From the sequence record OR757436.1: a DNA stretch of 64,000 nt; one strand, given 5' to 3'. Below, in pieces: positions 1-64,000 of the stretch. How positions within the stretch are numbered: position 1 is the first letter of the stretch; each line of letters starts with the position of its first letter. The notes under the pieces are model-generated. The model searched no databases. It worked only from the letters and a program-made list of their open reading frames with translations, and was not told the DNA's origin. The translations under genes and the position numbers were made by a program. The DNA is from Escherichia phage vB-EcoP-XT73.

Positions 1-828
1 ATGACCTTCGGTATTCGATGGGGGGAGGTGGTAGCAATCGGTGGTGGTGTAGGTAGTGGTAAAACACTAATTGCTCACGAACTGGTTGCTCATCTGTGCT
101 TAGAGCATGGTTTTAATGGGGGTGGCTTCTTCTTGGAAGAGAAGGTAGGCATGTCTGTTAAGAACATCGCTGGTAAGTCAGCATCAATTCCTTTCCACCG
201 ACCTGATGTTGAATATGACGAGGAAGATTTGCGTAATGAAGCACTTCGTTATGCAGACAAATTCTTCTTGTATGACAACTTTGGGCAGAACGAATGGGAA
301 GACATTAAACAGTGTATCCGTTTCTGGGTAGTTGAAAACCAGTGTAAGTTCATCATTCTTGATAACATTACCGCTCTGGTATCTCATTTAACACCTTCAG
401 AGATTAACACTGAAATCAGTAAGATTGCTTCCGAGCTTGCTGGTATGTGTAAAGAATTAGACTTTACCGCTTTCGTGCTATCTCACCTTAATGCTCCGGC
501 AGGTGGTGCTCCTCACGAAGAAGGTGGACAGGTACGTGAAGTACAGTTCACTGGCTCTCGTTCTCTTATGCGTTGGTGTCAGTGTATCATTGGCTTTGAG
601 CGTGATAAGCAAGCTGACGGCTTAGCTAAGAACCTCTCAGTCATTCGATTATTGAAAGAACGTAACTACGGTCAGACTGGTGTCTGTTATACTAAGTATA
701 TCAGTGAAACCGGTAGACTTGTAGAAAGGGAAGACTTTGAAGTTGATGAAGATAATCCATTCGTTTTAACTAACGGAGAGGGTGCAGCTTCTCTCGTCAA
801 CCAAGCAGATGGAGCTTCACCGTGGTAA
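1..828 (+). CDS. DnaB-like replicative helicase, C-terminal domain (T7 gp4-like); 5' end lies outside the window
   Basis: Walker A-like GGGVGSGKT and a C-terminal stretch [32 protein letters not shown]...FERDKQ that aligns by eye with the T7 gp4 helicase region (LVICHLKNP...AHEEGRPVSITDLRGSGAL...ERNQQ). Confidence 0.8.
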
Positions 829-1376
829 AGAAAAAGAAAGTGTTTGCATTTGATATCGAAAGTAATGCACTATACGATGACATAACTAAAGTATGGTGTA
901 TTTACATTTTCGATGTTGAAACTGGTGAAAGGTGGGGCTACCGGCCTCACCAAATTGAAGATGGGATTCGTAAACTTACAGAAGCAGATGTACTAGTAGG
1001 TCATAATATTATTGACTTCGACTTACCTGCTCTGAAAAAGATATATCCCTCTTTGATTAAATATAATTTTAACGTCTTTGACACTCTGTGTCTTAGTCGA
1101 TATCTTAAACCTGACCGTATTGGTGACAGTCCTGAGTATCCGAAAGGTGACCCTAGACATGGCCCAAGAGGTCATGGTTTGAAGCAATGGGGTGAGTTCT
1201 TAGAGGAACTTAAAGGAGACTACGGTGAGCAAGAGGAAGCATGGGATGCTTTCACTGAAGATATGTTTACTTATTGTGAACAGGACGTTAACTTAACAGT
1301 TAAGGTTTATAAATACTTGTGTGAACTCACAGGATTTGACCCTTACGACCCACCTTCATTATATTGGAAAATGTAA
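822..1376 (+). CDS. DNA polymerase fragment 1: 3'-5' exonuclease domain (T7 gp5-like N-terminus)
   Basis: [48 protein letters not shown] and YCEQDVNLT match the T7 gp5 exo motifs (DIEANAL, HNGHKYDVPAL, DTLVLSRL, HALEAWGYRLGEMKGEY, YNVQDV). GTG start overlaps the helicase stop. The ORF stops at the exo/pol boundary. Confidence 0.85.
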
Positions 1377-1377
1377 A

Positions 1378-2739
1378 ATGATTGTTATCCCGATTAACCG
1401 AATTGAAGATAAGGTTGCTCAACAACCTGATATCACTGTCGGTCGTCACTTCATTGAACAGCTGATTAACAACAACTTGATTCCAGATGGTATCTGTCCC
1501 ATCATTACTGGTGGGGCTGTTCGTGACGCTGTTCTTAATAACATAGCACCTCATGACATCGATATCTTTATTGTCAGAGGACAGACACCAAGAACTCAAA
1601 ACACTTTCATCCGTCATGAACAGTGGCAAGCTCTTGGGCGTGAGATTGAAAGCAATGTGAAAGAGTGGCTAGAGTCACAAGATATTGAGTATTCATCTCT
1701 TCTTGCTGAAACTACAGATGAACCATATACAGGAACTTCCCAATTAACATTCACTGATATCATTGAATTTCAGTGGCAGGGAACTCGAATCCAATTCATG
1801 TTTAATTATCCCACTTCTATCGAAGAGGTATTGGATAATTTTCCTATGATGTGTCGTGGTGCGATGACCCTTGAAAACCTATTCATGACTCCTCATGGAT
1901 ATTTGGCTATGACCGCTCCCTGTCCAGTGGTTGTTTCTAGTCGTGAAATCAGATATGTTCACAAGAAGTGGCCTAATTCTCAGGTATTAAGATTCTCATC
2001 TCCAGCAGTTGCACATCAATACATGGCCCAAACTCGATACCTTCCCACACCTCAGCCGGTTAGTCATCTGGTCAACGAACGGGGTCAGGTTGCTCTTATT
2101 GAGGATACAACAAGTGCTCAGTATTGTGTTGACCGAGATATGAGTCTATTCTTTGGTATACCTTATGAAGAGATTCAGTTAATGTCGAGTCTTAACGGCT
2201 CTGGTCGGGTTCATGCGTATTGGTCTGAAGGGTTGACAAACTTAACAACTAATACAAGAGGAGATCTCCTTGGTCGGGAAGAGGAACCTAATCGGAACAA
2301 TGTAATTGAAGGGGTGTTTGTAGCCCCTGCAATGCGCCGAGCACAAGAGTCACGAAATCTAAGCTCTACTCGTAGAACATCTTTTGAAGAAACTCTTGGT
2401 GTTACTAGCGATTCATTTGAGCGGTGGTTGTCTAGACGTTCTAATGGTCAATCAAATGGTTTGACTGTTAGCCGTCACCAGTTCTCTGGTCAGAGTTTAG
2501 CTGTTGGTAATAGCAACGCACCTGTTATGGCTGTGTGGACCGATGAAGGTGTGGCCCAAGATGTGGTAAGTAGTCTTGATGTCCCTTCTCATGGTGAATT
2601 AGCTGAGACCGTCAGCCGCAATCTCGCTGATCGGTTTGTTGCTAACAACCCTGAAGTATTAGAGCCTCAAACCCGTACAGTTCGGTTTGCCGATGAAGCG
2701 GGTCGTGGATTTTCTTTTGACATGGAAACAAATAACTAA
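1378..2739 (+). CDS. Pol-beta-superfamily nucleotidyltransferase-domain protein (CCA-adding/poly(A)-polymerase-like head motif) with a low-complexity S/T/R-rich C-terminus
   Basis: Motif PIITGGAVRDAVLNNIAPHDIDIFIV resembles the GGAVRD...DxD signature of class II tRNA nucleotidyltransferases. ATG sits 1 nt after the exo-fragment stop (ATGTAAAATG), suggesting translational coupling. Confidence 0.5.
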   Translation: MIVIPINRIEDKVAQQPDITVGRHFIEQLINNNLIPDGICPIITGGAVRDAVLNNIAPHDIDIFIVRGQTPRTQNTFIRHEQWQALGREIESNVKEWLESQDIEYSSLLAETTDEPYTGTSQLTFTDIIEFQWQGTRIQFMFNYPTSIEEVLDNFPMMCRGAMTLENLFMTPHGYLAMTAPCPVVVSSREIRYVHKKWPNSQVLRFSSPAVAHQYMAQTRYLPTPQPVSHLVNERGQVALIEDTTSAQYCVDRDMSLFFGIPYEEIQLMSSLNGSGRVHAYWSEGLTNLTTNTRGDLLGREEEPNRNNVIEGVFVAPAMRRAQESRNLSSTRRTSFEETLGVTSDSFERWLSRRSNGQSNGLTVSRHQFSGQSLAVGNSNAPVMAVWTDEGVAQDVVSSLDVPSHGELAETVSRNLADRFVANNPEVLEPQTRTVRFADEAGRGFSFDMETNN

Positions 2740-2748
2740 GGAATAAAA

Positions 2749-3282
2749 ATGAGTTTACTAGGAAGTGTTGAACTACACGATGTAATTGATAATGGCTATC
2801 TGGATGCGGAGCATAAGTATGTTAACGCTGCTAGTGTGGATATCCGTATTGGTGATACTATCCTTGTTGAAGAACAGGCTGATGGCATCGTTGATATTGA
2901 TGCGAAAGAAAATCTTCAGTGGAAGGAAGTAAAAATCCCTGAAGAGGGCTTGGTTATCACTCCGGGTCAGTTCTTCTTGGCTCACTCTATGGAGGAGTTT
3001 AACCTTCCAGATAACATCTCAAGCCTGTTTGTTCTGCGTTCGTCTATGGCTCGTTGTGGTTTGAACCACCTTCACGCCGGATGGGCAGATGCAGGATTTA
3101 ACAGCAGTAAGCTGACATTTGAGTTCCATAACGTAACCAAGCATCATAGCTTACGAGTTCGTGCTGGTATGCGTGTTGGTCAGATGGTGATGTTTGAGCA
3201 CTCTCATGCAGGGGAACATTCCTATGCAGTGAAGGGTCGTTATAATAACTCTGAAGGTGTAGTTGCATCTAAAGGTGTGTAA
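2749..3282 (+). CDS. dcd: dCTP deaminase / dUTPase-superfamily protein
   Basis: 177 aa with SVDIRIGD, VITPGQFFLAHSMEEF and RSSMARCGL, typical of dCTP deaminases. Confidence 0.75.
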   Translation: MSLLGSVELHDVIDNGYLDAEHKYVNAASVDIRIGDTILVEEQADGIVDIDAKENLQWKEVKIPEEGLVITPGQFFLAHSMEEFNLPDNISSLFVLRSSMARCGLNHLHAGWADAGFNSSKLTFEFHNVTKHHSLRVRAGMRVGQMVMFEHSHAGEHSYAVKGRYNNSEGVVASKGV

Positions 3283-3489
3283 ATGACTGAAGAAGAGTTC
3301 CAAGAACTGAAAGGTTTGACTACCGAGGTTCAATTAAAAGCTATTACTTTTGGTCGAGCATGTCATCAATTTGATATATGCGTCGAAAGCAGTAAAGAAG
3401 CTTGTAAGAGCTATATGGATAAGAAGCACCTTGAATGGGGTAAAGCCTCTAACGATCTTTATAACTATATGAAGGGTTTAGTAAAATGA
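3283..3489 (+). CDS. hypothetical protein
   Basis: 68-aa ORF tightly packed between neighbours. Confidence 0.4.
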   Translation: MTEEEFQELKGLTTEVQLKAITFGRACHQFDICVESSKEACKSYMDKKHLEWGKASNDLYNYMKGLVK

Positions 3490-3683
3490 AAAAGTGGATT
3501 GTTCGTGTACATGATGATACGACTGGAGACTTGGTAGCTGTAGATTTTATTAACACTCGAGAACACGCCCGTAGGGTCAAAAACCAATACAAGTCTACTT
3601 TTAGACTCAATAAGGTTACAATAGGAAAAGCTATTGTGAATAACGAAGGTGCTCTTTTTGCCAACAGCAAGGTTTATTATTAA
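3486..3683 (+). CDS. small protein, paralogue family A
   Basis: Shares W-I/V-R-V ... F-T-R-x-x-A-R-x-x-K ... K-V-x-Y-Y pattern with the ORFs at 3683, 3892, 6442 and 13529. Confidence 0.5.
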   Translation: MKKWIVRVHDDTTGDLVAVDFINTREHARRVKNQYKSTFRLNKVTIGKAIVNNEGALFANSKVYY

Positions 3684-3892
3684 TGAGACCAATCACTATG
3701 AGACAGTTTTGGTTAGCAAAGATTAAGTGGGCATCAGGTGGTATGACTATGACTGCACTTCCTACTCGTCAACAGGCTCGAGATTTTAAAAAGACTATGC
3801 TTACTGGTGACGTGGTCAATAGTATCAGTATCCATAAGGCCAAGGAGTATTCTTCTGGTCGTGTTTATATCAGCGGAAAGGTACATTACTAA
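3683..3892 (+). CDS. small protein, paralogue family A
   Basis: Tandem paralogue; start overlaps the upstream stop. Confidence 0.5.
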   Translation: MRPITMRQFWLAKIKWASGGMTMTALPTRQQARDFKKTMLTGDVVNSISIHKAKEYSSGRVYISGKVHY

Positions 3893-4101
3893 TGAAAAAG
3901 ATGTGGGCGATTCGTGTTGTTTGGGATCTTGATCAACACACGAGAAAAGATAGCATCAAATTGTTTGACACTCGCAAAGAGGCTCGTATTGCTAAGAAAC
4001 AGTTGAAGACTCTGGGCACAATAGTAAAAAGCGCTGATATACATCGCTGGTACGAAGACCCTAACTCGGGTTCTTTTATGTCTAAAGTAATTTATTACTG
4101 A
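3892..4101 (+). CDS. small protein, paralogue family A
   Basis: MKKMWAIRVVWD...FDTRKEARIAKKQLK...KVIYY; third tandem copy. Confidence 0.5.
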   Translation: MKKMWAIRVVWDLDQHTRKDSIKLFDTRKEARIAKKQLKTLGTIVKSADIHRWYEDPNSGSFMSKVIYY

Positions 4102-4125
4102 TTGGTAGTAGATATGGTAACTCTC

Positions 4126-4134
4126 AAATGTATA
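4126..4134 (+). promoter_or_regulatory. AATGTATA promoter-like motif upstream of the 4174 gene
   Basis: aAATGTATAtagag about 40 bp upstream of the ATG; same core as the motifs near 9156 and 15352. Confidence 0.4.
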
Positions 4135-4173
4135 TAGAGTACAATAAGAATTTGTATTTTACAGGAGAGAGTT

Positions 4174-4500
4174 ATGTTAGATTTGAGTAAAGTGGCCCCG
4201 CCCACTGAAGAGATTACAAAATCCAAGGTGATGCAACAGTTTTATCATCGTGATATGCTTGGTCGCTTTATCAAGAATCGTGATGTTGTTGCTTGGTCTA
4301 TTGGTAATCAGGGATATCTGTTGAAGGTTCTTCAGGTTACAGGTTCAACTGCTAAGCGAGTTAAGGTGTATGACCCTGAAATGGGGCGTTCTAAGTCAGT
4401 AGACCCGCAGAACTGCATCGTAATTACCCAGCAGGTGATAGCAAATCTAGAAAGAAATGTAGCAAACTCTACTGAGTTAGAAGGAGAAGACCCTAAGTGA
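4174..4500 (+). CDS. hypothetical protein
   Basis: 108-aa ORF with AGGAGAGAG RBS upstream. Confidence 0.5.
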   Translation: MLDLSKVAPPTEEITKSKVMQQFYHRDMLGRFIKNRDVVAWSIGNQGYLLKVLQVTGSTAKRVKVYDPEMGRSKSVDPQNCIVITQQVIANLERNVANSTELEGEDPK

Positions 4501-4990
4501 TTCCAAAGGAATTGGAAGGGAAGATTGATGTAACAGAGGATGGTAGAGTATTTACTATAAAAAGTGGAAGGTTTTAACCCTCCACACTAATGGTGCCTAT
4601 TACAGAGTTACTATTTACTTTCCTGAAGGATTAAAGAATTTCTATGTCCACAGGCTGGTTGCTAGTAAGTACATACCGAACCCTGATAATCTTCCATGTG
4701 TCAACCATAAGGATGGCAATAAACTTAACAATCATAAAGATAATCTTGAATGGTGTACCCACCGAGAAAACTCTCAACATGCATCATCATTAGGTCTGAT
4801 GGTACAGAGGTTTGGAGAAGACAATCCGCAGTCTAAACTTACTCTAGAAGATGTAGAGTACTGTAGGAGAGTTTATATCCCTCGAGATAAAGAGTTTGGA
4901 GGCTCTGCCCTTGCAAGACGTTTTGGTGTCTCTCAGCAAGTGATATCAAAAGTTCTACTTAATCAAACTTGGAGGGAATATAATGCATAA
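4497..4990 (+). pseudogene. HNH homing endonuclease, interrupted by a frameshift at an A5 run (about 4559-4563)
   Basis: Frame 3 from GTG 4497 gives MIPKELEGKIDVTEDGRVFTIKSGRF then stops; the -1 frame continues YYRVTIYFPEGLKNFYVHRLVASKYIPNPDNLPCVNHKDGNKLNNHKDNLEWCTHRENSQHA to 4990. No in-frame start precedes the HNH core. Confidence 0.5.
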
Positions 4991-5546
4991 GAATGTTTTT
5001 GATTTACCTGAGATTGGTCGTGCCGAATATAATATGTTAGACCGATCAGAGCTTTCAATCTCTCGCCTTGAAACAATGCAGGGTATGATTAGTGGAAACA
5101 GCCTAGAACACATCCTGAGCTGCTTACAAGCTAACATAGAACTCTTGCATATCAAAGCTAAAAACTACCATTGGAACGTCTCTGGTGCAGGATTTCAGGG
5201 TGTTCATGGTATGTTTGATGAGCTGGAAGATTACGCACGACAAGTAGGAGATCGTATTGCTGAACGTATGCGTTACCACTGTGTTAAAGTGGACGCCACA
5301 GCAGCCAATTATCTCTCCCATGCTTGGTTCTCAGAGGGTAATGCTGACCTAGATATGGACGGTATGCTCTCTGATATGTGCATGACCTTGATGTGTATTA
5401 TTGAGAAGATGGATGAGTTTGATGGTGATTTAGCCACTTATCCAGTTGATCAGAGTATGCTTCAAGAAATTAATGAAGGTCTTGGCAAGTATTGCTACTT
5501 CGTCAAGAGCAACATGTCCCACTCAAGTGGCGATGTGTCTTACTAA
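4983..5546 (+). CDS. dps: Dps-like ferritin-family protein
   Basis: LHIKAKNYHWNVSGAGFQGVHGMFDELEDYARQVGDRIAERM aligns with the E. coli Dps ferroxidase region ([25 protein letters not shown]...DTMAERA), including the His/Asp/Glu positions. Confidence 0.7.
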   Translation: MHKNVFDLPEIGRAEYNMLDRSELSISRLETMQGMISGNSLEHILSCLQANIELLHIKAKNYHWNVSGAGFQGVHGMFDELEDYARQVGDRIAERMRYHCVKVDATAANYLSHAWFSEGNADLDMDGMLSDMCMTLMCIIEKMDEFDGDLATYPVDQSMLQEINEGLGKYCYFVKSNMSHSSGDVSY

Positions 5547-5608
5547 AAACCTCCGCCCTGTCTCCTAACCCGAGGTGGGGCGAACTTATTTATAAGGATA
5601 TAGATATA

Positions 5609-5787
5609 TGTTATCAGCAATCGTATGGGGTATTTGGGCTGTCTTTATTGGTGGTGGTATCTATTGGGCTTCTGGCAAGCTTATTGAAGAAACTCCTGAC
5701 AAGAAAGGTGAGATTCAAACAGCATCAACCATCATGGTTGTCGTAGCTGTTGTTATCCCATTCCTGCTTCACCTCCTGACTGCATAA
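5609..5787 (+). CDS. small two-segment membrane protein
   Basis: 59 aa (MLSAIVWGIWAVFIGGGIYWASGK...VVVAVVIPFLLHLL) with two hydrophobic segments; below the ORF-track length cutoff. Confidence 0.35.
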
Positions 5788-5796
5788 GGGTTTGAT

Positions 5797-5982
5797 ATGA
5801 TTTCACTGATTGTGTGGGCCGTGTGGTCGTTAATAGTTGGTACTGTTATATATAAAGCTCGAAATTTAGCAATTAAAGAAAACCCAGCAGAAGAGGATGT
5901 TAAAGCTATCAAGCTAGGCAGTGTTGTTCTGGTACATTTTGCTATAACACTACCTCTTGTTATTATTCTTTGTATGCTATAA
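5797..5982 (+). CDS. small two-segment membrane protein, paralogue of 5609
   Basis: MISLIVWAVWSLIVGTVIYKA...LVHFAITLPLVIILCML; same hydrophobic pattern as the upstream ORF. Confidence 0.4.
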   Translation: MISLIVWAVWSLIVGTVIYKARNLAIKENPAEEDVKAIKLGSVVLVHFAITLPLVIILCML

Positions 5983-6172
5983 GGAAACCAAAGAGTGAAA
6001 CTAAACCTACCTGAAGAATTACAAGCACATGCCATTATCGTTAGTGGCTGTGTGATGGGTCTTGGTCAAACAAAGAAGATTGCTCATGACTTAGCAAAAG
6101 GTCAGTATAAATCTTTTATTGTTGTTCCTGCTACCCAACGTCATATCAACCTGTTTATTAACAAGGAATAGA

Positions 6173-6445
6173 ATGTCTAAAGTGATTAAGTTTTATAGCG
6201 ATCAGTGTGCTCCATGTAAAGCAATGGCTCCTACCTTTGAGAAGGTTGTTAAGGAGTTCGATGTAGAAGTAGAAGAGATTAACATCCTTGAAGGTGATGG
6301 TCGTGAACAAGCTGTTAAGTATGGTGTAAGAAGCATCCCTGCTTTCGTTGTACCTGACCGTAATAGTGGTGCACACTATAGTCTCTCTGGTATGCAGACC
6401 GAAGCAAACCTGAAAGCATTCTTAACTACTGCCCTAGGTGTTTGA
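6173..6445 (+). CDS. thioredoxin
   Basis: FYSDQCAPCKAMAPTFEKV...KYGVRSIPAFVV aligns with the thioredoxin CxxC active site and the KYGIRGIPT strand. Start chosen at the internal ATG preceded by AAGGAA. Confidence 0.7.
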   Translation: MSKVIKFYSDQCAPCKAMAPTFEKVVKEFDVEVEEINILEGDGREQAVKYGVRSIPAFVVPDRNSGAHYSLSGMQTEANLKAFLTTALGV

Positions 6446-6651
6446 TTATGAAAAAATATTGGACGGTGGTATATTACCTCTACCAAGACCCGGCTATACC
6501 TGTTACAGAGCACTTTGCTACTCGTAAAGATGCTCGCCGTTTTAAGAAGGCTCTTAAGATGGCCCCAAAGATTTATAGTAAAGTAAGCTTACATAAATCA
6601 ACATTGTCAGAGATGGGAACCTTAGTGGTTTATTATGTAAAAGAATATTAA
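6442..6651 (+). CDS. small protein, paralogue family A
   Basis: MIMKKYWTVVYY...FATRKDARRFKKALK...LVVYY. Confidence 0.45.
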   Translation: MIMKKYWTVVYYLYQDPAIPVTEHFATRKDARRFKKALKMAPKIYSKVSLHKSTLSEMGTLVVYYVKEY

Positions 6652-6666
6652 TAAGGAAATTCACGG

Positions 6667-7323
6667 ATGAATGAACAATTACAAGCAACATTAATCGAAG
6701 CTATGGGAAGTGATCGTAGCGTAGTAAACGCAGCTCGAGTTTCCTTTGGCGTAACCCGTGAAGGTGATTTAAATGAACGTGATGAACGTCTCATCAACTT
6801 CCTCGCAAGAGAGAAGCATGTTACTCCATTCCGACACCCACAAGTCAGTTTCCGATGCAAAGCACCTATCGCAATTGCGAGACAGTTGGGCAAGCATCAG
6901 GTTGGATTCTCGTGGAACGAAATGTCCCGGCGGTATAAAGATGGAGCAGTTGAAGTCTTCATCCCTAAAGAGATTTTTGCGAGACCTTCGGACCTCCATG
7001 CAGGTTCAGGGGTTCAACTCATCGATGGAGAACGAGCTGAAGCATTAATGTTGATTAACGATGCATACGAAGCTTCTCTAGCAGCATATGACAAGTTGAT
7101 TGAATTCGTTGCACCAGAACAAGCCCGATTTGTTCTTCCTCAGGGAATGATCACTGAGTGGGTGTGGACTGGTTCTTTGTATGGCTGGTTTGAGTTGTGT
7201 CGTCAGCGACTATCCTCCCATGCTCAGTATGAAGTTCGAGTGTTTGCTCAATCTCTGGATGAAGAGATGGCTAAACTCTACCCAATCTCGTGGGCAGCTC
7301 TGAAGAAAACTTTGGAGAGTTAA
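6667..7323 (+). CDS. thyX: flavin-dependent thymidylate synthase (ThyX)-like
   Basis: 218 aa with HVTPFRHPQVSF and SWNEMSRRY segments resembling ThyX RHR and S-x-R-Y motifs; sits in the nucleotide-metabolism cluster. Confidence 0.55.
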   Translation: MNEQLQATLIEAMGSDRSVVNAARVSFGVTREGDLNERDERLINFLAREKHVTPFRHPQVSFRCKAPIAIARQLGKHQVGFSWNEMSRRYKDGAVEVFIPKEIFARPSDLHAGSGVQLIDGERAEALMLINDAYEASLAAYDKLIEFVAPEQARFVLPQGMITEWVWTGSLYGWFELCRQRLSSHAQYEVRVFAQSLDEEMAKLYPISWAALKKTLES

Positions 7324-7508
7324 TGACACATAAAGTGTGTAGCTTCTGTAAGAAAGAGAAGACTATCATCAACTTCAAACCTAATCCTGTAACTGGTCTG
7401 TCTCATGTTATGTGTCACTCTTGTAGGATATATCTTGAAACAAAGCACACCATTAACAGGTTGCATTATTATCACCCAACAACATTCAAATTTAAGGTTG
7501 TTAAATGA
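7323..7508 (+). CDS. small Cys-rich (zinc-ribbon-like) protein
   Basis: MTHKVCSFCKKEK...MCHSCRIY; start taken at the internal ATG after GGAGAG. Confidence 0.4.
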   Translation: MTHKVCSFCKKEKTIINFKPNPVTGLSHVMCHSCRIYLETKHTINRLHYYHPTTFKFKVVK

Positions 7509-7708
7509 AAACATTATGGACTCTTGACTGTCAAGATGATGACGGAGAGCGTTGGACTTGGAAATATTTCCTAGGGAAACCAACACCCGAGAACCCTGCT
7601 TTGGATTGTGCTTCATATGAAGATGCTAAGAAGCTGGTAAATGGAGAAAAGGTTTGGTCTCCGGATAATGAAGTTCAGTACTTTTTAACAGAACGGAAAT
7701 TTTCATAA
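7505..7708 (+). CDS. hypothetical protein
   Basis: 67-aa ORF, overlapping start/stop with neighbours. Confidence 0.4.
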   Translation: MKTLWTLDCQDDDGERWTWKYFLGKPTPENPALDCASYEDAKKLVNGEKVWSPDNEVQYFLTERKFS

Positions 7709-8031
7709 TGATTGACGGTAATACATTTAGGACTTCAAATGGAAGTGAAATAAGTCCCGCTGAAGTGATTAATCGGCACAGAAGGCAATTGATCATCCAT
7801 TCCTATTTGTATTACTGGTTGGATGACCCTATCTGGTCTGATGATAAATGGCAACAAGTTGCTAACGATTTGGTTGAGTTGCAAGCCTTGTATCCAGAGC
7901 CTACCGGAGTCTTTGACAATGAGTTCAAAGATTGGGATGGTTCTACAGGGATGCATCTCCCACATAACGAAGCTGTTGCTTGTATGGCGACAGCTGTTTA
8001 CAGACTTCATAAAGAGGTTAACTTCGCATGA
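7708..8031 (+). CDS. hypothetical protein
   Basis: 107-aa ORF. Confidence 0.45.
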   Translation: MIDGNTFRTSNGSEISPAEVINRHRRQLIIHSYLYYWLDDPIWSDDKWQQVANDLVELQALYPEPTGVFDNEFKDWDGSTGMHLPHNEAVACMATAVYRLHKEVNFA

Positions 8032-8228
8032 GCGTAGTTTATGTTCTAGAAAGATATGCTGAAGATCACAACAGTATTGTTGCCATATTTAAATATGCCC
8101 CAGATGTTGAGGATATTTTGAATGTGACTCACTTAACTGATGTTGATAAAATCAAAGACCTCATCAGGAATGACAATGCCCACATAGGTGACTCTCTGTG
8201 GTCTCTTACCGAATGGACATTGTGGTGA
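8028..8228 (+). CDS. hypothetical protein
   Basis: 66-aa ORF. Confidence 0.35.
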   Translation: MSVVYVLERYAEDHNSIVAIFKYAPDVEDILNVTHLTDVDKIKDLIRNDNAHIGDSLWSLTEWTLW

Positions 8229-8410
8229 AGTGCTCTAGATGTGAAGGGACAAACCTTCATTTAAGTAACAAGGTTATCAGAGAGCTTGCCAAAGGCTCTC
8301 CAACCAAAGGGAAGAACAAACGATTTACTAACGTCAGGGTTTATACAGCAATCTGTAAAGATTGTTTAACTACTGAATGTCATTACGAAGAAATTGGAGA
8401 GCGTAAATGA
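8198..8410 (+). CDS. small Cys-rich protein
   Basis: KCSRCEG ... CKDCLTTECH; the true start may be the internal Met (MDIVVK). Confidence 0.35.
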   Translation: MVSYRMDIVVKCSRCEGTNLHLSNKVIRELAKGSPTKGKNKRFTNVRVYTAICKDCLTTECHYEEIGERK

Positions 8411-9144
8411 GTCGTCGTCAATCACGGAAAGAATCACGGAAAGACCTTCGTCGGGAAGCACTTGTCACTCGTAAGGGTAAGCGCGAGTTTGAAGAGGTGG
8501 TTTTAGCAAAGCCTGTAGTCCCTCAGAACCAGTTCCAGTCTGAACTGCTCAATGCTATCAAGACTAAACAAGTTGTGTTCACAGACGCTCCTGCGGGCTG
8601 CGGGAAGACCTTTGTAATCACTTCCACAGTTATTGATGCACTGAAGAGTGGTAAGATTCAGAAGATCATTCTGAGTCGCCCTTCTGTTGGCATGGGTAAC
8701 TCACTTGGGTTGCTTCCGGGAGGAATGCGTGAGAAATTTGAACCATATCTGATGCCAATCATTGATGTTATTACTCAGAGATATGGTAAGGGGTTCTATG
8801 AATGCCAGCTCGGTAATAGTAACATTGAGTTTGTACCTCTGGAGTATCTCCGTGGTCGTTCTTTCAATGATGCTATCGTTATCGTTGATGAGTTCCAGAA
8901 CACCACTAAAGATGAAGCCTTCTCAATCATGACTCGATTGGGAGAAACCTCTCAGCTGTTCTGCATGGGTGATACAAACCAGCATGATATGCGTGGTCGT
9001 GAGAGTGGTCTTACTTGGGCTACTAACTTTATTGATGAACATGATCTGTATGAGTTCGCTGAGATTGTAGACGGCGAATCAGATGACATTGTTCGTTCTG
9101 GTTTCTGTAAAGCTATTGTTAAAGCAATGGAAAAGAAAGCTTAA
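8407..9144 (+). CDS. phoH: PhoH-like ATPase
   Basis: Walker A APAGCGKT and Walker B-like IVIVDEFQN in the PhoH arrangement. Confidence 0.85.
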   Translation: MSRRQSRKESRKDLRREALVTRKGKREFEEVVLAKPVVPQNQFQSELLNAIKTKQVVFTDAPAGCGKTFVITSTVIDALKSGKIQKIILSRPSVGMGNSLGLLPGGMREKFEPYLMPIIDVITQRYGKGFYECQLGNSNIEFVPLEYLRGRSFNDAIVIVDEFQNTTKDEAFSIMTRLGETSQLFCMGDTNQHDMRGRESGLTWATNFIDEHDLYEFAEIVDGESDDIVRSGFCKAIVKAMEKKA

Positions 9145-9155
9145 ACAGTAACTTA

Positions 9156-9164
9156 TAATGTATA
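9156..9164 (+). promoter_or_regulatory. TAATGTATA promoter-like motif
   Basis: acttaTAATGTATAct about 40 bp upstream of the 9201 start; shared with 15352. Confidence 0.45.
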
Positions 9165-9200
9165 CTCCTTAGTGTACACTGATATATTAAGGAGTTTTAA

Positions 9201-9524
9201 ATGGCAGACCATGTAGGAAAGAGAGATTATGCACAAGAAAGACGTACCGCCATCGCAAGGGGTGAAACGGGAATTGGTAGCAAGAGCGGAGATGCTCAGC
9301 GCCACCGTGCACGTCGCATCGTTGAAAAGCGCGATGGAAAAGCTGCTGTCAGAGGTAAAGACGTTGGACACAAGCGAGCCATCAAGTCAGGAGGCTCTAA
9401 TGCGTCAAGCAACTTACGTGTTGAAACAGTCAGCGGAAATCGTTCAGCTGGCGGCAAAAGTGGAGATCGAGCTGGGAAGGCAGCTGGCGCTGCTAAGCGA
9501 AAAGGAGCTTTAAGCTCCTCGTAA
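9201..9524 (+). CDS. basic, Gly/Arg/Lys-rich low-complexity protein
   Basis: AAGGAG sits 7 nt upstream of ATG 9201. An alternative overlapping frame (9229..9513) encodes a helical-looking 94-aa product; the sequence alone does not decide between them. Confidence 0.35.
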   Translation: MADHVGKRDYAQERRTAIARGETGIGSKSGDAQRHRARRIVEKRDGKAAVRGKDVGHKRAIKSGGSNASSNLRVETVSGNRSAGGKSGDRAGKAAGAAKRKGALSSS

Positions 9525-9532
9525 TATGAGGC

Positions 9533-9565
9533 TACCCAAATGGGTGGCCTTTTCTTTTATATAAA
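9533..9565 (+). terminator. rho-independent terminator
   Basis: ggctacccaaatgggtggcc hairpin followed by ttttcttttat. Confidence 0.6.
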
Positions 9566-9592
9566 CCGAATTAAACTTCTTAGGTAATAACT

Positions 9593-9841
9593 ATGTCTAT
9601 TGTAAAAACTGTAACTATTATTGATGTAATGACTGTCCGTCTGGTTAAGTGGAAATTCACCAACAATCATGGCATTGCTAATCTCATTGCAAACCAGATT
9701 GGTCATAACCCAAAAACAGCTCGTACTAACGTAATCCTCCGTGGTGCTGATGGGAAGTTCATTTCTTATAAGAATAAAGATGTAGAGAAAGAATTCCGTG
9801 TTGCAGTAGAAAACCTCATCCCATTCCCTAAAGGAGTTTAA
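9593..9841 (+). CDS. small protein, paralogue pair B
   Basis: ...HNPKTARTNVILRGADGKFISYKNK...LIPFPKGV; paralogous to the next ORF. Confidence 0.5.
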   Translation: MSIVKTVTIIDVMTVRLVKWKFTNNHGIANLIANQIGHNPKTARTNVILRGADGKFISYKNKDVEKEFRVAVENLIPFPKGV

Positions 9842-9842
9842 T

Positions 9843-10118
9843 ATGAATAAATTAGCTATGGTTCAGATTCGAGACATATACCCTAACCATCCGGAGAAAA
9901 CTTGGTCTTATCTGTTGACTGAAAGCAAGACTATTGACACATATCTTGCAGGGGTTGACACTATCCCAACCAGTATCACATTGCTCCCTCACAAAACAGC
10001 CAGAACCCATGTGATGTTACGTGACAGCAAAGGTAAGTTTATCTCTTATCGAGATGCTCGAATCAATAGCGAAATTAAATCTGCTATGGAATCTTTAACG
10101 CCATTCCCAAAAGGTTGA
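9843..10118 (+). CDS. small protein, paralogue pair B
   Basis: ...HKTARTHVMLRDSKGKFISYRDA...LTPFPKG. Confidence 0.5.
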   Translation: MNKLAMVQIRDIYPNHPEKTWSYLLTESKTIDTYLAGVDTIPTSITLLPHKTARTHVMLRDSKGKFISYRDARINSEIKSAMESLTPFPKG

Positions 10119-10281
10119 GTGATGAAAGAATATATTTACGTAGGAAAGCGCTGGGTCGGTGATGAATGGGAAGGTGGATACAGCGTTGTGAAAGCTTTTA
10201 AGTCTGAAGAAGATGCTAAGGCGTGGGTCTTAAAAGATGACGTTGGTGAGAGAACTTACATTGAAGTAGAGGTGGAGTAGA

Positions 10282-10698
10282 ATGCCATTACCAGCTAGAC
10301 ATCAAAACAGATTCCTAGTTCTCAAGTGGGATGATATCGAAATGAATCTCACTGAACACGAACTTGATTTGTTCCATGAACTGTTGTCAGAGATTCGCTC
10401 TGGTATCCCTGATCGTCAGTATGTAGTTATCAGTGATAAGCACCCTCAAGAGTTTGAAGAAGTTTGGGGTATGAAGTTAGCTTATATCCAGAGAGCTATT
10501 CGAGAAAGAGAAGAAGTCGCTAACCAAAGGGTTGTGGCCCATTTAGTACGAGAGCAACCTCGTGAAGCTGGGGCTAACCATGCACCACCTCCTCCTCGTA
10601 CAGTTATCAATGGGATGGTTAGGGCTTATAGTGACGAAGCTACCATGTTAGATGTGGTAGAAGATAACCAAGCATTTACAGATTTACTTTACCAATAA
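10282..10698 (+). CDS. hypothetical protein
   Basis: 138-aa ORF immediately upstream of the polymerase-domain gene. Confidence 0.45.
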   Translation: MPLPARHQNRFLVLKWDDIEMNLTEHELDLFHELLSEIRSGIPDRQYVVISDKHPQEFEEVWGMKLAYIQRAIREREEVANQRVVAHLVREQPREAGANHAPPPPRTVINGMVRAYSDEATMLDVVEDNQAFTDLLYQ

Positions 10699-10714
10699 TT
10701 TAAAGGAGTATAAA

Positions 10715-12559
10715 GTGAGCAACCCGGACGCTCTCCCATTTTTGACAGAGATGACTGTCGCTGATATAATCTCTAAGCAAGCGAAGCACGGAGTGAGTTT
10801 CAACCGAAGAAATGCTCGGTGGTATGTTCACCTCCTTAAAGAGATTATTGTTAATATTGACAAAGAACTGATTCCTCTCTTACCTAAGATGCGATTAGAT
10901 GGCTCTACTTACATGAAACCATTTAAGAAGTCTGGAGCTTTACAGAAATGGCCTCAAGCCTATTGTGATAGAGTTGGACTTAAGAGAGAAGACATTGGTG
11001 GAGCATTCACCTGTGTTGAATACGTAGACTTTGACCCATCGAAAGATGCACGAGTTAAAGAAGCCCTTATGGATGAGGGTTTTCTTCCTCCAGAGTTTAA
11101 CGTATCAAAGAAACCTTGGAATACTTTTGAAATCAAGAAAGATATGCGAAAGTATGGAACATACCAAGCATGGTATTCAGCTTGGATGCGAGGTAATGCT
11201 AAACAGAAGCAGACAGCCGAGATGGTTGACGCTGATATTAGGAAGTTCTTAGAAAAGCATTTTAGGTTTAAGACTAAGAACTATATGAAGGCTTATGTAT
11301 TTGGTTTAGGTTTAAATCCTAACCGACGTAGACCTATCACTTTTGACGAGATTAAGATAGCACTAGCTACCTCAAACAAGTGGCCTACAGCTCCTACAAA
11401 CCTCGAGGAGACTCTTGAAGAAGGGTTAGGGGGTGAGTTAGGAAGTGTCGGAAGTTTGCTTAAGAGACGCGTTGTAGCGGCTCACAGGCTAGGTCTTATC
11501 AGTGGACTAATAGCAAAGGAACGCGAAGATGGTAAACTTTCGGCAGAAGCTAACAGCTGCGCTACGCCGACTTTTCGATTCAAACATCGTATCGTGGTTA
11601 ATATTCCCTCCCGTGGTTTGTTTGGTCATGAGTGTCGCAGTTTGTTTGAGTCTGACTATAACTCAGATGATGATCACTCTCGTCCTTTCGTTATTACTAA
11701 CGTTGTTCCTGATGGTTGTTATATACGAAAAGGTACTAACGTAATTTACGAGAAAGGTAAGCCGGGGAAGAAAGATAAGCCTGTAGGTGCTTACAAATAT
11801 TACATACCCGCTGGTAAAGAAGTATTCTTAGGGTATGATGGTTCTGGGTTAGAGTTGCGTATGCTGGTACATTATCTAGTAAAAGAGTGCCTTGATATGA
11901 TGGAGGAGGCTAAACTAGAAAATGACAAAGTTAAATATCTAAGAGCTGAGAAAGGCTTAGAAGCTGCCTATACATACAGAGATGTACTGCTGTCTGGTGA
12001 TATTCATTCCCACAATCAGAAACTCGCTGGGCTTCCAACTCGTGACAATGCAAAAACCTTCATCTATGGATTCCTGTATGGAGCAGGAGCAGCTAAAATT
12101 GGGGAAATAGTTGGAGGGGGTGCTCAAGAAGGTGAAATTCTTAGAGAGCGATTCTTAGCGGAATGTCCTTGTATTCCTATCGTACTGGAGAGAGTTCAGG
12201 CCCGAGCGGAATCAGGCACTTTGGAAGGTGTGGATGGTCGTAAGTTAACTATGAGACGAGATGCTACTGGTAAGGTTATGGTGCATAAAGCACTGAATAC
12301 TCTACTTCAGAGTGCAGGTGCCATTGTCATGAAGTACTCTATTCTGTTTACAAACAAATGGGTAGAGCAGCAGAATATTAGAGGAAACAAAGTGATCGAT
12401 TATCATGATGAAGCACAGTGGTCTGTCAACCGTAACGACGTTGATAAAATGAAGAAGATAGCTGAGACTTGTGTTAAGAAGGCAGGTGAATATCTAAACA
12501 TGCACTGTGAACTAGCTTCTGATTGTAAAATCGGATTGAATTGGATGCAAACTCACTAA
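10715..12559 (+). CDS. DNA polymerase fragment 2: family A polymerase domain (T7 gp5-like)
   Basis: DGSGLELRMLVHY, GDIHSHNQKLAGLPTRDNAKTFIYGFLYGAG, ALNTLLQSAGA and YHDEAQ match T7 gp5 (DASGLELRCLAHF, GDIHTKNQ...PTRDNAKTFIYGFLYGAG, ALNTLLQSAGA, VHDEIQ). GTG start after AAAGGAG. The N-terminus aligns with T7 residues just after the exo domain. Confidence 0.9.
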   Translation: MSNPDALPFLTEMTVADIISKQAKHGVSFNRRNARWYVHLLKEIIVNIDKELIPLLPKMRLDGSTYMKPFKKSGALQKWPQAYCDRVGLKREDIGGAFTCVEYVDFDPSKDARVKEALMDEGFLPPEFNVSKKPWNTFEIKKDMRKYGTYQAWYSAWMRGNAKQKQTAEMVDADIRKFLEKHFRFKTKNYMKAYVFGLGLNPNRRRPITFDEIKIALATSNKWPTAPTNLEETLEEGLGGELGSVGSLLKRRVVAAHRLGLISGLIAKEREDGKLSAEANSCATPTFRFKHRIVVNIPSRGLFGHECRSLFESDYNSDDDHSRPFVITNVVPDGCYIRKGTNVIYEKGKPGKKDKPVGAYKYYIPAGKEVFLGYDGSGLELRMLVHYLVKECLDMMEEAKLENDKVKYLRAEKGLEAAYTYRDVLLSGDIHSHNQKLAGLPTRDNAKTFIYGFLYGAGAAKIGEIVGGGAQEGEILRERFLAECPCIPIVLERVQARAESGTLEGVDGRKLTMRRDATGKVMVHKALNTLLQSAGAIVMKYSILFTNKWVEQQNIRGNKVIDYHDEAQWSVNRNDVDKMKKIAETCVKKAGEYLNMHCELASDCKIGLNWMQTH

Positions 12560-12934
12560 ATTCAGAACTGAAAGATTGGAATACAAATGAACTAGTCTTA
12601 TTGATTAGTTCATAACAAGGAGATTGAAGTGGAAGAGATGCCATCGGATTGGTGTTATCGTCAGAGCGCCATCTGTAATGAACAAGGACGTCCTGATGAA
12701 GCTGAGTTTTATTTAGAACTCGCTGAACTATGGAAAGAGAGAGAGGAAAAGAATGACTGCAACTGAATTGAAAGAAACCATGTCCACTGAAGAAGGTAAA
12801 GCTTTCTTCCTAACTCAAGTACACTCTATGGGTAAAGATGCCCTTCGCCAAGCAGTCGTTGAGCTTACTGGTGTAGTGATTGACTTGAGTATTGAAAATG
12901 AAACACTTGAAGCTAAAGTAAAAAGTTAAATAAG

Positions 12935-12957
12935 AAGCTGCCTTAGGGCGGCTTTTC
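12935..12957 (+). terminator. possible terminator hairpin
   Basis: agctgccttagggcggctt followed by ttcttg; imperfect stem. Confidence 0.3.
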
Positions 12958-12975
12958 TTGTCTAAAGGATTTGAC

Positions 12976-13368
12976 ATGAATATTGGTTTAGATTACGATG
13001 ATACTTACACCTCAGATAAGAAGCTGTGGCGCTCTGTGGTGGCATTAATGCAAGCCAAAGGTTATGATGTGCGTTTTGTAACTTATCGCTTTGCAGAGCC
13101 TAATGGATATGATAATCACGACATTAAGATTGATGCAGAGTGTTTGCAGATTCCTATCATCTTTTGCAATGGTGTTCAGAAAGATAACGTATGTCGCCAG
13201 TTAGGTTTCTTTGTAGATATCTGGATTGACAACTTCCCTGTTGGAATCCCTAAGAAGGACCACCTAGATGGGATGCTGAAGGGCGTAAGACCTAATGACC
13301 TTAGGGCAGCACCTCCTGTAGAAATAGCCGCTCCTGTGTACTCTGAAGAGCCTCTGGTGATTCGATGA
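12976..13368 (+). CDS. hypothetical protein, possibly HAD-like phosphatase
   Basis: N-terminal IGLDYDDTYT resembles the HAD DxDxT motif; weak. ATG 12976 chosen because the upstream start would lie inside the hairpin. Confidence 0.35.
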   Translation: MNIGLDYDDTYTSDKKLWRSVVALMQAKGYDVRFVTYRFAEPNGYDNHDIKIDAECLQIPIIFCNGVQKDNVCRQLGFFVDIWIDNFPVGIPKKDHLDGMLKGVRPNDLRAAPPVEIAAPVYSEEPLVIR

Positions 13369-13528
13369 AAAAGTATAGTGTATGGTTTAACGAGGTAGAA
13401 GAAGGTTTTGATGAAGTTGGTGGATGGGTTAATATCCTAAACACTGATGATATAGAAGAGGCCGAGAAGTGCGCCCTAAACTATAACTCTGGATATTATG
13501 AAAGAAATTGGGAATACGAGGAAGAAGT

Positions 13529-13750
13529 ATGATTTGGATTCACACTTATAGAATTGGAAAGAAAGGGCTTACTACTGTTCACACATCTGAAGACAGTGCT
13601 AAAGCATCTCAGGCTGTACTGAAAGGAAAGATCACACCTTATGTAGTCGCTGAAGAAAAGAAAAGTCCTCCGGTTCTAGAATATCTAGGAACAGGTAAGG
13701 CTTACACAGCACTGGATGTTATTAACAACAAACAAGGAGATGTGGTGTAA
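13529..13750 (+). CDS. small protein, family A-like
   Basis: MIWIHTYRIGKKGLTTVHTSEDSAKASQAVLKG...; GAGGAAGAAG precedes the ATG. Confidence 0.4.
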   Translation: MIWIHTYRIGKKGLTTVHTSEDSAKASQAVLKGKITPYVVAEEKKSPPVLEYLGTGKAYTALDVINNKQGDVV

Positions 13751-13967
13751 AATGGAATACATTGATAAATACTCAAGTGAAGATTCAAAAGACGCTGAAG
13801 TTTTGTTCGTACTGAAAACAGACTGTTTAGAACATGGACAGCTTATCAACTTTATTGAATTGGCAAAACTTAAAGAAGAAATTGATCAACTATACAGTGA
13901 TGAGCAATCCAGATTACTTTCCTTGTCCCTGCTAGGTGACTTAACCTGTGATGGTTGCATGATATGA
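13740..13967 (+). CDS. hypothetical protein
   Basis: Small ORF; either ATG 13740 or 13752 is a possible start. Confidence 0.35.
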   Translation: MWCKMEYIDKYSSEDSKDAEVLFVLKTDCLEHGQLINFIELAKLKEEIDQLYSDEQSRLLSLSLLGDLTCDGCMI

Positions 13968-14437
13968 TAGAAGATCTTCTGGATGAGTTCTTTGTTTGTG
14001 ATTTATCATCTGGGAAAGTGTTCTGGAGAATTCACAACGGAACAAAATGCAGGCGGGGTGACGAGGCAGGAACTTCAAAAAAGGATGGAAGAGTGCTTAT
14101 TCGATTGAAAGGAAGAGCCATTTACAGATACCACATCATTTGGTATTTTGCTAATGGTGTTTTACCTAAAGATCAAATAGATCACATTGATCGAAACCCT
14201 TCCAACGATTCCATAGGCAACCTTAGAGAAGTTAACAACGAGAATAATTCTTGGAACAAGGGTTTGAACTCTAACAACACATCAGGAGCTAAGGGCGTAT
14301 ACCTCAATTCAAGAGGGAAGTACATAGCCAACATACATATTAGAGGTAAAACTAAATACCTAGGAACTTTCTCAACCCTAGAGGAAGCCGTCTCTGTTAG
14401 AAACAGAGCGGAGGAAGATCATAAATTAACTATCTAA
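13955..14437 (+). CDS. HNH endonuclease with AP2-like DNA-binding domain
   Basis: RYHIIWYFANGVLPKDQIDHIDRNPSNDSIGNLREV (HNH core) followed by GAKGVYLNSRGKYIANIHIRGKTKYLGTFSTLEEA (AP2-like). Confidence 0.7.
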   Translation: MHDMIEDLLDEFFVCDLSSGKVFWRIHNGTKCRRGDEAGTSKKDGRVLIRLKGRAIYRYHIIWYFANGVLPKDQIDHIDRNPSNDSIGNLREVNNENNSWNKGLNSNNTSGAKGVYLNSRGKYIANIHIRGKTKYLGTFSTLEEAVSVRNRAEEDHKLTI

Positions 14438-14446
14438 GAGGTCTTT

Positions 14447-15085
14447 ATGGCTGAAGTTTATTTTGCAGGAGATGGTCACTTAGGCCATCGAAACATCTGT
14501 AGTTTTCGTAAGCAATTTAAAAACATCGAAGAACATGACAAAGCAATTCTGGCTGCTTTTGACCACGTAACCAAACGTGATAAAGTTTTCTTTACCGGTG
14601 ATTGGGTGTTTGAAAAGTATGCCCTTGACATCATCGCTGAAGTTAGAGGAGAGAAGCATCTGGTCTTAGGAAATCATGACAGATTAGAACTTCTCCCTGA
14701 TATGATGAAAGTCTTCCGTAGAATCTCTGGTGACTTTAAATATAAAGAGTTTTGGGTAACTCATATTCCTATTCACTCTGATGAAATGAGAGGAAAGTAT
14801 AATATCTATGCTCATACTCATAATTCTACTATCAGAGATTGGAGATACTTTTGTACTTCTATGGAACAGATTGATTACAGAGCTGTGTCTCTGCAAGAAA
14901 TTCGTAAAGAGTTCGCTGCAAGAAAAAGCATTTTAGAAACTACATTATTTCCAGTGGGAGATAAAAGTAGAGAGCAATTGGATGAAATCCGAAAGAAGAT
15001 TCAATTAGAATCTCAAGCAGAATCTAACTTACTTTTTCAGAGAACAGTAGAACAAACTAGTTTTAAAGGTCTTTTAGAATGGTAG
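14447..15085 (+). CDS. calcineurin-like metallophosphoesterase
   Basis: GDGHLGH, TGDWV, LGNHD and HIPIH motifs. Confidence 0.7.
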   Translation: MAEVYFAGDGHLGHRNICSFRKQFKNIEEHDKAILAAFDHVTKRDKVFFTGDWVFEKYALDIIAEVRGEKHLVLGNHDRLELLPDMMKVFRRISGDFKYKEFWVTHIPIHSDEMRGKYNIYAHTHNSTIRDWRYFCTSMEQIDYRAVSLQEIRKEFAARKSILETTLFPVGDKSREQLDEIRKKIQLESQAESNLLFQRTVEQTSFKGLLEW

Positions 15086-15279
15086 AAGTTATTGTTTTAA
15101 GTTAAGTTTTCTTTTGATTTTAATAGAGAATCAAAGTCCTAGGAGTCCTCAACCTAAATCAAGGATTTCCTCAATTCTCTATTTTTATCTCGCAGGTGTC
15201 TCCTGCCCTTCGGTACTTGCAAGGGTTACGATGATTGCCCAATATACAAGCCTGCAATAGCTTTACTAGCTATACAATA

Positions 15280-15288
15280 TATACATTA
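15280..15288 (-). promoter_or_regulatory. inverted copy of the TAATGTATA motif within an AT-rich intergenic region
   Basis: Plus-strand tatacatta is the reverse complement of taatgtata; it points away from the plus-strand gene at 15419. Confidence 0.3.
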
Positions 15289-15351
15289 CTAGTGTGTTAT
15301 ATCTACTACCAAAGATACTTATATTATATAGTACCCTTATCGGTATAAGCG

Positions 15352-15360
15352 TAATGTATA
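15352..15360 (+). promoter_or_regulatory. TAATGTATA promoter-like motif
   Basis: gcgTAATGTATActatac about 60 bp upstream of the 15419 start. Confidence 0.45.
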
Positions 15361-15418
15361 CTATACATAACCGCTCAAAGAGAGCAACAATCTTTCAAAT
15401 TAAATAAGGAAATTAATA

Positions 15419-16165
15419 ATGAGCATGATCCCAACTATCGCAACTTCTTCTCGTAAATCCAACTACGATATTATCCCTGATGGTGAATATGAAGCACGTA
15501 TCGTTCGTGTAGTAGGTTTGGGTGTTCACAATCGTGATCCTTGGGTTGACCCGAAGACCAAAGCAGTAACTCCTAAGAATCCAGCTTTCCGTATGGATTT
15601 GGCTTTCGAGCTGATTGGTGTTGATGCTACTGGTAAAGATTCCGATGGTAAGGCATTAGAACCACGTCCTGCTTGCCAGTTCAAGAGTTATGATGTAAAC
15701 CCACGAGCTAAGAACTCTGGTATTCTTGATCTCTGCAAGATGATTGACCCAAGCATTCAAGCACTGAAAGGTGATCTGTCTTGGTTTAAGGATGTGTTGT
15801 TAGGTCAGCCTGTTAACATTCTGGTTAACTCCTACACTAACAAAGCTGGTGAAGTTAAAAACTCCATCAAGACCATTTCTCCAATCCCAACCAAATATCG
15901 TGCAGCAGTTGGTGAAGCTCGCAGTCCTCTGGTATTCTTCGAACCGTATGCGGAAACCGATGAGAACGTAGCATCCTATCAACTGATGTTCCCGTTCCAG
16001 CGCAACCTGCTTACTCAAGCTAATGACGCTAAGAACATGCCTCTGGCTGGTCGTGAAATTACTCGTGCTTCTGAAACAGAGCAGAAAGAAGCTACTCCTT
16101 CAATCCCTACGATTGATAAAGAGCCTGCTTCTACTTATGAAGATGACAACGACAGCCCATTCTGA
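15419..16165 (+). CDS. single-stranded DNA-binding protein (candidate)
   Basis: 248 aa ending in an acidic tail with terminal Phe (YEDDNDSPF), as in SSB and T7 gp2.5; located in the replication block. Confidence 0.5.
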   Translation: MSMIPTIATSSRKSNYDIIPDGEYEARIVRVVGLGVHNRDPWVDPKTKAVTPKNPAFRMDLAFELIGVDATGKDSDGKALEPRPACQFKSYDVNPRAKNSGILDLCKMIDPSIQALKGDLSWFKDVLLGQPVNILVNSYTNKAGEVKNSIKTISPIPTKYRAAVGEARSPLVFFEPYAETDENVASYQLMFPFQRNLLTQANDAKNMPLAGREITRASETEQKEATPSIPTIDKEPASTYEDDNDSPF

Positions 16166-16186
16166 TAACTCTCCTTGTTATAGCTT

Positions 16187-16212
16187 AGCCACCTTCGGGT
16201 GGCTTTTTTCGT
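16187..16212 (+). terminator. rho-independent terminator
   Basis: agccaccttcgggtggct hairpin followed by tttttcg. Confidence 0.65.
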
Positions 16213-16222
16213 TGGAGTCAAT

Positions 16223-16573
16223 ATGCAAAGCACTTTAAGTGATAATCTAGGATTTGTTATCTTCTCTGCTCTGGTGTTCTTTGGTGGTATGAAGTTTAAT
16301 GAGTACAGAACAGACAGTAACAATCTGGATAAAGAAAAGCATCAACAAGAGTTAGAGATTGAAAGAAGTAAGGCAGCTGATGAAGTTGCTCAGAGAGTTC
16401 TTACCGGTTTATCCAACTGGAAGAAGAACACGGAAACCGTTTATAAAGAGATGCATTATGAGAAAACTAAACCAGTTTTTTATAATGTCTGCGCTAGTGA
16501 TGACTACATCCGCATGTTCAACGAGCGACAGCAGCAGGCAATCGATGCCCTTACCAACAAACCTAAAAGCTGA
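16223..16573 (+). CDS. i-spanin (Rz-like) candidate
   Basis: N-terminal hydrophobic segment LGFVIFSALVFFGGM followed by a charged helical domain; a second ORF starts inside it in another frame. Confidence 0.4.
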   Translation: MQSTLSDNLGFVIFSALVFFGGMKFNEYRTDSNNLDKEKHQQELEIERSKAADEVAQRVLTGLSNWKKNTETVYKEMHYEKTKPVFYNVCASDDYIRMFNERQQQAIDALTNKPKS

Positions 16574-16714
16574 ATGTAGGGTTGACCTGCCTCTTTTAGA
16601 GAGTGCTCAAGGAAAGGCACTAGCCACTACGTTGGAGTGGTATCAGGACCAGTACACAGAATGTGCTGCTAATCACAATGGATTGTTAGAAGCTCTGAAA
16701 GAGCGTGGAGTAGA

Positions 16715-16718
<4 letters not shown>
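16458..16718 (+). CDS. o-spanin (Rz1-like) candidate, overlapping the 16223 gene
   Basis: MRKLNQFFIMSALVMTTSACSTSDSS looks like a signal peptide with a Cys near the cleavage region. It starts inside the upstream gene in a different frame and extends beyond it. The lipobox is atypical. Confidence 0.35.
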
Positions 16719-18091
<1,373 letters not shown>

Positions 18092-18092
18092 T

Positions 18093-18914
18093 ATGGAAGA
18101 CGTTAAGCTCCCTGAAGTAGCTATAGTGGATGCTGACGTTCTTCGATATGAAGTGGGTGCTCTTACTCAGGAGCATCCCTTTCTTGACACAGGACGTGTT
18201 CCAGTTGATTACAATTTCATGATTGAACGACTTCAGTACAAGATAGATACTATCATTGCTCGCTCAGGTTGCAGTAAGGTTGTGTTCTACTTCAGCGAAG
18301 GTGGTAACTTCCGTTTTGATGTTGCTAAGCAGCAAGACTACAAAGCAAATAGACCTCCCGGAGAAAGACCTTTTCACTGGCAAAATGTTGGTGATTACAT
18401 TAAAGGTAAATATGAATACATAGATGTATTTGGGAGAGAGGCTGATGATGCACTAGCTGAAAGGCAACGTAGGGATAAGAACACTATCATCTGTACTAGA
18501 GACAAGGATTTGTTGATAACTCCCGGATGGCACTACCGTTGGGCTTGTGGAGAAAGACAGAAAGAAGTTCCTCCTCACTATGTATCTGATTTAGTTTCGT
18601 GGCAAAACTTCTTCTATCAGATGTTGATTGGAGACGGTACAGATAATATCCCCGGATGTGGAGAACGTAAAGAAGTTATGTGGGGAGGTAAGCTCCAGCT
18701 TCGACGTCAAGGAATAGGGAAGAAAGCAGCAGCTAAGTTGTTGGCTGGTGTTACAGACAAGTGGACCATGTATCATATAGTACGAATGGAATATTATAAG
18801 AAGTTCGATACTGAAGATGAAGAGAAGATGCTTGAGAATGCTCGGCTGCTCTTTGTTGGTCAGACTCCGGAAGACCTATTTGATTGGTCGTGGCTCGAAA
18901 AAACTTGGGAATAA
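18093..18914 (+). CDS. 5'-3' exonuclease / flap endonuclease (FEN family)
   Basis: DADVLRYEV, YKANRPP, GREADDALA, TRDKDLLI and GDGTDNIPGCG in the FEN order. Confidence 0.8.
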   Translation: MEDVKLPEVAIVDADVLRYEVGALTQEHPFLDTGRVPVDYNFMIERLQYKIDTIIARSGCSKVVFYFSEGGNFRFDVAKQQDYKANRPPGERPFHWQNVGDYIKGKYEYIDVFGREADDALAERQRRDKNTIICTRDKDLLITPGWHYRWACGERQKEVPPHYVSDLVSWQNFFYQMLIGDGTDNIPGCGERKEVMWGGKLQLRRQGIGKKAAAKLLAGVTDKWTMYHIVRMEYYKKFDTEDEEKMLENARLLFVGQTPEDLFDWSWLEKTWE

Positions 18915-18924
18915 GGATATTATA

Positions 18925-19104
18925 ATGGGTAAATTTGACTATCGTTCATATGATGAAAACTCCTCCAATCGCGAATCTCGAAAAGAGCAGCGTATTAAAT
19001 ATAGTCATGAATTAGGCAATCGCTATATTAAAGAAAAGCGTGAAAAAGTATCACATCGAGTAGATAAACGTGTATGGGAAGAAGCTGATTATGGCGAAGT
19101 CTGA
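18925..19104 (+). CDS. hypothetical protein
   Basis: 59-aa charged ORF starting at the internal ATG (MGKFDYRSY...). Confidence 0.35.
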   Translation: MGKFDYRSYDENSSNRESRKEQRIKYSHELGNRYIKEKREKVSHRVDKRVWEEADYGEV

Positions 19105-19492
19105 GAAGACTAGATGCTCTGGAATGTGGACTGAAGCTCGTTACAATTCTTTCATCAAGTCAGGGATTCGTTCTCTGACTAGAAAGTGGAAGCCCATGTT
19201 CGATGCACTAGCAGACGCCAAGACAGAGCAGAAGATTAATCCAAAAACAGGCAGACTGGCAATGCACTTTAAGTGTGCCATGTGTGGTTCTGATCACCCT
19301 GTAAAGGATATGGCTATAGATCATATAAATCCTATCGTTCCTCTTGACCATGAAGCAACTTGGGATGAAATTATCTCTCGTGCTCTGTGTGAGAAAGAAG
19401 GTTTTCAGGTTCTGTGTAAAGACCCTTGTCATAAACTAAAAACTAAGATGGAAAATGATGCAAGAAAACAATTCAAAAAAGGAAATGAGTGA
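19070..19492 (+). CDS. HNH endonuclease
   Basis: CAMCGSDHPVKDMAIDHINPIVPLDHEATWDEIISRALCEKEGFQVLCKDPCHKLK; HNH core with Cys pairs. Confidence 0.7.
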   Translation: MYGKKLIMAKSEKTRCSGMWTEARYNSFIKSGIRSLTRKWKPMFDALADAKTEQKINPKTGRLAMHFKCAMCGSDHPVKDMAIDHINPIVPLDHEATWDEIISRALCEKEGFQVLCKDPCHKLKTKMENDARKQFKKGNE

Positions 19493-19712
19493 TGATCAAA
19501 AATCTACGCAACAAGTGCTTCGCTTTCGCTATCGCAATTGGAGAGGCGAGATTGCTGACCGGTCCGTTATTCCACTCCGAACCTCCGTTGCTAGCTCCCG
19601 TTTTCATAACGGTGGCAAACCTTGTTGGATTATGACAGCGATAGATGTAGAGAAAGATGAGATTCGAGAGTTCAAACTCTCTGACATTATTCAGTACTAC
19701 GATTTAATCTAG
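19455..19712 (+). CDS. hypothetical protein
   Basis: 85-aa ORF; start uncertain. Confidence 0.35.
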   Translation: MMQENNSKKEMSDDQKSTQQVLRFRYRNWRGEIADRSVIPLRTSVASSRFHNGGKPCWIMTAIDVEKDEIREFKLSDIIQYYDLI

Positions 19713-20131
19713 GAACTGACATGATCACACAAGCAGATAAAAATAAACTCTTCGACTTAATCCACGATCTATTAGAAGCTCAGAGCTTTATTGACAATGC
19801 CGAGACTTGGGAGATGGAAGCAGCTGGAAAAGCTTTTGATGAAAGCGAAGAGAAACTTACTAATTTTATAAACACAATCTAGGAGGGTATATGAATGAAG
19901 AAGTTGTTATCCTTGGCAGTAAATCAGATTGGTTCTATGGAGGCATCTCAGGATGCTTTGAAGATGAACATCCAGATTTCTGAAGAGAATTGGGATGTAT
20001 GAGGATGAATTTGATGGATTTTGAAAAGATAAAACAGAGCAAAATTGATATGATGAAAAAATTCAAAGCGGCTTATGATAAAGCTGTTAAAGAAGGAACT
20101 ATCACTTACAAGAAAATCTAGAAATAAATAA

Positions 20132-20165
20132 AGCCCCTTCCTTTCGGTTGGGGCTTTTCTTTTAT
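20132..20165. terminator. bidirectional terminator at the convergence of the plus and minus blocks
   Basis: agcccc-ttcctttcggtt-ggggct hairpin with T-rich flank (tttcttttat) on the plus strand and an A/T-rich flank on the other; lies between the last plus gene and the minus-gene stop at 20165. Confidence 0.6.
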
Positions 20166-23100
20166 CACTCCTTAGGTCGAACTCTTACACGGAGTCTCGA
20201 TTGACGCTTACTGCGTTCAAGCTTCTCTGACAATGAGCCACGTTTAATCTTCGGCTTCCCTTCGTCATTAAACTTCTCCAAGAACTGCAAGTACTCAGTA
20301 CGATTCGTTGTCTTGTAAGAAGGAATCTTAACATCAGGGTTCTCTTCAATCACACGTCTCATCTTCGCTACATCATCCCTGCCAAGCAACTTACTCTTAG
20401 CCTGTTCAGCTGTAGAACCAAAGATCTTCTCCAGTGCTCTGGATTTGTTACCACCTGCGGAAGAAGCACCAAGTTTAGCAATAGCAGAATAATCATCAGC
20501 ACTAAACCAAGCTACCGGATTATCGCCATACTTCTTCTTGTTTTCAGCAGCAGTCTGCAATGCACGTACAAAGCGACGGTTGTTACCAGCCTTATCTGCA
20601 CCATGAACCCTGTCTAAAACTTCAGCCACACTAGCTAACTCATCCAAGCTCTTCCCACTCAAGAAAGCTTTCTCTACTTTATCAGCAAAGACTTCTTCCT
20701 GCTGCTTAATACTTTCCAAGATATCAGAATTTGCTTGAGATTTTTCATCGTCAGGCAGAGCAGAACGAATCTTCTCCATCTCCATCTCTTCCTCTTGCAG
20801 TTTCTTAATATCAGAGTCAACCTTCTGAGCTTCCTCAATAGCCTTCCTAGTATCCGAATCCAAATTATCAATCTTACCTTCAGTATCTCCAGTAACCTTA
20901 ACAATCTCTTTCTCGATAGGAGTCATTGATTCGTACTTCTTAGCAAACTTCTCAACATCAGCCTCGATACGAGAACGAGCATTCTGATGTTCAGTTGGAG
21001 TCATAGGCTTCTCAAGAAGTGCATAACGGTTATCCATGTAGGAACCAGCAAACGCTTCAGCATCCTCTCTAGATATGCCCTTATCTTCCATAGTACGCAC
21101 CAGACGGCGATGAATGTCATCACGTTGACGTTGTACTGCCATAAGGTCATTCTCACGCTCTTGGGCCGCTTTAAGCTCTTCACTGCGCTTAACTCTCTTG
21201 TCCACATCAAACTTACGGTTCATCTCTTCCGCTTGCTCATACATCTTGTTCCACTTGGCCTGACGAGCATCTTCCTCTGCATCAGTTAAACGACGCTGAC
21301 GATCAAGGTAATCTGACTCGGCGTTGTGGATACGTTCAATGTAACTACGGAACTTCTCTGGAGGAACTGGAGAGTTCTTGTCATGGTGAGCAGCCAACTG
21401 TTTCAATGTACGAGATTCCTGAGCCTCACGAACAGGTTTAGGTAAACCTTCCATCATCTTCTCAATCTCACTCTTCTGAGCTGCAATAGCCTCTAGAGTT
21501 TTACGTTCATTCTCAACAGCAGCCTTAGCATCTGAACGAGCCTGAGCTTTGTTTTTCAGAGTGGCAAGACGTTCTTCACGAGCCTGTAAATGCTTAGCAG
21601 CAGCTTCATACTGAGAGTTCTTGTTAGCTTTGTTGAAGGCATTCACTTCTCTGTTATAGGTGTTAATAAACCCATCCCAAACATCCTTCATCTGACCAAC
21701 TTCCAAAGCCTCTTCTCTACCAGCCTTCTCTGAAGATTTAAACTTCCCATCTACATAATCATTCATCAGCTTACGCATAGCATCTTTCTGAGCAGGACGT
21801 AAAGGTTCTGAATCAATCAAAGTGTCAATCTCAGACTGAAGCTCTTTCTTCTGGTCAACCAGTTTAGGAGCATCTTTCTTATCAAAAGCTTTGTTCTCTT
21901 CTAGAGCTTGTTGATACAGTCTATCAAACTCATCCTCACGCTGCTTCTGATACAATCTTTCAGCACGACGTTTCAGACTATCCAAGTTAGTAACGTTCCC
22001 ACCTAAACCTTTCTCTTCAGCACGTAATGCCTTAGTAGCAATATCTTCTGGCAGACCACGTTCCTTAACCCATTCAGCAAAATTAGTTCGTACAGTGTTG
22101 TTCTTAGCAGTAGCAATACCTTGCTGAGAAGACAACTGGTTACGAGCCATTTCTTCATGACGTTCAGTGTTGATAGCATTATCTTCCTGACGAATACGAC
22201 GCATCAATTCCTTAGGATCACCTTTATAAGCCAAGAAGTTTTCAGCAGTAGCTTTAGCCTTAGCAGCCTTAGAGTACAGAGAACGAGCAAAGCGTTCTGC
22301 ACGATCTTTAGTAGCCTGACGAGCAGCACTAGACATAGCAGCTAAACGTTCTACACCACTTGCCGGTTTAACGTCCTGTACAGCTTCCTTAGGAGCTTTA
22401 GGAGCACGGGCAGGTAATGGCTCAGCTTTGACTGTTGGTTCCTCTACGGTTGGTTCTGGAGCCTGTGCGGCCTCTTCTTGAGCACGTTGCTGTTCCATTG
22501 CACGACGTTCCTCTAAAGGGTTACGAGCAGGGAGAGGTTCAGCCTGTGGAGCTTGTTCGACCGGAGCTTCTTGAGCCTGTGCTGCCTCTTCTTCAGCGCG
22601 ACGCTGTTCAGCCTGACGGATAGCACGTCTTTGCGCAACTAAATCACGAGCTGTAAGAGGGGTTTCTTGAGGAGCAGAAGAAGAAAGATTTTCTTCCGTC
22701 ACAGTACTAGAAGAAGGCTCCCGAACCGGTTCGGTTTCTACGTCATTTTGCGTCTTAAATTTAATGTCACCAACAACTGGTTCTTCTTCCATTTTAGCAC
22801 GAGCTTCATCAGCAGTAGACTTAGCACGAGCAACTTCCAAATCACCACGAGCCAGAGAGCGGATAGCTTCACTGTTAGATTCTTGTTGCTTAACACGTTG
22901 AGAGCGAGCACGCTGAGAAGAGAAGCGATTCAGAGCATACTTAGCAGCACCGAGTGTGTTCATAACCAGACTAGGAGAAGAAGCCTCACGGAATCCATCA
23001 TCAGTCAGGGACGTCCAACCACGGTCTTGGTTGCTCATGAACTTAGCTGTATTATTCAGAGTGTAAGCATCTTGAATAGGATTAAAACCTTCAGGCATAC

Positions 23101-24586
23101 CTTTCAGTTTCTTCAACCCACCAATAGCTTTCTTCATCTCTGGAGAAACATTATCAGCCATCTTCTGTAGTTCAGCAGCTTTCTCTACAAAGTTATTAAA
23201 GTCTTCACCATCACGAGCTTTGAATCGATTTGCTTCATTGTAGAAAGTCTTGTAAGCATCAATGAAATCACGGTCAGCTTGTGTACGGTTCTTAATGTCA
23301 ATCGGACTACCAGTAAAATCACCAGAAGCTCGGAGAGAAACTAACTCACGATCAAGATTATCCAGAACATCTGTAAGAGCTTTAGTGTTATCCTTTGTGT
23401 AATCAGCCATTGCATCTTTCATAGCAACAGCTTGCTTCTGGTTGTGCTCGTTATCAGCGAATGCTTTACCACGAACTTTAGAAGGAGAAGCCAAAGGATT
23501 GAGGCCAGGAATGTTAGAATGTTCTTTCTGAACAGAAGCAGCTTTCTCGGCACGAGCTTGGTCTGTATTAAGGATGCGCTGAGCAGCAGGAGAGTCTACA
23601 GCAACAGCATCTGTGATACGGAATCCGTTCTCATCCAGAAGGTTAAGGGCAGAAGCGGCGTTAGCAGTTTCAGCTTTAGAGTATGCTTCTTTCAGCTCAT
23701 CAATGTTCTTAGCACTACGAATTAATTCATCATCAGCAGCAATGTCAGTCTTTGCATACTCTGGAGTATTCTTAAAGACAGCAGAATCTGGACGACTAAT
23801 CAAACCATGGACACCACCAACTGCACCACCGAATGCAGCACCCATAGCGCCTTCTTCAATAGCACCTTCTAAGACATTAGAAAAGGTTGTGTCATCACCA
23901 TGTTTGTTCTGAGCTTCAGCAGCACCTACAAGAGCACCACCTTTAGCACCAGCCACTGCGTTACTAGCAACGTTCTGACCAATACGACCAAGTGTAGACT
24001 CAGCTGTACCAACAGCACCCGGAAGGATTCTCTGAGCTGCATAGTTAGCACCACCAACTAGAGCGGCATCCAGAACAGACTTATCTTCTCCCTCTTCAGG
24101 AGTTTGGTCTGCATATGCACGACCTGTCTCACGACCTGCAATGATAGCAGCGGCAGCTAATGGGTTAGCAACAGTCAAACCAATATCACCAACAACGCCA
24201 GCATATTGCCCAGCAGTTTTACCAATCCCATCCTCAATCTTATCCATACGATCTTTCAGAAGGTTCTGAGAGTTCTCTTGGATACGCTTACCATAACTAG
24301 TTTGTGCTCCAGCTAGATTCTCACCAATCTCAACTAAACCACCAATACCTTTAGCAGCACTAGCTGCAATGTTTGCACCACCAGATTGAAGAGCATTTGA
24401 CACACCTTGAGCAAACTCACCTATAGCACCACGTTCTTCTTGTTGTGGTTGTGCTACTGGTTGTTCCTCAGGAATAGAGCCACCTGCTGCCTTATATTGT
24501 TCTCTCATTTGAGCTTGACGCTCCGGAGAGGCATTCAGATACGCAGGAGCTTTGGAAGCTTCTTCCCACGGTTTAATGTTAGCCAT
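20165..24586 (-). CDS. large internal virion / ejection protein (about 1470 aa)
   Basis: Gly/Ala-rich N-terminal third, then long charged helical regions. Start taken at MANIKPW (ATG about 24586), preceded by AAAGGAGACG; the track ORF extends 15 codons further upstream. Confidence 0.55.
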   Translation of the reverse strand: MANIKPWEEASKAPAYLNASPERQAQMREQYKAAGGSIPEEQPVAQPQQEERGAIGEFAQGVSNALQSGGANIAASAAKGIGGLVEIGENLAGAQTSYGKRIQENSQNLLKDRMDKIEDGIGKTAGQYAGVVGDIGLTVANPLAAAAIIAGRETGRAYADQTPEEGEDKSVLDAALVGGANYAAQRILPGAVGTAESTLGRIGQNVASNAVAGAKGGALVGAAEAQNKHGDDTTFSNVLEGAIEEGAMGAAFGGAVGGVHGLISRPDSAVFKNTPEYAKTDIAADDELIRSAKNIDELKEAYSKAETANAASALNLLDENGFRITDAVAVDSPAAQRILNTDQARAEKAASVQKEHSNIPGLNPLASPSKVRGKAFADNEHNQKQAVAMKDAMADYTKDNTKALTDVLDNLDRELVSLRASGDFTGSPIDIKNRTQADRDFIDAYKTFYNEANRFKARDGEDFNNFVEKAAELQKMADNVSPEMKKAIGGLKKLKGMPEGFNPIQDAYTLNNTAKFMSNQDRGWTSLTDDGFREASSPSLVMNTLGAAKYALNRFSSQRARSQRVKQQESNSEAIRSLARGDLEVARAKSTADEARAKMEEEPVVGDIKFKTQNDVETEPVREPSSSTVTEENLSSSAPQETPLTARDLVAQRRAIRQAEQRRAEEEAAQAQEAPVEQAPQAEPLPARNPLEERRAMEQQRAQEEAAQAPEPTVEEPTVKAEPLPARAPKAPKEAVQDVKPASGVERLAAMSSAARQATKDRAERFARSLYSKAAKAKATAENFLAYKGDPKELMRRIRQEDNAINTERHEEMARNQLSSQQGIATAKNNTVRTNFAEWVKERGLPEDIATKALRAEEKGLGGNVTNLDSLKRRAERLYQKQREDEFDRLYQQALEENKAFDKKDAPKLVDQKKELQSEIDTLIDSEPLRPAQKDAMRKLMNDYVDGKFKSSEKAGREEALEVGQMKDVWDGFINTYNREVNAFNKANKNSQYEAAAKHLQAREERLATLKNKAQARSDAKAAVENERKTLEAIAAQKSEIEKMMEGLPKPVREAQESRTLKQLAAHHDKNSPVPPEKFRSYIERIHNAESDYLDRQRRLTDAEEDARQAKWNKMYEQAEEMNRKFDVDKRVKRSEELKAAQERENDLMAVQRQRDDIHRRLVRTMEDKGISREDAEAFAGSYMDNRYALLEKPMTPTEHQNARSRIEADVEKFAKKYESMTPIEKEIVKVTGDTEGKIDNLDSDTRKAIEEAQKVDSDIKKLQEEEMEMEKIRSALPDDEKSQANSDILESIKQQEEVFADKVEKAFLSGKSLDELASVAEVLDRVHGADKAGNNRRFVRALQTAAENKKKYGDNPVAWFSADDYSAIAKLGASSAGGNKSRALEKIFGSTAEQAKSKLLGRDDVAKMRRVIEENPDVKIPSYKTTNRTEYLQFLEKFNDEGKPKIKRGSLSEKLERSKRQSRLRVRVRPKE

Positions 24587-24624
24587 AACGTCTCCTTTTA
24601 TAAATAAAAATGTCCTACCCCCTA

Positions 24625-24633
24625 TATACATTA
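24625..24633 (-). promoter_or_regulatory. TAATGTATA promoter-like motif (minus strand) upstream of the large virion protein gene
   Basis: Plus-strand tatacatta about 40 bp upstream of the minus-strand start. Confidence 0.45.
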
Positions 24634-24653
24634 TAGAAGGCAGGACTTAGGTC

Positions 24654-26309
24654 TTATTGAGCGAACCAGCTGGTGTCTTCAACAGCTGATAAAGCACCGT
24701 TTAGTTTAGGATTGGTTGCTGCACCACCAACTGCCTCTTCTGCCTGTTCAGAGAAAACACCGAGTGGGTCATAGAAACCACCAGAAGGAATTGCACGGTT
24801 AACCAATGCAGTAGCCCTCTTCTTATCCATACCTGAACCAATGTACGCTTCGATAGTAGCTCTCTTAGCATCAGCAACACCTTTCATTGCAGATGTATGA
24901 CCAACATTAGCCTGCTTACGGGCATAAGAAAGAGCAGAGTCAGTAGGACGCCATCCTGACTTAAGAGCAAACTTGTTGCCAACACGAATGAAGATTGATG
25001 GGTCTTCTGCGAAGTGTCCCAAGTCTTCTTCGGTAAGGGAACGAGTAGCACCGATTTCAGCCCTTGCGGAGTTCATGATAGCCTGCATGTAAGCAGAACG
25101 AGCTGTCTGGTAGTCTTTATCTTTAACTGCTTTGTCAGCCAAATCCAAGTCTTTGTTGGACTGGTTAAACAGACCACCTTTCTCTGCCCACTGCTTAGCA
25201 ACTGTACCTTCAGCTGTGTTCTGAGCAAGACGAACTTCTTTCGGGTTAAAGTTAAAACTCTGAGCAACTTGTTCAGCACGTTCAGCCTTAACTTTATCAC
25301 GATAACCAATCAACTCTTTCTGACGTTCAAAGTTCATGTCAGTTCTCTTTTCAGCAGCACGACGAGTTTCCTCAGCACGTTCACGCATAGACTGCTCTTG
25401 AATCTGTTGACGTCTATCCCATTCAGCATTCTGACGTTCTTCACGAGCAGCATACAGAGCTTCCTGTTGAAGAGGGTCTTTAGCTTTCATCTTCAGAAGA
25501 GAAGGATCACCCTGAGCTATAGCAGCTGCAATTGAGTCTTGAGAGAAACCTTGTTCAATCAGAGCATCACGGTTAGCTTCCAGTTGCTTTTTAGTCTCAT
25601 CTTGATTAGCCATCCCCTGACCAATCTGGAATGCTTCGATAGGAGATTTACCTGACATGATAGAAAGACCTACACCCATTAAACCTGTATAGAAACTAGA
25701 GTTCTGATAGAAAGGTTCTTTCTGTAACTTCTTCCAAGCTTCTGAAGGATCTTTAGCTTTTGCAACTTGCAAGATATCATTGTTAACACGCTCTTGATCT
25801 TTAGTACGAGTAGCAGCAGCCATTCCGTCACCGGTGTCTTGTCCTTGAGCAAGAGTATTAACAACACCTTGTGCTTGTTCAACCTGAGAAGGAGTAAACT
25901 CCATAGGACCAGTTTCTAGTGGCTTGGCAGGAGGTGTCACCGGAAGAGGGTCACTAGGCATAAGTCCAGCATCCTGCAAACCTTGATCAGTAGATAAATT
26001 AGGATTAGCTGCTACAGGGGCTGGTGCTCCAATGTCAATACCCTGAAGACTTGTTGGGGTTCCTTGATTCTGTTGTTCCATAAGACGTTGCTGGAATCCC
26101 GGATTCACCATAGCATTCTGATCTTCTTCTGCCTGAGAGACAAGACCTGCGAGAGATGAAGGTACAGCAGGACGCTGGTACATAGAAACATCCGCTGTCT
26201 GAGTAGGTCTAGCCATATAAGGAGAGGCCGAAGCCGCTCCCGGATTAACACCATAGAAAGTATTTCTCGGGTCACGACTTCTGACCTGAGCGTAAGTTGT
26301 CTGTTGCAT
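24654..26309 (-). CDS. virion structural protein (internal protein candidate)
   Basis: 551 aa; in the virion block, tightly spaced with neighbours. Confidence 0.45.
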   Translation of the reverse strand: MQQTTYAQVRSRDPRNTFYGVNPGAASASPYMARPTQTADVSMYQRPAVPSSLAGLVSQAEEDQNAMVNPGFQQRLMEQQNQGTPTSLQGIDIGAPAPVAANPNLSTDQGLQDAGLMPSDPLPVTPPAKPLETGPMEFTPSQVEQAQGVVNTLAQGQDTGDGMAAATRTKDQERVNNDILQVAKAKDPSEAWKKLQKEPFYQNSSFYTGLMGVGLSIMSGKSPIEAFQIGQGMANQDETKKQLEANRDALIEQGFSQDSIAAAIAQGDPSLLKMKAKDPLQQEALYAAREERQNAEWDRRQQIQEQSMRERAEETRRAAEKRTDMNFERQKELIGYRDKVKAERAEQVAQSFNFNPKEVRLAQNTAEGTVAKQWAEKGGLFNQSNKDLDLADKAVKDKDYQTARSAYMQAIMNSARAEIGATRSLTEEDLGHFAEDPSIFIRVGNKFALKSGWRPTDSALSYARKQANVGHTSAMKGVADAKRATIEAYIGSGMDKKRATALVNRAIPSGGFYDPLGVFSEQAEEAVGGAATNPKLNGALSAVEDTSWFAQ

Positions 26310-26322
26310 ATTTATCTCCTAA

Positions 26323-27291
26323 TTAAGAACTAGCCATCCCGCCAATCACCCCTCCAGCCAAGGCACCCCAAGGACCAAAAGAAGAGCCAGCTGCTGCACC
26401 ACTCATAGCTCCACCAAGGAAACCACCTTTGCCACCAGATGTTTTAGTAGTTGTAGTTTGTCCGAGAGCACCGTTAAGTACACCTGCTGCACCTAGTTGG
26501 TTGTTAATGTCCTGCCATCCCCAGTTAGCTGCGTTCTGAGCATTCTGGTAGGCATTATCATATTCATTCTGTTGTTGCTGTTGTTGCTGCAACCCTGCAT
26601 TCCATTGATTCATCATTTGCTGTTGAGACAAATTAGCACCTTGCTGGCCTAAGTTAGAAAGATTAGAACCGATAGTAGAAAGACCTGAGAGAGCAGCTGC
26701 CTGATTCTGCCTATTACCAGAGAGGATGCTTTCAGCTTGACTAATAGCTGAGTTATAGGCGCTATTGGTAATATCTGTTGCTTGTCCTTGCATCTGATTC
26801 AGAGCATCGCCTTGAGCGAAAGATTTAGCCATACGAGCACCTGAACCCTGCTGACCAGCATACTGTTGAGCTAACTGAGGCAAAGCATTACGTGCTAGGT
26901 TCTGTTGAACTTGTTCGTTATTAGCTGTAATAGCTGCTTGCACAGCATCGTCATCATACAATTGACCAGCAAGAGCACCAATCTGTTCTCCAGTAACCCC
27001 ACCTTGTCCAGAAAGGCTCTGGTAGCCTTTATAGGCATTATCTAGATAACCCAACCCTTGGCCTGCTGCATCCATGTATTGTTGTGAGAGAGTCCCTAGA
27101 GCACCAGATTGTGCCAAGTTGTTAAGAGCTTCTGTCTGGTTGTTATTAAACCCTACATTGTCACGATAAACATAATCCCCTGAACTAGTATTACCAATCT
27201 GCTGGTTAAGCTGGTCAATATACTGTTGAATGTATTCAGGGCGAATCATTTGAGAAGTAGTCTTACTACCCCCGCCTCCGAAAAGTCCCAT
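26323..27291 (-). CDS. Q/N/G-rich low-complexity virion protein
   Basis: 322 aa with poly-Q (QQQQQQQNEY) and Gly-rich termini. Confidence 0.45.
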   Translation of the reverse strand: MGLFGGGGSKTTSQMIRPEYIQQYIDQLNQQIGNTSSGDYVYRDNVGFNNNQTEALNNLAQSGALGTLSQQYMDAAGQGLGYLDNAYKGYQSLSGQGGVTGEQIGALAGQLYDDDAVQAAITANNEQVQQNLARNALPQLAQQYAGQQGSGARMAKSFAQGDALNQMQGQATDITNSAYNSAISQAESILSGNRQNQAAALSGLSTIGSNLSNLGQQGANLSQQQMMNQWNAGLQQQQQQQNEYDNAYQNAQNAANWGWQDINNQLGAAGVLNGALGQTTTTKTSGGKGGFLGGAMSGAAAGSSFGPWGALAGGVIGGMASS

Positions 27292-27303
27292 ATTAAATCT
27301 CCT

Positions 27304-28350
27304 TTAGTTTGCTCCGAATGCCCCTAAGACCCCACCTAAGATATTATTACCCGTTGTGGATAACCAGTTAGACTGACCTTTCTGTTGAGAAAGATTAGAA
27401 CCTCCAATCATAGGACCAGCCATTCCAGATTGCCCACCTGAGTTGTTATAGGAACTCCAAGCATTCTGAGTCTGTTGGTTAGGAGAGAAAACTCCCATAC
27501 GACCTGCAATACCCAAACCAGTGATACCAGCACCTAGGAGCTGTTGTCCAGTATTAATCCCCGGAGCAGCATTCTTAATCGTGTATCCAGCCATAGGACT
27601 TACACTATTTAGTACATTAAGCTGATTGTTAAGCTGATTCCATCCATACTGCTGAGAGCCGATAGCATTCTGCCAATTAATATCAGCCTGAGCTTGGGCT
27701 TGTTGCTGTTGCAGATTGCCAGCCATGAGTTGATTCTGAATGGCCTGTTGAGTTGCCTGAACACCTTGAGCACCTAGGTTGAGGTTCTGTCCAGCTAGAC
27801 CGGATTGAGCACCAAGTAACCCTCTCTGGAAGTTCTGGTCTTGTTGCAAAGCACTTACACCCATATTCTTGCCACTGATAGTACGAGACAGGTTTGTATT
27901 AGCACCATTCAAAGCAGCCCCTTGAGCCGCAGCCCTACGGAGAGAACCAGAATCAGAGCCAAGAGAGACATTAGAAGCTGCTTTGCTAGTAGCTTGTGCA
28001 AGAGCTGAGTTGTTTAGTCCTTTACTAAAGTTATTAACACCCTCAGCCGTAACTCCACCACCATTGACAATATTCTGATACTGTTGAGCAAGAGAGTTGA
28101 GTTGGTCCAAACCTTGCTGTGTACGAGGTGTGTACATATCAGCTAATTGCTTTTGAGTTGTAGAAGCTGCTAAGTTATTCAGAGCACCTTGTTGGTTGCC
28201 ATTAAACCCAGCCAGCTGTTGGGAAATAAATCCCTGATCGTTGTTCTGCATATTCTGAGCATTAGCAACAATCTGCTTCAGCAGGGCATCAACCTGAGAG
28301 GAAGGAGCCACTGTGGTTTTGCTAGAAGCTGATTTTCCAAATAAAGACAT
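27304..28350 (-). CDS. Q/N/G-rich low-complexity virion protein
   Basis: 348 aa, similar composition to the adjacent gene. Confidence 0.45.
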   Translation of the reverse strand: MSLFGKSASSKTTVAPSSQVDALLKQIVANAQNMQNNDQGFISQQLAGFNGNQQGALNNLAASTTQKQLADMYTPRTQQGLDQLNSLAQQYQNIVNGGGVTAEGVNNFSKGLNNSALAQATSKAASNVSLGSDSGSLRRAAAQGAALNGANTNLSRTISGKNMGVSALQQDQNFQRGLLGAQSGLAGQNLNLGAQGVQATQQAIQNQLMAGNLQQQQAQAQADINWQNAIGSQQYGWNQLNNQLNVLNSVSPMAGYTIKNAAPGINTGQQLLGAGITGLGIAGRMGVFSPNQQTQNAWSSYNNSGGQSGMAGPMIGGSNLSQQKGQSNWLSTTGNNILGGVLGAFGAN

Positions 28351-28369
28351 AAGTCCTCCTTAATGACTA

Positions 28370-29152
28370 TTACTTAACACCAATGCTAGCCAAACGTCTA
28401 AGCACTGCTTGTGTTTGTGGACTGTACTGAGAACCTGCTGCATGAGGTGTACTCACTCTCTGAACTGTTTGAGAAGTAGGAGGTTTACCAGCAAGCATAG
28501 CAGCTACTCCTAATACTGCATTACCAAAGTTCTGTTGAGGCTTCTGGTCTTCACCTTCCTGTACTTCATCAGAGTAAAACTCTACCGGATTACCACCTAA
28601 AGCACCTGTCTTAGAAGCAGAAATCTCTGCCTGAGTTGGAGCTTGTGCAGCCTTCTCTCTATTTAGATTTTCTGGATTAAACTGGTTGACCGGTTGGACA
28701 GCTTGCAAAGCTCCAATAGGGTTAGCAATCTGAGAAGCTGCATCACCATAGAAAGGGAGAAAATGTTTGTTGTTCATTGAATCAAGAGCCTGAGGGGTAA
28801 ACCCTCTTTTACCAGCGAACATCTGCTTAGCACCACCTATACCTTCTGAATAACCAACCATTGCTTTCTTAACATCACCATTAAAAGCCTTTAAGTTATC
28901 TCTAATATAACGAGCACCCATGTCAATATTTTTTGCTGGGTCCAGTCTATCTTCCAGCTTATATCCATAGTCTTTAGCCAACCCTTTACTGATCTGCATT
29001 AAACCTACAGGACCAGTTCCAGAGGCCACTTTAGGACGTCCACTAGACTCTCTTTGGATTACAGCATGAATCAAAGCAGCTGGTATTCCATACTTCTTTG
29101 AAGCCTGTTGAACCATTGGGTCTAGTTCTTCAATACCCATTTTAATTGCCAT
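28370..29152 (-). CDS. lytic transglycosylase (SLT domain), probably virion-associated
   Basis: AALIHAVIQRESSGRP...GLMQI matches the SLT catalytic Glu-Ser and GLMQ motif. Confidence 0.75.
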   Translation of the reverse strand: MAIKMGIEELDPMVQQASKKYGIPAALIHAVIQRESSGRPKVASGTGPVGLMQISKGLAKDYGYKLEDRLDPAKNIDMGARYIRDNLKAFNGDVKKAMVGYSEGIGGAKQMFAGKRGFTPQALDSMNNKHFLPFYGDAASQIANPIGALQAVQPVNQFNPENLNREKAAQAPTQAEISASKTGALGGNPVEFYSDEVQEGEDQKPQQNFGNAVLGVAAMLAGKPPTSQTVQRVSTPHAAGSQYSPQTQAVLRRLASIGVK

Positions 29153-29164
29153 AATATCTCCTTG

Positions 29165-30196
29165 TTATAGTCCAGCAAAAACCTTAGCTGCATTCATTAC
29201 AGGAACTGATAGATTAACTACAGTGTCAGCTCCTAGGTCGTAATTTTGATCCCACTGAAATAGGTATCTTCCATAGCCAGTTCCTATGCTAGAGCCGCTC
29301 ATTGTGTGAGATCTCATTTGCTGATATCTCCATCCACTACCTTGGCCTTTTATTGCACCTATTCCAGAAGTAAGAGGTATCATAGGATACGACATTCCAG
29401 TGTTACCACCACCTGAACCTATAAAAGTATCTACAGTGAAAGGTGTTCTGTTAGTAGAGAAGACGCACTGAGTGGTGCCCGGAGAGTAGATATTCAAACC
29501 CCCGTTATGCTCAGGAACGCCAGCTCCGTTGCAGAATACGGCAATCCTCACAAAGACGGACCCTCCTTCATTAGTGTTTCCGTTGACATAAGGCCTATTC
29601 TGATAGACTCGAACAATCCTGTCATCAGATGTGTAAGATAAACCAACCCCTCCATCAGACCAATTAGCAAATACAACAGCATTGGTCATATTGAACCCAC
29701 CAATATTTGGTATCTGAAGGGAGTTGTTTATGGTCCCCTGCCAAGCCCAAATACATTGACCAACAACCCCACTATCCGATATTGAGAAGTAGTCTGCTGT
29801 ATTGGAAAAGGTAATTCCATAATTCCTATCCGCTCTAGGCCATATTTGGTATACGTTGAACCCACAGTCGAACAGAGGGTTACTACCTGGGTTCTGATTC
29901 AGAGTGACTCTAAAAGAGGAGTTGTTTTCTACGTAGATATCATTCACACAATAAACATCAGGAACTAGGTTAGGAGGGACTTCCCATTGCCAGCATAAAG
30001 AACCAGTAGGAACAATAACTATCTGACCACTGCCATCCCACCCACTAATAGGGAAAGACCTCCCTGCCCCGTTAAAGTTAAAACTTCCTCTTATACTATT
30101 CTTGAACTGAGGGAAAGTACTTCCACTGTCTATGAAAAGAGGGGCTGGTGTAGCTGGTCCCGGCCCTACCGGTTGTGTCCAAATTCCATATGCCAT
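29165..30196 (-). CDS. virion structural protein
   Basis: 343 aa, Gly/Ser/Asn-rich beta-type composition. Confidence 0.4.
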   Translation of the reverse strand: MAYGIWTQPVGPGPATPAPLFIDSGSTFPQFKNSIRGSFNFNGAGRSFPISGWDGSGQIVIVPTGSLCWQWEVPPNLVPDVYCVNDIYVENNSSFRVTLNQNPGSNPLFDCGFNVYQIWPRADRNYGITFSNTADYFSISDSGVVGQCIWAWQGTINNSLQIPNIGGFNMTNAVVFANWSDGGVGLSYTSDDRIVRVYQNRPYVNGNTNEGGSVFVRIAVFCNGAGVPEHNGGLNIYSPGTTQCVFSTNRTPFTVDTFIGSGGGNTGMSYPMIPLTSGIGAIKGQGSGWRYQQMRSHTMSGSSIGTGYGRYLFQWDQNYDLGADTVVNLSVPVMNAAKVFAGL

Positions 30197-30197
30197 A

Positions 30198-31166
30198 TCA
30201 CCAACTCCCTATCCTAATTCTCAGAGCACCACTTCCATCATAGAAGTCTATCCTGTTTCCATTCATCCATAATTGTGCCCCACCTGTGCCACCCATAACG
30301 AAATCACCTCCAACAGTAAACCTCCAGTTAGTACCTGACATTGTACCAGCAGTTATTTTATCAGCAGACAAACTTTGAATCTGAGCATTGGTGATTGATA
30401 CGTTGGTAATCTGCCCCCACTCAATAGTAGCAGTTGCAATTTGAGCAGAGGTGATAACTACGTTAGTGATATCAGCAAACTCCATAACAGCTCTACCGTT
30501 CTCAACCCTGAATGGGGTACTTCCTGACGTGCCATCAGATACCACAAACTTATCAGCTGTTACTTGGAACTGGCTTATAGTGCCATTGTTTGTTAGCTTT
30601 ACCCCTGCTGTCTTGCCGTTTACTGTGGAATTAACACCCCAAGTAGCCTCATACTCGGTGAGCTTCATATATTGAGATGCACTTCCTGTGCCATTAGTGA
30701 GATCAGATTGAATAAGAGCTATCTCTTGTCCTTGGTCGTTAACAATCCCTTCGACAGTTTGGATAGATGCTGTATTTCCTTCTATAGACGTTTTGATACC
30801 GGACACAGTTGAATCCAGCTTGACAGGAGGACTAACAGAATTATCCCAAATGTCATCAGTGGATAGATTACCCATTTGTGTTATGATATCTGCAATGGCA
30901 GTCTCAATCTCTGTAGTAACACGGTTCTCTAGTTCATCGAATTGTAAATTCATAGCATGAAGAGCTTTAATACGAACATCAATCTCCTCATGGATTTCAT
31001 CTATAGCTTGGAACATTTGATTAGTTGCAGTACTGATATTCTGGAGTTCATCATATATTGCAACGTTGTTAGTTTCTACACTCTCAGAGGTGTTTAGAAA
31101 ACCCACACTATAAGGTTGTGTTGTGTTGTTTCTTCCGGTATTCTTACGAAAGCCACCAGCACCCAT
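30198..31166 (-). CDS. virion structural protein (tail fibre-like)
   Basis: 322 aa; helical N-terminus then a T/S/G-rich region with repeated ITNV/ITSAQI segments. Confidence 0.4.
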   Translation of the reverse strand: MGAGGFRKNTGRNNTTQPYSVGFLNTSESVETNNVAIYDELQNISTATNQMFQAIDEIHEEIDVRIKALHAMNLQFDELENRVTTEIETAIADIITQMGNLSTDDIWDNSVSPPVKLDSTVSGIKTSIEGNTASIQTVEGIVNDQGQEIALIQSDLTNGTGSASQYMKLTEYEATWGVNSTVNGKTAGVKLTNNGTISQFQVTADKFVVSDGTSGSTPFRVENGRAVMEFADITNVVITSAQIATATIEWGQITNVSITNAQIQSLSADKITAGTMSGTNWRFTVGGDFVMGGTGGAQLWMNGNRIDFYDGSGALRIRIGSW

Positions 31167-31179
31167 ATAACCTCCTTCT

Positions 31180-31212
31180 TATAAACAAGAAAAGGGAGCA
31201 CGAAGCTCCCTT
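31180..31212 (-). terminator. rho-independent terminator (minus strand)
   Basis: Minus-strand gggagcttcgtgctccc followed by ttttcttgt, just downstream of the 985-aa gene. Confidence 0.5.
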
Positions 31213-31216
31213 AGTA

Positions 31217-34174
31217 TTATCTTCGCCCGCCAACAGCAAATTCAATAGTTAGGCCATTGATAGCTGCATTACTGTTAACATCATTATCTATAACATTATA
31301 GAATAGATACGGATGGTTCAGTCGGACACCTACATGTCTGTCCACACCAATCGTATAAGACTTTTCACTGTGAATATGTCTATCTTCCTGATCAGAATAC
31401 TGACTACCGCCAGCTTGGAATATATAGGTACCTGACCCTGTTACTTGTGGACGGAATCGGTTTATGTGCTTCTGATTCCATTCGTTAGTTACATTGTCAA
31501 AATCTATACCAGTTCTTTCCAGTTTCATCTCTAAAGGCTTCTTGACAACAATATCATTCAACCTATCGAATGAGTAGTCATAAGGACCTACATCCACTTG
31601 GTAAAAGCCTTTCATCCAAGAACCTACTACAGTGACTCTCTGACGGAAGTTAGTAGAATCCTTTCTCCACACAAGTTCACTGATTGAAGGGTCATCCCAA
31701 GTATACTCTTGGAAATCCACCCAAGTAGGACCTTTCTCTAGAGTTGGAGGATCAACTAAACCGATACAATGAGAGAATGGGATTGTACGGAAAGACCATG
31801 TATCAAACTCATAGTTCCATACAGCGGCTTTAGTACAAGCAAAACTCCCAGCAGGCTCTCCGGGTCCAACATAGAGAATCCACACTTCCTTCTTATCTTG
31901 ATGTAAGTGAACCTTAGTGGCTAAAGGGTTTACTAAACAGATTTCGTTGATAAGCATGTTCTTGACCCTGTTGGATGCAATAGATTTCTTAGTTGCACCA
32001 TTGTGTAGAATAACATCATTCTGAGTAACAACAAAGTGACTGCTCTCAACTTCAACCACACACTCAGGAGCTAAGATTCCAGAATCGTTGAAGAGCTTCT
32101 TGAACATTAGTGGTTGATATGTGTTGTTAGTTGGGGATCCGATGTAAGTCTCAAACTCTGTGTAGATAAATAAGTAATCCTTAAGAGGAAGAATCTCAAC
32201 TAAACTACCGTTTGAGTCAGCTAAATCTATATACCCAGCATATCCATTTTCCAGAGCCTCAGTCTGACCTACAACGTTTGCCGCTAAGTCTGAAGTCACA
32301 TATCTATCGTAAGCAAAATCATCCCATAAAGTAGGTGCCTTATTCTCATTAGCGTAATTAGACCAGCGAAGGCGAAGAGGATAGTGAGTGGTAACCCCTG
32401 ATGCATTAGACTCTCGCATATTAAGAGCAAATAGGCGATTATTAAATGCACGAATCCTTTCGCACTTCCAGTTATATTTTACAACAGATGGGTTTCCGTT
32501 AGCATCAACTATCGTCTGCTCCCCCCACCCCGGAAGATCTGTGAAGTACTCAGAGGCAAACTCTTTTACTTGAGGGGTTTCGTAGTGAGTGGTGAATACT
32601 GCGCAGTTAGAAATAATCGTATTGTACCAAGGATATTCCTCAAACGCTTCATAGTCTCTACGAGCTACCTGACTAGCAGTACAGGTTATCTTCACTTTGC
32701 CAGTCTTAATAGCAGTTAAGGTAAAGGAAGGCCCAGTAGTGGAAGTAGAGGATACATATCCCGGCTGATCTACCACCCAATTATAAAGATAGTCTCCTTC
32801 AGGGAATGCCGTTGCAGTTATTACTAATTCATCTCCAACATCAATTTCAGTATCCACAATGTCAAGAGTTAAAGTTTCAAGTTGAGCTGACCTTGACATA
32901 ACTGCATTTAAAGAATAGGCTTCGACTCCATCAACCATAGAATAGTCATAAAAAGGGTTGCCCTCTGACATAGCCGAAGTGTCGATACCTGAATCCGTAG
33001 AACTCGGTTCTTCAGGAGGAGCTGATGCAGCAGCAAAAAGGGTTCTACTTGACAGCTCAACTCTAACACTACAGGTAGCTGTCCTCTCACCTTCTTCCGT
33101 AGTTGCTGTTATAACTGTGAACCCAGCTGTGAGTCCAGAGATAGTACCTTGAAGACCTGTTCCAGAAACAGTAGCAATATTTGGATTAGAGGAGGTCCAA
33201 GTTATTTTCTGATTTGCAGCATTTGATGGGATTAAACTAGCATACAAGACATATGACGCCCCACGGTTAATTTGTAAATCTGTTTGACTCAAAGATATAC
33301 TGTCAATTTGATTAATAACACTAACAGAACATTCTGAGGTCTTAGACCCATTGCTTGCAGTTATTAGTGCATTACCTACTCCTTGAGCGGATAAAACTGC
33401 TGTAGTAGTATCACCGTTAGGAGCTACAGAAATAATGGCTGGGTTAGAAGAAGTCCATGTTAGAGGGGTCTTACTGGATGTTGCTGTAAGTGTGGTTGTT
33501 CCGCCTTTACGGAGTTGGACAGAGTCCCGGTTAAGGAAGATACCAGAATCAGAATCAACAACCCTTACGGAGATGCTGGCAGTCACAGAATCATCTTCAT
33601 TAGAGACAGTGACAGTAAAGCTGCCCTCATTAGATAAGACACTCAATGTAGCTTTCTTACTATCATCAGGATCAACTAGTATTGAACCATAAGAAGGATT
33701 ACTAACCTCCCACACAAGAGATGGTGTAGTAACACCCTCCGGAAGAAGAGATACCTCAAGAGTCTTGCTTTCATTAAAATTCATAATGACAGACGTTTCT
33801 TTAGGGATGATCTCCGTTAGTACAGGATTTATCTTAACATAAGACACAGCTTTTTTGGTGACTGTAGCCACTCTTAGACTAACATCAATCATAGATTCGT
33901 TGTTCAGTCTAAAAATACTCTTATCTGTACCTACCAGCAAGAAGCTATTGTTAGCGCTAAAGTAGTCAAAAGGCATTGAAGCGAATGATAATGGTTTTAT
34001 TTCTTTATCACTCTCAACGTAAGAAAGAGGGGCAGAGCCCCCCGTTTTAAACACACGCTGTTCTACAAACCGAGCATTGATTGCATTAGTGAATGCATTA
34101 GGAGCCAGATCTGTAGGAGATTGGTCGGCAATAACACCAACCGCACCCAAAGATTTTATTGGGTAGAGAGCCAT
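31217..34174 (-). CDS. large structural protein with Ig-like (BIG2-type) domains
   Basis: 985 aa with two repeats resembling bacterial Ig-like domains (…TWTSSNPAIISVAPNGD… and …ITWTSSNPNIATVSGTG…). Confidence 0.5.
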   Translation of the reverse strand: MALYPIKSLGAVGVIADQSPTDLAPNAFTNAINARFVEQRVFKTGGSAPLSYVESDKEIKPLSFASMPFDYFSANNSFLLVGTDKSIFRLNNESMIDVSLRVATVTKKAVSYVKINPVLTEIIPKETSVIMNFNESKTLEVSLLPEGVTTPSLVWEVSNPSYGSILVDPDDSKKATLSVLSNEGSFTVTVSNEDDSVTASISVRVVDSDSGIFLNRDSVQLRKGGTTTLTATSSKTPLTWTSSNPAIISVAPNGDTTTAVLSAQGVGNALITASNGSKTSECSVSVINQIDSISLSQTDLQINRGASYVLYASLIPSNAANQKITWTSSNPNIATVSGTGLQGTISGLTAGFTVITATTEEGERTATCSVRVELSSRTLFAAASAPPEEPSSTDSGIDTSAMSEGNPFYDYSMVDGVEAYSLNAVMSRSAQLETLTLDIVDTEIDVGDELVITATAFPEGDYLYNWVVDQPGYVSSTSTTGPSFTLTAIKTGKVKITCTASQVARRDYEAFEEYPWYNTIISNCAVFTTHYETPQVKEFASEYFTDLPGWGEQTIVDANGNPSVVKYNWKCERIRAFNNRLFALNMRESNASGVTTHYPLRLRWSNYANENKAPTLWDDFAYDRYVTSDLAANVVGQTEALENGYAGYIDLADSNGSLVEILPLKDYLFIYTEFETYIGSPTNNTYQPLMFKKLFNDSGILAPECVVEVESSHFVVTQNDVILHNGATKKSIASNRVKNMLINEICLVNPLATKVHLHQDKKEVWILYVGPGEPAGSFACTKAAVWNYEFDTWSFRTIPFSHCIGLVDPPTLEKGPTWVDFQEYTWDDPSISELVWRKDSTNFRQRVTVVGSWMKGFYQVDVGPYDYSFDRLNDIVVKKPLEMKLERTGIDFDNVTNEWNQKHINRFRPQVTGSGTYIFQAGGSQYSDQEDRHIHSEKSYTIGVDRHVGVRLNHPYLFYNVIDNDVNSNAAINGLTIEFAVGGRR

Positions 34175-34183
34175 ACTTCCTCC

Positions 34184-34987
34184 TTAACTAATACGTCTCC
34201 AGATATATGCTGCACGGAAAGGTGGTAGCGTATTTATAGGTTGACGAGATACGTCATCATAGCCAAATGTTGCATTGCCAGTGATAGAGTGGGTGTGGGT
34301 ATCAGAACTTGTTACAGCAGAATATCCACTACCTGGACTGTACCAGTTAGGTGAGCTATTATGACCACTTGCATCTCCACGTCCAAATGATGTAGTGTGT
34401 GAGTGTGTATAGTTAGAAAGAGAAAAACTTGAACCAGAGATTGTAGTCAATGGCAGGTTCTCTGTCTTAACTGTGTTGTAAACACGACCACCTGTAGCAC
34501 CAGCAGTAAACTCCACACGCTGAGCATTAGGGACTGTCCCATCAGGGTTCACAACCCCAGCACCCATGATAACACCAGTAACTGCTGTCCAGATACCAAA
34601 CCCTAAAGATGTAGAATCTCCAGGGTTAATATCTTCCTCAGTGATGTAATAAGACCCAACCCTGTAAATCTTATTCTGCATCCAGTTGAGCATAAAAGAT
34701 TCCATTTGAGCTTTGGTGGTAAAGTCGCTATTACCAGTACCTGCTGTACCGTTCTTAATCATCAGACCACCAACATCCATATAGTCACCAGCAAAAGAGA
34801 TCTTGTCAGAGATGGCGGCTAGTGTATCAGAATCTACTGTCATAGGCTCAGTTAAGTTGGGGAATGTGTTCTGTAATACTTGCTTAACTAGGCGCAGCTG
34901 GGCTGCACCTTCATAGATATAATCTCTATCACGAGGATAGAGAGGGTTTAAGTCGGTAACTACTACCGCATTAGTTTCAATAGCCAA
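34184..34987 (-). CDS. tail fibre / receptor-binding-like protein
   Basis: 267 aa, G/S/T-rich with His-x-His segments (YTHSHTTSFG, THTHSITG) as in fibre tip domains. Confidence 0.4.
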   Translation of the reverse strand: MAIETNAVVVTDLNPLYPRDRDYIYEGAAQLRLVKQVLQNTFPNLTEPMTVDSDTLAAISDKISFAGDYMDVGGLMIKNGTAGTGNSDFTTKAQMESFMLNWMQNKIYRVGSYYITEEDINPGDSTSLGFGIWTAVTGVIMGAGVVNPDGTVPNAQRVEFTAGATGGRVYNTVKTENLPLTTISGSSFSLSNYTHSHTTSFGRGDASGHNSSPNWYSPGSGYSAVTSSDTHTHSITGNATFGYDDVSRQPINTLPPFRAAYIWRRIS

Positions 34988-34999
34988 GAGGCACCTCCA

Positions 35000-35491
35000 T
35001 TAATATTTACCTTCGGTATAAAGATCAGCTTCTGCAACCCTTCTGTTATGAAGACCCTGACTTCTCTGCTTCACTCCCTTGACCGTTATCTTATCCCAAC
35101 GAAGAAATTCAGAATATACATCCCCTTTAACATCTCCATTGATAACCTTCCTTAACTTAGATGTGCTCAAAGCCCCACTACCAACATTAAAGTTGAAAGA
35201 GGTGAGTGCATCAAACTCATGAACTAGCAAAGGAACCTTTATGTTCTTCTGAGTAGCACGAACAGAGTCTTGTGTGTCTCTATCTAGCAGAGCTAGACAA
35301 TCCTCTATAGAATACGTTAATCCTTGTCTAACCGGATAACCATTCATATCGCGCGTAGCCCCTACACATATCGTCCAGATACCTGCGGAATCTTTATAAG
35401 CCTTAGTTCTCATACCCTCATGCTTCATGATAAATTCAATTCCAGCTGGGCTTAAGTTTAATTGTACAGGTGGCAATGCGGCGTTATCCAT
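35000..35491 (-). CDS. lysozyme (T4 e-like, GH24)
   Basis: HEGMRTKAYKDSAGIWTICVGATRD places the Glu, Asp and Thr catalytic residues at GH24 spacing. Confidence 0.8.
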   Translation of the reverse strand: MDNAALPPVQLNLSPAGIEFIMKHEGMRTKAYKDSAGIWTICVGATRDMNGYPVRQGLTYSIEDCLALLDRDTQDSVRATQKNIKVPLLVHEFDALTSFNFNVGSGALSTSKLRKVINGDVKGDVYSEFLRWDKITVKGVKQRSQGLHNRRVAEADLYTEGKY

Positions 35492-35520
35492 TTCTAACCT
35501 CCTTTTGTAGTCCCTTTAGA

Positions 35521-35739
35521 TTAAGGTAATATCTTTCTCAGAGCGTTAGATTCAGCATCAGGACAAATAACAACTAAGTTATTTTGAATTATTCTCTGCT
35601 TACATTGAGAACTAAGTTTCTCTACTGGAGCAGGGATATTTACTAATGGGTGAACTGCACCTACAGGAACTGCGGTCGACACCACAACACCTGCACCTAA
35701 ACACACCAAACCATATGCAGCTTGTTTCATCATTTTCAT
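35521..35739 (-). CDS. small membrane protein (holin candidate)
   Basis: 72 aa with one long hydrophobic segment (AAYGLVCLGAGVVVSTAVPVGAV); immediately precedes the lysozyme gene in the direction of transcription. Confidence 0.35.
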   Translation of the reverse strand: MKMMKQAAYGLVCLGAGVVVSTAVPVGAVHPLVNIPAPVEKLSSQCKQRIIQNNLVVICPDAESNALRKILP

Positions 35740-35854
35740 TTAAGTGTCTCCTATATATTAACCTCTTGAGATATATTAGTTTCATTACCCATCAAGAAAA
35801 GGTACTGCTAAAAATTCTTGATGGGCTGTTCTTATCACATATAGAGTATCAAGA

Positions 35855-38800
35855 TCATATCAATCCATAGATGATGTTGTGAAGAACACACCCCCCAACT
35901 GCGCCACCTATGTTGAAATTAATTTCAGCCTTACTGGACCCTGGAGGAACTGAATCAATAACAGCATAGAAACTGAACGAGTTGTTACTAGGTATGTAAT
36001 ATCCAATAGACTCAGAAACTGCATTACCTGCTGAATCTAGAAACCTAATAGATGCTAGTGTAGTGGTTGTATTCTTAGCCCAAAAACCAAACTGAAAGTA
36101 TCTTCCGGGATGACACTCACTCACTGATTGGGTGAAGTTTGCCGAGCTAGTCGTATCTGGGACACCAAAAGAGAATGATGTGTTAAACATAGGAGACGAA
36201 CTCGGAACATCATTGGGTTGAGAAACTGACACTACCCCTGATCCTGTTTGACTAAATGTCCAGTTAGATGTATTTAAGAATTGCCCGGAACCATTACTAA
36301 GACTATTAATGTAAGGGCTTACAATAGATCCAAGATCCCACCTACTTAAGACAAAACCAGCTCTAGGGTAACATCCGTTAGACACAACTCTCTTACTATC
36401 ACCGCCGATGAGTTGGCGAGTAGGGAAACCAGTGGCTAGAGTATTGTTGCCATACAGAGGTAGAGAGCAGTTTGTCAGAGAAACAAAACCATCCCCATTA
36501 CTTACTATAGGGACAGAACTAAAACCTACAGGGACCAAAATTGTCGAATCTTTTATGCTCAATCTCGAACTACCATTAACAGAAAAAGAAACAAAAGACT
36601 GATCCGGTTGATACTCAATGTTCCCATTAGAAAAAACAACTGTGGCGTTGTCTGTCATTATAATGGTTGGGTCAAAATATCCAGACTTTTTCCCAGCAGG
36701 AAGTGAACACGTATCAAAGATGAATTGTCCATTCTCAAAAGTAAAAGGTCCTCCGTTATCCACGCACCAGCAGTGATTGAACTTTATAACTTCTCCAGAG
36801 TTCGCTCTTGATTTAAAAACAACCGTGTCCGTAAAGCTTCTACTTATTGCACATTTGTCAAAAAGGATCCTATATGAATTATCAAGGAATTCAAGACCAG
36901 CTGTTGAGATAAAACCACAATTTTCTATCCGAACTTCCGACACCTCCCCACTATCAGTCCCTCCAATTACAACCTTTCTGGCACCTAGACCAACAAAGGA
37001 CACTCCTGATATCTTAGCTGTTGAAGAAATCGAATCTCTAAGCCCATAATCTGTGTTTGAATTTATAATCTTCAAGAAATATTGACCTGTTGCTCCAGCC
37101 CCTTCCTGAAGCTTACAATTATTATAGCCTATCAAGGCTCCTTTAGAAACGTCAATAGCTATCTCAGATAATACGGATCCAGAAGTTGGAACTATACAAT
37201 CGTAACCAGAGGAGTTCACTTTGTTGATATAAACAGCAATATCCCCGCTGCCAGTGTAGCCTGCATCAAACACAGAAGCTTCTCCAGAGAATAGCAACCT
37301 CTTCCATTTTACAGAAACTCCACTGAAAACCACCACCCCATCAGCTGTTTCTGAATTGTCTATTGCTACAAACACACCCCCTCCCATATTAGCCCCTTCG
37401 ACATAAGATCTTACAAAGACTTTGTCGCCTACAGAAGCTCCCTCTAAGGTCTGAAGTTGTTCAATAGAGGGGAGATCTCCAATAAGATTAAACCCTGTAG
37501 GCAGGCCTAGTTCTTGAGAGACCACATTAGATACCTGACCTAATGCCACTGCTTCGTCACTCTCAACGGCGTTTGGTATACGTATAGGTTGAGAAAAAGT
37601 TACCTTATTTGTCATCGAAGTAATATCTGAGTTAGCCCCACTCTTAGCCGCAACCAGTGCGAGCCTTGCCGTGTCCGGAGAAGAGGCTCCTGTACCACCT
37701 TTCGAAATAGGAACAATATTTTCTACAGAAACATCACCTAATCCTAAATTAGATCTAGCAATAGTAGTATTAATTGCTCCTGTACCACCTTTCGAAATAG
37801 GAACAATATTTTCTACAGAAACATCACCTAATCCTAAATTAGATCTAGCAATAGTAGTATTAATTGCTCCTGTACCACCTTTCGAAATAGGAACAATATT
37901 TTCTACAGAAACATCACCTAATCCTAAATTAGATCTAGCAATAGTAGTATTAATTGCTCCTGTACCACCTTTCGAAATAGGAACAATATTTTCTACAGAA
38001 ACATCACCTAATCCTAAATTAGATCTAGACCCCTCTGCCGTGGAAGAACCCGTACCTCCTTGGAGCAGAGAGAGAGGTGTGGTTAGGCCTGAGAGGGAGG
38101 TAATATCTGAGTTAGAGCCACTCTTAGCTGCACCGGTAATCTGCTCAACAGTATAGTCTCCGGCCTGCGGTGATACAACACCTGTCCGTGAGTTAAAACT
38201 GGAAACCACCTGTAAAGAAACTTCTCCTGTTTGAGCAACACCCCCATTAAGAGATACTGACCGAACAGAGGGGATTAGATTAGCAATGTCAACCATTGAG
38301 GTTCTATACAGCCCACCAGAGTCCTTATCTACGAAAAAACCATAATCATCCGACACAGGAATACCAACAGGAGTTTCCCCAATGTCTGAAATTGTACCAT
38401 CTGTTCCGTCACGACCCGGCTTCCCTTCTGGAATACCAAAAGAGAATACACCAGTTGTATTGTCATAGGAACCCGTTGCCAAACTACCTGGGGGTAGTAG
38501 CGTCGTCTGTACCGTCATATTAGAAATAATATCAAGCTGTTCTAGGACTTGCTGCGTTGCTTCTCTTGAAAGATCTGTAGCTGCATTTGTATTGTCAATA
38601 GCCTGTCCCGTAGACTGAATAAGACCTAGAAGAGTCTGATTCTGTGCTTCAAAGTCTTCTTTAAGTTGCTTAATGTCAGACTCTAGCAGGAACCCTTGAG
38701 CGTATAGACGTTCTACCTCAGCAAGAATCTCATCTACTGAAGAATATTTAGTCTGGGATAACAGCGCCCAATATTTAGCATCAGCTGCATACTCAGCCGC

Positions 38801-38890
38801 TGATTTATAAGCACCAATTGATCCTTCTGTAGCACCAAATTGGCCTACATTATTCACCGCTGTAGGTGCTGAATTGTTGTAACTGATCAT
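35855..38890 (-). CDS. tail fibre / tailspike protein with repeated fibre motif
   Basis: 1011 aa; four or more copies of SNLGLGDVSVENIVPISKGGTGAINTTIAR, and a Gly/Ser/Asn-rich C-terminal half. Confidence 0.7.
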   Translation of the reverse strand: MISYNNSAPTAVNNVGQFGATEGSIGAYKSAAEYAADAKYWALLSQTKYSSVDEILAEVERLYAQGFLLESDIKQLKEDFEAQNQTLLGLIQSTGQAIDNTNAATDLSREATQQVLEQLDIISNMTVQTTLLPPGSLATGSYDNTTGVFSFGIPEGKPGRDGTDGTISDIGETPVGIPVSDDYGFFVDKDSGGLYRTSMVDIANLIPSVRSVSLNGGVAQTGEVSLQVVSSFNSRTGVVSPQAGDYTVEQITGAAKSGSNSDITSLSGLTTPLSLLQGGTGSSTAEGSRSNLGLGDVSVENIVPISKGGTGAINTTIARSNLGLGDVSVENIVPISKGGTGAINTTIARSNLGLGDVSVENIVPISKGGTGAINTTIARSNLGLGDVSVENIVPISKGGTGASSPDTARLALVAAKSGANSDITSMTNKVTFSQPIRIPNAVESDEAVALGQVSNVVSQELGLPTGFNLIGDLPSIEQLQTLEGASVGDKVFVRSYVEGANMGGGVFVAIDNSETADGVVVFSGVSVKWKRLLFSGEASVFDAGYTGSGDIAVYINKVNSSGYDCIVPTSGSVLSEIAIDVSKGALIGYNNCKLQEGAGATGQYFLKIINSNTDYGLRDSISSTAKISGVSFVGLGARKVVIGGTDSGEVSEVRIENCGFISTAGLEFLDNSYRILFDKCAISRSFTDTVVFKSRANSGEVIKFNHCWCVDNGGPFTFENGQFIFDTCSLPAGKKSGYFDPTIIMTDNATVVFSNGNIEYQPDQSFVSFSVNGSSRLSIKDSTILVPVGFSSVPIVSNGDGFVSLTNCSLPLYGNNTLATGFPTRQLIGGDSKRVVSNGCYPRAGFVLSRWDLGSIVSPYINSLSNGSGQFLNTSNWTFSQTGSGVVSVSQPNDVPSSSPMFNTSFSFGVPDTTSSANFTQSVSECHPGRYFQFGFWAKNTTTTLASIRFLDSAGNAVSESIGYYIPSNNSFSFYAVIDSVPPGSSKAEINFNIGGAVGGCVLHNIIYGLI
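37686..38030. repeat. tandem array of identical 90-bp repeats (about 3.8 copies) inside the tail fibre gene
   Basis: gctcctgtaccacctttcgaaataggaacaatattttctacagaaacatcacctaatcctaaattagatctagcaatagtagtattaatt recurs at about 37686, 37776 and 37866 with no mismatches seen, plus a partial fourth copy. Confidence 0.85.
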
Positions 38891-38899
38891 ATTATCTCC

Positions 38900-39652
38900 T
38901 TATACACGAGAAGTACGAATACCATAAATATCAGGCAAGCTGCTCTGAAGCCGAGTCATGTTATTCGGAATTGCGATAGGTGAACCTGAGTACTCTTGTT
39001 TCTTATTCTGCTCTACCATTTCATCAAGGATAGCTTTTCCTAATGCTGACCATTTCTGAACTCCGTTGTCATCTTGAACAAACAAGCAAGCATGACGTAG
39101 AGTAAAGTACAGAAGAAGTTCTGGTGCGATAGTAAGAATAGCACTAGTGTCTGTGTCTTCATGGAATTCCGGTGGGTCTGCATAATAACTAAGAATTACT
39201 GAGTTTTCTGCTGGAATCAAAGGACTTCCATCATCAGGGTAATACGGAGTGTCTGCTTCGATGCTAGGATAGAAAATGAAACGACTACCGAAACGAGCAA
39301 AGTTAACAGGTTGATTGTTCCAATGAGATGGGTTAATTGTTCCATGCTGTCTACGATAGCTAATCTCTTCAGGAGATGTTACTTGGAAGATTGTACCATC
39401 TTTGGCTCTCATCATCCATTGAGCTTCTAAGTAATCAGGAGGAATGTAAGCTACTCCATCTTTAATATCTAAATACACTTCTTTTTCCAGAGGAGGGATA
39501 CGTAAATTACGATAAATCTCTTTCTCTGCAAAGTTAATAAAGTTTGGAATTTGATTAACAAATTCGTCATCGTCCCTATCTGCCCAGAGGGCCACGGCCT
39601 TCTTTAGCCACCCATAGGTATTGATGGGGTATTGAACATCTGGCATTGCCAT
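38900..39652 (-). CDS. virion protein (head-tail adaptor candidate)
   Basis: 250 aa, between capsid genes and tail fibre. Confidence 0.35.
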   Translation of the reverse strand: MAMPDVQYPINTYGWLKKAVALWADRDDDEFVNQIPNFINFAEKEIYRNLRIPPLEKEVYLDIKDGVAYIPPDYLEAQWMMRAKDGTIFQVTSPEEISYRRQHGTINPSHWNNQPVNFARFGSRFIFYPSIEADTPYYPDDGSPLIPAENSVILSYYADPPEFHEDTDTSAILTIAPELLLYFTLRHACLFVQDDNGVQKWSALGKAILDEMVEQNKKQEYSGSPIAIPNNMTRLQSSLPDIYGIRTSRV

Positions 39653-39685
39653 AGGTTGTCCTCCTTGTTATATGTAGACAAAGAA

Positions 39686-39694
39686 TATACATTA
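39686..39694 (-). promoter_or_regulatory. TAATGTATA promoter-like motif (minus strand)
   Basis: Plus-strand tatacatta about 35 bp upstream of the minus-strand start at 39652. Confidence 0.45.
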
Positions 39695-39753
39695 CACACT
39701 AGCTTGTATAGGTCTTAAAACGAAAAAACCCCGCCCGAAGGCAGGGTCTAATT

Positions 39754-40197
39754 TTAAGCAGCAGGTGTTACACCTGTGAATTCACAAGTGGCTGTTACAA
39801 GAGGTTTAGTCTCGTGTGTAGCTGTAACAGAGACTGCACCCGTAGCAGTATCAGCAAGAGTCAAAAGACCAGCTGCACTAACAGTGCCCGCTTCCGGAGG
39901 AGTTACCTCAAAAGTATAGTCACTTCCGGTAGAGTTTGTTGCTGTAAACATAGTAGAGAATGCGGTTGTTGATCCACCCACCTTCCCTGAAATCGGACCT
40001 CGGCTAACAAGGGTAGGTTCAGGGTCAGCAATAGCTGAGATCGTAGATGTACCGGATTTACCACCTTTAGTAGCTTTCACTGTAATCGGGGTTTCTTGCG
40101 ACGCACTCGGTGCAGTATACAGTCCAGAAACAGAAATAGCCCCACCACCCTCAACGGACCAAACAAATCCAGTTGTTGATGTGGAGCTATCACTCAT
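39754..40197 (-). CDS. capsid-associated protein with Ig-like fold (decoration candidate)
   Basis: 147 aa, T/S/G/A-rich beta-type sequence directly downstream of the major capsid gene; a hairpin with a T tract follows on the minus strand. Confidence 0.35.
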   Translation of the reverse strand: MSDSSTSTTGFVWSVEGGGAISVSGLYTAPSASQETPITVKATKGGKSGTSTISAIADPEPTLVSRGPISGKVGGSTTAFSTMFTATNSTGSDYTFEVTPPEAGTVSAAGLLTLADTATGAVSVTATHETKPLVTATCEFTGVTPAA

Positions 40198-40280
40198 TTG
40201 TGCTGTAGCTGTAAACTGCTGAGTAGCCCCCGTCGGAAGGCTTGCAACCGACGAAGGACTAACAGTTATGGTATCTACTG

Positions 40281-41342
40281 TTACGCCGCCACTGCCTTTC
40301 CCGCAGCAGTGAACAGAACACCGGAAGCATACGGGTTGCGGTGACGCAGACCAACTTCCATCTCAATCATCCATTTTTCGTAAGAACCATCTTTAGCCAG
40401 TTCAGTACGTTTCGGAGCACGCAGAACCATCTGAGTCCAGTCAGCGCTACGGAAGAAGTAAACTGCATCGGTAGGCATCCAACGGTTAACGATGATTTTG
40501 TAGCTCTGGCCCAGCGGGTCAGTGATGCTGTTAACTTCGTAAATGAACTGCTTGGTGTTTTCAAAGATACGCTTACGTGAACCCTGAGTATTTTCTTGCA
40601 GACCAGCGAAGATCTTAGCATGAGCCGGGTTAATCATGATGATATCTGCTTCAGAACCAGCGGTGTACAGTTGCAGAGTCATATCAAAGATATCTGCTTC
40701 ATCAAAGCCGATGTTAGTAGCCGGGTTAGAAGCGTTCTGTGCAACTTTAACAGTGATTGCACCAGTATCCGGGTCAGCAGGACCATTCTTGGTCTTGTCA
40801 ACAACGCCGCCAGCCAGACCACCGTGAGCACACAGGAACTGGAATGCACCAGTCTTACGAGCTGCATGGGTGTCGTTCTTGCCAATCTGATCTGGGTCAG
40901 CGGCAGAGTTAGTCAGGTATTGGTCAGCCAGAACGTCGGTACGAGCCTGACCAGACAGAAGGATTTTCTCGAGGTCACGCTTGATCTCTTTACCTTTCTT
41001 CTCCAGCTGGTACATCAGTTCGCGACCACGACCGTAGTTAGCGGTGGTGTTAGCAGTGTCAGAAACACGAACAACCTTACGCAGAATCTGAGTAACGTTA
41101 GACTTGATAACAGTCGGTTTCATTTCGCCGTCTTCAGCACGAGAGCCTTCGACGTGTGCGTTATTACCATCAACGCTTGCCAGTGCATCGGTCTGCCAGC
41201 TAAAGATAGTCTGGTTGATAGACTCTTTACCGGTCATGGATACGAACGGGGTATCCTGAGGGGACAGAACAGAAATCCAGTTAGCAAAAGAAAGTTTTTT
41301 ACCATTCTGGTCATACGATACAAATAAAGTTGGATTAGCCAT
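40281..41342 (-). CDS. major capsid protein
   Basis: 353 aa, directly downstream of the scaffold gene. Confidence 0.7.
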   Translation of the reverse strand: MANPTLFVSYDQNGKKLSFANWISVLSPQDTPFVSMTGKESINQTIFSWQTDALASVDGNNAHVEGSRAEDGEMKPTVIKSNVTQILRKVVRVSDTANTTANYGRGRELMYQLEKKGKEIKRDLEKILLSGQARTDVLADQYLTNSAADPDQIGKNDTHAARKTGAFQFLCAHGGLAGGVVDKTKNGPADPDTGAITVKVAQNASNPATNIGFDEADIFDMTLQLYTAGSEADIIMINPAHAKIFAGLQENTQGSRKRIFENTKQFIYEVNSITDPLGQSYKIIVNRWMPTDAVYFFRSADWTQMVLRAPKRTELAKDGSYEKWMIEMEVGLRHRNPYASGVLFTAAGKAVAA

Positions 41343-41383
41343 GTTATGTTAGCTCCTATACTATTAAATAATTAATTTGTCGA

Positions 41384-42469
41384 TTAATCTACGAGGAATT
41401 TGAATGCGTCTTCGTGACTAACGCGACCCTCTGCGAATGCCTTGGCAACCTTAGCGTTGTCTGGCTTATTGGAAGTACGAGACTTTGCAGCATCAGACTT
41501 CACAACCTTGCGTGGAGCACCGGGACGTTTAATCTTAGCCATCACCTGCTGCTTACCTTTATCAAATTGGTATGCTTTATGGAGAGCTAGGAAAATAGAC
41601 GGACGGTTTTCCTTCAATACTTCTTCTTCAGTAGCACCTAAGTCAATTGCATATTGCATTAAGTTTTGATATAAGTTTTCATCCCAATTTGGAATCTCAC
41701 GTTTCAGAATATTAACGCACTCAATACTTTTGGCTTGGAAAGCTTCCTGTTCTTTAGCTGCTGCTTCCTGCTTAACACGCATCTGAGCCTGTTCAAGCTG
41801 GTTACGACGAGCTGTGTACTTCTCTAGGAAACGTTTGTTTTCAACATATGCTTGAGGATCTTCTACTGCAAGCTTGTCCCAATCAAATCCGTTGTAATCT
41901 TCAATTACTCGGTCTGCTTCTAAAGACGCTAATTCTAATACATCCTTCAAACCTACTACACGTTCCTCAAATGCTTCCATGTGACGCTGAAGAGTTGATT
42001 CTCGTTCGGTCATGTCAGCACCAGTAAGATAGCCATTGGAGAGTTCTTCAATAGTCATCTCACGTCCATCAGGAAGGGTGATAACGGTTTCGTAGTCTAC
42101 ATCAAAGACCTCACCATCACCGTCAGCAGAATCATCTTCATACCCTGCATCGCTTGAGTCTTCCTCTTCTGCTTCAGTGTTTTCATCACCTTCATCAGAG
42201 TCATCCCCATCTTCTTCGACTTCGCCTTCCTCATCATGATCTTCCCAACCATCTTCATCTTCGAACTTAAGCTCATCGCTTTCACCGAGAAGGTCGGTAT
42301 CAAAGTCGAAATTGTCACCGATATCTTCCGGGAACTCATCGTCAATGTCCACTTCTGGTTCTTGTTCAGATTCTAATCGACCAAGTTCTTCTTTAAAAGA
42401 ACCTTTCAGGTCATCCAGTTGGAGGAAAGATTTAAAATCGTTCGGGTCAATATAATTATCTTGTGGCAT
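41384..42469 (-). CDS. scaffolding protein
   Basis: 361 aa, very acidic N-terminal half (Asp/Glu runs) and helical C-terminal half, between portal and capsid genes. Confidence 0.6.
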   Translation of the reverse strand: MPQDNYIDPNDFKSFLQLDDLKGSFKEELGRLESEQEPEVDIDDEFPEDIGDNFDFDTDLLGESDELKFEDEDGWEDHDEEGEVEEDGDDSDEGDENTEAEEEDSSDAGYEDDSADGDGEVFDVDYETVITLPDGREMTIEELSNGYLTGADMTERESTLQRHMEAFEERVVGLKDVLELASLEADRVIEDYNGFDWDKLAVEDPQAYVENKRFLEKYTARRNQLEQAQMRVKQEAAAKEQEAFQAKSIECVNILKREIPNWDENLYQNLMQYAIDLGATEEEVLKENRPSIFLALHKAYQFDKGKQQVMAKIKRPGAPRKVVKSDAAKSRTSNKPDNAKVAKAFAEGRVSHEDAFKFLVD

Positions 42470-42705
42470 TATGAAACATCTCCTGCACTATTGATAGCAG
42501 CTTTTATGACCTCTTTTAAGCTACCCACCATTTTATACTTTTGATAACAATCTTCGCGTTTCTTATTCTCATGAGGTTCAGTTTGAACTATCTCTGTCAT
42601 GAGTCTTTCTTTCAATGCCTCTAATGCTGCGTCAAGACTGCCGTTAAGATTGAGAGCCGCCAAAGCGGCGGCGTGCTCTTTATTGAATTGATGCCTAATG
42701 TTCAT
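42469..42705 (-). CDS. hypothetical protein
   Basis: 78-aa ORF between portal and scaffold. Confidence 0.4.
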   Translation of the reverse strand: MNIRHQFNKEHAAALAALNLNGSLDAALEALKERLMTEIVQTEPHENKKREDCYQKYKMVGSLKEVIKAAINSAGDVS

Positions 42706-42714
42706 TCGACGTCC

Positions 42715-44958
42715 TTACTTTTTACTTCCAAGACGTTTGCCTGGAATCCGTGAATCTTTGAGAGAAGCTTGTTGCTCTTTCTTAGTTACATTTGCTTCTT
42801 TCTTCTGGAGTTCCAAAGTTTTATCCTGAACACGAGATTGCTGAACAATCTTCTCTTGGTCAACCTGATGTTCCATAACCATCTGCAATTCTTTCAGTAC
42901 AGACTCATACTGACGGACCTGCTGTTGCATAAGAGCTAACTTGTGCTTAGCTTGTTCCAGAGTTGCATTGTTATCTTCTTTACGGTTTTCCAGAGTCATA
43001 GCATCTGCTGCATTTTCTTGCTTGAACTGCAACTCTTCCTGACGCAGACTTAATTCATCCGCAGCTTTCTGCTGTTCGAATGTAGTACGTTCACGCTGGT
43101 CGAATGCATCAGCAATCATCTTCTGAGAAGAAGCCTGTACGTTCTCAACCTGTGCTTTAGTCATCTCGAGCTGGAGGATTTCCATCGGAGACGGCTCAGG
43201 AGGCTGATACTGTTCCAGAGGCAGTAGGTATTTGTGAGTGTCTTTAATACCCATCAACTCAAAGATCTGTGCAGTCATGTAACGGTCTTGCTCCAAACCG
43301 AAGAGAGGTGCTAACTGTGCATCTGCTGCAATCAGCTGCTTCAAGCTAATCAGTTTCTGTGCACGTTCTGCTTTTTCATTAGGAGAGATAGCTACAACAA
43401 CTTGAAGATTGTGACGAGCTGGTAATTGTTTCGGATTTACCTGAACCATACCACGAGGGGTTTGTACCTCAATAGGAACTTCACCATTTTCTCTGATAAG
43501 GCTATAAATACCACGCATCAATTCAACCATACCATTGTGAGCAATGTTACGACATACCATACGGAGACGGTTCTGTGCAGCATTCATCATCAAGCCTACG
43601 GTTGCATAAGCGTTATCGTTCTTAAACACATCAGGGTTGATACCCATGCCAAGTTTAGTTACACCAGTACGTGTCTCTTTAAGCTCCTCAGACATACCTA
43701 GGAGGCCATCAATACCTTGAGGTAGGTTATGGTATGGGAACAGGTCGATAGCGTCCTGACGTTCCATTTCAACCACTCCACCGGGACGGTTATCAAGCAG
43801 AGAGCGACGATCGTATGCACCAACAAGAGCTTTGTATCGACCATAGTTAGCATTGTTGACGTTATCAATATAACCACGAACTAACGCGGTACGTAAATCC
43901 TGAATATCTTTCGTAATGTCATAGACTGACTGACCATAGAAGGAACCCGGAATCGGATACGGACAGAAGGTTACAAACGGAATGTGAGTTACTTCTTCAG
44001 TGTGAAGGATATGCTCACCAGCTTGAATAACCTGATAGAGTTTAGATTCTTTATTCTTATCTAGAACACCAGTACGGATGTAGTGCTCATAAACCCAAAC
44101 CATAGTAGCGATATCTTCAGTATCTGTGCCAATGTCAGCATCAATGTCCTGACGCCAGTCAGTACGAGACCAAGCAACTGTAGATTGAGTGGTATCCATC
44201 GTGTCTGTCCAGTCATTAAATGCTTCAATCTCATCTTTAGGGAAGCCCATAGCAACCAGATCTTCTTTAGAACGACGTACACGATGACAGAAATATTGTG
44301 CATCTGCAAAAGAGGTAGCATGTTCATCAACAAAGATTTGCTCTGAAGGAACATATTCAACTTTCACACGTTTAACAGTTTGTTCATAAGTAACTTTAAC
44401 ATCTACTGTACCGTCTTCATTTTCTTCAGTGAAGATTTCCAGATTCTTGAGTCCACCAGCTTCTAATCCCTGAACATATGCAGCCAACGCTTCCGGTGGT
44501 ACACCTTCAGCTTCTTCAGTTTGAGTAGAAGTGTGCTCATCCCAATAATACTTGATAAAAGAGTTACGAGTAACTAGACATTCTTGTGCAGCAGAGGAGA
44601 TAATATTGTATCCCGGATTGTCACGCAGAAGAATTTGGTTAACTAGTTTAGTTGCTACATCAGCAGCATCAGAGTCCTGTTGGTTATCAGCTACAAAAGT
44701 AACTGCTTCATCACCAGAACAGAATACGTTAATAATATCTTGCAATGTACCGTTAACGGATTCCCAAACAGTACGATCTACCCAACTAGAGCTGCCAGCA
44801 GTTACTGGTGCAGGTAAGTTACCATAGAAATATTCCCAAGCTTCACGAGCATAGCCCTTAACAGCCATGTCAACGTAACCTTGAGCGTAATTAAAACGAC
44901 GTTGAAGGTCAACACGTAACTCGTCCAACACCTCTTCACTATATTTTTGCTTAGCCAT
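42715..44958 (-). CDS. portal protein
   Basis: 747 aa, immediately downstream of TerL and upstream of scaffold; RBS GGGAGAGAA. Confidence 0.7.
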   Translation of the reverse strand: MAKQKYSEEVLDELRVDLQRRFNYAQGYVDMAVKGYAREAWEYFYGNLPAPVTAGSSSWVDRTVWESVNGTLQDIINVFCSGDEAVTFVADNQQDSDAADVATKLVNQILLRDNPGYNIISSAAQECLVTRNSFIKYYWDEHTSTQTEEAEGVPPEALAAYVQGLEAGGLKNLEIFTEENEDGTVDVKVTYEQTVKRVKVEYVPSEQIFVDEHATSFADAQYFCHRVRRSKEDLVAMGFPKDEIEAFNDWTDTMDTTQSTVAWSRTDWRQDIDADIGTDTEDIATMVWVYEHYIRTGVLDKNKESKLYQVIQAGEHILHTEEVTHIPFVTFCPYPIPGSFYGQSVYDITKDIQDLRTALVRGYIDNVNNANYGRYKALVGAYDRRSLLDNRPGGVVEMERQDAIDLFPYHNLPQGIDGLLGMSEELKETRTGVTKLGMGINPDVFKNDNAYATVGLMMNAAQNRLRMVCRNIAHNGMVELMRGIYSLIRENGEVPIEVQTPRGMVQVNPKQLPARHNLQVVVAISPNEKAERAQKLISLKQLIAADAQLAPLFGLEQDRYMTAQIFELMGIKDTHKYLLPLEQYQPPEPSPMEILQLEMTKAQVENVQASSQKMIADAFDQRERTTFEQQKAADELSLRQEELQFKQENAADAMTLENRKEDNNATLEQAKHKLALMQQQVRQYESVLKELQMVMEHQVDQEKIVQQSRVQDKTLELQKKEANVTKKEQQASLKDSRIPGKRLGSKK

Positions 44959-45184
44959 CTATTCTCTCCCTCGGTTGATAGCTTAAATAAAAGAAGGGAG
45001 GACAAACCTCCCCTCTTGTTTTTCTTTCTAGCTGCACTTAAGGTAGCAAATCACCTGAATTTCTTAACCATAAGACTAAAAGGGAGGTCGTAGCCTACTC
45101 TCCCCAACAAGCCGCCAGAATGCTTGTCCCCTACACTAGAAAGACCAATTTCTGGCCTAAGTCTCTCTAGAAACTCTTAGGATT

Positions 45185-46726
45185 TTAGTAGCTCTGATTC
45201 CATCTGCTTACGTTTGCCTCATACAAAGAAGCGCTTCCGTAGCTAACATCATGCTTAGAGCGACCACGATGTGTAACAGAGCACGCTGAATAGCGCATTG
45301 CATCCATTAAGTCATCATGTTCTTTAATAATCTTACCAACCTTACGGTGATATCTAGCTTTCTCTTCGAATAGCTTAGCGTTAGCGGCTGTGTTAAAGAC
45401 TTTAAAGCGTCCACTCATCATTCTTTCTCGGATATCTGTGATTCCCGGTTCTACAAAGAAGTTCTTTTTACCATCCATTCCAATTTTGTTGTAGAAGGTC
45501 TCACTCTGTACGTTAACTCCTGCATTCTTATAGAATTGAGCAACAGATGAGCCACTACCTTTCTCAGTATTGTCCGCATCATGCGGTAGGATGACAGGAA
45601 TCCACTGACCACGACCATTAATAGCTGGAGCATGATACACTGGAGTAAAGCCACCTTCTTTATATGAGTCGTAAACATAGATAGTATCCGTGTTTGCATC
45701 GTAAGCTGTCCAAACAGCAGCAGTTGGGTGATCAATACCAATATCAATTGCACAGACACGTTTCCACGTATCAGGAATTTCGAATGGTTCACATTTAATT
45801 GTGTCATCCGATACATCATATATCAAACCACTTCCTAACAATGGCATACCTTTTGAACGCATCTCTAACTGCCACGCTGGAATACCTTCAGTCATATCTT
45901 TTATATCTTGGTCAGTGATGTGTCCACCTAGGTCTGCATGAGCATCCCACCAAGAAGCATTCTGGAAATACAGAGAACCTGTGTTCTCATCTCCTTCACC
46001 TTTCATAAATTTATCTACCAGTTCAGTTAAACCGTTCTCTGGTGTAGCTGTAATTGTAACTAGACCTTTAGTTGTGAGTGTACGTGTGACGCACTGTGCG
46101 AATATAGCCATAGACTCGTATGGATCTTCTTCGTCTAACCAAATGTAGTCAACTGTTGCACCCATCAATGTGTGTTCACCCTGTTGGGTTGAACGGAATT
46201 CTAATGTACTTAAACCGTCAAACTCTCCTCTCTCATTTTGATGTTTGATTTGTACGATTTGAAGTTTGTTACCATCTCGTTCTATCGTATCAATGACGAT
46301 AGCATCACGAGGAATGACACCTGTCCCTAATAAATTTGTATCCTTTCCGATAGGTGTACCAAACAATTCCTTTTGCAATACTTTCCTTGTGGAATCCCCT
46401 GTAATACCAACTGCCCATGCTAAGATAGGTCTTTTAAATTTATATCCTGTCCACCAAGTTGGGTAGCGACCTGTGACATGACAAGCAAACTCGTATGCCT
46501 CGCTATAAGATTTACCAACACGGTTCGCTGCACACAAGAATCTAAAGCGATGCTTCAATCCTGCTGCATAAAATTTCTTTTGGAAGTCATACGCCTTGAA
46601 AGACAAAATCTTATTATACTTCCTCCATTGGTCACGCTCTTTCAACATATTCAATAGTGCTTTCTTTTCGTCTACACTAAGGTTGTTACCAGTTAGAGCT
46701 TCATAAATTTGTTTATCTAATGACAT
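45185..46726 (-). CDS. terminase large subunit
   Basis: 513 aa with Walker A-like AANRVGKS and Walker B-like VDYIWLDEED, then a nuclease-type C-terminal half. Confidence 0.8.
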   Translation of the reverse strand: MSLDKQIYEALTGNNLSVDEKKALLNMLKERDQWRKYNKILSFKAYDFQKKFYAAGLKHRFRFLCAANRVGKSYSEAYEFACHVTGRYPTWWTGYKFKRPILAWAVGITGDSTRKVLQKELFGTPIGKDTNLLGTGVIPRDAIVIDTIERDGNKLQIVQIKHQNERGEFDGLSTLEFRSTQQGEHTLMGATVDYIWLDEEDPYESMAIFAQCVTRTLTTKGLVTITATPENGLTELVDKFMKGEGDENTGSLYFQNASWWDAHADLGGHITDQDIKDMTEGIPAWQLEMRSKGMPLLGSGLIYDVSDDTIKCEPFEIPDTWKRVCAIDIGIDHPTAAVWTAYDANTDTIYVYDSYKEGGFTPVYHAPAINGRGQWIPVILPHDADNTEKGSGSSVAQFYKNAGVNVQSETFYNKIGMDGKKNFFVEPGITDIRERMMSGRFKVFNTAANAKLFEEKARYHRKVGKIIKEHDDLMDAMRYSACSVTHRGRSKHDVSYGSASLYEANVSRWNQSY

Positions 46727-46887
46727 ACTTCCTCCAGTTTAAAAATAGAAAAGGGAAAGTCCCTTCGTCAAAGAACCTCCCCTCTCCACTACAAGGGTAC
46801 ACTGCAAAAGAACATCGTGGCAATAAAACTATAACAACCCTCAGATTGCTAATCAGATGATCTTCGACAGCTCCCTGTTTCCTTTAA

Positions 46888-47361
46888 TTAACTCTCGTCC
46901 GCTTCCTCCCCCTTTTCAGCGTCCTCAGAGTTGTCTTCTTCTGGAGGCATAACGTCGATACCAAGTGCTCCAGTCAAGAAGTCCTTGATTTGTGCATTCA
47001 ATGATTCTTCGTTAATTACATTCTCTTCCTCAATCTTAACTTCAACAGAGGCCGCCTTAGGATATACCAGATCTGCAACTTTTGATGCAGCCTTGAATCT
47101 AAGATCAGGTGGAATATTAGGATCTTCGTAAATTTGAATTAACACTTCATCAGGAGACAAATGACTTGCAGCAACACGGTCCAACATTAATTGTGTCAGT
47201 TTACCTCTACTACCTCTGGGTCGTCCGAATTTATTTCCCTTTTGAAACTTCCCATTGCTTGGGTTCATACCACGGCCTTCAAGTTCTTCCGTTACTCCGG
47301 GTAATCTTCCTGTAATCTCAGCTACCTGTGCAGGCGTGAGTTCTCCGTTTTCTCCAAACAT
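46888..47361 (-). CDS. terminase small subunit (candidate)
   Basis: 157 aa with GNKFGRPRGSRG and an acidic C-terminus, directly upstream of TerL. Confidence 0.55.
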   Translation of the reverse strand: MFGENGELTPAQVAEITGRLPGVTEELEGRGMNPSNGKFQKGNKFGRPRGSRGKLTQLMLDRVAASHLSPDEVLIQIYEDPNIPPDLRFKAASKVADLVYPKAASVEVKIEEENVINEESLNAQIKDFLTGALGIDVMPPEEDNSEDAEKGEEADES

Positions 47362-47417
47362 TTTATACTCCTTCTACATTATCAACAACACAAAAAGCCT
47401 CCCAAGGGAGGCAAACA

Positions 47418-48050
47418 TTACTTACAATCACCAACGGACAGGTTAAACATCTTACCTAAAGTAACTATCTCACCCTCCCACGGAAGTTCTACACCCTTCT
47501 CTTCCTCTAAAAGAATAGAGCCGTCGACCAAAAATTTTTCGTAGTCTCGCAGTGCGTCGTCTACTAACTCACTCTTGTGAATCCACGTAATTGTTTCTGT
47601 ACCATCTTCTTCGATTCGAACATCACGATGCCATTCATCTTTAGAGGTAATGTAATCATGGAGCATTTCATATTCAGCTTCTTCAATCATCTCAATCATT
47701 GCACGAGCATAGTCAGGAAGGTGATCATGTTTAGTAGATTCATATTCAACTACTTCCAGAGTAGATGGTTGTGTTTTAGTTTTAGAGTTAGGGCGAGTAG
47801 TATGAATCAAATCTAACATGTTTTTGTTCTCCGTAATATTTGGTTTAAGAATACTTCCACTATACAAATCTTGTACAGCCAGTCCTGAGATGTTTCCCAT
47901 AGTTTCTAAATGTTGTAAGCTACAACCAGAGCGACATAGCTGTGAATTATACTCGTTAAGGTCCATCGCTTGGGTGTGGAAAGGAGAGCCAGAAGGGAAA
48001 CTACCTCCATAAATACCTTCCATGTTACGTGCGATTATTTGATTATTCAT
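47418..48050 (-). CDS. hypothetical protein
   Basis: 210-aa ORF at the head of the minus-strand block. Confidence 0.45.
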   Translation of the reverse strand: MNNQIIARNMEGIYGGSFPSGSPFHTQAMDLNEYNSQLCRSGCSLQHLETMGNISGLAVQDLYSGSILKPNITENKNMLDLIHTTRPNSKTKTQPSTLEVVEYESTKHDHLPDYARAMIEMIEEAEYEMLHDYITSKDEWHRDVRIEEDGTETITWIHKSELVDDALRDYEKFLVDGSILLEEEKGVELPWEGEIVTLGKMFNLSVGDCK

Positions 48051-48297
48051 CTGTCTCTCCCTTGCTGTAATCTTTATACGTTTCTACTTTGTAAGTGCAG
48101 AATGCTCTAAAGAAGAGCCAACCTAAGCTACTCACATCAATGGTAATATCGAAATCTGTTTCATCATCTAGGTCAACAAGACGACCTAAGCATGTAGCTT
48201 CCATCCCATCTTCAGAGTCACTATTGACTACGAAAGCGTATGTCTCCGTTCTGAACCGAGGCACTATCTCTGATAAAAAGTCTAATACTAAATTCAT
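48043..48297 (-). CDS. hypothetical protein
   Basis: 84-aa acidic ORF, first gene of the minus-strand block; RBS AGGAG. Confidence 0.45.
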   Translation of the reverse strand: MNLVLDFLSEIVPRFRTETYAFVVNSDSEDGMEATCLGRLVDLDDETDFDITIDVSSLGWLFFRAFCTYKVETYKDYSKGETDE

Positions 48298-48342
48298 AAC
48301 TCTTCTCCTCTGAATAAGAGTATAAAGGGCTAGTCATATCTA

Positions 48343-49281
48343 ACCCGTAAAGGCCACGTCATCAAAGATGACTACCTCATACTAACAACCCGTGTACTCT
48401 GAAGTAAAGGGCATGTCATAAAGGCACCCTCATGTTAAGGCCATGTCATTAGTCATACTTGATACATCTTGCTATAGAGAAGCAGATGAATAAACAGAAG
48501 ACTATTACTAACCAAAAGATTATTTCCATTAAGACCTATCCACCCACGTACTGAATCTCAACTTACCACATTCCTTACACTTCCATGTTGATAGGTAGAG
48601 ACCGTGTATTCTTTCATCCCCGTAAGCTTTACGAAGAAGGTAGTAATTGTGCTTACACTTCATCCGTCTAAATACTTTAATTAGATTCATTAAGTTCTCT
48701 CTTAAGCTTATATATAACAGTTCAAAATTCTGATTTGACCGAGTGGGGCTAGGCCCTCTGCGGCGAATTGTTAAAAAGGGGGAGTCCTCAAATAAAAAAT
48801 GGTTATTGGCAATGCCTTTACACCTTCTTCCACGTTCCAACCTTTCCCCGTGCCTACTCCCCGTAATTATTTCCCCGTGTATACCATCCTATTCATTACC
48901 TACCCGTTTATTTAGTACCCCTTTACTGAATGGATGAAAGGCTAGCACTGTATAGGCACATTCATAACCAGGATAATAATACCGTATTGTTACCGTTCAG
49001 CTCCCCATAGTTTGATTGTAAATAGTTTCAATAGTGATTGTTATGAGTGCAATAATGATGTATGTATTAATTAAGTGGATAATGGTTGATGTGTGTTATT
49101 GTTTCTTTTAATTACTTTCTTTTTCAGCGTGCATGAGCGTAGCGAATGGTCTTTGATGTTTGAGTTATACAATTATTTAAGTGGTATATTATTACCGCAC
49201 TATCTGGCAATGTTCCCCCGTGGTCTGTCCTGCGGTTGTATGTTCCCCGTCCTATAGAGATAGTAGAAATATTTTACCCGT
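48343..49281. repeat. non-coding region with at least 9 dispersed copies of a (T)(T)CCCCGT(G/A) motif and 3 copies of a CA(T/C)GTCAT motif
   Basis: Copies seen at about 48343, 48388, 48617, 48846, 48859, 48873, 48902, 49216, 49245 and 49276; lies between the divergent minus and plus blocks with no convincing ORF. Confidence 0.6.
48529..48664 (-). CDS. small zinc-ribbon-like protein
   Basis: MKCKHNYYLLRKAYGDERIHGLYLSTWKCKECGKL shares a C-K-H ... C-K-x-C-G pattern with the small ORFs at 58889 and 59062; weak RBS. Confidence 0.3.
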
Positions 49282-49554
49282 AGGACTTGCTTTCTTTATT
49301 AAGAAGTAGTAAATTGTATTCATCGAAGCGAAGCAGTGATGCAAAGTAGCTAGATGGTAGTAAGCTCCATGAAGGATAATCGTCCTAAGTAGTGGAGAAT
49401 GTTTAAAGATAAGGACTCTGCGATTGACTGGTGAAAGCTGGAACACTATCGAGTCAGTGAAGAGGCCAACTGAGCAATGGCCCTACGTATAAAAGAGAAA
49501 TACGTGCTATCTTGTGAAACATGAAACCAAATACACATCAATGAGGATTCACAA

Positions 49555-50046
49555 ATGGCTAAAGTAATGCAGGTAGTTAATCTGGCAAGCTATGTACTGG
49601 TTGCCGCGATCGGTGTTAGTGCACTGGTAACATCTCTTTCTGATAAGGCTATCGCTAGTCCAGCTCCTGCAACTAATGCCGCTGATGTTTTCGCTAGTTC
49701 CATTAATAAAGGTTGGATGATTTGCAACGGTGCGGATAGTGACGGCAATACCATCGCGTTAAAGATGAAATTTAGTAACGTAACAAATGAAGGCGTTCTC
49801 TTTCAATCTAAGACGTTGGATGGTCAGCCTAACAGTGATCTGGTACTCAAGCGTGCTGATAATGATGCGGATATGGTGACGTATGGCACTGTACAACGTT
49901 ACGAAGACGTTAAAGCTGTAACCAACCTAGTGAGTTATGGTCCGGTCAATGAGTCGATGATTGCTACCACTGTTTACAATAACGCTGATAACGCTGTTTA
50001 TACTATTCACGTTAATCTGTCAAATTGTATTAAAGCTAGCAAATGA
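49555..50046 (+). CDS. secreted/periplasmic protein (signal-peptide-like N-terminus)
   Basis: MAKVMQVVNLASYVLVAAIGVSALVTSLS; RBS GAGGA. Confidence 0.5.
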   Translation: MAKVMQVVNLASYVLVAAIGVSALVTSLSDKAIASPAPATNAADVFASSINKGWMICNGADSDGNTIALKMKFSNVTNEGVLFQSKTLDGQPNSDLVLKRADNDADMVTYGTVQRYEDVKAVTNLVSYGPVNESMIATTVYNNADNAVYTIHVNLSNCIKASK

Positions 50047-50150
50047 AAAAATTAATTTGCAATACTAGCTCAACCTTGCTATCTTTAGCTTTCACCGCGA
50101 TTGCTACGGCAATAGCATATTATGTTCTTGTTGTTTTGGGAGTGTAGGTT

Positions 50151-50402
50151 ATGGCTATCAAAGAAGTTAAATTGTCTAACGGTTTTTCCTGTTTCGTCGG
50201 TCGTTCTGAAATCATGTTTAATACACTTGATGGTCAGATAACTTTTCCTATCGTCACTTTTTGCAAGATGGAATATCAGCCTCTTAAGGACTGGTTAGCC
50301 TTTGCTAATTTCGAAATTAACCGCGATGACTTCCGCTCAATCTATATTGACGGTGATTTGACTCTGGCTAACCTGCTTAGTGAAGGATTAATACATGGCT
50401 AA
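50151..50402 (+). CDS. hypothetical protein
   Basis: 83-aa ORF. Confidence 0.4.
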   Translation: MAIKEVKLSNGFSCFVGRSEIMFNTLDGQITFPIVTFCKMEYQPLKDWLAFANFEINRDDFRSIYIDGDLTLANLLSEGLIHG

Positions 50403-50649
50403 AGAGCATAGCTTTACTATCCCGACTTACAATTACGGTGAGATTGATTTCTCATATACGGATAACTCTGACAAGTGTCTAATCTTGTTTGTTGTCGGTG
50501 ACAATATTAATGCGATCGACTTCCCTGCGGTCGCTCTAATCATGGATGGCGTTAAAGCAGGCCATTATCTGGCGCAACGTGGGATTCTTCTGTCGCTGGA
50601 AGAAATCGAACTACTTAGAGTAGCACTATTTAAAGGTAAAGGCAACTAA
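50395..50649 (+). CDS. hypothetical protein
   Basis: 84-aa ORF overlapping the upstream stop. Confidence 0.4.
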   Translation: MAKEHSFTIPTYNYGEIDFSYTDNSDKCLILFVVGDNINAIDFPAVALIMDGVKAGHYLAQRGILLSLEEIELLRVALFKGKGN

Positions 50650-50848
50650 TGATCCATGATTATTTTTGGCGGTGCTTGTTCGTTGTTACAGTGGCGTTAT
50701 TCGTAGCTGATATGCTTTATTCTTACATTCTATAGAGTCCGGTTGTGTTATTTCTGTTTTTGTTTGTCGTTGGCTTCATTTCTTTAAATTATTTATTGAT
50801 TGTTGCCGCTTTCGATATTCTTAAACTCATTACTAAAGGTTAACTATT

Positions 50849-51214
50849 ATGTGGTTTATTAAATTCGTCGTTAAAACGGTTGTAGGCTTTTTTCTGGTTG
50901 TTCTTCTGTTGGGTGTCCTGCTATCAGCTATGGGTAGCGTTAAGGCTGCAACATTTTCCCCTGCTACGGTTGACGGCTTGCAATGTACCTACCTTGTAGA
51001 AAACTATTCGACTGGTAAAAAGTCACCTAAGGTTATTATTTTACATGTAAATGATTTCGAGCATGTACAATCATACGCTAAGACTATTCAGCTAGTGAAT
51101 GAAACCACTGGCAAACAAATCACGGTCGATCACTTGATGCGCTCGTCGTTGACGCTCTTTGACGAGTCTATGAATGAAGTAGAATCCGGTAACGGTCAGT
51201 GTGTAAATCCTTAA
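50849..51214 (+). CDS. membrane-anchored or secreted protein
   Basis: N-terminal hydrophobic stretch VVGFFLVVLLLGVLLSAMGSVKA. Confidence 0.45.
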   Translation: MWFIKFVVKTVVGFFLVVLLLGVLLSAMGSVKAATFSPATVDGLQCTYLVENYSTGKKSPKVIILHVNDFEHVQSYAKTIQLVNETTGKQITVDHLMRSSLTLFDESMNEVESGNGQCVNP

Positions 51215-51293
51215 TCCTTGTGGGCCTGTTCTTTTTGACCATTGTCGGTGCAATGGGCCTTTTCTATGCTGTCATAATGTTAGGAGTTTAAAA

Positions 51294-51617
51294 ATGAAGA
51301 AGTTAATCGTTGGCTTGGCTGTTGGTTTGTCTTTGTTTGCTGGTAGTGCTAGCGCATACATGAAATGCGGAAGCATTGGAGTGGTCACAGCCTCTAATGG
51401 TGCTAAAAATCTCACCGCTTTAGGTAAGACTTGGTCCGCTACTGAGGTTATCACTTTAGAAAATGGCTTAAAGGCTGTAATCTATGATAACCGGAAAGAT
51501 GGTTCAATTCTTCGGGTTGTTCCTACGGAAGATGGGAAAACGGTTGCCATTATCTATTATCGAGATGCGGAATCTAATCTTAATGGTAATCCTGTGCTTT
51601 CCGGTATGTGCCGATAG
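51294..51617 (+). CDS. secreted protein with Sec-type signal peptide
   Basis: MKKLIVGLAVGLSLFAGSASA followed by a hydrophilic mature region. Confidence 0.5.
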   Translation: MKKLIVGLAVGLSLFAGSASAYMKCGSIGVVTASNGAKNLTALGKTWSATEVITLENGLKAVIYDNRKDGSILRVVPTEDGKTVAIIYYRDAESNLNGNPVLSGMCR

Positions 51618-51954
51618 TCTATCTGATGCTCTAAATCCTTCCTATAAGCCTCCTAGTGAGGCTTTTCTCATTTCTAAGGTGATTGTATTCCTTACCCTCC
51701 TTTAGCTCATTGTGATGCGTCTGAGAGCGTCAAATAGTGCTTTACAAGCCTGTTTTAGTATGTTATTCGCGTGCGCGTTCCTTTACCTACTCCTCTACGA
51801 AAAAGTTTAAAATAATTTGCTTTGCCCTATTGCATTACTCACTGGTTGGCGTATACTTCAATTCATCGGGTACGATGAAAAACATACAAGGCAAGAAATT
51901 GCCCCGCTCTTTAAAAATCAGGCTAGAAAGTGAAAAAATACTTGAAAAAAGTAT

Positions 51955-51982
51955 TTGACAACTGGAAAGCCTAACCTATAAT
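51955..51982 (+). promoter_or_regulatory. sigma70-type promoter (consensus -35 and -10)
   Basis: TTGACA, 16-nt spacer, TATAAT, preceded by A-tracts. Confidence 0.6.
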
Positions 51983-52101
51983 GAGCATAAGTCAGCGATG
52001 ACGTGAAACATCCCCGCTCTTTAAAAACTTATCATCTTGCCCTTTCGCATAGATTCAAGCGAGATAAGGGAAAAGAATAAAAGAAGATGATAAAAAAGAG
52101 G

Positions 52102-52130
52102 TTGCAAACGTGGTTAAGGTAGTTCATACT
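52102..52130 (+). promoter_or_regulatory. sigma70-type promoter candidate
   Basis: TTGCAA, 17-nt spacer, CATACT, A-rich upstream. Confidence 0.45.
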
Positions 52131-52407
52131 AACCACAAGTTAACAAAACAACGTTAACTAGTTCCCAAGTCAACGTATCGCGGGAAAGGTGGCACATAGT
52201 GCAGCGAGTAGTTCGGGAGTAGGCGCCCCGTTAATGAATAAGTAAGCCTTTAATGATGCAGTGATTAGCAGACACTATAAAAGGCTAAAAACGCTCTTTA
52301 ACAATATGGATCATAAGTTTAAGCCTTATCGCTTAATCTTCAATCAAATAAAGCTGGTTGATATATCCTCCCAATAGCGGGAACGACGAAAAAGATTAAA
52401 AAAGCGG

Positions 52408-52436
52408 TTGACAGCAAAAACATCATGGTCCATACT
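52408..52436 (+). promoter_or_regulatory. sigma70-type promoter candidate
   Basis: TTGACA, 17-nt spacer, CATACT, preceded by aaaaaagcgg. Confidence 0.5.
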
Positions 52437-53357
52437 GAGCACTCACTAAGCAAAACACCGCTTCAGTGAAAAGCGAAACAACGGCTAACAGTTGCATGAC
52501 GTGAGAAAGCACGTCGATAGATTTACCGCTCTTTAATAATTTAAACATTCCCCTATATCGGTTAAATATGTTTGATGATAATAACCATCGGAAAACATAC
52601 CAGATAAAACGGTGTAAAACTCCCTAAAATATCAGGGTAAACAGTTTTACATTCCCTTACTGGAAACGCCACCACTGATAAGCGGATTCATTGAGTACAC
52701 GCAACGGCTTAAGCTAATCGCCCACGGTTAAGGGTAGCGGCGGCCATCGCTAACACGGTGCTACAGTGAAAGAAACTAATCAGGGTAGGCAATCCCGACG
52801 AATTAACGCTCAATTGAGAGCGGCGGGGAGTGGTTAAAAAGTGGCAAATTGCTATTTAACAATAAGGTTTAATGCGAACGTTTACGATGTGAACGGCTTG
52901 AGATTCATCACAAGATGAAAGTACATAGCCGGTTTATGTAGTAAACCTGCCGAAAGATATAAAACGCCGGAATACTAGGCGGTTAGTGACTTTTTCGCAA
53001 TAGTATCCCGTAGTGGGCGATGACTAGCGAAAGAGAGCTGATATAAAAGGATAAGCGGGAGCGAAAGCAAAGTAAACGATATTGCCGACGGTTACAGTAA
53101 TGTAATTAAATAGAGTCGGACGCATAGCCTTATTGTGATGATTGATCATCGCTATCAGGTCGGCTTCGTTTATAGCGACTAATTAAAGATACCAGATGAA
53201 ACATCACGGATAAGGGGGCGGCAAGGTTAACTCCTGACAAGACCGCCCCGCTTATCAATAATTACTTAACAATGAGTGATTATCGATAAGTCAATGGCGA
53301 CTTAAAAAGCTCATAGAGAGCGGGGCATAGTGCCCTTACAATTGAAAGGTGAATATC

Positions 53358-54257
53358 ATGGCTAAAATTTTTAATCTGGTAAAAGAATCTGGTTTTAACG
53401 CACTGGCTAACAACATTCGTAGCAACAACGCGGCGATTAAACAAGATGTTTCTAATTTTCTGTTAGGGCACTTGCAGCACTTCCGCAGTAACGGCAAGAA
53501 GTTAGATGTATTGCAGTCGGCGGTTGATTTTCTGTTAACCGAACGTTTCCGCGATATGGATGTGATCGCCACTGCAATTACTTTCTTAACCCCAATCAAG
53601 TTTAACACCGATGCGGCAAATGGTCGTAAGAAGTGGATTAATCTGGAAGGTGAAGCGAAAGCGAAAGAAGATGCGAAAGAAGCGCAAATTAAGGCCAAAA
53701 TGGAACAAAACCGTGCTCGCTGGTCAAATGCTTTCGAAAATTTTGCTTTAGGCCGTGAAATTGAAGTCGATAACCCTAACTTCTACAAGGGTTGCAATGA
53801 CAACGTGGCGGCACACCTGCAAATCCCGGCGAAAAACAAGGAAGATTTTAATCAGGATATTTACGCTTTAGTTGAACGCTTGAATGCAATCCGTATCGAA
53901 GCCAAATTGTTGGCTGATGAGCGCAATGGCGCTACCAGTGATAATACTATTGCCTTGAGTGAAGAAGTGGGGAAAGTTAAAAAGTCCTTTGATTCACTCA
54001 TCAAGAAAGTCACGGCCTCAACGGTAGCGATCTCGGATGATTATCTGATGAACGCATCAAGCAAGGAATTAGGATCACTCGATTCATACGCTGATGAAAT
54101 GGAAAAGACTGTTGCAGCTATGCAGGAGAAGTTAGAAAGTCTGCGCGGTCGTATCTCTTCAACGGTTGCTACCCGTACCGAACAAGCTGCGAAAGAAGAA
54201 GAGGAAGAAGTATTGCGCAAGGCAGCTGAGATTATGGCGGCACGTCAGGCAGCATAA
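53358..54257 (+). CDS. hypothetical early protein
   Basis: First long ORF downstream of the promoter cluster; GAAAGGTG RBS before ATG 53358; charged helical sequence. Confidence 0.5.
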   Translation: MAKIFNLVKESGFNALANNIRSNNAAIKQDVSNFLLGHLQHFRSNGKKLDVLQSAVDFLLTERFRDMDVIATAITFLTPIKFNTDAANGRKKWINLEGEAKAKEDAKEAQIKAKMEQNRARWSNAFENFALGREIEVDNPNFYKGCNDNVAAHLQIPAKNKEDFNQDIYALVERLNAIRIEAKLLADERNGATSDNTIALSEEVGKVKKSFDSLIKKVTASTVAISDDYLMNASSKELGSLDSYADEMEKTVAAMQEKLESLRGRISSTVATRTEQAAKEEEEEVLRKAAEIMAARQAA

Positions 54258-54288
54258 GTAAGACAATTCTAATAAACATGAGGCGCTA

Positions 54289-54318
54289 TCTTAACGGGTA
54301 GCGCCTTTTCTTTTATCA
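54289..54318 (+). terminator. rho-independent terminator
   Basis: ggcgctatc-ttaacgg-gtagcgcc hairpin followed by ttttcttttat. Confidence 0.6.
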
Positions 54319-54359
54319 GTGCATTGATTCAGTGCATTAATCAAAGAATATAATCAAAG

Positions 54360-54587
54360 GTGACGATCATGTTAATTACGCATACCACGATTTATCGGAA
54401 TCTTGTCAACGGTCAACATTACCGACTATCTAAAAAGTATGGCGTTGAATGTAAATGTGCTATTACCGGTGAATGGTATCCGTCGCCAATGAAGATTGAA
54501 ACGTTGGAACGCGAAGCGATCAGCTATATTATCACGCAAGAAACAACGTTAGGCCGTATCTTAAGAAAGCTGGGATTAAGAAAATGA
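54360..54587 (+). CDS. hypothetical protein
   Basis: 75-aa ORF. Confidence 0.4.
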   Translation: MTIMLITHTTIYRNLVNGQHYRLSKKYGVECKCAITGEWYPSPMKIETLEREAISYIITQETTLGRILRKLGLRK

Positions 54588-54808
54588 TATTCAGTAGCAA
54601 TTTTGGCAAGTGTCCTATTTGTGAGAAACATCGCAGCACGGGAAACCATCGCAAATGTAGTAAGATATTACAGCGCCAACGTGATAACAAACATTGGGAT
54701 ACTGTACACACCAACCAACGTAAGGAAGAAGTTAGAAAAATGGCTGTTAAAGCGTCATTTGCTCAATCCACCCGTATTGAACACATTCAAAGGTATCAAG
54801 CATTATGA
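54584..54808 (+). CDS. small basic Cys/His-containing protein
   Basis: FGKCPICEKHRSTGNHRKCSK; an overlapping alternative frame (54603..54815) also exists. Confidence 0.35.
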   Translation: MIFSSNFGKCPICEKHRSTGNHRKCSKILQRQRDNKHWDTVHTNQRKEEVRKMAVKASFAQSTRIEHIQRYQAL

Positions 54809-55014
54809 TCACTAACATCTCAGAATTTAAGAAGGCTCCTTCCCGACTGTTAGGCCGTCGTGTTGTATATCTTTATAGCAACAAAGGTAAATGTACAACC
54901 GGACGAATTACAACGGTGAGTAGTGCTAACAAGAAGCTGTTAAAGTTATGCGTGGCTATGGATGATGGTACAATCCTGCTACGCAGTTGGAAATCGTTTA
55001 GTTTACTTGATTAA
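54805..55014 (+). CDS. hypothetical protein
   Basis: 69-aa ORF. Confidence 0.4.
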   Translation: MITNISEFKKAPSRLLGRRVVYLYSNKGKCTTGRITTVSSANKKLLKLCVAMDDGTILLRSWKSFSLLD

Positions 55015-55083
55015 GTTGTTTGTTCAAGCCTATCCCCTTGATGGGCTTGCCCGATATAACTTATCACTGAAAGGAATAAGATT

Positions 55084-55527
55084 GTGGCTAAATCTAAAAT
55101 CAGCATGAAGGGCGGTCGTTGTTTTGCTATCTCTGAATTAGAGAAAGAGAAACCAAAGGCAACCAATCACGTCAGTAAGCGTAGTTTAAAACGTCGTGCT
55201 GCAAAGGCTGAAGCTGAATCCCATATCCCTTCTAGTGTGGCAAAACGTGTAGGCCATCGTGTCCATCGTGCTGATGCGTTATTGTTAGCCGATCATAAAC
55301 GTTCTTTGTTAAAGAGCGGGGGAGCTAAAACAGAAGAGGAGAAGAAGTTAGAAATCTTCTGTAATGGTCGCACCCGTGGTAAACAGAAGTTTAAGGGTAG
55401 CACGAAAGACCCTCAGGCTTTTCCTAAGACAAGCCAGTGTGCGCCTGATGTTTTCTACGCAGATAGTAAACACAAATGGGGAGTTGAAAAATACATTGAC
55501 CCCATAAAAGAGGCGAGGGTAAAATGA
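55084..55527 (+). CDS. strongly basic protein (nucleic-acid-binding candidate)
   Basis: 147 aa rich in Lys/Arg/His. Confidence 0.4.
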   Translation: MAKSKISMKGGRCFAISELEKEKPKATNHVSKRSLKRRAAKAEAESHIPSSVAKRVGHRVHRADALLLADHKRSLLKSGGAKTEEEKKLEIFCNGRTRGKQKFKGSTKDPQAFPKTSQCAPDVFYADSKHKWGVEKYIDPIKEARVK

Positions 55528-55706
55528 TTTATTCAGAGATTCTAAATAAAGTCAGAGAGATGCGGAAAGGTGATGCAGTAGTTGATGTTTTGGTTCATCT
55601 GGTAGCATCCTTGCAAGAAGAAAACGATTTGCTAAAGAAGGAGATAGAATCTAGAAGTAGAGAAAGGGATAGGGAGTCATTACGGAATAGCACCCCTCTC
55701 TTTTAG
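55524..55706 (+). CDS. hypothetical protein
   Basis: 60-aa helical ORF. Confidence 0.35.
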   Translation: MIYSEILNKVREMRKGDAVVDVLVHLVASLQEENDLLKKEIESRSRERDRESLRNSTPLF

Positions 55707-55759
55707 TACTATGACGCTCTTTCTGTCACGTCGTGCCCTCTCCCCATTTGAAGCTTCCG

Positions 55760-55880
55760 CATAGCCGCCTTTGAGCGGCTTTTTGCGTTGCTATAAGTGC
55801 ATTTGCGAGTGTATTTATAGCAACGGTCATGTGTTGCTTTCAGGTTTGCCCCGGCTACGGCTGGGGCTTTTTTATGCCCG
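55760..55880 (+). terminator. two tandem hairpin terminators
   Basis: agccgcctttgagcggct + ttttt, then gccccggctacggctggggc + tttttt. Confidence 0.5.
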
Positions 55881-55922
55881 TAAAACAGGAGGTAGCAAGT
55901 TCTGATAACAACGGCCCAGCTA

Positions 55923-56312
55923 ATGTTGACATTGACTATTTATTATGAGGCAGGGAACCAGCCAACCGCATGTAAGGCTTTAGTTGCGGATACCGTAATA
56001 AATAGAATGGCTCAACGAAAACTGACCGCTGAACAGGTGATAAGACAAAAGAACCAGTTTGAGTGGATTCCGGTACTATTAAAACAGGAGAAACCTTATA
56101 AACGTTATGTAAAGCTGATTCGTGACAAGAATCCGATGACTAAGCAAGCCATTGGAGAAAGCGAGCGACTTGCTAAACGTGCCCTTAAGAAGAATTATGT
56201 TCCGCTGTATAGTGGGACTTACTTTCAGAGTAAGAGCGAAGGGGTGCCAAAATGGTATGCCAATCCTATATATTGTGGTGATTTAGTGTTCGATAATAGC
56301 TCTAGGGAATAA
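55923..56312 (+). CDS. cell-wall hydrolase, SleB/CwlJ-like domain (candidate)
   Basis: IYYEAGNQPTACKALVADTVINRMAQ...NQFEW resembles the Hydrolase_2 motif; the start may lie upstream at a non-ATG codon. Confidence 0.4.
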   Translation: MLTLTIYYEAGNQPTACKALVADTVINRMAQRKLTAEQVIRQKNQFEWIPVLLKQEKPYKRYVKLIRDKNPMTKQAIGESERLAKRALKKNYVPLYSGTYFQSKSEGVPKWYANPIYCGDLVFDNSSRE

Positions 56313-56511
56313 TCACTAGTGCCAGATTTGACAAACTAAATTCCTTTATAAACCAACCACTTAGTAAATTTATTGAAAAAGATGGTAGTATTCTGGGACT
56401 ATGAGTAATGCTCTGTATATAGACCCTTTGAAAATTTCTTAGAAAATAAGTTTACTAAATATAACTTACTTAAATAATATTACTTTTAATCTCTGATAAA
56501 GGGTAAATAAT

Positions 56512-56808
56512 ATGACTTTAGAAGTATATAAATTCCTTTTTGTAAGCTGTTTAACTATCAGCGTTATAGGATTTATTGTTCTCAGAAACAAAGCAGCAAG
56601 CTGGGAGAGAATGTATAGATCTCTAGTCCGAGTGGATGAGATGTATAATGAGAAAGTTAAAGTAACACTCAACGATCTTATTATGCAAGTTGAAGACAGA
56701 AACAAGCGTCTTCAGAATCTCAATCATGAAGTGTTGCGCCTTGCTCGTGCTAATGAAGACTTGCGAGTGGCTATTGCTAAGCAGCAGGAGATTAACAGTG
56801 AAAGTTAA
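56512..56808 (+). CDS. membrane-anchored coiled-coil protein
   Basis: N-terminal hydrophobic segment FLFVSCLTISVIGFIVL followed by a heptad-like region. Confidence 0.45.
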   Translation: MTLEVYKFLFVSCLTISVIGFIVLRNKAASWERMYRSLVRVDEMYNEKVKVTLNDLIMQVEDRNKRLQNLNHEVLRLARANEDLRVAIAKQQEINSES

Positions 56809-57031
56809 TATCAAGCCCGATCATACCACACTTCGTTTAAATAACATGAGGCCGGGTGCCCTGTTTCATTTTAAAGGCTCCCTCTATATCAGAACCGGAT
56901 TAACAACTGACTATCACGTCAATTGTGTTAACGTGGTTTCTGGAGAGCTTATTGTTATCAGCAAAAACGAAGTCTGCCAAGTGCGCAACGATCTCCACAT
57001 AACCAACATAGAGGCTAAAGATGAAGATTGA
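56800..57031 (+). CDS. small protein, paralogue family C
   Basis: GTG start overlapping the upstream stop; ...LRLNNMRPGALFHF...YHVNCVNVVSGELI fits the family pattern. The longer track ORF (56690..57031) overlaps the upstream gene and is taken as an over-extension. Confidence 0.45.
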
Positions 57032-57275
57032 TCTTAACCTTAAAGCTAAAGAATTGCGTGTGGGTGATTTGAAACTTGGCGATGTGTTCCAAGTTAAGGC
57101 AACATGTATTGATTATTACATGATCGTTCAGTTATATACACCACATGTGTCAGAGACTGATCTTCGGAATGGTTGTGTAGTTCTTAATTTAAGAACCAAT
57201 CAAGTAATGAAGCTAGATTCAAACTTACCTGTTTCAGTTATCCATGATGCAGTAATTACCAACAAAGAAGAGTAA
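57021..57275 (+). CDS. small protein, paralogue family C
   Basis: KELRVGDLKLGDVFQV...YYMIV...GCVVLNLRTNQV. Confidence 0.5.
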   Translation: MKIDLNLKAKELRVGDLKLGDVFQVKATCIDYYMIVQLYTPHVSETDLRNGCVVLNLRTNQVMKLDSNLPVSVIHDAVITNKEE

Positions 57276-57575
57276 CATCGACTTATAGCCCTTGTGTTTA
57301 TCAGAGGGCTATGTGAGGGTGTTCCTCATTAACTTATTAATTCAGGCATATGCCACACCGCTAGGGAGAGCTTGCTCGAACATCCGGTGTTAGACTAAAA
57401 CCTGTTAATTTTCGAAAGACTTTCTGATATGTAGGGGTACATATCGGTTTGGGATTCAGGAGACTTCCTAGGGGTAGGGAGTCTTCACCAGTTTGTAGAG
57501 TAGGTGGCTCTATTGTAAGAGTCATCCGCTATATCAACTGGCAATAATGCCTCCACTAACAAAGAGAGATAGGTA

Positions 57576-57719
57576 TGAAAGTATCAACCAAACGTATGAA
57601 CCGCCCTGAACGTATGGATGCAGTAGCTAACGGTGCTCTGAAACTGGAAGGCTTCTGGATTCATGCAATGTCAGCCATCCGTAACAAGCAAGGTAATTGG
57701 ACTTATGCCGGTTAAAACA
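57576..57719 (+). CDS. small basic protein (47 aa)
   Basis: AGAGAGATAGG precedes the ATG; below the ORF-track cutoff. Confidence 0.3.
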
Positions 57720-57914
57720 GCTCATGTGATAGGTATGCGAGAGATCATTCGCATTGCCTTGATGGAACACACTGATCGAAACATGCAACTAACGCAAATC
57801 TCTAAGTGTCTTAATTGCTCAAGAGATATGGCTAAGGAATTAATGTTCGCATTCCTTTATAATGCAGAAGATGGGTTTTTACAAAACCGTCTGCTTGGTT
57901 TAAAACAGAAATAA
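57705..57914 (+). CDS. hypothetical protein
   Basis: Start taken at the internal Met (MPVKTAH...) of the track ORF 57663..57914; a hairpin with T tract follows. Confidence 0.35.
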   Translation: MPVKTAHVIGMREIIRIALMEHTDRNMQLTQISKCLNCSRDMAKELMFAFLYNAEDGFLQNRLLGLKQK

Positions 57915-57999
57915 ATAAATAAAAGGCTGCCCAATCGGGTGGCCTTTGTTGTTTTAATTAAGGGACAGCTCTTACTTAAACTAACAAGAGGAAGCTCAA

Positions 58000-58176
58000 A
58001 TGTCTAAGCAAACAATCAAGAATACACAAGCTGGTTACTCTTATGTTAACTCTCCTTGCTGTGGTGCTCGTGTTAATCTGGTTAAAGAAGAGGTTCGTAT
58101 CGTTCAGCGTGGAGCTACTGTTGTTCGTTCATGCTGTGTCTGTGGTAATGACATCTTTATTAAAGGTAAAGTATGA
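58000..58176 (+). CDS. small Cys-rich protein
   Basis: About 58 aa with SPCCGARV ... CC-x-C; below the ORF-track cutoff. My hand reading of this stretch was off by one base against the ORF track, so the 3' end is approximate. Confidence 0.3.
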   Translation: MSKQTIKNTQAGYSYVNSPCCGARVNLVKEEVRIVQRGATVVRSCCVCGNDIFIKGKV

Positions 58177-58397
58177 TTATCGTCCACTCTGAACCTAAAG
58201 ATAATACTTTTGGTAGTCTACGTAATGGTGATGTATTCTCTCTAGAAATAGACGGGGATACAAAACCTCCTTTATACATGAAGGTTATGCACAGACATGC
58301 TATCTGTATAAAGAATCCTGAAACAAGATTCACCTTTGATAGAACTTGCCCTGTCAAATACTATCAAGCTACCCTAAATGTTAGGAGAGTAGGATGA
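58173..58397 (+). CDS. small protein, paralogue family C
   Basis: DNTFGSLRNGDVFSL...LYMKVMH...HAICIKNPETRF. Confidence 0.5.
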   Translation: MIIVHSEPKDNTFGSLRNGDVFSLEIDGDTKPPLYMKVMHRHAICIKNPETRFTFDRTCPVKYYQATLNVRRVG

Positions 58398-58645
58398 AAA
58401 ACTTCCAAGCTGCACCAATAACTAAAGCGATCGCAGTTAGTGATGTGATGATGACTGTTCCTCTGAACACTCGTTACATTGCAATTGACAAGATGGGTTA
58501 TGTATGGGCTTGGAAGATTAAGCCTAGCTATAACGCATTGTTTGACGAGTTTGTTTGTACTGGTACTTACAGTCCTACATTCTTGGGTTTATTTGGAGAG
58601 TTTGAAGGTCAGTATAAAATCATTACTCTCCCTGCTTGTGTTTGA
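58394..58645 (+). CDS. small protein, paralogue pair D
   Basis: RYIAIDKMGYVWAWKIKP; shares the Y-I/L-A-x-D-x-x-G-x-V-W/Y core with the next ORF. Confidence 0.45.
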   Translation: MKNFQAAPITKAIAVSDVMMTVPLNTRYIAIDKMGYVWAWKIKPSYNALFDEFVCTGTYSPTFLGLFGEFEGQYKIITLPACV

Positions 58646-58654
58646 GGTTCTGGT

Positions 58655-58886
58655 GAAGACTAAAGAGGTTAAATATTTTGGTGAAGTTATTAAAATAGGT
58701 AACTCTATAAGATATTTAGCAACTGATAGCAACGGCGAAGTGTATGGGTTTACTCATAAGCCAGAAATTCGTGGGTATGCTTGGGCACTCCCTTATGGAA
58801 CTCCATTCGAGACTGGAGGGGCTGTTTATCTTAATGATAATGGACCTCTGTTTGGGTGGAAAACATCTCTCGTTGAGGTGGTATAA
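58655..58886 (+). CDS. small protein, paralogue pair D
   Basis: RYLATDSNGEVYGFTHKPEIRGYAWALP; non-ATG start assumed just after the upstream stop. Confidence 0.35.
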
Positions 58887-58888
58887 TT

Positions 58889-59053
58889 ATGTTCAAGTGG
58901 TTTAAATATCTCTTCCATCTCCATGAGTGGGAGACAATCAAAGCGGTTAGTTTAAATACATACAATGAGTTTGGTAAACTGGAAAGTACCGGAACTCGTT
59001 ACATACTTCGATGTAAAACATGTGGTCATATCACTAAGCGGGATATGATCTAA
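58889..59053 (+). CDS. small H-E-W / C-x-x-C protein
   Basis: MFKWFKYLFHLHEWETIK...RCKTCGH; 54 aa. Confidence 0.35.
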   Translation: MFKWFKYLFHLHEWETIKAVSLNTYNEFGKLESTGTRYILRCKTCGHITKRDMI

Positions 59054-59061
59054 GAGGTGTT

Positions 59062-59271
59062 ATGTTCTTTCGTAAGAAAAAGCCCGAAGATTCTGGATGT
59101 AAACATGAGTGGGTGATCACTGAAAACTTACATATCACTCACGCTAAAGACACTCCAGTTGAAGCGAAAGAGTCTCGTGTATCTCGTGTCTGTAAACGCT
59201 GTTTGAAAATAGAACAGCATAAAGTCCCCGGTCATATAGGTCATGATGTGGCCTTGCGTATCTTCAGTTAA
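59062..59271 (+). CDS. small H-E-W / C-x-x-C protein
   Basis: ...CKHEWVITEN...VCKRCLK; paralogue of the 58889 ORF. Confidence 0.4.
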   Translation: MFFRKKKPEDSGCKHEWVITENLHITHAKDTPVEAKESRVSRVCKRCLKIEQHKVPGHIGHDVALRIFS

Positions 59272-59289
59272 ACAAATTCAGAGGTTAAT

Positions 59290-59598
59290 GTGAAACAAAA
59301 GCATTTTATCATCTCAACCTTACTACTAATGACAACCATTGGTATCATCTCTGTTAATAGTGCAGAGATTGGGGTTAAGTATCAGAGTGTTCAGCAATGC
59401 ACTCTTAAAGAGCATAGCTTAACTGGTATCAAAGAATCTCATGGTATGGTAAGAGATGGGCTTCTGTTTGTAGAAACAACTTCTGGTAATCGTGTCATGG
59501 CTACTGATGGCAAAGAAACAAAGTATGCCTACTTCCCTGATACAACAGGCTACTACACTTTTGAAGAGAAGGATTGTAAGAAGTCTTTCTCTTTATAA
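59290..59598 (+). CDS. secreted protein with signal peptide
   Basis: MKQKHFIISTLLLMTTIGIISVNSAE. Confidence 0.5.
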   Translation: MKQKHFIISTLLLMTTIGIISVNSAEIGVKYQSVQQCTLKEHSLTGIKESHGMVRDGLLFVETTSGNRVMATDGKETKYAYFPDTTGYYTFEEKDCKKSFSL

Positions 59599-59607
59599 AA
59601 GAATCAA

Positions 59608-59682
59608 GTCCCTATAGTTAAAAGGATATAACAGATTTCTTCTAAAAATCCATTCTAGGTTCGAGTCCTAGTGGGGACGCCA
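59608..59682 (+). tRNA. tRNA-Arg (anticodon TCT)
   Basis: Hand-folded cloverleaf: acceptor gtcccta/tggggac (one G-U), D stem gtta/taac with GG in the loop, anticodon stem gattt/aaatc with loop cTTCTaa, T stem ctagg/cctag with loop ttcgagt, discriminator G and encoded CCA. Confidence 0.75.
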
Positions 59683-59702
59683 AATCAAATAGGAGGTGTG
59701 TT

Positions 59703-60002
59703 ATGAGTTGGGGTGGTGTAATATCCTTAATCGGTATCTTCATCGTCTGTGTGGCCCTTACAGGCTGTGTACAGAGCCGTCCTGATGGATGGTGTGCAGT
59801 AGCAGTGGATGGTATTTGTGTATCTCGCTGGCATAAAGGTGAGAAGGTTCCTTCTGGTGAGATTGATATGCGCTGGAACGGAGCAACCTGCTCTAATGCT
59901 AACCCTTCTATCAACGAAGAGAAATCTACACCGGATAATGTTGTGATTGATACAGCGTTGTGGTGTGGTGGCTCTGTAACAACAACCGGTAAGGAGTGGT
60001 GA
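59703..60002 (+). CDS. lipoprotein
   Basis: Signal peptide ISLIGIFIVCVALTGC with lipobox L-T-G-C; six further Cys in the mature part. Confidence 0.55.
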   Translation: MSWGGVISLIGIFIVCVALTGCVQSRPDGWCAVAVDGICVSRWHKGEKVPSGEIDMRWNGATCSNANPSINEEKSTPDNVVIDTALWCGGSVTTTGKEW

Positions 60003-60003
60003 T

Positions 60004-60201
60004 ATGAATTATACATCTACAAAGGTGTTAATTGATTCGATTAATAGCTCCTCAGAAGCTGTACAGGAGCGTTTAATACAAGATGTTAGCAATGACATTA
60101 AGTTCTTTGTTAAACGCCGCCTGTTAGGTTCTAAGGCTTATTACAGAGCTAAAGCAGAGTTAACTAAGAGAGTGTTTCTCTTACATGGCTTGGTATATTA
60201 A
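60004..60201 (+). CDS. hypothetical protein
   Basis: 65-aa ORF. Confidence 0.4.
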   Translation: MNYTSTKVLIDSINSSSEAVQERLIQDVSNDIKFFVKRRLLGSKAYYRAKAELTKRVFLLHGLVY

Positions 60202-60210
60202 GGAACTTAT

Positions 60211-60432
60211 ATGAAATTAGATTCTAAACAATCCCTTAAAACTGTTGAACTATCCACACTGCCAAACGGAAGTATTTTTGGTCATGATAAACACTTCTGG
60301 ATTAAAACAGACTACTTGAACGATGGGTATATCACCTGTGTCAATCTTTGGAATGGCTCAGTGGATGGCTATCGCCCTAGTGCAAAAGTAGTCCCTCAGC
60401 CTGATGCAAAGGCTATAGGTTTAGTTTATTAA
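60211..60432 (+). CDS. small protein, paralogue family C
   Basis: KTVELSTLPNGSIFGH...FWIKTDY...GYITCVNLWNGSV. Confidence 0.5.
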   Translation: MKLDSKQSLKTVELSTLPNGSIFGHDKHFWIKTDYLNDGYITCVNLWNGSVDGYRPSAKVVPQPDAKAIGLVY

Positions 60433-60441
60433 GGAGTTTAT

Positions 60442-60615
60442 ATGAGCTGTTTTGGTGGTGGTGAAATAGATGACGATTATGACATGGAATCCAACGGTAC
60501 ATGTCCTGATTGTGGATGTGAGACGTGGGATGGTGTGTCAGTATACCCTGCCTGTAGTTACTCACCAGTGATCTGTAAAACATGTGGTGATCAGCCATGT
60601 GACCAATCTTGTTAA
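60442..60615 (+). CDS. small Cys-rich protein
   Basis: 57 aa with CPDCGCE ... CKTCGDQPC; below the ORF-track cutoff. Confidence 0.3.
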   Translation: MSCFGGGEIDDDYDMESNGTCPDCGCETWDGVSVYPACSYSPVICKTCGDQPCDQSC

Positions 60616-60624
60616 GAGGTTAAT

Positions 60625-60882
60625 ATGGACGGAGAAGTGGTTTCATATATAGCCATGACTTACTTGGTAGGTTGGTGGGTTGCAGTGTTGGTGGTGACGT
60701 GGTGCTTCAAGAGAGGGAAGTTTAAAACTTTCCTACATACTCCTTGGGGGAACCCTGACGAAATTGCAATTTGGGTTGTGATCTTCTTCTGGCCTGTTAT
60801 CTTATTATTCTTTATCATCTTCCCAATCCTACTACTATTTGACACTGTATTATGTAGGCTTACTAATTTTATAGTAAAGTAA
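60625..60882 (+). CDS. small integral membrane protein
   Basis: Two or three hydrophobic segments (LVGWWVAVLVVTW ... IAIWVVIFFWPVILLFFIIFPILLLF). Confidence 0.5.
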   Translation: MDGEVVSYIAMTYLVGWWVAVLVVTWCFKRGKFKTFLHTPWGNPDEIAIWVVIFFWPVILLFFIIFPILLLFDTVLCRLTNFIVK

Positions 60883-61530
60883 TATCGTGAAGGATTCTTA
60901 CGAGAGTCCTTTGAGATAGGACTTCAGATCTCCTATCAAACTAACATTCATGTAACTAGCCCATAAGGGCGTTACCCTTTAATAACCCAGCCCACTAAGG
61001 GGGCGGGAGTTTAGTGCTGGATTAGCATAACGCTTATTCCCACAAAGGCAACCGATTGTTAGATCTTACATGCAATATTAATTAATAGGATAAGGGAGGA
61101 TTCGTCCCCTCCCCCTATTTATAAATTATCAGGAGGGTGCATTAGCTGATTAGCTGTAGAAGGGAGGCTGATATCTACAGCGTGGCCCAGAGTTAGTGTA
61201 CTCTCCTGATGAGTAGATACCTCATCACGGTAAGCTGTGGAATAATCTTTACAGAAGTTACTTAAAGTAGCCTGTACGGCCCTCAGCAAAGAGTCCGGAC
61301 GATATCTGAGTGACTTTAAAAACAGATGGAGCCAGGTGGAATCCCTGGCAATCAATTACAGGTATAGCTTATGAGGCTAATTAATGCAGAGCCTATGGTA
61401 AAGCAGTCGCCCGTGGTCAAATGACCGTATGCCCATTGGGTGCATCCCTTTGGTGATGGCTAGGGAGTCCGAGCGTAGGTCCGAACCCTACACCTGTAAC
61501 CAAATCAAACAATATCTAATTGGAGGATGT

Positions 61531-61842
61531 ATGAAAGCTCGAAGAACTATATGGACTCCGATTCAGATTGAAAATCTTCGGAGACTAATCAAAGAGTACT
61601 CTGTTCAAGAGGTTGCTCAGATTATGAATGTAACGGAGAATGCAGTTAATACAGCTTGCACTAAGTTTGGTATATCAAGAGCTGCAATCCGAGTCAAGTG
61701 GTCTAAAGAAGAAGACCAGTTCCTTATCCGTAATGCTGGGTTCATGTCTATTCAGAGAATGGCTGACATGCTCGGTAGAAGCTATGCTGCTGTACAGAAC
61801 AGGGCATGTATGCACCTTAACATTAGCCTTAAACTTAAATAG
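61531..61842 (+). CDS. DNA-binding protein candidate with two helix-turn-helix-like repeats
   Basis: Start at the internal ATG after GGAGG; two similar segments (SVQEVAQIMNVTENAVNTACTKFGIS and SIQRMADMLGRSYAAVQNRACMHLNIS). Confidence 0.4.
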   Translation: MKARRTIWTPIQIENLRRLIKEYSVQEVAQIMNVTENAVNTACTKFGISRAAIRVKWSKEEDQFLIRNAGFMSIQRMADMLGRSYAAVQNRACMHLNISLKLK

Positions 61843-61850
61843 GAATCAAT

Positions 61851-62105
61851 ATGAAAGTTAACGAGTTAAATAGAACTACCAAGACTGTGAAACTCCATAC
61901 TCTGAAGAAGGGTGATACATTCCGTTTAGAGGAGAATGGACCAATCCACATGGTCTGCACTGCGGCATCTACTAATTGGGTGGAAGTTGCACGAGATCGA
62001 GTAGTGTGTGTCAGGCTGGAAGATGGTAATCTGAGTGGTCCGGTCGAGAGGATTCCTGTTATCCCTGTTAAAGTTGAAGCTAACGTTATTAAGGGTTCTA
62101 AATGA
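61851..62105 (+). CDS. small protein, paralogue family C
   Basis: KTVKLHTLKKGDTFRL...IHMVCTA...RVVCVRLEDGNLSG. Confidence 0.5.
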   Translation: MKVNELNRTTKTVKLHTLKKGDTFRLEENGPIHMVCTAASTNWVEVARDRVVCVRLEDGNLSGPVERIPVIPVKVEANVIKGSK

Positions 62106-62347
62106 AGATCATCCCAAAGATTAAAGATAACACTGTTTCATTGGCTACAATTATTCCCGGAAACCCTTTCGTAGTTCAAAGAGGAACAGCATCCCCTCAG
62201 TATTACATCCGTGTCAATAATGTGTCCAACAAAATCTCTGTCGAAGAAGGTTGGATTACTATAGTCAATCTTCTTACTGGTGTATTAGGTGTTATGAAAA
62301 GTGATGCCCCAGTTGAAGTAATTCGTATGTCAGTGGTTCAGGAGTAG
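62102..62347 (+). CDS. small protein, paralogue family C
   Basis: NTVSLATIIPGNPFVV...QYYIRV...GWITIVNLLTGVLG. Confidence 0.5.
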   Translation: MKIIPKIKDNTVSLATIIPGNPFVVQRGTASPQYYIRVNNVSNKISVEEGWITIVNLLTGVLGVMKSDAPVEVIRMSVVQE

Positions 62348-62352
62348 TGTAG

Positions 62353-62595
62353 ATGAGCACAATACATATCAAGGTCCATCACAAAGAAGAAAAGAAACTC
62401 TTTGTTAAAGATCTATCAATCGCTGATATCTTCACTTTAAAAGAAGATGATAATCAGGTCATCTATTTGATGATGCCTGTGACTGGAGGGTATCGAAGGG
62501 CTGTTTGTTTGGGTACAGGTGTACCTCGTCCTGTTGCTGATACTCTTGAAGTTGGTGAGAAGTTTAGTAAGGCTGAAATCATCTTAACTCCATAG
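62353..62595 (+). CDS. small protein, paralogue family C
   Basis: KKLFVKDLSIADIFTL...VIYLMMP...RRAVCLGTGVPR. Confidence 0.5.
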   Translation: MSTIHIKVHHKEEKKLFVKDLSIADIFTLKEDDNQVIYLMMPVTGGYRRAVCLGTGVPRPVADTLEVGEKFSKAEIILTP

Positions 62596-62603
62596 GAAAA
62601 CAA

Positions 62604-62720
62604 ATGAGACGTAAAGCATATTCTTATGACGATATGATTAACCAGAAAGGCTTCGGTCAACGACAGCCTGACGGTTCAATTATCTGGTTCGTAAACGGGC
62701 AGAAAAAGGTAGCTAAATAA
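62604..62720 (+). CDS. small basic protein (38 aa)
   Basis: MRRKAYSYDDMINQKGFGQRQPDGSIIWFVNGQKKVAK; below the ORF-track cutoff. Confidence 0.25.
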   Translation: MRRKAYSYDDMINQKGFGQRQPDGSIIWFVNGQKKVAK

Positions 62721-62825
62721 GCCTTCTTCTCTCCTCCTTTTAGTACTATGACGCCTCTCTGTGGGCGGACCAATTTGCGTAGGGAATTCCCTCTACGCAG
62801 CCATAATTTTTAAGGAATTTCCCCT

Positions 62826-63059
62826 ATGTCTAAAGTAAGCGCAATTGATGCAATCCGTCAACCGTTCCAGTTCCAATCCAAATCAACCCAAACCTTCAGC
62901 GAGCCTAAGCAAATTCGCTTGGGTGGCACAGAGAAGACTGTATTTGATCTGGCTAAAAACAAGAGCGTTACTGTAGTTGATGGTGGCACTCTGGTTAACG
63001 TTTCCCATCGTATCCGCACTGGCAAAACTGCCAAAGATCGTGCTAAGAAAGGTGAATAA
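62826..63059 (+). CDS. hypothetical protein
   Basis: 77-aa ORF with upstream AAGGAA. Confidence 0.45.
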   Translation: MSKVSAIDAIRQPFQFQSKSTQTFSEPKQIRLGGTEKTVFDLAKNKSVTVVDGGTLVNVSHRIRTGKTAKDRAKKGE

Positions 63060-63301
63060 TGAAAATAGGGCAACCAGCTAAGGATGTTCTAGCGAAGATT
63101 AGTGATATCTCTATTGGGGAGGTTTTCTCAGCAGAGCACTTTTCAAGTTACTACATGAAAATCCCTGACACTAAAGTAGAGGGTTGCATCACCCCCGCCA
63201 ACGCAGTTAACCTGAACACAGGGCATTTGTCTGCATTCAAACCTGATTCACAGGTTACTGAAATCAAAGATGCCTACCTTGCCTTTGGTGGGGATAAATA
63301 G
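63059..63301 (+). CDS. small protein, paralogue family C
   Basis: KISDISIGEVFSA...SYYMKI...GCITPANAVNLNTGHL. Confidence 0.5.
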   Translation: MKIGQPAKDVLAKISDISIGEVFSAEHFSSYYMKIPDTKVEGCITPANAVNLNTGHLSAFKPDSQVTEIKDAYLAFGGDK

Positions 63302-63302
63302 T

Positions 63303-63518
63303 ATGATAGAACTTGTGTCTGTCGTTTACAGATTACACTATCGTCTAGATAAAGGAAAATCCTATAAATGCAAGAGTAAGACAGGGAATCTGTGCTCTGT
63401 AGAGAATAACTCTGGTCAATGGGTGAATGTTCCTTGTTGCTGGTTCAGGAAAGATTTGACTAGCAAAGAGATTGACGAAATTCTTAGTGATGATTTTGTA
63501 AAATCAGGTGATTTTTAG
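63303..63518 (+). CDS. hypothetical protein
   Basis: Start at the internal ATG of the track ORF 63270..63518. Confidence 0.35.
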   Translation: MIELVSVVYRLHYRLDKGKSYKCKSKTGNLCSVENNSGQWVNVPCCWFRKDLTSKEIDEILSDDFVKSGDF

Positions 63519-63755
63519 TTGTAGTAACGCCTATAGCCTTCCCTCCGGAGGGCTATGTGAGTTATTCTGACTCAACCAACCTAATCTTAATATATTTCCC
63601 GTATGGGGCCGATGCTAGGGCGAGGAATAATCCTCAAACATCCGTCGGATAGATATTTTAAGAGCAGGTTATCCACAGATATTGGGTAATATCTTTTTGG
63701 ATTTAAAGCTTGGCTCTTTTCGGAGAGTCCTTTTTTAAATTCAACGAGAGGAAAT

Positions 63756-63908
63756 ATGTCTAAATTAGATTTAAAACTGCTAGCAGCAGCGGTAGTGATT
63801 TGTGCACTAGCACTGGTAACGCAGAGAACATCTGGATTTATTCAGTGTTTCTTTTCTGGGCAATCCACTTATCAGTGGGTTATTGACGAGTGTAAACAAC
63901 AGGAGTAA
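63756..63908 (+). CDS. small membrane/secreted protein (50 aa)
   Basis: MSKLDLKLLAAAVVICALALVT...; GAGAGGAAAT RBS. Confidence 0.3.
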   Translation: MSKLDLKLLAAAVVICALALVTQRTSGFIQCFFSGQSTYQWVIDECKQQE

Positions 63909-63910
63909 GT

Positions 63911-64000
63911 ATGAATACACGTCCCATTAAGGGCAACGTTAATATTGAAACTCTGAACAAGGTTGCATCAAATCTCGGTGGAATGTCCAACGAGGATCTT
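63911..64000 (+). CDS. hypothetical protein, 3' end outside the window
   Basis: ATG after AGGAG; ORF runs to the window edge. Confidence 0.3.
   Translation, partial: MNTRPIKGNVNIETLNKVASNLGGMSNEDL

Follow-up and report, generated by a model that had tools for sequence, protein, structure and literature searches.

Lambda-type nut sites consist of a boxA (CGCUCUUA-like) followed within ~10–20 nt by a 5-bp hairpin capped by a GAAAA or GAAGA pentaloop, while in the put sites of phage HK022 two specific stem-loops bind the zinc-binding domain of the β′ subunit of RNA polymerase, protein factors being unneeded. RNase III sites of the T7 type are largely unbroken RNA duplexes of about two turns (~20 bp), in many cases with an internal loop, and the Hfq-type 3′ module is made up of a U-rich stretch, a hairpin and a U tail. 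The early operon of phiEco32-like phages is transcribed by host RNA polymerase. A further class, the PeSLs of T4-type phages, reportedly represents promoter-early stem-loop mobile regulatory cassettes, a description said to be that of Arbiol et al. from 2010.

The stretch of DNA analysed here (64,000 nt, hereafter the window) derives from a phage of the phiEco32-like (Kuravirus) type, with the two sites of present concern inside its long sigma70-driven early operon, the sense strand of which (+) carries two similar hairpins. These had been singled out in a sequence-only reading as a matching pair at gene ends, and the pattern TATAGCCYT-N(4–20)-AGGGCTATGTGAG does occur exactly twice in the window (57284–57317 and 63532–63561, both + strand), with no match in any of 100 shuffled sequences; no further copy of the 13-mer AGGGCTATGTGAG with fewer than three mismatches was found in the 64 kb. 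The hairpins begin 9 nt past the stop codon of the ORF at 57021–57275 (site 1) and 14 nt past that of the ORF at 63270–63518 (site 2). They had been described as gene-end hairpins with identical flanks, but they are not autonomous elements: the two sites remain alike over more than 200 nt past the hairpin, and each hairpin proved to be the first helix (H1) of a multi-helix RNA domain of ~215–280 nt that is present as two paralogous copies (Table 1). The domain is absent from the annotation, strongly conserved, folded and unmatched in Rfam. When the window was scanned with the Rfam 15 covariance models, tRNA-Arg alone passed threshold; at the elements themselves (window, 7-11-like and L236 copies) the best matches were to unrelated families at a sub-threshold 13–19 bits (E 0.3–10).

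Each copy starts with AGUAAC at, or just past, the stop codon of whatever gene lies upstream, the TAA at 57273–57275 within the site 1 edge being itself the stop codon of the upstream ORF. In 5′ to 3′ order, the domain comprises H1 (clamped at site 1 by P0), H2, long-range helices that close a junction, and finally one to three further hairpins; within the junction lie a 3-bp RUAU hairpin (H3) and an invariant core in which a 7+7-nt internal loop (CUAGGGM / RAACAUC) separates P4 from P5.

Table 1. Coordinates of the two domain copies and their predicted elements in the window.
Feature	Position	Strand	Description
Site 1 domain copy	57271–57551	+	85–97% identity in Kuravirus-like phages, upstream 300 nt unrelated; whole intergenic-region fold z −4.1; runs from stop codon of ORF 57021–57275 to just before ribosome-binding site of ORF 57575–57715
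Site 1 AGTAAC 5′ conservation edge	57271–57276	+	Preceded by at least 8 unrelated upstream sequences
Site 1 outer helix P0	57274–57323	+	Encloses H1; AACAUC 57274–57279 with GGUGUU 57318–57323
Site 1 H1	57284–57313	+	UAUAGCCCU / AGGGCUAUG, 12-nt loop
Site 1 alternative H2	57314–57328	+	UGAGG / CCUCA; includes GTGAG flank; mutually exclusive with P0
Site 1 H3	57345–57354	+	3-bp hairpin GGC-AUAU-GCC
Site 1 invariant core	57355–57394	+	P4 ACACCG/CGGUGU, P5 GAG-CUUG-CUC, then UAGA
Site 1 core internal loop	57361–57367 / 57378–57384	+	CUAGGGA / GAACAUC; core covariance-model match 63.1 bits
Site 1 H5	57426–57445	+	GAUAUGUA-GGGG-UACAUAUC; alignment pairs 159–182 show compensatory changes
Site 1 H6	57459–57486	+	Site-1-specific; 12 bp, GGGG loop (CUAGGGGUAG); several pairs altered on both sides
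Site 1 H7	57488–57541	+	Long hairpin; core stem GGUGGCUCU/AGAGUCAUC, 57503–57527
Site 2 domain copy	63523–63738	+	86–96% identity in Kuravirus-like phages; whole intergenic-region fold z −4.8
Site 2 H1	63532–63557	+	UAUAGCCUUCC-CUCC-GGAGGGCUAUG
Site 2 H2	63558–63574	+	UGAGUUA-UUC-UGACUCA; 5′ strand is GTGAG
Site 2 long-range P2a	63577–63582 with 63666–63671	+	Closes junction around H3 and core
Site 2 long-range P2b	63585–63590 with 63658–63663	+	UCUUAA with UUAAGA; closes junction around H3 and core
Site 2 H3 and invariant core	63598–63653	+	H3 CCC-GUAU-GGG; core covariance-model match 83.6 bits
Site 2 core pairs			P4 CCGAUG/CGUCGG, P5 GAGGA-AUAA-UCCUC, then AUAGA
Site 2 core internal loop	63615–63621 / 63636–63642	+	CUAGGGC / AAACAUC
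Site 2 DnaA-box consensus	63669–63677	+	TTATCCACA, perfect; partly overlaps P2a 3′ strand
Site 2 H5	63678–63693	+	GAUAUU-GGGU-AAUAUC; absent from 7-11
Site 2 H6, intrinsic terminator	63712–63736	+	GGCUCUU-UUCG-GAGAGUC, C, U6

Folding confirmed that both H1 hairpins appear in the minimum-energy and centroid structures, for short windows (energies of −14.1 and −16.8 kcal/mol, with z-scores of −2.3 and −3.6, for sites 1 and 2, respectively) as well as for the entire intergenic regions. As originally stated, neither is followed by the U tract that an intrinsic terminator has directly behind its G+C-rich hairpin, the adjoining sequence being GUGAGGG or GUGAGUU, and the terminator scan was empty at 57284–57330 and 63532–63575; H1 as an intrinsic terminator was thus ruled out at both sites. 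Other details required revision. The ‘ccctccgg palindrome’ described as the site 2 loop is in part stem, as two added C-G pairs extend the helix to 11 bp beneath a CUCC tetraloop. GTGAG does lie beside both hairpins, but it is no passive flank, pairing in H2 at site 2 and falling between H1 and P0 at site 1. The loops are unrelated in this genome alone: in SU7-like phages the site 2 loop is 12 nt long and site-1-like, while UUCG, CUCG or CUUC tetraloops occupy the position in other phages.

The proposal that RNA structure is under selection was both supported and extended. Among 17 distinct site-2-type sequences, 97.5% of H1 cells are paired and the upper pairs vary yet stay paired (one being U-G in 12, C-G in three and U-A in two, and the next U-A in 14 and A-U in three); at site 1, WFI101126 has a C-to-U change in H1 that retains a U-G pair, and P0, present in the minimum-energy fold of every site-1 sequence, includes one pair that is C-G in eight, U-G in four and U-A in two. 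Likewise, one pair of site 2 H2 is U-A in eight and C-G in four and another U-G in 11 and C-G in one, 7-11 having GAGUUA/UAACUC as its equivalent helix, while P2b is replaced by UCUUU/AAAGA in 7-11 and by UUCUUUU/AAAAGAA in L224, and H3 by GCC-AUAU-GGC in SU7-like phages, GCC-GUAU-GGC in 7-11 and CCC-AUAU-GGG in L236. The core motif, like H1, has two exact copies, with none expected by chance (0/100 shuffles), and a covariance model of the core returned exactly two matches in the 64 kb, sites 1 and 2, with nothing weaker up to E = 10. Within the core, 94.4% of cells are paired, compared with 35–50% when partners were slid, and eight pairs have changed on both sides, giving a covariation score reached by none of 500 shuffles; P4 and P5 are 98.9% and 98.6% paired, with double changes. 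The corresponding values for the full site-2-type structure are 98.2% against 39–50%, with ten double-change pairs. Conserved G-U pairs functional on the + strand only occur in P4 (U-G in 17/17), H1, P0 and H6, and loops are exchanged among the RNA tetraloops UUCG, GAAA and CUUG. Because the changes are compensatory, the G-U pairs are confined to the transcribed strand and the loops are of these RNA types, the alignments indicate that selection acts at the RNA level. A protein-coding explanation was rejected, as length differences between homologues are not multiples of three and the helix substitutions are compensatory; no + strand ORF of at least 40 aa was found in 57276–57574 or 63519–63755.

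Both copies are present in all ~98 related Kuravirus-like records, while the distantly related Salmonella phage 7-11, SE131 and pSal-SNUABM-01 each have one, as does a CVT22-like metagenomic phage contig with a site-2-type copy in which the P4, H1 and H2 sequences differ. GAP52 and CVT22 are related phages whose genomes follow this plan but lack the element, which is therefore dispensable for that lifestyle. The site 2 copy, common to phage 7-11, is here labelled the putative ancestral type. While the element is 85–97% identical between Kuravirus-like phages, the upstream 300 nt are 19–58% and the downstream 300 nt 56–90% identical, and a 77% identity with 7-11 over 210 nt is bordered by flanks at chance level (42–49%); the genes downstream are not homologous between lineages. 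These alignments show that the domain is kept independently of its flanking genes, and in all three lineages it lies between hypervariable small ORFs and a conserved enzyme cluster.

The 3′ ends of the two copies differ. The terminator scan identified the predicted site 2 H6 (GGCTCTTTTCGGAGAGTC followed by CTTTTTTAAA, 63712–63739) as an intrinsic terminator, ending 20 nt ahead of the start codon at 63756; its equivalents are annotated as terminators in the SU7, 4E8 and 7-11 records, and the 7-11 copy likewise ends in an intrinsic terminator with U6. Among site-2-type sequences the apical pair of H6 is U-G in ten, C-G in four and G-C in three, with a UUCG or GAAA loop. At site 1, the core stem of H7 (GGCUCU/AGAGUC) is that of the site 2 terminator, but no U tract follows; in phiEco32, H7 has a ~75-nt insertion closed by AUAGCUCU/AGGGCUAU. 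Since this stem sequence has been kept from Kuravirus to 7-11, and at site 1 even without a U tract, the comparison suggests that the terminal hairpin belongs to the functional RNA.

The put and nut sites resemble the present domain in being structured RNAs of early operons served by host polymerase, which precede terminators, number two per genome and do not depend on the identity of the genes behind them, and boxA-like sequences occur elsewhere in this operon; furthermore, the site 1 H1 stem GCCCU/AGGGC equals that of lambda boxB. However, the present domain is much larger (215–280 nt with a junction, compared with boxA plus a 15-nt boxB for nut and two stem-loops of ~70 nt for put), and its two copies share a single operon, at 6 and 12 kb from the promoters. 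A lambda-type nut site was rejected, as no boxA match occurs within either element and the H1 loops are of 12 nt or UUCG, CUCC or CUCG rather than of the GAAAA type. The T4 PeSLs share the conserved intergenic stem-loop beside hypervariable small early ORFs and the joining of different genes to one conserved edge, but number dozens rather than two; the complex covarying structure and invariant loop found here imply an RNA function beyond recombination, and with no sigma70 early promoter coupled to the stem-loop at either site, such a cassette was rejected. T7 RNase III sites and T4 CUUCGG hairpins are likewise intercistronic in polycistronic early RNA, and some H1 helices carry C(UUCG)G, but the larger conserved fold with its core is unmatched there; on predicted structure, a T7-type RNase III site was excluded (H1 of 8–11 bp, H2 of 5–7 bp, and ~16 interrupted pairs in P0 plus H1 at site 1). 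Site 2 also resembles the terminator-ended small RNAs in ending with UCUUUUUGGAUUUAAAG, a hairpin and U6; in contrast to these, no promoter of its own was found, site 1 has no U tail, and no small-RNA-type target complementarity was found in the phage.

Taken whole, a paralogous RNA domain with an inferred factor-binding role is the best explanation available, rated at somewhat below an even chance; the role itself, that of a factor-binding non-coding RNA, is proposed tentatively and may well prove wrong. A host or phage protein would recognise the invariant internal loop, while ribosomes of the upstream ORF would be kept off the fold, and nucleases off both RNA ends, by H1/P0 on the 5′ side and the terminal hairpin on the 3′ side; H1 would then be the helix that bounds the RNA, and by itself neither terminator nor nuclease target. 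Part of the polymerases would stop at the site 2 terminator, releasing a discrete early RNA of ~215 nt, and the remainder would read through to express downstream early genes, probably aided by boxA-type antitermination signals behind the early promoters. Counting against this reading are the lack of the element in GAP52 and CVT22 and the absence of a terminator at site 1, which means that release by termination is not essential to the shared function. Counted in favour of a discrete or trans-acting RNA are the conserved stem sequence of the terminal hairpin, the non-homologous downstream genes and the failure to find in the element a conserved promoter or an alternative conserved antiterminator pairing (partly by inspection). 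No promoter-like site was found at site 1, and the single 9/12 match at site 2 (63567–63596) is retained neither in SU7-like sequences nor in those of 7-11, its bases being accounted for by P2a and P2b. Action in cis on the transcribing polymerase would suit the operon context about as well. As a specific account it is less probable, though a real possibility: the folded RNA would act on the polymerase that made it, alone (in the manner of HK022 put) or with a phage or host factor or small ligand (as in lambda nut or an attenuator/riboswitch), setting how much transcription gets through its own 3′-terminal terminator and through others further downstream, and so separating blocks of early genes. 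The position of the site-2-type element directly upstream of a conserved intrinsic terminator, with the next gene close by and no promoter between, accords with such a gate, as do its placement between hypervariable ORFs and enzyme cluster, a junction and invariant loop resembling a ligand or protein pocket, the excess of terminator-like sites in the early operon (23 against 10.7 expected) with published promoters only at its start, and the statement by the authors of the 7-11 study that some undefined antitermination strategy must exist. Of the parts of a terminator-type riboswitch or attenuator, which joins a conserved aptamer to mutually exclusive terminator and antiterminator pairings kept across members, site 2 has an aptamer-like junction and a terminator. 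Set against the gate, site 1 has no terminator of its own; the sole antiterminator candidate, AAGAGC with GCUCUU, is reduced to at most 4 bp in 7-11-like copies (by inspection); the 7-11 element comes ~18 kb after the early promoters and so cannot account for readthrough of that stretch; conservation of the terminator stem sequence is not required; and ordinary terminators elsewhere in the operon have no such element.

The sequence-only reading had favoured an RNA processing or stability element. As a module of this kind, the domain would be a place where host RNases cut the polycistronic early RNA, in or beside the element, with H1/H2 guarding the upstream message at its 3′ end and the later hairpins guarding the next message at its 5′ end. 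The intergenic location in a long polycistronic transcript, the start right past stop codons, stable hairpins free of U tracts, C(UUCG)G loops in H1 of several phages and the discussion of such hairpins as stabilisers in the 7-11 paper all suit this idea, which is nevertheless unlikely: H1 does not reach the length of a classical RNase III site, the AU-rich linker, otherwise a possible RNase E site, is base-paired in the covarying P2a and P2b, and neither the invariant internal loop, the RUAU hairpin nor the extended identity with 7-11 is accounted for, the loop and the three-way-junction architecture exceeding the needs of a nuclease or stability hairpin. More doubtful still is a function at the DNA level, the hairpins then arising in single-stranded DNA: the element would be a joint at which early-gene cassettes are shuffled by recombination, or else a site bound by DnaA and serving as replication origin, priming signal or transcription roadblock. 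The one AGTAAC edge has many unrelated genes attached to it, the H1-like AUAGCUCU/AGGGCUAU helix of phiEco32 recurs at the site 1 3′ end, and the DnaA box, one of only two perfect boxes in the window, is invariant across site-2-type copies (GGTTATCCACA in 17/17), which hints at a possible DNA-level component unexplained by the factor-binding model. The conserved G-U (G-T) positions and tetraloops, however, point to RNA; the box is single, unclustered and missing from site 1 and L236; the phage has polymerase and primase/helicase genes of its own; recombination at a joint depends on sequence identity, not on compensatory base-pair changes; and the element, unlike a PeSL, has no promoter. A chance resemblance, or a pair of ordinary terminator-like hairpins with no relation to each other, has practically nothing to commend it beyond the frequency of short hairpins in phage intergenic regions, and is refuted by the shuffles, by homology over more than 200 nt kept in ~100 genomes and 7-11, and by covariation in both the core and the full structure.

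An array of boxA-like sequences was also observed behind the early promoters, and a boxA with a GAAAA-loop hairpin at 51905–51955, outside both elements.

The shared pattern of two hairpins that the sequence-only reading had placed at gene ends, TATAGCCYT-N(4-20)-AGGGCTATGTGAG, matched the window exactly twice and none of 100 shuffled sequences. At both sites the hairpin (H1) starts 9-14 nt past the stop of the upstream ORF, was present in the minimum-energy and centroid folds, both alone and in context, and, as had been stated, is followed by no U tract in terminator scans. The description as a pair of gene-end hairpins nevertheless gave way to a larger one: a second pattern, GCTAGGG-N(8-25)-AACATCCG, also matched exactly twice, 55-65 nt 3' of each hairpin against a chance expectation of zero, and both intergenic regions plus their homologues aligned to one architecture (see table). 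On this comparative evidence, the object is a structured RNA domain, deeply conserved and not annotated before, of which the hairpins are parts.

Features of the RNA domain and of its surroundings in the window
Feature	Position	Strand	Description
Site-1 domain	57271-57551	+	fold z -4.1 vs shuffled
Site-2 domain	63523-63738	+	fold z -4.8 vs shuffled
5' edge			AGUAAC; domain start
P0			site 1; AACAYC/GRUGUU; outer helix clamping H1
H1 pattern	57284-57317; 63532-63561		first hairpin at site 1; site 2
H2			after H1; GTGAG as 5' strand
P2a, P2b			long-range helices; junction closure
H3			3-bp hairpin, RUAU loop; inside junction
Core			inside junction; P4, 6-7 bp; internal loop 5'-CUAGGGM/RAACAUC-3'; P5, 3-5 bp, variable loop
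(A/U)UAGA			conserved, 3' of core; further hairpins next
Last hairpin, site 2	63712-63729		then C + U6; canonical intrinsic terminator, ending 20 nt before next start codon
Gene 112	57575-57715		46-aa basic protein
DnaA box, site 2	63669-63677		perfect match to TTATCCACA
Other perfect DnaA box	27355-27363	-	only other one in window
Early promoters	~51215-53348		within 2.1-kb non-coding spacer
boxA-like, CGCTCTTTAA	51905; 52015; 52292; 52527	transcribed	four exact copies
boxA-like, TGCTATTTAA	52850	transcribed	one copy
boxB-like hairpin	51937-51955		AAUACUU-GAAAA-AAGUAUU
Strong in-line terminator-like sites	54280-54307; 55848-55867; 57922-57947	+	

Several details of the hairpins were modified by this architecture. 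The GTGAG flank was present at both sites, as described, but is itself one strand of H2, and the site-2 loop read as a palindrome forms two extra pairs, leaving only a CUCC tetraloop unpaired. The two H1 loops are unrelated in this genome, but site 2 of SU7-like phages carries a site-1-like 12-nt loop, and the difference is a local accident. The stops TAA, TAG and TGA of the conserved flanks, considered as a three-frame design, do occupy all three frames at site 1 but share a single frame at site 2, and were dismissed as coincidence.

Site 1 has an additional 12-bp hairpin that is not in the site-2 copy, while its terminal hairpin has the same stem as that of site 2 (GGCUCU/AGAGUC) without the U tract. 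In phiEco32-type genomes, the site-1 3' hairpin carries a branched insertion of ~75 nt (1205-1335 of the phiEco32 locus) closed by AUAGCUCU/AGGGCUAU, a helix near-identical to the H1 stem, which gives three such helices. Promoter scans within the element recorded none at site 1 and a single 9/12 match at site 2, which was set aside since it lacks conservation and P2a and P2b account for its bases.

The earlier proposal of selection on RNA structure was borne out by covariation across relatives. In the core, 94.4% of cells from 31 distinct sequences were in standard pairs, compared with 35-50% when partners were slid by 1-3 columns; both sides had changed in eight of the 14 pairs, and the covariation score was reached by no shuffle. 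P4 was 98.9% paired, with compensation in four of its six pairs. The full site-2 type, represented by 17 distinct full-length sequences, gave 98.2% of cells paired over 54 pairs (39-50% when slid) and ten double-change pairs. Its six basal H1 pairs, AUAGCC/GGCUAU, were constant, and the next three varied as U-G (12), C-G (3) and U-A (2), as U-A (14) and A-U (3), and as C-G (8) and U-G (2); the C-to-U change opposite G noted previously is thus one case of H1 positions that vary and stay paired. H2 exhibited a U-A to C-G exchange, and loops switched between UUCG, GAAA and CUUG, all of them well-known stable tetraloops of RNA. Fixed wobble pairs, a U-G in P4 in 17/17 sequences and more in H1, P0 and the terminator, would be A-C mismatches on the opposite strand, so that the fold is available only on the transcribed sense strand. 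Among the 31 distinct sequences, the variable loop bases M and R (e.g. 57367/57378 and 63621/63636) occurred as A/G, C/A or A/A and never as C/G, a covariation which suggests a conserved non-Watson-Crick pair; such a pattern is expected for a sheared-type pair of this kind beside tandem G-A pairs. Taken from the alignments, selection on RNA structure is the conclusion to be drawn.

Some 100 phiEco32-like coliphages (Kuravirus plus sister genera) match the window region at 80-99% identity; a database search returned site 1 in 98 records (identity at least 83%) and the site-2 region in 102, and both copies were present in the same order in every Kuravirus-like locus fetched. A covariance model of the core recorded two matches in the window, with 83.6 and 63.1 bits, and no others, hence no third copy, up to E=10. 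In comparisons of the window with six diverse relatives, the element was 85-97% identical, compared with 19-58% (unrelated) for the upstream and 56-90% for the downstream 300 nt; on these figures it is an island of conservation. The AGUAAC edge adjoins at least eight unrelated upstream genes, whose stop codon at site 1 is the TAA of the edge itself.

An exact-core pattern scan extended the distribution to Salmonella phage 7-11, of another family, in which a site-2-type copy with 77% identity across 210 nt lies between different neighbour genes, with flanks at chance level and the same terminator at its end; the covariance model did not detect a further copy in the right-hand 28 kb of 7-11, or any copy in GAP52 or CVT22. 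Variants were recorded in SE131, pSal-SNUABM-01 and two metagenomic contigs. On a 48.7-kb contig that is a relative of Citrobacter phage CVT22, H3, the loop and P5 were the same, but P4 (AAUAGCG/CGCUAUU) was wholly different, and so were the upstream hairpins. Rfam, at the gathering threshold and at E<=10, returned only noise for the window, 7-11-like and CVT22-like contig copies, there was no membership of a described family among those tested, and the search for host or plasmid homologues gave just one marginal 42-nt match, around the DnaA-box sequence, in the nrdD-treC spacer. At the element sites some records annotate the terminator only; the phiEco32 and 7-11 records and literature examined mark nothing else there.

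Both copies lie on the strand of the early genes (window + strand), in a region of small ORFs of that strand, and a tRNA-Arg gene is located between the two. Since the early promoters, positioned after the SU10 supplementary data and the 7-11 paper, are in the non-coding spacer, and those known for the operon are at its start only, sites 1 and 2 are ~5.5 and ~11.5 kb inside it. Between 49000 and 64000, 23 in-line intrinsic-terminator-like sites were counted on the + strand, compared with 10.7 +/- 3.3 in shuffles. The authors of the 7-11 study, in which the sigma factors of 7-11 and phiEco32 are given as only 15% identical, state that an antitermination mechanism must exist but 'remains to be defined'.

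The spacer also contains, within 950 nt (51905-52859), an array of boxA-like sequences, each 3' of a promoter-like site; the only further exact copies in the whole window are two on the opposite strand. Its members resemble UGCUCUUUAACAA and CGCUCUUA, the boxA sequences known from rrn operons and from lambdoid nut sites. Four to six copies were present at the same place in 7/7 related loci examined, and none in the 7-11 and GAP52 regions searched. A boxB-like hairpin, 19 nt after the first copy, has the GAAAA pentaloop of lambda boxB; because it overlaps the -35 of a consensus promoter (51955-51982), it would be transcribed only from an upstream promoter. By analogy, the array plus the many in-line terminators suggests a Nus-factor-dependent, rrn- or lambda-like early antitermination; no link between phiEco32 and boxA was found in the literature searched.

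Of four readings of the RNA domain, the one ranked first, held tentatively and at below even odds, is a factor-binding non-coding RNA. The invariant loop would be the recognition site, the 5' clamp of P0 and H1 and the 3' hairpin would insulate and protect the fold, and a fraction of polymerases would stop at site 2 and release an RNA of ~215 nt. That flanking genes are not conserved was counted in its favour; moreover, the stem sequence of the terminal hairpin is conserved in both Kuravirus and 7-11, and is retained at site 1 despite the missing U tract, and therefore looks like part of a functional RNA, the site-2 3' end looking like a small-RNA 3' module. A cis-acting antitermination or attenuation gate, possible if somewhat less probable, has in its favour the conserved terminator that immediately precedes the following gene without an intervening promoter, the excess of terminator-like sites in the operon, a location that in three lineages separates hypervariable from conserved early genes, and the explicit call of the 7-11 authors for an antitermination mechanism; it fits poorly with a site 1 devoid of terminator, an element 18 kb from the promoters in 7-11, and the lack of any conserved alternative pairing, the riboswitch-like antiterminator candidate being set aside as not conserved.

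The processing or stability role previously favoured for the hairpins is plausible if only H1 and H2 are considered, but now appears unlikely for the domain, as it leaves the invariant core unexplained and the AU-rich linker, a candidate single-stranded RNase E site, is paired in the site-2 type and was rejected as such. Least probable of all, and distinctly doubtful, is a role at the DNA level, to which the variable junctions and the perfect, invariant DnaA box are suggestive pointers: GGTTATCCACA was invariant in 17/17 site-2-type sequences including 7-11, with only its first half in a helix, but the covariation pattern argues for RNA.

Two candidate interaction partners were discounted. Within the core, GCUAGGGAGAG (57360-57370) is a perfect 11-nt complement of nt 141-151 of E. 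coli K-12 ssrA/tmRNA (CUCUCCCUAGC), a match probably due to chance, since in many copies the duplex would be interrupted at the loop position that varies between A and C, which moreover covaries inside the RNA itself. A search of the phage for sequences able to pair with the invariant loop showed no enrichment. The gene 112 product (MKVSTKRMNRPERMD...), always encoded after site 1, is among the few early proteins with a 7-11 homologue (common motif KRMNRP..M...NGALK), but is without family annotation, and in 7-11 its gene and the element lie 12 kb apart.

A more speculative proposal, to which we attach a rather low probability, is that the domain represents a new class of phage regulatory RNA, the loop of which would have a Nus-type factor, a small molecule or the transcribing RNA polymerase as its binding partner, and which with the boxA array would form a protein-sparing antitermination and gating system timing early gene blocks in sigma-factor-encoding podophages; if true, this would be the mechanism that the 7-11 study leaves to be defined. 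Both phiEco32 and 7-11 serve as reference systems for how phages take over host transcription, and an RNA fold that is better conserved than the surrounding proteins and is shared by Kuravirus and a phage of another family is consequently a strong candidate for a missing regulator of the early programme, be it an antitermination gate, a host-factor decoy or a new ligand sensor. As the element is small, its invariant loop sharply defined and its phages easily grown, the question is directly testable. These phages are, furthermore, in wide use both as candidates for therapy and as chassis for engineering, so that deleting or moving the 'empty' intergenic DNA at both sites could have unexpected effects.

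Some further records merit description. Phage EcoN5 has a third, identical site-2 element copy (12622 and 14140) owing to the tandem duplication of a ~1.5-kb block made up of two genes, the element and three or two further genes, which may instead be an assembly artefact. PP350014.1 (phage PH444; 114,913 bp), far longer than any Kuravirus genome, has a site-2-type copy at its extreme start (436-659). Lastly, the CVT22-like contig encodes, between 1978 and 5668, at least six small early-ORF products of 62-91 aa, all ending (D/E)EENE and apparently a repeated gene family.
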